From a virus (Duplodnaviria > Heunggongvirae > Uroviricota > Caudoviricetes): a stretch of DNA of 9,928 nt. Under the pieces are notes generated by a model that saw only the letters and a list, made by a program, of their open reading frames with translations, searched no databases and was not told where the DNA came from. Position numbers and translations under genes: made by a program. Positions 1 through 9,928 of the stretch are shown one piece after another. The number at the start of each line of letters is the position of its first letter. Within the stretch, counting starts at the first letter, position 1. The stretch lies in IMG/VR virus record IMGVR_UViG_2531839207_000017; one strand, 5' to 3'.

Positions 1-43
1 GATGCTCCATATCGTTCAGGTTTCCCGTTCCGTCCGGGTTCAT
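1..43 (-). CDS. W: Baseplate assembly protein W (GPW/gp25-like), first 14 codons only; gene continues beyond the left edge of the window
   Basis: ATG at 41..43 on the - strand, 17 nt downstream of the V stop, preceded by AGGA. Translation MNPDGTGNLNDMEH resembles the conserved N-terminus of P2 gpW-family proteins as I recall it. Position after V matches P2 synteny. Not in the ORF track because it is truncated. Confidence 0.5.
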   Translation of the reverse strand, partial: MNPDGTGNLNDMEH

Positions 44-60
44 TCCTGTGTAGCGGGTTG

Positions 61-642
61 TCACTGCGGGCCTCCTGTCGAATCGCTGCCACCTTTAACG
101 CCACCGTGTTTATGCGTATGCACTGTGATGCCGTTTGAGGTGAAATTGCCGCCGCTGTGCGTGATATTGCCGCTCATCTTTCCCCCTTTTGTGACGTCAA
201 GCGTCGCCGTTCTCAGAAGGTCTGTGCATTCCACGACGGGCGTGTCCAGTGTCACACTGACGGATGCCTGCAGGGTGGCCGTTTTCATGCCGCTGGCGCT
301 CAGTGCGCCTGCGTCCGCGTCGTAGCGGAACACCGCGCCATCCGGCGCGCTGACCACGATTTCTTTCAGGCTTTTGCCGGGGGCCGGATTGGCATCACTC
401 CACAGGCTGCCAATTATCATGGCGGTTTCCGGGTTGCCGCCAATGCAGGCAATTACCACCTGTTCGCCGGGTGATGGCGGCAGCCACACATTGAAGGCTC
501 CCGCGCGCGTGGTGTTCCAGCGCAACCAGCCTGTTTCCAGTTCGCCGCTGCGAACGCGCACGCACCAGGACTTCTCATCAACTTCAGAGATGATCCCAGT
601 GCGGATGATGTTGCTCAGCAGTCGCATGAGTTCTGCGCTCAC
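61..642 (-). CDS. V: Baseplate assembly/spike protein V (P2 gpV-like)
   Basis: 193-aa ORF. N-terminal ELMRLLSNIIRTGII and C-terminal GNITHSGG...SNGITVHTHKH motifs match the P2 gpV family from memory. GTG start at 640..642 with GGAGG 8 nt upstream; the start overlaps the S stop (GTGA). Confidence 0.85.
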   Translation of the reverse strand: MSAELMRLLSNIIRTGIISEVDEKSWCVRVRSGELETGWLRWNTTRAGAFNVWLPPSPGEQVVIACIGGNPETAMIIGSLWSDANPAPGKSLKEIVVSAPDGAVFRYDADAGALSASGMKTATLQASVSVTLDTPVVECTDLLRTATLDVTKGGKMSGNITHSGGNFTSNGITVHTHKHGGVKGGSDSTGGPQ

Positions 643-1274
643 CGTACAGCCTCCGCAATCCGGCCCAGTACCGTGTTATAAATCAGGCGTTCATCTGCCT
701 GACTGATACCCAGCAGCTCACGTACCGGGTAATCGGTGAAAATGCCCGGCGCAACCTGATCGCGCTCGCCGAACTGATGAACGCGTGCAATACGTGCGGC
801 CACGCCGCTGTAACCCACCGTCACACCGGAGGCATCCGCGCGGGCTTTCAGGTAACGGGTGGTGCGCAGTTTCACGAACATGGGGACGTGCTTTGTGCTG
901 TCCTGGTTGATACGCCGGGTGCGTATTTCCAGAAAACGGTCGATGTCATCCCGGTAAAACGTGCGGATATTGTTTTTATCCTCATCCCACCCGGTAATGG
1001 TTCGCCCGTATTTCCCCGTGTCGTGATGCCAGTTTTTCAGCGTGCGTGTTTCGTTATTCCAGATAAAGCGAATGCGCTCCTGTATCCGGGTTGCGCGGCG
1101 TCTGCGTGGTGTCCACGCGGTCCCGTCCGGCGCTTTCTGTGACCGGATACGCGCCTGCTGGGCGCGGCGTAAATCCTGTGCCAGCTTTCTGGCGATGTTA
1201 TTGATGGCCTGCTGATTCAGGCTGTCGCGGATGGCCTCAAAAGTTTCATCCACGCGAATGAATGCCTTATCCAT
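639..1274 (-). CDS. S: Tail completion / virion morphogenesis protein S-like
   Basis: 211-aa ORF between R and V, the position of P2 gene S. ATG at 1272..1274 overlaps the R 3' end by 8 nt. Family assignment rests on synteny and general resemblance; it is longer than I remember P2 gpS being. Confidence 0.7.
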   Translation of the reverse strand: MDKAFIRVDETFEAIRDSLNQQAINNIARKLAQDLRRAQQARIRSQKAPDGTAWTPRRRRATRIQERIRFIWNNETRTLKNWHHDTGKYGRTITGWDEDKNNIRTFYRDDIDRFLEIRTRRINQDSTKHVPMFVKLRTTRYLKARADASGVTVGYSGVAARIARVHQFGERDQVAPGIFTDYPVRELLGISQADERLIYNTVLGRIAEAVR

Positions 1275-1734
1275 CGCTTTCCCCCCACGTCACATCCTGG
1301 AATACATGCGACCAGTCGCCTTCGGAAGATGGCAGGCGGGGTTTTGGCTCCGGAAGGTGTTCTGCCTGCGGTGTGCCCTGACTGCTGCGCGTGATGCGAA
1401 CACGTTCCCGCAGGGGAAGCGTAAACAGGAGATCGGCGCTGTCATCGTCATTAATAACGGCAGAGAATTTGATGTCCTGATTACGCTCAGGGTTGAGCAA
1501 CAACTGTGGCTGATTTTCGGATAACCACGCCAGTAACGGCAGCGTGAGGTCGTCCAGCTCCCCGGCGTAATCCATGACAAACATCACCATCTGATAGCGG
1601 TAAACAAACGATGGAGTTTCTCCGGTCGTTTCAATGTTGCCGCTCTCCACGAAAATGGTGAATTTTTCCGGGTTGGCCTGACACCATCGGCATGAACGGG
1701 TCATGGCTTCACGCAGGGAATCAGTTTTCAGCAT
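1267..1734 (-). CDS. R: Tail completion protein R (P2 gpR-like)
   Basis: 155-aa ORF starting MLKTDSLREAM, very similar to the P2 gpR N-terminus as recalled and the same length class. Follows the spanin genes as in P2. Confidence 0.85.
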   Translation of the reverse strand: MLKTDSLREAMTRSCRWCQANPEKFTIFVESGNIETTGETPSFVYRYQMVMFVMDYAGELDDLTLPLLAWLSENQPQLLLNPERNQDIKFSAVINDDDSADLLFTLPLRERVRITRSSQGTPQAEHLPEPKPRLPSSEGDWSHVFQDVTWGESDG

Positions 1735-2041
1735 GGTTGTTGTCCTCGTTGTTCAGTCGTTGCAGCCTGCGCTGTTCCAGTAATTCAATGGCCCGTTTAT
1801 CCGCGTTACAGGTTTCAAGTGCATCCAGAAGGCGGTCGCCCCATATACCGAGATTTCCCCATGTGGGAGTATCAGGGAAGGGGGGAGGCATTACCGGTAT
1901 GGTCAGCGTCTGCGGTATAAGCCGGACTGACGGCGCTGGCCGTGGCGCGTTCTGCGTGCCTGCGCAACCTGTCAGTAAAACGAGCGTCAGGCAAAGCGTG
2001 GGCGCATTCATCTTTTGCAATATCGTTGCGTAGCTGTTCAC
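1721..2041 (-). CDS. lysC: Rz1-like outer-membrane spanin (o-spanin lipoprotein), LysC-like, overlapped with the i-spanin gene
   Basis: Translation contains a lipoprotein signal with lipobox LLTGC followed by a proline-rich mature region (PRPAPSVRLIPQTLTIPVMPPPFP). The ORF starts inside lysB in a different frame and extends past its stop, the overlapped architecture of P2 lysB/lysC. Start is ambiguous: GTG at 2039..2041 (GGAGAGG upstream) or ATG at 2009..2011 (gives 96 aa). Confidence 0.65.
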   Translation of the reverse strand: MNSYATILQKMNAPTLCLTLVLLTGCAGTQNAPRPAPSVRLIPQTLTIPVMPPPFPDTPTWGNLGIWGDRLLDALETCNADKRAIELLEQRRLQRLNNEDNNHAEN

Positions 2042-2279
2042 GTCTGGCCTCTCCGTCCTGATTTCGCTGTTGATTTTCCACGCGGAGTTGCGCCAGCACC
2101 TGCTGCATATCCTGTACCCCGGCGCTGATGATATTCAGGGTGTCGGCGGTACGTTTCAGGGTGCTGGCCTGCGCTTCGTTTCTGGCGTTCTCCCGGCCCA
2201 GCGACCATGACAGACGCATGGATGTTCCCCATGCGGCAATCAGAAGGAAAGCGACACCCAGCGTGGGCCAGAGCTTCAT
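1872..2279 (-). CDS. lysB: Rz-like inner-membrane spanin (i-spanin), LysB-like
   Basis: Start taken at internal ATG 2277..2279 (MKLWPTLGVAFLLIAAW...), which overlaps the endolysin stop (ATGA). N-terminal hydrophobic segment, then a Q/R/E-rich predicted coiled-coil region. The track's longer 183-aa version begins in the endolysin's alternate frame and is rejected. Confidence 0.7.
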   Translation of the reverse strand: MKLWPTLGVAFLLIAAWGTSMRLSWSLGRENARNEAQASTLKRTADTLNIISAGVQDMQQVLAQLRVENQQRNQDGEARREQLRNDIAKDECAHALPDARFTDRLRRHAERATASAVSPAYTADADHTGNASPLP

Positions 2280-2668
2280 GCCGGATAGGCTCCGTGTGGT
2301 AACTGAAAATGCGGTCCGTCTTTCAGGGTCTTCCAGTCGCCGCCCCATTCCACCGGAATATTCAGCTCCCGGCTGGCCTGTCTGAATGCTGCTGCGATTT
2401 TTTCGTACAGCGGCCATTCCCATGACACCTGGCTGCCGATATAAGCCACAACATCCACGGCATGTCCCGTAAGGTGGCGGCTGTTCATGGTCTGGCTCTT
2501 ACCCGTGGCCACAAGTTGCTTCTGGCGGTAACGGCTGCGCAACCCTTCGGTGATACCAAAATCCACTTCCGAAATTTCCAGTGCCCGTCGGGTCACTTTC
2601 ACCAGATCAGGATTTACGCCCTGCAAATTCTTTTCGCTCCGGCTGCTGAATTTAAATGTGTTGCTCAT
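2276..2668 (-). CDS. Endolysin, peptidase M15 family (zinc D-Ala-D-Ala carboxypeptidase / L-Ala-D-Glu endopeptidase type)
   Basis: 130-aa ORF with the M15 metal-binding signature SRHLTGHAVDV ... HFQLPH (His-Asp ... His). Strong RBS (GGGGGAAGGAGAAGGA) upstream of the ATG at 2666..2668. Sits in the position of the P2 K lysozyme but belongs to a different enzyme family. Confidence 0.85.
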   Translation of the reverse strand: MSNTFKFSSRSEKNLQGVNPDLVKVTRRALEISEVDFGITEGLRSRYRQKQLVATGKSQTMNSRHLTGHAVDVVAYIGSQVSWEWPLYEKIAAAFRQASRELNIPVEWGGDWKTLKDGPHFQLPHGAYPA

Positions 2669-2762
2669 TCGTCCTTCTCCTTCCCCCTGCGATTAAAGGC
2701 CGCAATAACCTTGTCGCGTGCTTTCTCTGCCCCCATAAAACCGATTGATGCGCCGATAAACG

Positions 2763-2987
2763 TCACGGCATCTTCAGGAAACCGAAGAAGCGCAACGACC
2801 CGGCCACGGCCATGGCAAGAACGCCGCACGCCAGCGATCCCGTTACGGTCTGAACCAGTGTTCGTCCGTCATAAAGACTCATCAGCGCGGAAATGCTGAC
2901 AGCCGCGCCTACTGCATACACCGTTGGCAGGTGGTCAAAGAGCCACGCAATAACCTGCTCTGTGATCCCTGTTTGAATGGTGCTCAC
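2763..2987 (-). CDS. Putative holin (two predicted transmembrane segments), in the gpY position
   Basis: The track ORF 2763..3206 overlaps gene X in an alternate frame. The plausible start is GTG at 2985..2987, just after the X stop and preceded by GGGGGAG, giving a 74-aa protein with two hydrophobic stretches (VIAWLFDHLPTVYAVGAAVSISALM and LVQTVTGSLACGVLAMAVAGSL). Assignment is by position and hydropathy only. Confidence 0.5.
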   Translation of the reverse strand: MSTIQTGITEQVIAWLFDHLPTVYAVGAAVSISALMSLYDGRTLVQTVTGSLACGVLAMAVAGSLRFFGFLKMP

Positions 2988-2989
2988 TG

Positions 2990-3190
2990 CTACTCCCCCC
3001 ACAACTGAATCATTTCTCGTTTCTTCTTCTCCGGCTCCGGCATCTCCACTTCCTGCCCGGCGTCCAGAAATACCTGCTGACAGAGTCCGGGGTTGGCATC
3101 CAGCACCTTTTCGGTGACGCCCTGCGTCGTGCCGTAGTACCGGAAACAGAGCGAATCCACGGTGTCGCCTTCCAGTGCCTTCACTTTCAT
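2990..3190 (-). CDS. X: Tail protein X (P2 gpX-like, LysM-like fold)
   Basis: From internal ATG 3188..3190 the product is 66 aa (MKVKALEGDTVDSLCFRYYGTTQGVTEKVLDANPGL...LWGE), closely resembling P2 gpX as recalled. The ATG overlaps the L stop. The track's GTG start at 3223 would add 11 residues. Confidence 0.75.
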   Translation of the reverse strand: MKVKALEGDTVDSLCFRYYGTTQGVTEKVLDANPGLCQQVFLDAGQEVEMPEPEKKKREMIQLWGE

Positions 3191-3684
3191 CAGCACAACT
3201 CCGCAAAGATTCGCGGGCGGCACAGAATGTCAGAGATGGCCCAGCTCACATCGCGCCACAAATCCGATGTCTGTATATCCAGTGCGTCCGCCCGGCGGTC
3301 GCCCTTGTCCGTTGTGTCCGCATCGCGGTAACGCTCCAGAATCAGGGCGCGTGTGGCGGTATAAACAGCATTGCGCCAGTGCCAGAGATTGACGCTTTCT
3401 CCGTTAATTACGGGTGCCGGAACATCGGCCAGCGTCTGATGGCCAGCCGCCTGCTGTTCCTGCTGCCATGCTTCCAGCTCGCGGGTAACGTGAGCCACCG
3501 CCCCGGTGGCGGTATGCAGCAGGCGGGAGGTGGTCACGCGGCCCGGCAGTCGTACCGCCAGACGCAGCTCACGCAGCACAATATCCGGCCAGAACGCCCC
3601 CGCAGAAATACGGGTATCGCCATCATCGGTATCGGTGATGTCATCCTCTGCGGGGCGGGTTTCGGTTCTGGCAACCATACTCAT
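3190..3684 (-). CDS. L: Head completion/stabilization protein L (P2 gpL-like)
   Basis: ORF between M and X. ATG at 3682..3684 has AGGAG 8 nt upstream. The track's GTG start at 3691..3693 overlaps that Shine-Dalgarno sequence and is less likely. Confidence 0.8.
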   Translation of the reverse strand: MSMVARTETRPAEDDITDTDDGDTRISAGAFWPDIVLRELRLAVRLPGRVTTSRLLHTATGAVAHVTRELEAWQQEQQAAGHQTLADVPAPVINGESVNLWHWRNAVYTATRALILERYRDADTTDKGDRRADALDIQTSDLWRDVSWAISDILCRPRIFAELC

Positions 3685-3696
3685 GGGGTTCACTCC

Positions 3697-3772
3697 TGAA
3701 AAAATCGGGCGGTGGGTGCGTGGTGTAAACGGTCACGGAGTCAAACCGGAACACCGCGCACGCCGCCCGCTG
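3697..3772 (-). terminator. Candidate intrinsic terminator / structured RNA element between M and L
   Basis: On the - strand, a GC-rich imperfect long stem (CGGGCGG...GTGCG... pairing with ...CACGCACCCACCGCCCG) is followed directly by ATTTTTTC and then the L ribosome-binding site. The stem is imperfect and the loop is large. Confidence 0.35.
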
Positions 3773-3785
3773 ACGGGGTCAGTCG

Positions 3786-4586
3786 TTAACCGCGCTTCGC
3801 CTTCTGCGTCGCGGTGGTTTTTCGTGTTGCAGGCTTCCGCGTTGTCTTTTTACTTTTGCTGCTTTCGTCCTGCGTCTGCTGTGCGCTGGCGTCTTCTGGT
3901 GCGGCTGCGGAATCGGCTTTTTTCAGGGCGCGGGAAAGGGTTGCAATCTCGCGTTTCACACCTGCGTTCGGGTTCAGGTGCATTGCTTCGCGCAGCAGCT
4001 TCAGTGACAGGGCCATGCTGTCCGCATCACTCAGACCACGACGGGCAAAGGCGCACGCCTTGCATAATTTGGCGCGCACTTCGTCCGGCATGTCCTGGTC
4101 GCTGACAATCTCCCGGAGGGTGTCCAGTGGTTCGATAAAGGCTGACAAATCCGCGTCGGCATCCGTCCCGGCCTGCGTCAGTACCGGGTTGCAGATTTCT
4201 TCGGTCAGCACTGTGGCAGCAGTACGGCCAAAGTTATCCGGCATGATGAGGTTGTGACGGACCACATACGCACCAATACGCAGCGCAAGCGGAAGATCGC
4301 CGCAGTCAATCGCCCACACCATCAGCGTGGCAATCACTTCGTCCTGTTGCCCGCCGTCAGCCTCCAGCGTTCCCTCAATCCAGCCGGAAAAGTCCGGCAA
4401 CAACTCTTTTTTGATGGCGGCTTTCGCGCTTCTGGCCTGTACGCCCTTAAGCCGGGCCTGTGCCAGACGCAGACGATACAGCACCTCTTCATGCGCGGTA
4501 CGCGCGGCGTGGTCCACGCCTTCAGTCGACCGGCCTGCGCGCTGTGCCATCACGTTCTGCCAGTGTTGCTGTGCAGGAGTAATCAT
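3786..4586 (-). CDS. M: Terminase small (endonuclease) subunit M (P2 gpM-like)
   Basis: 266-aa ORF starting MITPAQQHWQNV, with an internal DMPDEVRAKL motif identical to the P2 gpM family as recalled. GGAGAG RBS upstream of the ATG at 4584..4586. Basic C-terminal tail. Confidence 0.85.
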   Translation of the reverse strand: MITPAQQHWQNVMAQRAGRSTEGVDHAARTAHEEVLYRLRLAQARLKGVQARSAKAAIKKELLPDFSGWIEGTLEADGGQQDEVIATLMVWAIDCGDLPLALRIGAYVVRHNLIMPDNFGRTAATVLTEEICNPVLTQAGTDADADLSAFIEPLDTLREIVSDQDMPDEVRAKLCKACAFARRGLSDADSMALSLKLLREAMHLNPNAGVKREIATLSRALKKADSAAAPEDASAQQTQDESSKSKKTTRKPATRKTTATQKAKRG

Positions 4587-4603
4587 TTGTTCTCTCCGTT
4601 ACA

Positions 4604-4622
4604 GGCGGGCATGATGCCCGCC
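4604..4622 (-). promoter_or_regulatory. Perfect 9-bp inverted repeat (GGCGGGCAT g ATGCCCGCC) between the N stop and the M RBS
   Basis: Read directly in the sequence. Lies in the 45-nt N-M gap, with no U-tract following it on the transcribed strand. Confidence 0.3.
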
Positions 4623-4631
4623 GTGAGTTGA

Positions 4632-5683
4632 TTAGCTGTCGGCGAACTTCAGGCCAGTGACCATCGCGCACTTGCCATAGTCTTCAACGACATAAGCATC
4701 GTTGATGGACTGGTAGGTGGCGATGCGGTTGTATTCCGGCTCGTCTTTCATCAGGCGACGCATTGTTCCTTTCTGCCAGTAAATCGACAGGTTGTTGAAC
4801 GAGGTGATCAGCATCGTTGAATCCGGGAAGAACGGCGCAAGGAATACATCCAGCCCGCCAATGGCGCGCGATGACAGGATGAGCTGTCCGGCAAGTAATT
4901 CCGCATTGGGATTCTGGCCGCTGATGCTGTTCAGCACGGGCAGACGCAGCGAGTTAAACAGGTTGCGCCCCATAATCACCACGAGGTCGTCAGCTTCCTT
5001 GTGCCATTCATCCAGCAGGGATGAGCGCGCGTCCTGTACCAGTGCATCAGCGTTCGCATACTTACCCGCGTGCGCCACGGTGTTGTCCATGTTGCGGGAG
5101 GTCAGCGTTACATCATTCATAACGCGTTCACTGGCATCGGTTCTGATGTGCTCCAGCCAGCCCACGTTAACGTCCTGAAGCAGCTTGTTGGTGCTGAAGT
5201 TGGACTCATCTGCGTGAGACGTGCCATTGAAACCGATCATGATGCGGTCAAGCGCCACCTGCCGGGCAATCTGTGTGCTGACGCGGGACTGAAAATCAGG
5301 GTGTGCCGCCCAGGCATCAAGCTGCGGATACGAAATAAACGTGTCGTAGTTCACCTGTTCGCACTGGTATTTGCGGTTTTTCAGATCAACCACGTTATTC
5401 GGGTTACGGCGTTTTGTGCCGTCATAACTGGTATTCGTGCGCGCAATCGGCCCGGTGGTATCCAGGAGGATTTTTTCGCCTTTCTGGTCGGTCACACCGA
5501 ATACGTTAATTTTTTTGTAAATTCAGTGCTCTCCTTTACTGCGTTTTCAAAACGCTGCTGCACCGAGGGTTCTACGGTAAATCGCGATACCAGTGCAGAA
5601 ACCGGGATATTGTTAAGCGACGCCTGCTGCGCCATATAGCAACCCAGTTTGTTGCGGGTAATATCTGACATCACCAGATTCAT
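4632..5683 (-). CDS. N: Major capsid protein N (P2 gpN-like), reading frame interrupted at an A7 homopolymer (possible pseudogene, assembly error or recoding site)
   Basis: Two adjacent - strand ORFs (5492..5683, 63 aa; 4632..5495, 287 aa) together align to the P2 major capsid family (FTVEPSV near the N-terminus, DQKGEKI just after the break, YVVEDYG near the C-terminus). The frame changes at the A7 run on the coding strand (T7 at 5510..5516 on +). One extra A, or a -1 slip, restores TKK-INVFGVTDQKGEKI. ATG at 5681..5683 with AGGAG upstream. Confidence 0.8.
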
Positions 5684-5706
5684 AAAAAATTTGCTCCTTT
5701 GTCTTA

Positions 5707-6543
5707 TCAGAAGTCAGCCAGTTGGTCGGAGGCTGCGCCCGTTGCGGTGAACCGGTTCTGCGGATCGCCGTCCTGCGTGCGCAGTTCTTCCTTCAGTGCT
5801 GTCAGCTCTGTGGTCAGTGAAATGATTTTCTGACGGTCCTGCTTATGGCGGGCTTCCAGTGCATTAAAACGGTCGATAATGTCGGCCTGTGACGTTGCGA
5901 CGCCTTCCACCGCTTCCTGAATGCGGGAAAAACTGGTGTCATCCGCTTTGCGGCCACGGCTAATAATTCCCATTACGCGGTTAAACCACTGGGTGCCTTC
6001 TTCCTGGCGTTGTTCTGCCATTTCGATGATTTCAGACTCGATGGCTTCGGAGATAAGCGGTGCTTCACCCTGGGCACTGTTAAACGTCATTACCGCCTGA
6101 CGTTGCTGTGCCGTGAATTTCAGGCGCTCAGTGCCCAGGCTTGCCGGGGTGTCGGTCATCGCCAGCCCGACCAGATAGGCGCGCCCGTTGACGGAGAACT
6201 GCGGGTGCAGTTCGATACTGGAATAGATTTTCTTGCCGTCAGCGACAAGCTGCTTCATGCGCTCGGTCGGTTCGATTTCTGCATACAGCGCAGTACGCCC
6301 GGCCAGCGGACCTTCCGTAATGTCTTCCGTACTCAGTGCGGTGACATCGCCCATTGCGGAAAATTCGCTTGACGGGCATGGCGAGAGATAGTGCTCAACG
6401 TTCACGCGGGCAGCGTAAACATCCGGGTTGAAGTTCTCGGCGGCTTCACGCAGATGCACCGGACTGATTTCACGGCCATCAACAGTTGATCCGGAGACAG
6501 CCACGCGAAACTTTTTGCGGGATGTCTTTTTTTCATTAGCCAT
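5707..6543 (-). CDS. O: Capsid scaffolding protein O (P2 gpO-like)
   Basis: Start taken at ATG 6541..6543 (MANEKKTSRKKFRVAVSGSTVDGREIS...), with GAGGGG 8 nt upstream. The track's upstream ATG at 6576 has no RBS. N-terminal region resembles P2 gpO as recalled. Confidence 0.85.
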   Translation of the reverse strand: MANEKKTSRKKFRVAVSGSTVDGREISPVHLREAAENFNPDVYAARVNVEHYLSPCPSSEFSAMGDVTALSTEDITEGPLAGRTALYAEIEPTERMKQLVADGKKIYSSIELHPQFSVNGRAYLVGLAMTDTPASLGTERLKFTAQQRQAVMTFNSAQGEAPLISEAIESEIIEMAEQRQEEGTQWFNRVMGIISRGRKADDTSFSRIQEAVEGVATSQADIIDRFNALEARHKQDRQKIISLTTELTALKEELRTQDGDPQNRFTATGAASDQLADF

Positions 6544-6697
6544 AGTTTTTGCCCCTCTGACTGGTTCTTCAGTCATGATGGCAAAGCGTAACAGGCTGAT
6601 ACAAAGGGCTTTTGTTGTAAGAAAACAGTCAGAACAGGGGGTTAAGGAGAACGGTTTCGCGCGCGGGTAATCTTCCTGTAATTACTCAGGGGGAGCA
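6544..6697. promoter_or_regulatory. Divergent control region between O (- strand) and P (+ strand); expected site of the two late promoters
   Basis: A 154-bp intergenic region between divergently oriented operons. In P2 the late promoters PP and PO sit here and are activated by Ogr. I could not locate a canonical TGT-N12-ACA site. There is an imperfect palindrome ACAAAGGGCTTTTGT at 6601..6615 and TA-rich -10-like hexamers near 6670..6685. Confidence 0.45.
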
Positions 6698-8449
6698 ATG
6701 ATTCAGGACGCTTTTGTGCGCCAGCGTGCGCGGCAACTTTACTGGCAGGGTTATCCGCCCGCAGAAATATCACGTCTGATGGGAATAAACCCGAACACGA
6801 TTTATGCGTGGAAAAAACGCGACCAGTGGGATGAAACGCCACCCGTGCAGCGTGTCACGCAGTCCATCGATGCGCGCCTCATCCAGCTTACTGAAAAACA
6901 GAATAAAACAGGCGGTGACTTTAAGGAAATAGACCTGCTGACCCGGCAGCTTAAAAAACTGCATGATGGCCAGCCGGATGCGACGGCCACAGGAAAGAAA
7001 GGCCGGGCGAAAAAACTCAAAAATCATTTCACGCCGGAACAGATTGCCGCACTGCGGGAAAAAATCATCAGCAGGCTGGAGTGGCATCAGCGGGGCTGGT
7101 TTGACTCCCTGACCCTTTGCAGGGAAGCCGGGATACGTAACAGGATGATCCTGAAATCCCGACAGATTGGGGCGACCTGGTATTTTGCACAGGAAGCACT
7201 GCTGATGGCGCTGCGTGACGATGTGGCGCAACCTTACCAGCGTAACCAGATTTTTTTGTCTGCGTCGCGTCGTCAGGCGTTCCAGTTTAAAAGCATTATT
7301 CAGAAGGCCGCGGCTGAAGTTGATGTGGAGCTGAAAGGGGGCGATAAAATCATCCTCTCCAACGGCGCAGAGCTGCATTTTCTCGGCACTTCTGCTGCGT
7401 CGGCACAGTCCTATACGGGCAATTTTTATTTTGATGAATTTTTCTGGGTCAGTCGCTTTGCTGAACTGCGCAAGGTGGCTGGCGCTATGGCAACCCTCAG
7501 CGGACTGCGGCGCACCTACTTCTCCACGCCATCCACCGAAACGCACGAGGCATACGCCTACTGGAACGGCGACCGCTGGAACGAGAAAAAGGCCACGCAT
7601 AAACGCCAGCGTTTTTCTGTGGACTGGAAAACGCTGTATAACGGGCTTATCTGCCCTGACCGGACGTGGCGGCAAATTGTCACGCTGGAAGATGTGGTTA
7701 AACACGGCTGGAAACACACCGATATCGACGAAATTCGTGATGAAAACACCGAAGACGAGTTCCGCAATCTCTATATGTGTGAGTTTGTCCGCGAAGGGGA
7801 ATCGGCATTTAACCTGAATATCCTGATTGGCTGCGGTGTTGATGGATACGACGACTGGAAAGACTGGAAACCTTTTGCTCCCCGCCCGATGGGGAATCGT
7901 CCGGTATGGATTGGGTATGACGCAAACGGCAGCAGTGGAAACGGCGACAGCGGCGCTGTGTCCGTGGTGGTTCCTCCGGCTGTTCCTGGTGGCCGTTTTC
8001 GAACGGTGGAGACGCGACGCGTTCAGGGGCTGGAGTTTGAAGAACAGGCCAGAGTCATTGAAGAGTTCACGTGTCGCTACAACGTGGAACACATCGGCAT
8101 TGATGCGACGGGCGGGCACGGGGATGCCGTTTATCAGATAGTGAAACGGTTTTTCCCTGCTGCCATCCCGTACACCTTCACGCTGTCATCAAAACGGTCG
8201 CTGGTACTGAAAATGCTGCAAATAATGCGTGCCGGGCGGTGGGAATACGATCGCGCCGAACGCGAGCTGGTCGCGGCCTTTAACGCCGTGCGTAAGGTGA
8301 AAACACCGGGCGGCTTTATCACTTACGAAACGGACCGCGCGAGGGGGATCAGCCATGGCGACCTTGCGTGGGCAACCATGCTTGCTGTCATTAACGAACC
8401 GATTGGCGGCGAAGGAGAAAACGAGCGTTTCACGGTTATGGAGTTCTGA
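6698..8449 (+). CDS. P: Terminase large (ATPase) subunit P (P2 gpP-like)
   Basis: 583-aa ORF in the size class of P2 gpP, with a helix-turn-helix-like N-terminus. ATG at 6698 preceded by GGGGGAG. The stop overlaps the Q start (ATGA at 8449). Divergent from O as in P2. Confidence 0.93.
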   Translation: MIQDAFVRQRARQLYWQGYPPAEISRLMGINPNTIYAWKKRDQWDETPPVQRVTQSIDARLIQLTEKQNKTGGDFKEIDLLTRQLKKLHDGQPDATATGKKGRAKKLKNHFTPEQIAALREKIISRLEWHQRGWFDSLTLCREAGIRNRMILKSRQIGATWYFAQEALLMALRDDVAQPYQRNQIFLSASRRQAFQFKSIIQKAAAEVDVELKGGDKIILSNGAELHFLGTSAASAQSYTGNFYFDEFFWVSRFAELRKVAGAMATLSGLRRTYFSTPSTETHEAYAYWNGDRWNEKKATHKRQRFSVDWKTLYNGLICPDRTWRQIVTLEDVVKHGWKHTDIDEIRDENTEDEFRNLYMCEFVREGESAFNLNILIGCGVDGYDDWKDWKPFAPRPMGNRPVWIGYDANGSSGNGDSGAVSVVVPPAVPGGRFRTVETRRVQGLEFEEQARVIEEFTCRYNVEHIGIDATGGHGDAVYQIVKRFFPAAIPYTFTLSSKRSLVLKMLQIMRAGRWEYDRAERELVAAFNAVRKVKTPGGFITYETDRARGISHGDLAWATMLAVINEPIGGEGENERFTVMEF

Positions 8450-9495
8450 TGAGCAGAAAAAATAAAAAAGTGCGCATGAGTTCACGCATTGATCTCGCTG
8501 ATGCGCTCAGGAAAGAATCGTCGCTCAGTGCATTCACATTTGATGGTCCTTATCGCCTGACCGGGCATGACCTGCTGGATAATATGTACTGTGCTGATAA
8601 CGGGCGGTGGTACGAAACCCCGGTGGACTGGTACGGTCTGGCAAGAGCTGCCCGGCAAACGTCCTGGCATCAGTCTGCGCTTTACTTTAAGCGCAATGTA
8701 TTGCTCGGCTGCTATATTCCGCACCCGCTGCTTTCCCGGCAGGATTTCTCGGCGCTGGCGCTGGACTGGTTTGTGTTCGGTAACGCATTCCTTGAGCTTC
8801 GAAGCAATATGCTCGGCGAACCGCTTAAATTACGGCACGCCCTGGCGAAATACATGCGACGCGGAAGCGATCTTGAATCATGGTGGTATGTGCAGGATGG
8901 CAAGGACGCGTTCCAGTTTCGCCCTGGCAAAGTGTGCCACCTGATGAATCCGGATATTAACCAGGAAATCTACGGCATGCCGGAATATCTTGGCGCATTA
9001 CTCTCGGCCAGCCTTTCTCATTCGGCGGACATGTTCAGAAAACTGTACTACGACAACGGATCCCACGCCGGGTGCATCATCTACATCGGTGCAGCGCAGG
9101 TAAACCGCGAAAGCATGGACTCCCTGAAAGAAACGCTACAGGGCGCACGTGGTGGTGGTGCGTTTAAAAACGTGCTCATTCATGCGCCCAACGGGGGCAA
9201 AGAAGGTGTGCAAATTTTGCCGTTCCAGCAGATCACCGCAAAGGATGAGTTCATGAATGTTAAGGCGGCATCCCGTGATGATGTGCTGGCTGCGCACCGC
9301 GTTCCGCCGCAACTGATGGGGGCGATGCCGGGCGAAAAAAGTGCGTTTGGTGATGTGGAGAAGGCCGCGCGGGTTTACGCAATTAACGAGCTGATGCCCG
9401 TCATGGAGGCCATGAAGCACATCAATGACTGGCTTGGCGAAGAGGTGATCCGCTTTAACCCTTACGCACTGCTAGATACCCAGCCCACATCCTGA
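8449..9495 (+). CDS. Q: Portal (capsid vertex) protein Q (P2 gpQ-like)
   Basis: 348-aa ORF immediately downstream of and translationally coupled to P, matching P2 P-Q organisation and gpQ size class. GGAG 5 nt upstream of the ATG. Confidence 0.93.
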   Translation: MSRKNKKVRMSSRIDLADALRKESSLSAFTFDGPYRLTGHDLLDNMYCADNGRWYETPVDWYGLARAARQTSWHQSALYFKRNVLLGCYIPHPLLSRQDFSALALDWFVFGNAFLELRSNMLGEPLKLRHALAKYMRRGSDLESWWYVQDGKDAFQFRPGKVCHLMNPDINQEIYGMPEYLGALLSASLSHSADMFRKLYYDNGSHAGCIIYIGAAQVNRESMDSLKETLQGARGGGAFKNVLIHAPNGGKEGVQILPFQQITAKDEFMNVKAASRDDVLAAHRVPPQLMGAMPGEKSAFGDVEKAARVYAINELMPVMEAMKHINDWLGEEVIRFNPYALLDTQPTS

Positions 9496-9521
9496 CGCGC
9501 TTCGCTTGTCTGCTGCTTCGC

Positions 9522-9546
9522 CGGGGCATAAAAAATTTATGCCCCG
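9522..9546 (+). terminator. Stem-loop 27 nt downstream of the Q stop (CGGGGCATAAA aaa TTTATGCCCCG); possible P-Q operon terminator or RNA-stability element
   Basis: Perfect 11-bp inverted repeat with a 3-nt centre, read directly. There is no U-tract on either side, so it is not a canonical intrinsic terminator. Confidence 0.35.
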
Positions 9547-9803
9547 ACTCTCCAGCTCCTGTATCAATCAGATAATTTCACGACGCTTTCCTGCTTATTG
9601 CCATCATCGACAGCCAGACTCTTACGCAATCCCACCGCGTTGACTGTATGTTCTCGCCGTCTCGGTGCGATTTTGACGGCCTTACCTTTCACTCCATCAA
9701 ATCAAAAGCCCTCACGTCTTTTTCACGCTCAGCGTGAGAAATACAGCCATTCTGTTGTATCTCTGCGACATCGTTCAGGGAATGCTATTTACCCCCTGAA
9801 ACG

Positions 9804-9830
9804 CGGGCTGTTCCCCCGTCACCTGCGCGC
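9804..9830. other. Candidate cos (cohesive end) region of the P2-like genome
   Basis: The - strand reads GGTGACGGGGGAACAGCCC, which loosely resembles the P2/186 cohesive-end sequence as I recall it (GGCGAGGCGGGGAAAGCAC), sharing a GGGGAA core. It lies about 310-335 bp beyond the Q stop, similar to the cos-to-Q distance I remember for P2. Match is imperfect and from memory. Confidence 0.25.
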
Positions 9831-9928
9831 AGAAAAAACGCGTTTTTTTGTGCACGCACGGATCCTTGACGGATCCAGCCGCCATGCGGGCCGGAAGGGT
9901 AAAAAGTCGTTCAAAAAAATTGTGCAAA

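Follow-up and report, generated by a model that had tools for sequence, protein, structure and literature searches.

Gene order and family assignment of the capsid gene

The window analyzed here is a stretch of 9,928 nucleotides of viral DNA, and by its sequence it is a late-gene segment of a P88-like prophage (Xuanwuvirus, Peduoviridae, P2 family). It is collinear with P88, PhiR44_2 and 15 related loci at 96-98.5% identity, and its late genes follow the canonical order Q, P / O, N, M, L, X, holin, endolysin. As in the gene tables of P88, PhiR44_2 and the 15 related loci, the major capsid gene N has the scaffold/protease gene O on one side and the small terminase gene M on the other.

Gene N occupies positions 5683 to 4632 on the minus strand, with its ATG start codon read at 5683..5681. 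The true ribosome-binding region (5684..5699, minus strand) consists of an AAGGAG at 5699..5694 and a T6 spacer run at 5689..5684. Among relatives, this spacer run is either T5 or T6. A scan for promoters and terminators around N returned nothing above chance.

N is not a single uninterrupted open reading frame in the window. It measures 1052 nt instead of 1053, and it is divided into a 63-aa and a 287-aa ORF that meet at a run of seven A's (A7) at 5516..5510, which reads as T7 on the plus strand. The run contains eight A's (A8) in intact relatives, and 5510..5516 is the site of a 1-bp contraction. More specifically, ORF1 (5492..5683, minus strand) encodes the N-terminal capsid fragment and reaches the run after 58 codons (...E F T K K). 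It then continues with TTA ACG TAT TCG GTG TGA, ending in ...TEFTKKLTYSV with the TGA at 5494..5492. ORF2 (4632..5495, minus strand) encodes the C-terminal capsid fragment, and its GTG at 5495 overlaps the stop codon of ORF1 (GTGA). Re-initiation at this GTG, which would give a capsid protein minus the 63 N-terminal residues, was considered as well. No Shine-Dalgarno (SD) sequence precedes it, and capsids of the HK97 fold need their N-terminal arm for assembly.

From the A7 run onwards, the frame of ORF2 reads KKINVFGVTDQKGEKI..., and stepping back by one base at the run gives KK INVFGVTDQKGEKI..., which is free of stop codons down to 4632. In the upstream frame, the codons at the run are ACA AAA AAA TTA, and a slippery heptamer of the X_XXY_YYZ type, A_AAA_AAA, is therefore present in the zero frame. 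Either one additional A or a -1 slip at the run yields a 350-aa protein that is the same as one found on at least 1000 public contigs. The repaired product is also apparently identical to the translation of N from P88_4B11, and relative to these two sequences N carries no amino-acid change beyond the frameshift. Because the frameshift is a deterministic lesion, chance is not at issue.

An initial annotation of this DNA, made from the sequence alone, had described the frame change at A7 with its coordinates, the codon reading, the zero-frame heptamer and the P2-like sequence of the repaired product, and all of this proved correct when the sequence was read again. It had further placed an AAGGAG motif 14 nt upstream of the tract, and we find this motif at 5536..5531. 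This internal AAGGAG (minus strand) belongs to the codons GTA AAG GAG, the last two encoding K-E. It is separated from the run by the 14 nt from 5530 to 5517 and is also present in in-frame A8 alleles.

Profile searches support the assignment of both fragments to one protein. The repaired 350-aa product matches PF05125 from profile position 4 to 324 of 327 in a single stretch (400 bits), and with 256.8 bits it passes the cut-off of 219.65 bits for the NCBIfam equivalog TIGR01551. The 287-aa product of ORF2 alone scores 215.2 bits and falls slightly below this cut-off. Separately, ORF1 covers positions 4-49 of PF05125 and ORF2 covers 54-324, which places the break relative to the P2 capsid family between positions 49 and 54, in agreement with the break point proposed in the initial annotation. 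On these sequence grounds, N is unambiguously the gene for a P2-family major capsid protein. Like the gpN of Xuanwuvirus P88, its repaired product fits TIGR01551 and PF05125 over the full length and is encoded within the same gene order. In contrast to gpN of the intact phages, which carry A8, the window gene is split into its 63-aa and 287-aa parts by a 1-bp deletion.

Length of the run in related phages and prophages

Alignment of N with P88, PhiR44_2 and P88_4B11 revealed A8 and an intact ORF of 350 codons in all three phages, the missing A being the sole indel within the gene. P88 was obtained by induction and is thus an inducible phage (PMC5285337). In total, 16 full-length phage records match the window at 96-98% identity. 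A8 was read by alignment in these three, the remaining 13 were judged by match length, and all match lengths fit A8. Furthermore, prophages that match the window are present in 1213 of 5426 finished E. coli genomes, about a fifth. None is identical to it, and the highest identity reached is 97.9%.

The initial annotation had proposed comparing the length of the homopolymer in related prophages, and in this comparison A8 prevailed. Among 209 finished E. coli records, 206 carry the exact 60-mer with A8, and neither the exact A7 version nor the exact A9 version was found. The IMG/VR contigs (n = 40) comprise 38 with A8, two with A7 and none with A9, and all 15 JGI metagenome contigs have A8, with no A7 or A9 among them. 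When these three unbiased samples are pooled with the 16 phage records, A7 accounts for 2 of 280 sequences (0.7%, 95% CI 0.09-2.6%).

More distant versions of the gene lack the run. At this position, sister alleles whose proteins are 93-96% identical have ACG AAA AGA ATT (T-K-R-I), and distant homologues have ACC AAA ATC or ACC AAG ATT. The in-frame A8 is the norm of the family and A7 is not. The two-frame arrangement of N, whose conservation would be expected of a programmed frameshift, is not conserved among relatives.

Recurrent change of run length

The protein products of the broken forms were traced in public sequence collections. The 63-aa peptide of the window (...LTYSV) was found exactly on 5 Logan contigs, and a commoner variant ending in LTCSV on 157 contigs. 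The split products of A7 are thereby represented on more than 160 contigs (157 + 5) from many projects, drawn from NCBI, ENA and Logan sources. The 287-aa product occurs exactly on 67 contigs, and its index entry lies in 83 blocks of the collection. A 59-aa product ending in ...TKKN*, as expected from A9 (ACA AAA AAA AAT TAA), was present on 121 contigs, the A9 state being deduced here from the protein and not from DNA. For comparison, each of two A8 products is found on at least 1000 contigs.

All 15 loci fetched via the split products indeed carry A7. Including the two IMG/VR cases, A7 occurs on at least 15 distinct haplotypes of 1.2 kb, and six A7 haplotypes have an A8 twin that is identical across 600 bp on each side of the run. 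The prophages that carry A7 also differ in their cargo genes and tail fibers. The contraction, or a miscall of it, has therefore arisen many times independently.

Once brought back to A8, the run in N would exceed every other homopolymer of the 9.9-kb window in length. For the remaining coding runs of 6-7 bases, the same IMG/VR contigs showed almost no variation, with 0 of 31 and 0 of 27 changes at two T7 runs and 1 of 18 at a C6 run. The rate of indels is known to rise with run length (PMC8510543). This is what slippage would be expected to produce at the most vulnerable site of the gene set, and the run, as the late region's longest coding homopolymer, is a recurrent hot spot. Roughly 1% of the copies of this very widespread E. 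coli prophage family carry A7 or, apparently, A9.

Variation in both directions raises the question of whether the run is a selected, reversible on/off switch, with A7, A8 and A9 states that control particle production by the prophage. Length variants on either side of A8 do occur in nature, with A9 deduced from protein, and they have independent origins on many haplotypes. However, the off variants are rare (2/280), whereas a contingency tract would be expected to show them commonly, and the run is short for such a tract. It is also not kept: the sister alleles with T-K-R-I use AGA, and the tract is missing from distant alleles as well. With common E. coli codons, T-K-K-I is written as ACA AAA AAA ATT. 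In addition, the extra lesions found in A7 loci (see below) suggest dead ends rather than switching. We consider a selected switch extremely unlikely.

A second lesion in the holin gene and the question of a sequencing artefact

N had been described as the only late gene in the window that is not a single ORF. This does not hold. The lambda S-like holin gene (PF05106; 2665..2987, minus strand) has lost one base between positions 2781 and 2782 and encodes 74 instead of 107 amino acids. The deletion is evident relative to all 13 of 13 comparators, and it lies in a run of 3-4 bases with no long homopolymer. The truncated holin product is found once more in public data, where it results from a different DNA change. 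No lesion was seen in the other late genes of the window that were tested. Two frameshifts that would each inactivate an essential phage gene, one in N and one in the holin gene, lie within 9.9 kb, as expected of a defective prophage.

Two readings of these lesions have to be compared. In the first, the deletions are artefacts of sequencing or assembly: in the organism itself N is intact and has its A8, a single A went missing during base-calling or consensus building, and the holin deletion arose likewise. In the second, both bases are missing from the DNA of the source organism. The closest sequence to the window is informative for both. Locus L006, which derives from a separate public run (SRR495236) and is the best-matching locus overall, is 99.89% identical to the window over 4.6 kb without gaps, and the window haplotype, including A7, is the same in L006 over 1166 nt.

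An artefact would fit the position of the N deletion in the longest homopolymer of the region, as well as the fact that both lesions of the window are 1-bp deletions in runs. It would also fit the sources of the A7 calls, since A7 is found in 0 of 209 finished E. coli records vs 2 of 40 draft-derived IMG/VR contigs (p = 0.025), and some of the calls may be technical; A9 is likewise absent from the 209 finished records. Most of the further lesions seen in A7 loci are losses of 1 bp from homopolymers, which are also a signature of error-prone platforms, and one of the loci, L005, is visibly error-laden. Furthermore, the repaired N is the same as a very common protein, and L006 may share its strain, or even its reads, with the window.

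Against an artefact stands the identical local haplotype with A7 in L006, which was assembled separately, together with the exact split products on more than 160 contigs of NCBI, ENA and Logan origin. At least six A7 loci in which 13-15 late genes are covered show no other lesion. Aside from the run in N, all runs of at least 6 bases in the window have lengths that are seen in relatives, which argues that the assembly is not generally error-prone, and the run that contains the holin lesion is just 3-4 bases long. Taken together, we lean toward a deletion in the DNA of the source organism, and regard an artefact as possible but rather unlikely. The initial annotation had offered the right set of three candidates, namely an artefact, a genuine deletion and recoding. 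Its choice of the artefact as the likeliest is not clearly borne out, given the L006 haplotype, the more than 160 contigs, the normal length of the other runs and the holin lesion.

A probable genuine deletion in a prophage that is probably decaying

The explanation that we find reasonably probable is the genuine loss of one A by replication slippage in gene N of a P88-like prophage that is now disabled. According to this explanation, one A would have dropped out of the A8 run in codons 56-59 of N (ACA AAA AAA ATT, T-K-K-I) by strand slippage as the DNA was replicated. With standard decoding, the gene would then yield the 63-aa N-terminal fragment, and the other 292 codons would be out of frame. 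Full-length capsid protein would not be made at useful levels, and the prophage would be unable to build heads. The holin would be truncated by the second 1-bp deletion, and this second lesion besides the one in N indicates that the element is probably a decaying prophage that was disabled recently. Across this phage family, the A8 run would contract to A7, and apparently expand to A9, repeatedly and independently.

The other late genes of these loci were compared as well. Additional broken late genes amount to 7 of 194 in A7 loci vs 3 of 342 in A8 loci (p = 0.04), an enrichment that is marginal and serves as a hint only, as p rises to 0.07 to 0.11 without the window, the reference locus and the error-laden L005. 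Such a surplus of lesions would fit relaxed selection after inactivation. The finding that the repaired N has no further amino-acid change suggests that the lesion is either very young or not real.

The window shares with cryptic and defective prophages the occurrence of single-base indels in the late genes of an otherwise syntenic prophage, with two such indels in 9.9 kb, and other A7 carriers likewise have more lesions. It differs from them in the very early stage of its decay, with the other tested late genes intact and N otherwise unchanged.

Possible recoding at the A7 site

The remaining candidate is that recoding rescues A7. Either the ribosome would slip by -1 on A_AAA_AAA, assisted by the AAGGAG and a downstream structure as in dnaX, or RNA polymerase would add an A, and useful amounts of wild-type capsid protein would result. 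If A7 is recoded, the expected junction peptide is ...TEFTKKINVFGVTDQK. The site has several features that are suited to such a shift. The heptamer stands in the right frame, a -1 shift restores the exact wild-type sequence, and the SD-like AAGGAG lies 14 nt upstream of A7. Downstream, a branched RNA structure (5431..5504, minus strand) is predicted to start 5 nt 3' of A7, with a free energy of -25.4 kcal/mol and z = -2.9 at 80 nt. Furthermore, several A7 prophages are otherwise intact. The related heptamer C_AAA_AAA in the overexpression vector pDEST17 gives 25-60% frameshifting in E. coli, so that some leak is mechanistically possible.

The comparison with E. coli dnaX is instructive in this regard. 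Frameshifting in dnaX takes place at A_AAA_AAG, preceded by an SD-like element at a distance of 10 nt and followed after 5 nt by a stem-loop (PMC1851650). For sites of this type in general, stimulatory elements are expected as an SD-like sequence some 10-14 nt upstream and a stable structure some 5-9 nt downstream. The window site resembles this arrangement in its lysine heptamer, its AAGGAG at 14 nt and its predicted structure at 5 nt. In contrast to dnaX, the heptamer ends in A instead of G, and A_AAA_AAA is a much weaker shifter than A_AAA_AAG in E. coli (PMC5009743). The arrangement is also not conserved, the relatives being in frame, and the elements on either side of the heptamer are simply coding sequence, found also in alleles that require no shift.

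More specifically, both the AAGGAG and the predicted fold belong to normal coding sequence that A8 alleles share, and a similar fold is predicted in a Salmonella allele (L060) that lacks the run. The z-score of the fold depends on the window chosen and is weak, ranging from -2.9 to -1.9 when a distant 3' arm is included and lying near 0 for windows of 45-60 nt. The downstream structure was not taken as evidence for a programmed frameshift, since it is significant only with the distant 3' arm and also occurs in the run-less allele. In an A8 gene, moreover, these signals would cut short the late protein made in the largest amount, leaving 59 residues, and efficient shift signals should for this reason be selected against.

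The state of the family speaks against recoding as well. The in-frame A8 is the norm, viable phages carry it, and the sister alleles have no run. In-frame relatives and alleles without a run had been named in the initial annotation as evidence against programmed recoding, and both were found. The apparent A9 allele is about as frequent as A7, and a -1 slip of the ribosome could not repair it. In addition, the shift would have to take place at codon 58, and hundreds of copies of the protein are needed per head.

Rescue by transcription would meet a different obstacle. For RNA polymerase, eight A's are described as non-slippery and nine as slippery (PMC1088944), and a change to seven is therefore in the wrong direction for transcriptional rescue. 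Seven A's should slip little; the run is shorter than the slippage-prone length of about 9 or more A or T, as in the 9A/9T type known from IS elements and mxiE. Overall, we judge it very unlikely that recoding yields useful amounts of capsid protein from A7, in line with its last place in the initial ranking.

Related cases are known as pseudo-pseudogenes, in which indels in poly(A) runs are compensated by slippage (Baranov et al. 2005, PMC1088944), and as 'savior' indels (Atkins et al. 2016, PMC5009743). The window frameshift is similar in that it lies inside an A run where slippage of the polymerase or the ribosome could restore the frame in principle. In the bacterial cases described, however, eight A's become a slippery nine, while the run in the window shrinks to seven, below the slippage-prone length. 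The A7 allele might be a leaky pseudo-pseudogene in which a chance dnaX-like set of elements drives a -1 shift to authentic gpN, and the A8 run might act as a reversible rheostat of particle output. We regard this as highly improbable. If the leaky reading were true, A7 prophages would be weakly productive, and those with A9 might be so too, via polymerase slippage. If the rheostat reading were true, the prophage family concerned would be one that sits in about a fifth of finished E. coli genomes (1213/5426).

Implications for annotation and for the prophage family

The feature in the window is an ordinary homopolymer frameshift, or pseudogene, in a prophage. This is a known kind of lesion and not a new recoding site, and knowledge of recoding is unchanged by these results. 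In annotation, the two ORFs are best treated as a single frameshifted capsid pseudogene and the holin gene in the same way, and not as novel genes or a site of recoding. Provided that the lesions are real, this copy of the prophage is to be counted as defective or non-inducible.

What is mildly notable is confined to the level of the population, where the run forms a recurrent hot spot. The A8 run marks a place at which P88-like prophages are predictably vulnerable. With A7 or A9 in about 1% of copies and many independent origins, the run site may serve as a handy natural marker of recent prophage inactivation. It is equally handy as a check for homopolymer errors in assemblies.

Homopolymer length within and between late genes

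Among the relatives of the window, homopolymers between genes vary freely in length, and runs of six to seven bases in coding sequence are essentially invariant. The T run at 5684..5689, which lies between the ribosome-binding site and the ATG of the major capsid gene N, has six bases in 21 and five bases in 17 of the IMG/VR loci. Similarly, the A run between genes L and M (3699..3704) is present as A6 in 15 of these loci, as A7 in 10, and as A9 in a single one.

Gene X carries a length change close to its 3' end. More specifically, a G6 run is contracted by 1 bp to G5 in both L004 and L053, a locus with seven A's in the N run and its twin with eight. The product of this form of X comprises 84 aa, compared with 66 aa. 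The G5 run may not inactivate this tail gene but instead yield a C-terminal variant that is tolerated.

A frameshift in the holin gene

The lambda S-like holin gene (PF05106; 2665..2987, minus strand) contains a 1-bp deletion between positions 2781 and 2782, where the window reads CGGTTTCC and its relatives read CGG[G/T]TTTCC. The predicted product is shortened from 107 to 74 aa, with the loss of the C-terminal third. An identical truncated protein has one further public occurrence, in L059 (GCA_902703015.1), a locus with a haplotype identity of 98.2%, where the DNA change differs from that of the window.

Potential RNA structures in and after the capsid gene

A perfect, GC-rich 8-bp hairpin (GGCGGGCA TCA TGCCCGCC) is located on the minus strand at 4604..4622, 10 nt 3' of the N stop codon. 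It lacks a T tail, was not called by the terminator scan, and is unchanged across four aligned sequences. Situated between N and M, this hairpin may stabilise the mRNA or serve as an attenuator.

Within the N coding sequence itself, a branched RNA fold is predicted at 5431..5504 (minus strand; -25.4 kcal/mol, z approximately -2 to -3). A similar fold is predicted in a Salmonella allele without the A run (L060, z = -3.0). The predicted fold may be a conserved local mRNA structure that is unconnected with the frameshift.

Annotation and labelling of related loci

In Xuanwuvirus P88_4B11 (NC_049391.1, 1538..2590), the RefSeq annotation contains only a 489-nt 'major head protein' and an antisense hypothetical protein. 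The 350-codon N ORF of this phage is complete and uninterrupted, with eight A's in the run; the short capsid call is an annotation error and not a frameshift.

Enterobacterial P88-like capsid genes were also found in two assemblies labelled as Firmicutes, Vagococcus sp. WN89Y (L061, NZ_JBQPOM010000071.1) and a Clostridiales MAG (L062, SFIM01000060.1), with 93% and 99% protein identity. Their presence there is probably due to contamination or mis-binning.

Variable cargo upstream of the portal gene

The region beyond window position 9500 corresponds to a slot between stbB/Plasmid_stab_B and the portal gene (approximately 3.9–6.0 kb in locus coordinates), and across loci L004 and L009–L018 its cargo set differs in nearly every prophage. 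Examples include HTH_3/Peptidase_M78 with DUF3368, DUF4760 with a 280-aa ORF, DUF3800, Ead_Ea22, Gp49/HTH_37, and a 459-aa ORF without a known family. P2-like phages are known to possess a variable hot spot for accessory or defence genes, which this slot appears to resemble.

Follow-up and report, generated by a model that had tools for sequence, protein, structure and literature searches.

The 433 nt that follow the portal gene Q at the right end of our window, by which we mean the whole stretch of DNA analyzed (9,928 bp), raise the question of what a prophage keeps in a segment with no evident gene. The original prediction had described this segment as a non-coding post-portal region with a hairpin, a candidate cohesive end site (cos) on the - strand, and the edge of an accessory gene hotspot. 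Our analysis supports that central description, with refinements. We consider it highly probable (roughly 85%) that positions 9496..9928 hold the untranslated 3' end of the P-Q (terminase and portal) operon and then the cos of a P88-like, P2-family prophage. The feature is ordinary, since this very common type of prophage is expected to have a cos and a transcript end here, and understanding of P2-family packaging is unchanged by it. What the analysis does provide is the location of the packaging signal (~152 bp) of a prophage type found in ~20% of complete E. coli genomes and the exact left edge of the cos-proximal defense hotspot. Both are of use for automated hotspot mining, for the design of cosmids and transducing particles, and for matching satellites to their helpers.

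A map of open reading frames (ORFs) and database matches identify the window as the head and lysis module of a P2-family prophage (Table 1). The genes for baseplate V, tail S/R, lysis, X, L, gpM, capsid N, and scaffold O all lie on the - strand, and those for the large terminase gpP and the portal gpQ lie on the + strand. The homologues of gpQ, gpP, and gpM are 47%, 44%, and 36% identical, respectively, to their P2 counterparts, and the gpQ homologue is labeled as portal in the annotations of P88 and of E. coli prophages. Positions 9300..9928 are 95 to 97% identical to Escherichia phage P88 and its relatives (Xuanwuvirus and neighboring Peduoviridae genera). The prophage is P88-like (Xuanwuvirus, P2-family) and not P2 itself. 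The 433 nt 3' of Q were found at an identity of at least 90% in ~1100 of 5426 complete E. coli genomes. The window's own copy of the prophage may be non-functional, given a 1-nt deletion in each of its holin and capsid genes.

Table 1. Features of the window discussed in the text, with predicted elements of the cos region.
Feature	Coordinates	Strand	Description
Small terminase, gpM homologue	3786..4586	-	PF05944 Phage_term_smal
Large terminase, gpP homologue	6698..8449	+	Terminase_6N and Terminase_6C domains
Portal gene, gpQ homologue	8449..9495	+	348-aa ORF; PF04860 Phage_portal; last gene of the P-Q operon
Hairpin	9522..9546	+	11-bp perfect stem, 27 nt past the Q stop codon
Spacer, non-coding	9547..9793		Between hairpin and cos, ~250 nt
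Second, weaker hairpin in spacer	9716-9729 / 9731-9744		z -2.6
Cos region (probable)	9794..9928, full block to ~9946		Delimited by satellite sharing, conservation drop, and 24 downstream clusters
Predicted cosN, 19-nt cohesive end	9805..9823	-	+ strand GGGCTGTTCCCCCGTCACC; - strand 5'-GGTGACGGGGGAACAGCCC
GC-rich palindromic segment, 19 nt	9824..9842		TGCGCGCAG + AAAAAACGCG; adjoins cosN
T7 run and proximal GTGCA	9843..9854	+	TTGTGCA at 9848..9854
Direct repeat ACGGATCC x2	9858..9876	+	11-nt spacing; two GATC sites; clade-specific
A7 tract (9913..9919) and first TTGTGCA repeat (9920..9926)	9911..9928	+	First of three, 10-bp-phased

The first part of the segment is best described by its hairpin. 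As predicted, 9496..9928 contain no ORF of about 60 codons or more (the largest are 50, 45, and 42 aa), and the stem-loop past Q has the perfect 11-bp stem that had been claimed for it, with arms at 9522-9532 and 9536-9546 that are 100% complementary and enclose a 3-nt loop. Folded as + strand RNA, the hairpin reaches -22.2 kcal/mol (z = -5.95), and none of 200 shuffled sequences folded equally well. It has the stable GC-rich stem-loop of an intrinsic (rho-independent) terminator. A U-tract is absent, its 3' neighbor being GACTCTCC on the + strand and GCGAAGCA on the - strand, and a scan for intrinsic terminators returned no terminator-like site, this hairpin included. Because the U-tract is missing, we do not class the hairpin as a canonical intrinsic terminator and prefer to call it terminator-like or a stabilizer of the 3' end. 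In P2 and 186, the terminators tQ and tW are annotated at the equivalent position; like the hairpin in the window, each is a strong GC-containing hairpin soon after the portal stop codon, but tQ and tW continue into a T-run, whereas the window continues into GACTCTCC. Among relatives, a strong GC-rich hairpin lies 10 to 50 nt past the portal stop in every lineage, with a sequence specific to that lineage (examples of the arms are CCGCCGCA..TGCGGCGG, GGCCAGCG..CGCTGGCC, and GGCAGGTTAT..ATGACCTGCC). Retention of a hairpin whose sequence differs from lineage to lineage points to a structural role where the P-Q transcript ends, like that annotated for tQ and tW, and from its position we suggest that the hairpin marks or stabilizes that end.

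The spacer that separates the hairpin from the conserved elements downstream is only weakly conserved in relatives with 67 to 78% portal identity, and the distance from Q to cos varies among relatives from 183 to 311 nt. Across 40 unique close relatives, variants in the small ORFs of the spacer fall evenly on the codon positions. With a ratio of synonymous to non-synonymous changes of ~1:3 as well, the candidates of 42, 45, 50, and 29 aa were rejected as genes; two of them carry an annotation in P88. A search of 9400..9928 against Rfam gave no match at E <= 1.

We then asked where, past this spacer, a cohesive end could lie. The original prediction had noted a loose likeness to the P2/186 cohesive end on the - strand at about 9809..9828. 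Such a likeness is present, since an ungapped comparison with P2 cosL (GGCGAGGCGGGGAAAGCAC) matches 13 of 19 positions at 9805..9823 on the - strand, but taken alone it does not rise above chance: two further sites in the window score 13/19, as did 199 of 1000 dinucleotide shuffles of 9496..9928. Local alignment to the cos regions of P2, 186, and P4, which had been proposed as a check, likewise does not exceed shuffled sequences. Support for a cos thus comes from where the site lies, how it is conserved, and how it is laid out. The best argument for the exact placement is spacing, as 19 nt separate cosN from the T-run in the window and also in P2, 186, and P4. For this reason, we place the core at 9805..9823, 4 to 5 nt to the left of the stretch first proposed, with its right boundary at 9823|9824. 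By analogy with P2, the nicks would fall at 9804|9805 on the + strand and at 9823|9824 on the - strand, give or take 2 to 3 nt.

No phage record in our collection begins at a block of the P88 type or the Klebsiella ST16 type, and a literature search for the core sequence gave no match. The sole linear record, P88_4B11, has its ends at what corresponds to 9900|9901, outside 9805-9823, and shows no redundancy; we treat this break as an arbitrary assembly break. Contig ends in IMG/VR were considered as physical ends and rejected, as their positions are inconsistent.

The position and layout of the site were compared with those of experimentally defined cos regions. P2, 186, and the satellite P4 have 19-nt 5' cohesive ends and a 55-bp conserved core, according to Ziermann and Calendar (1990) as cited in PMC5694545 and PMC9122126. 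In P2 and 186, gene Q (W in 186) is followed by a terminator (tQ or tW) and then, ~170 nt downstream of the gene, by the 19-nt cohesive end; the order is the same here, with a Q-to-cos distance of ~310 nt. The accessory genes past cos are old and tin in P2; in 186 they are tum and orf97. The site in the window is thus located where P2-family cos sites are, with the portal gene Q ending on one side, the accessory and replication (gpA) region on the other, and the genes for gpP and gpM nearby. The orientation is shared by P2, 186, P4, and the window, and the predicted core of the window, like theirs, is G/C-rich, is 19 nt long, and starts with GG(C/T)GA on the Q-side strand. In all of them the core is followed by a 19-nt GC-rich palindromic segment, a T-run, one (A/G)TGCA motif, and three more (A/G)TGCA motifs at +97 to +120.

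To compare the spacing of these motifs, we turned the circular junctions of P2, 186, and P4 to match the orientation of the window and listed every TGCA, with its offset counted from the first base past the cohesive end to the start of the motif. The offsets are +25, +97, +107, and +119 in P2; +25, +97, +107, and +116 / +120 in 186; +25, +97, +107, and +120 in P4; and +27, +99, +108, and +118 in the window as extended with P88. By our own rough arithmetic, four TGCA motifs within +/-2 nt of set offsets would arise by chance with a probability of ~1e-7 per anchor, or ~1e-4 over the region. The 19 nt past the cohesive end of P2 form a GC hairpin (CGCCCGCTTCACGGGGCGG) that runs into TTTT, and the 19 nt past position 9823 in the window read TGCGCGCAGAAAAAACGCG and run into T7. 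The hairpin of P2, P4, and 186 is unrelated in sequence to the window's segment at 9824..9842 but fills the same slot. Together, the offsets, the 19-nt spacing, and the 48 distant relatives described below give the window the conserved flanking core and architecture of a P2-family cos. Against this shared layout, 6 of the 19 core positions differ from P2, and the repeat unit is GTGCA here and ATGCA in P2, 186, and P4. Because the terminase subunits are only 36 to 44% identical to those of P2, packaging specificity is probably distinct from that of P2.

Conservation was assessed first in phages retrieved by similarity to the portal 3' end, with no cos motif in the query. Three such phages, Enterobacter phage phiT5282H and Klebsiella phages ST16-OXA48phi5.4 and 3LV2017, have post-portal regions that mostly cannot be aligned with the window, save for one block. 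This block reads GGGCTGTTCCCCCGTCACCTGCGC in both the window and phiT5282H, where it is identical; it is nearly identical in ST16-OXA48phi5.4 (GGGCTTGCCCCCCGTCACCTGCGC) and takes an intermediate form in 3LV2017 (GCGCTTGCTCCCCCGCCTCGCCTGCGC). In phiT5282H and ST16-OXA48phi5.4, the flanks of the block (~9805..9832) are only ~72 to 75% identical or cannot be aligned. The block of 3LV2017 has 12 contiguous nt in common with the P2 cohesive end, and from its sequence this form appears to link the P88-type core to the P2-type core, which lends the 13/19 match some indirect support.

A wider set of loci was obtained with the pattern GGGCTNNNCCCCCGTCACCTGCGC. A scan of IMG/VR returned 120 contigs, 113 of which have a portal gene upstream of the core (67 to 100% protein identity); the other 7 have too little upstream sequence for the portal check. 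The core usually lies 183 to 311 nt past the portal stop, the exceptions being ~10 contigs with an insertion (883 to 935 nt) and one with a truncated portal match (596 nt). When one genome per species was scanned with this pattern, the result was 27 enterobacterial loci and 3 matches in GC-rich genomes. These 3, in Anaeromyxobacter, Janibacter, and Thioalkalivibrio, come without the remaining cos architecture and serve as chance controls. Across the 120 viral contigs and 27 enterobacterial loci, the core is 183 to 311 nt past a portal gene of 59 to 100% identity, a rule that excludes loci with insertions, loci that are too short, and the portal-less elements considered below.

Since a match to 21 bases of the core was a condition for selecting most of these loci, those bases are invariant by construction, and the informative positions are those that the pattern did not require. 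Two stretches outside the pattern stand out among 48 unique relatives with 67 to 78% portal identity. The T-run and GTGCA at 9843..9854 are 80 to 99% conserved, and the equivalent of 9911..9946, which in relatives reads TCAAAAAAATTGTGCAAATTTGTGCACTATTGTGCA, is 70 to 99% conserved; past the equivalent of 9946, conservation in these distant relatives falls to background.

These two stretches, namely, the conserved T-run with its GTGCA and the phased GTGCA repeats, were absent from the list of features in the original prediction, which had emphasized a cluster of tightly packed palindromes. The palindromes are all present. CTGCGCGCAG occupies 9823..9832 and AAAAAACGCGTTTTTT, a perfect palindrome, occupies 9833..9848; both are enclosed by an imperfect inverted repeat (9824-9838 / 9844-9858). 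The GGATCC-ttgac-GGATCC element at 9860..9876 is also there but is better described as the direct repeat listed in Table 1. For the most part, though, the palindromes are not what distant relatives conserve. We weighed the idea that CTGCGCGCAG, A6CGCGT6, and the two GGATCC sites have a function of their own as binding sites for proteins, such as a host factor or, at GATC, Dam/SeqA. A perfect 16-nt palindrome is expected only ~0.007-fold in 433 nt by our own arithmetic, and the features are kept across the P88 clade, both of which would fit such a role. In the 48 relatives with 67 to 78% portal identity, on the other hand, neither the A6CGCG half (AAAAAACGCG) of the palindromic segment nor the second GGATCC is conserved; only TGCGCGC(A), the T-run, and one partly conserved (C)GATCC persist. 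Moreover, this slot is filled by another GC hairpin in P2, 186, and P4, which suggests a structural or spacing role and not a sequence-specific one. On balance, we find separate binding sites improbable. The A6CGCGT6 and GGATCC palindromes are clade-specific, and what seems to be kept is a short self-complementary segment of fixed length followed by a T-run, not any particular palindrome.

Within the cos reading, the T7 run and proximal GTGCA are a candidate contact for the small terminase, equivalent to TTTTAATGCA of P2. TTGTGCA occurs twice in the 9.9-kb window, both times in the right arm of cos; since 2.3 copies are expected, it is the placement of the motif alone that is informative. The window holds only the first of the three distal repeats, as repeats 2 and 3 would fall at ~9929-9946, past the end of the contig. 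The triple-repeat pattern was found in 96 of the 177 loci fetched, with at most one match per locus. The GTGCA repeats were also considered as a centromere (parC) for ParMR, a candidate that we rejected, as the repeats persist in phages and satellites without ParMR.

The extent of cos was bounded with the help of elements that lack a portal gene. Four loci have ~1.3 to 6.9 kb of sequence upstream of the core yet no portal gene there (L139, Candidatus Erwinia dacicola; L146, Apirhabdus; L157, a metagenome-assembled genome labeled Bacillota; L160, Izhakiella). Two more, in Kluyvera (L137) and Enterobacter hormaechei (L151), have the same flanks and too little upstream sequence for the portal check. 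No homologue of gpP, gpM, gpO, or gpL was found in the portal-less loci. They do encode homologues of P4 proteins (int, 57% identical; epsilon, 40%; cI/Ash, 52 to 58%; orf88; and delta), together with a Toprim primase and a second tyrosine recombinase. They also encode a 432-aa homologue of the P2-family capsid protein that is 39% identical to the intact gpN of E. coli KFu014 and has an N-terminal extension of ~125 aa. When these satellites are compared with the phages by BLAST, only -11..+141 around 9805 aligns, and nothing else does within 600 nt on either side. This shared interval bounds cos to ~152 bp, or ~9794..9946, most of which falls on the cargo side of cosN. P2 and P4 have only cos in common (PMC9122126), and the portal-less elements mirror that relationship, the block being the only segment that they share with the phages.

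These satellites are ~11 to 12 kb in size, occur in Erwinia, Izhakiella, Apirhabdus, Kluyvera, and Enterobacter, and lack sid, psu, portal, and terminase genes. We suggest tentatively, at somewhat under even odds, that the P88-type cos, with its core GGTGACGGGGGAACAGCCC and its GTGCA repeats, represents a packaging-specificity class apart from that of P2, 186, and P4 and is common to P4-like satellites. If this is true, capsid-encoding satellites of the P4 type would be tied to P88-like helpers via the P88-type cos.

The satellites also bear on whether the block might be a transcriptional insulator or regulatory region, with cos located elsewhere or packaging by a headful mechanism. The P-Q operon on the + strand and the cargo, ParMR, and gpA genes on the - strand do converge at the block, the region contains hairpins and T-runs, and the third ATGCA repeat of P2 overlaps the -35 region of the old promoter. 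However, the P4-like elements, which have other genes on both sides and no P-Q operon, keep exactly the block alone; the layout matches the experimentally defined cos of P2, 186, and P4 offset for offset; and cargo modules carry their own terminator hairpins beside the third repeat. We regard an insulator as very unlikely.

Under the preferred reading, that of a cos, the order of elements from the Q side would be the 19-nt core at 9805..9823, the 19-nt GC-rich palindromic segment, the T-run with the proximal GTGCA, a spacer of ~60 nt, the A7 tract, and three GTGCA repeats one helical turn apart. In phage lambda, the cos (cosQ-cosN-cosB) contains R sites bound by the small terminase Nu1, and the cohesive ends are 12 nt long. 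The likeness to lambda is one of principle, in that a nicking site is flanked on one side by phased repeats for the small terminase and by bend-prone A/T tracts; the lambda cos has no sequence relationship to that of the window, where we identified no cosQ-like element. The P2 family reportedly packages from monomeric circles. By analogy with P2 and lambda, we propose that gpM, the small terminase, attaches to the GTGCA repeats that lie beyond cosN on the cargo side and that the large terminase gpP would then make staggered nicks at ~9804|9805 (+) and 9823|9824 (-). The products would be 19-nt 5' cohesive ends, with GGTGACGGGGGAACAGCCC on the Q-side end. The accessory and defense hotspot would begin directly past the third repeat, and the contig breaks before that point.

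The original prediction had placed the end of the window where any cargo would begin. The window does stop near the edge of the hotspot, but it stops inside cos, ~19 nt before relatives diverge. It is the entire contig AJVT01000059.1 of GCA_000263955.1, and for this reason its own cargo cannot be read from it. An independent Logan assembly of SRR495236 stops at the same base and has 5 differences from the window, all in 9144..9477. Collapse of co-resident related elements, with the assembly graph branching where they diverge, would produce this pattern of a shared stop and 5 differences. The best match to the window among E. coli genomes is 97.9% identical, and 10 contigs with an identical portal protein are at most 97.7% identical to it. 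We conclude that the end of the window is an assembly artifact inside cos, where the contig stops at a repeat boundary, and not a biological boundary; the "missing payload" of the window is an artifact of the same kind.

What lies beyond can be seen in relatives, where the predicted edge of the P2 accessory hotspot is borne out: past cos, relatives with an identical portal protein have hypervariable, defense-like cargo. When the 400 nt past the third repeat are compared among 58 close relatives, they sort into 24 clusters unrelated to one another, and many clusters start with a terminator hairpin of their own. This sharp end of homology at the third repeat, with its 24 downstream variants, and the speculation of Rousset et al. 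that cos ends promote recombination at the hotspot (PMC9122126) could also suggest a site-specific or homology-driven recombination site for cargo exchange, similar to the boundary of an attC-like cassette, but this is highly improbable as an alternative to cos. In the phages, no recombinase is consistently adjacent, the integrase being ~9 kb away on the other side of the early region. Any essential cis site would be bordered just as sharply, a recombination site would leave the match to the cos layout of P2 and P4 unaccounted for, and a role as a boundary is compatible with being cos.

The variable interval is the cos-proximal hotspot of P2 (the old/tin locus) described by Rousset et al. in 2022 (PMC9122126). 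As in P2, the content between cos and gpA is highly variable and often defense-like; this holds for the relatives, the window itself stopping ~19 nt short. Behind an identical portal protein, the 10 contigs have at least 7 cargo arrangements, including Ead_Ea22, an S8 peptidase with an AAA ATPase, AAA_15/AAA_21 with a D12 methyltransferase, DUF4760, and several unknown proteins; ParMR is present in some of these contigs and missing from others. P88 carries small hypothetical proteins and ParMR, phiT5282H carries an S8 peptidase with AAA, and ST16-OXA48phi5.4 carries a UvrD-helicase pair. In E. coli KFu014, a close relative with an intact gpN, the cargo position is occupied by an IS4-family element.

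The P88-type cos, the predicted packaging site, was also found in P4-like satellite-type elements of Erwinia, Izhakiella, Apirhabdus, Kluyvera, and Enterobacter, and the Kluyvera (L137) and Enterobacter hormaechei (L151) loci probably belong to the same group as the four loci listed in the table. These elements encode homologues of P4 int, epsilon, cI, orf88, and delta together with a Toprim primase (phrog_1139), and a second tyrosine recombinase adjoins cos. They contain neither sid, psu, nor alpha, and neither a portal nor a terminase gene. They do encode their own P2-family capsid homologue of 432 aa, which has an N-terminal extension of ~125 aa and is 39% identical to gpN of a close relative. 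Our literature search found no published description of capsid-encoding P4-like elements of this type.

Positions of features in the window and in related loci
Feature	Locus	Position	Strand	Detail
Second inverted repeat	Window	9716..9744	+ (RNA fold)	GTCTTTTTCACGCT / AGCGTGAGAAATAC, z = -2.6
Major capsid gene (gpN homologue)	Window	4632..5683	-	1-nt deletion near 5511 vs intact relatives
Holin gene (Phage_holin_3_1 in relatives)	Window	2665..2988	-	1-nt deletion near 2778
IS4-family ISVsa5 transposase gene	L005 (E. coli KFu014)	10511..11719		Start ~78 nt past equivalent of window end
Cos of satellite-type element	L139 (Candidatus Erwinia dacicola)	1290
Cos of satellite-type element	L160 (Izhakiella)	5860
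Cos of satellite-type element	L146 (Apirhabdus)	6947
Cos of satellite-type element	L157 (MAG labelled Bacillota)	4214

Within the window, a second inverted repeat lies ~70 nt upstream of cosN, the predicted cohesive-end core, and is conserved within the P88 clade. P2/186 and distant relatives carry other small GC palindromes at roughly the same distance from cosN. The only linear-record end in the P88-like clade is that of P88_4B11 (NC_049391.1; loci L002 and L004), and its position differs from the predicted cos. This record starts and ends between gggca and aaaattcg, corresponding to window positions 9900 and 9901, ~77 nt to the right of predicted cosN, and it has no terminal redundancy. Its end probably reflects an arbitrary break in the assembly.

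The window is identical to the entire WGS contig AJVT01000059.1 (GCA_000263955.1; 9,928 bp). Positions 5344..9928 are also represented in a Logan assembly of SRR495236, which stops at the same base and has 5 mismatches to the window (9144, 9285, 9333, 9472, and 9477). The shared end and these differences suggest that at least two related co-resident elements were collapsed during assembly, with contigs breaking where the elements diverge. In addition, the major capsid gene is frameshifted by a 1-nt deletion (ACAAAAAGAATT in intact relatives, ACAAAAAAATT in the window) that introduces a stop at codon 64, and the Logan contig carries this deletion too. Either the prophage is defective or the deletion is a sequencing error of the homopolymer type. 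The holin-gene deletion sits in an A-run, and the window has no intact holin ORF. Taken with the capsid frameshift, this deletion casts doubt on either the sequence quality or the viability of the prophage.

The closest complete-genome match to the region 9496..9928 is E. coli KFu014, at 99.3% identity. Given the location of the ISVsa5 transposase gene in this genome, the hotspot position beside cos, where P2-type phages carry accessory and defence genes, is held by an IS element. Some P88-like phages (IMG/VR loci L027 and L057, PhiR44_2, vB_EcoM-569R5, and vB_EcoM-705R2) carry an extra minus-strand gene of 167-174 aa (phrog_5091) between the portal gene Q and cos. One type of insertion lies before the hairpin that follows Q and replaces the last Q codons; the other lies after the hairpin, in place of 9552..9664. 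The Q side of cos is therefore a second, minor slot for accessory genes in P88-like phages, and an accessory-gene slot on this side has been reported for phiCTX and phiRSY1 (PMC5694545).
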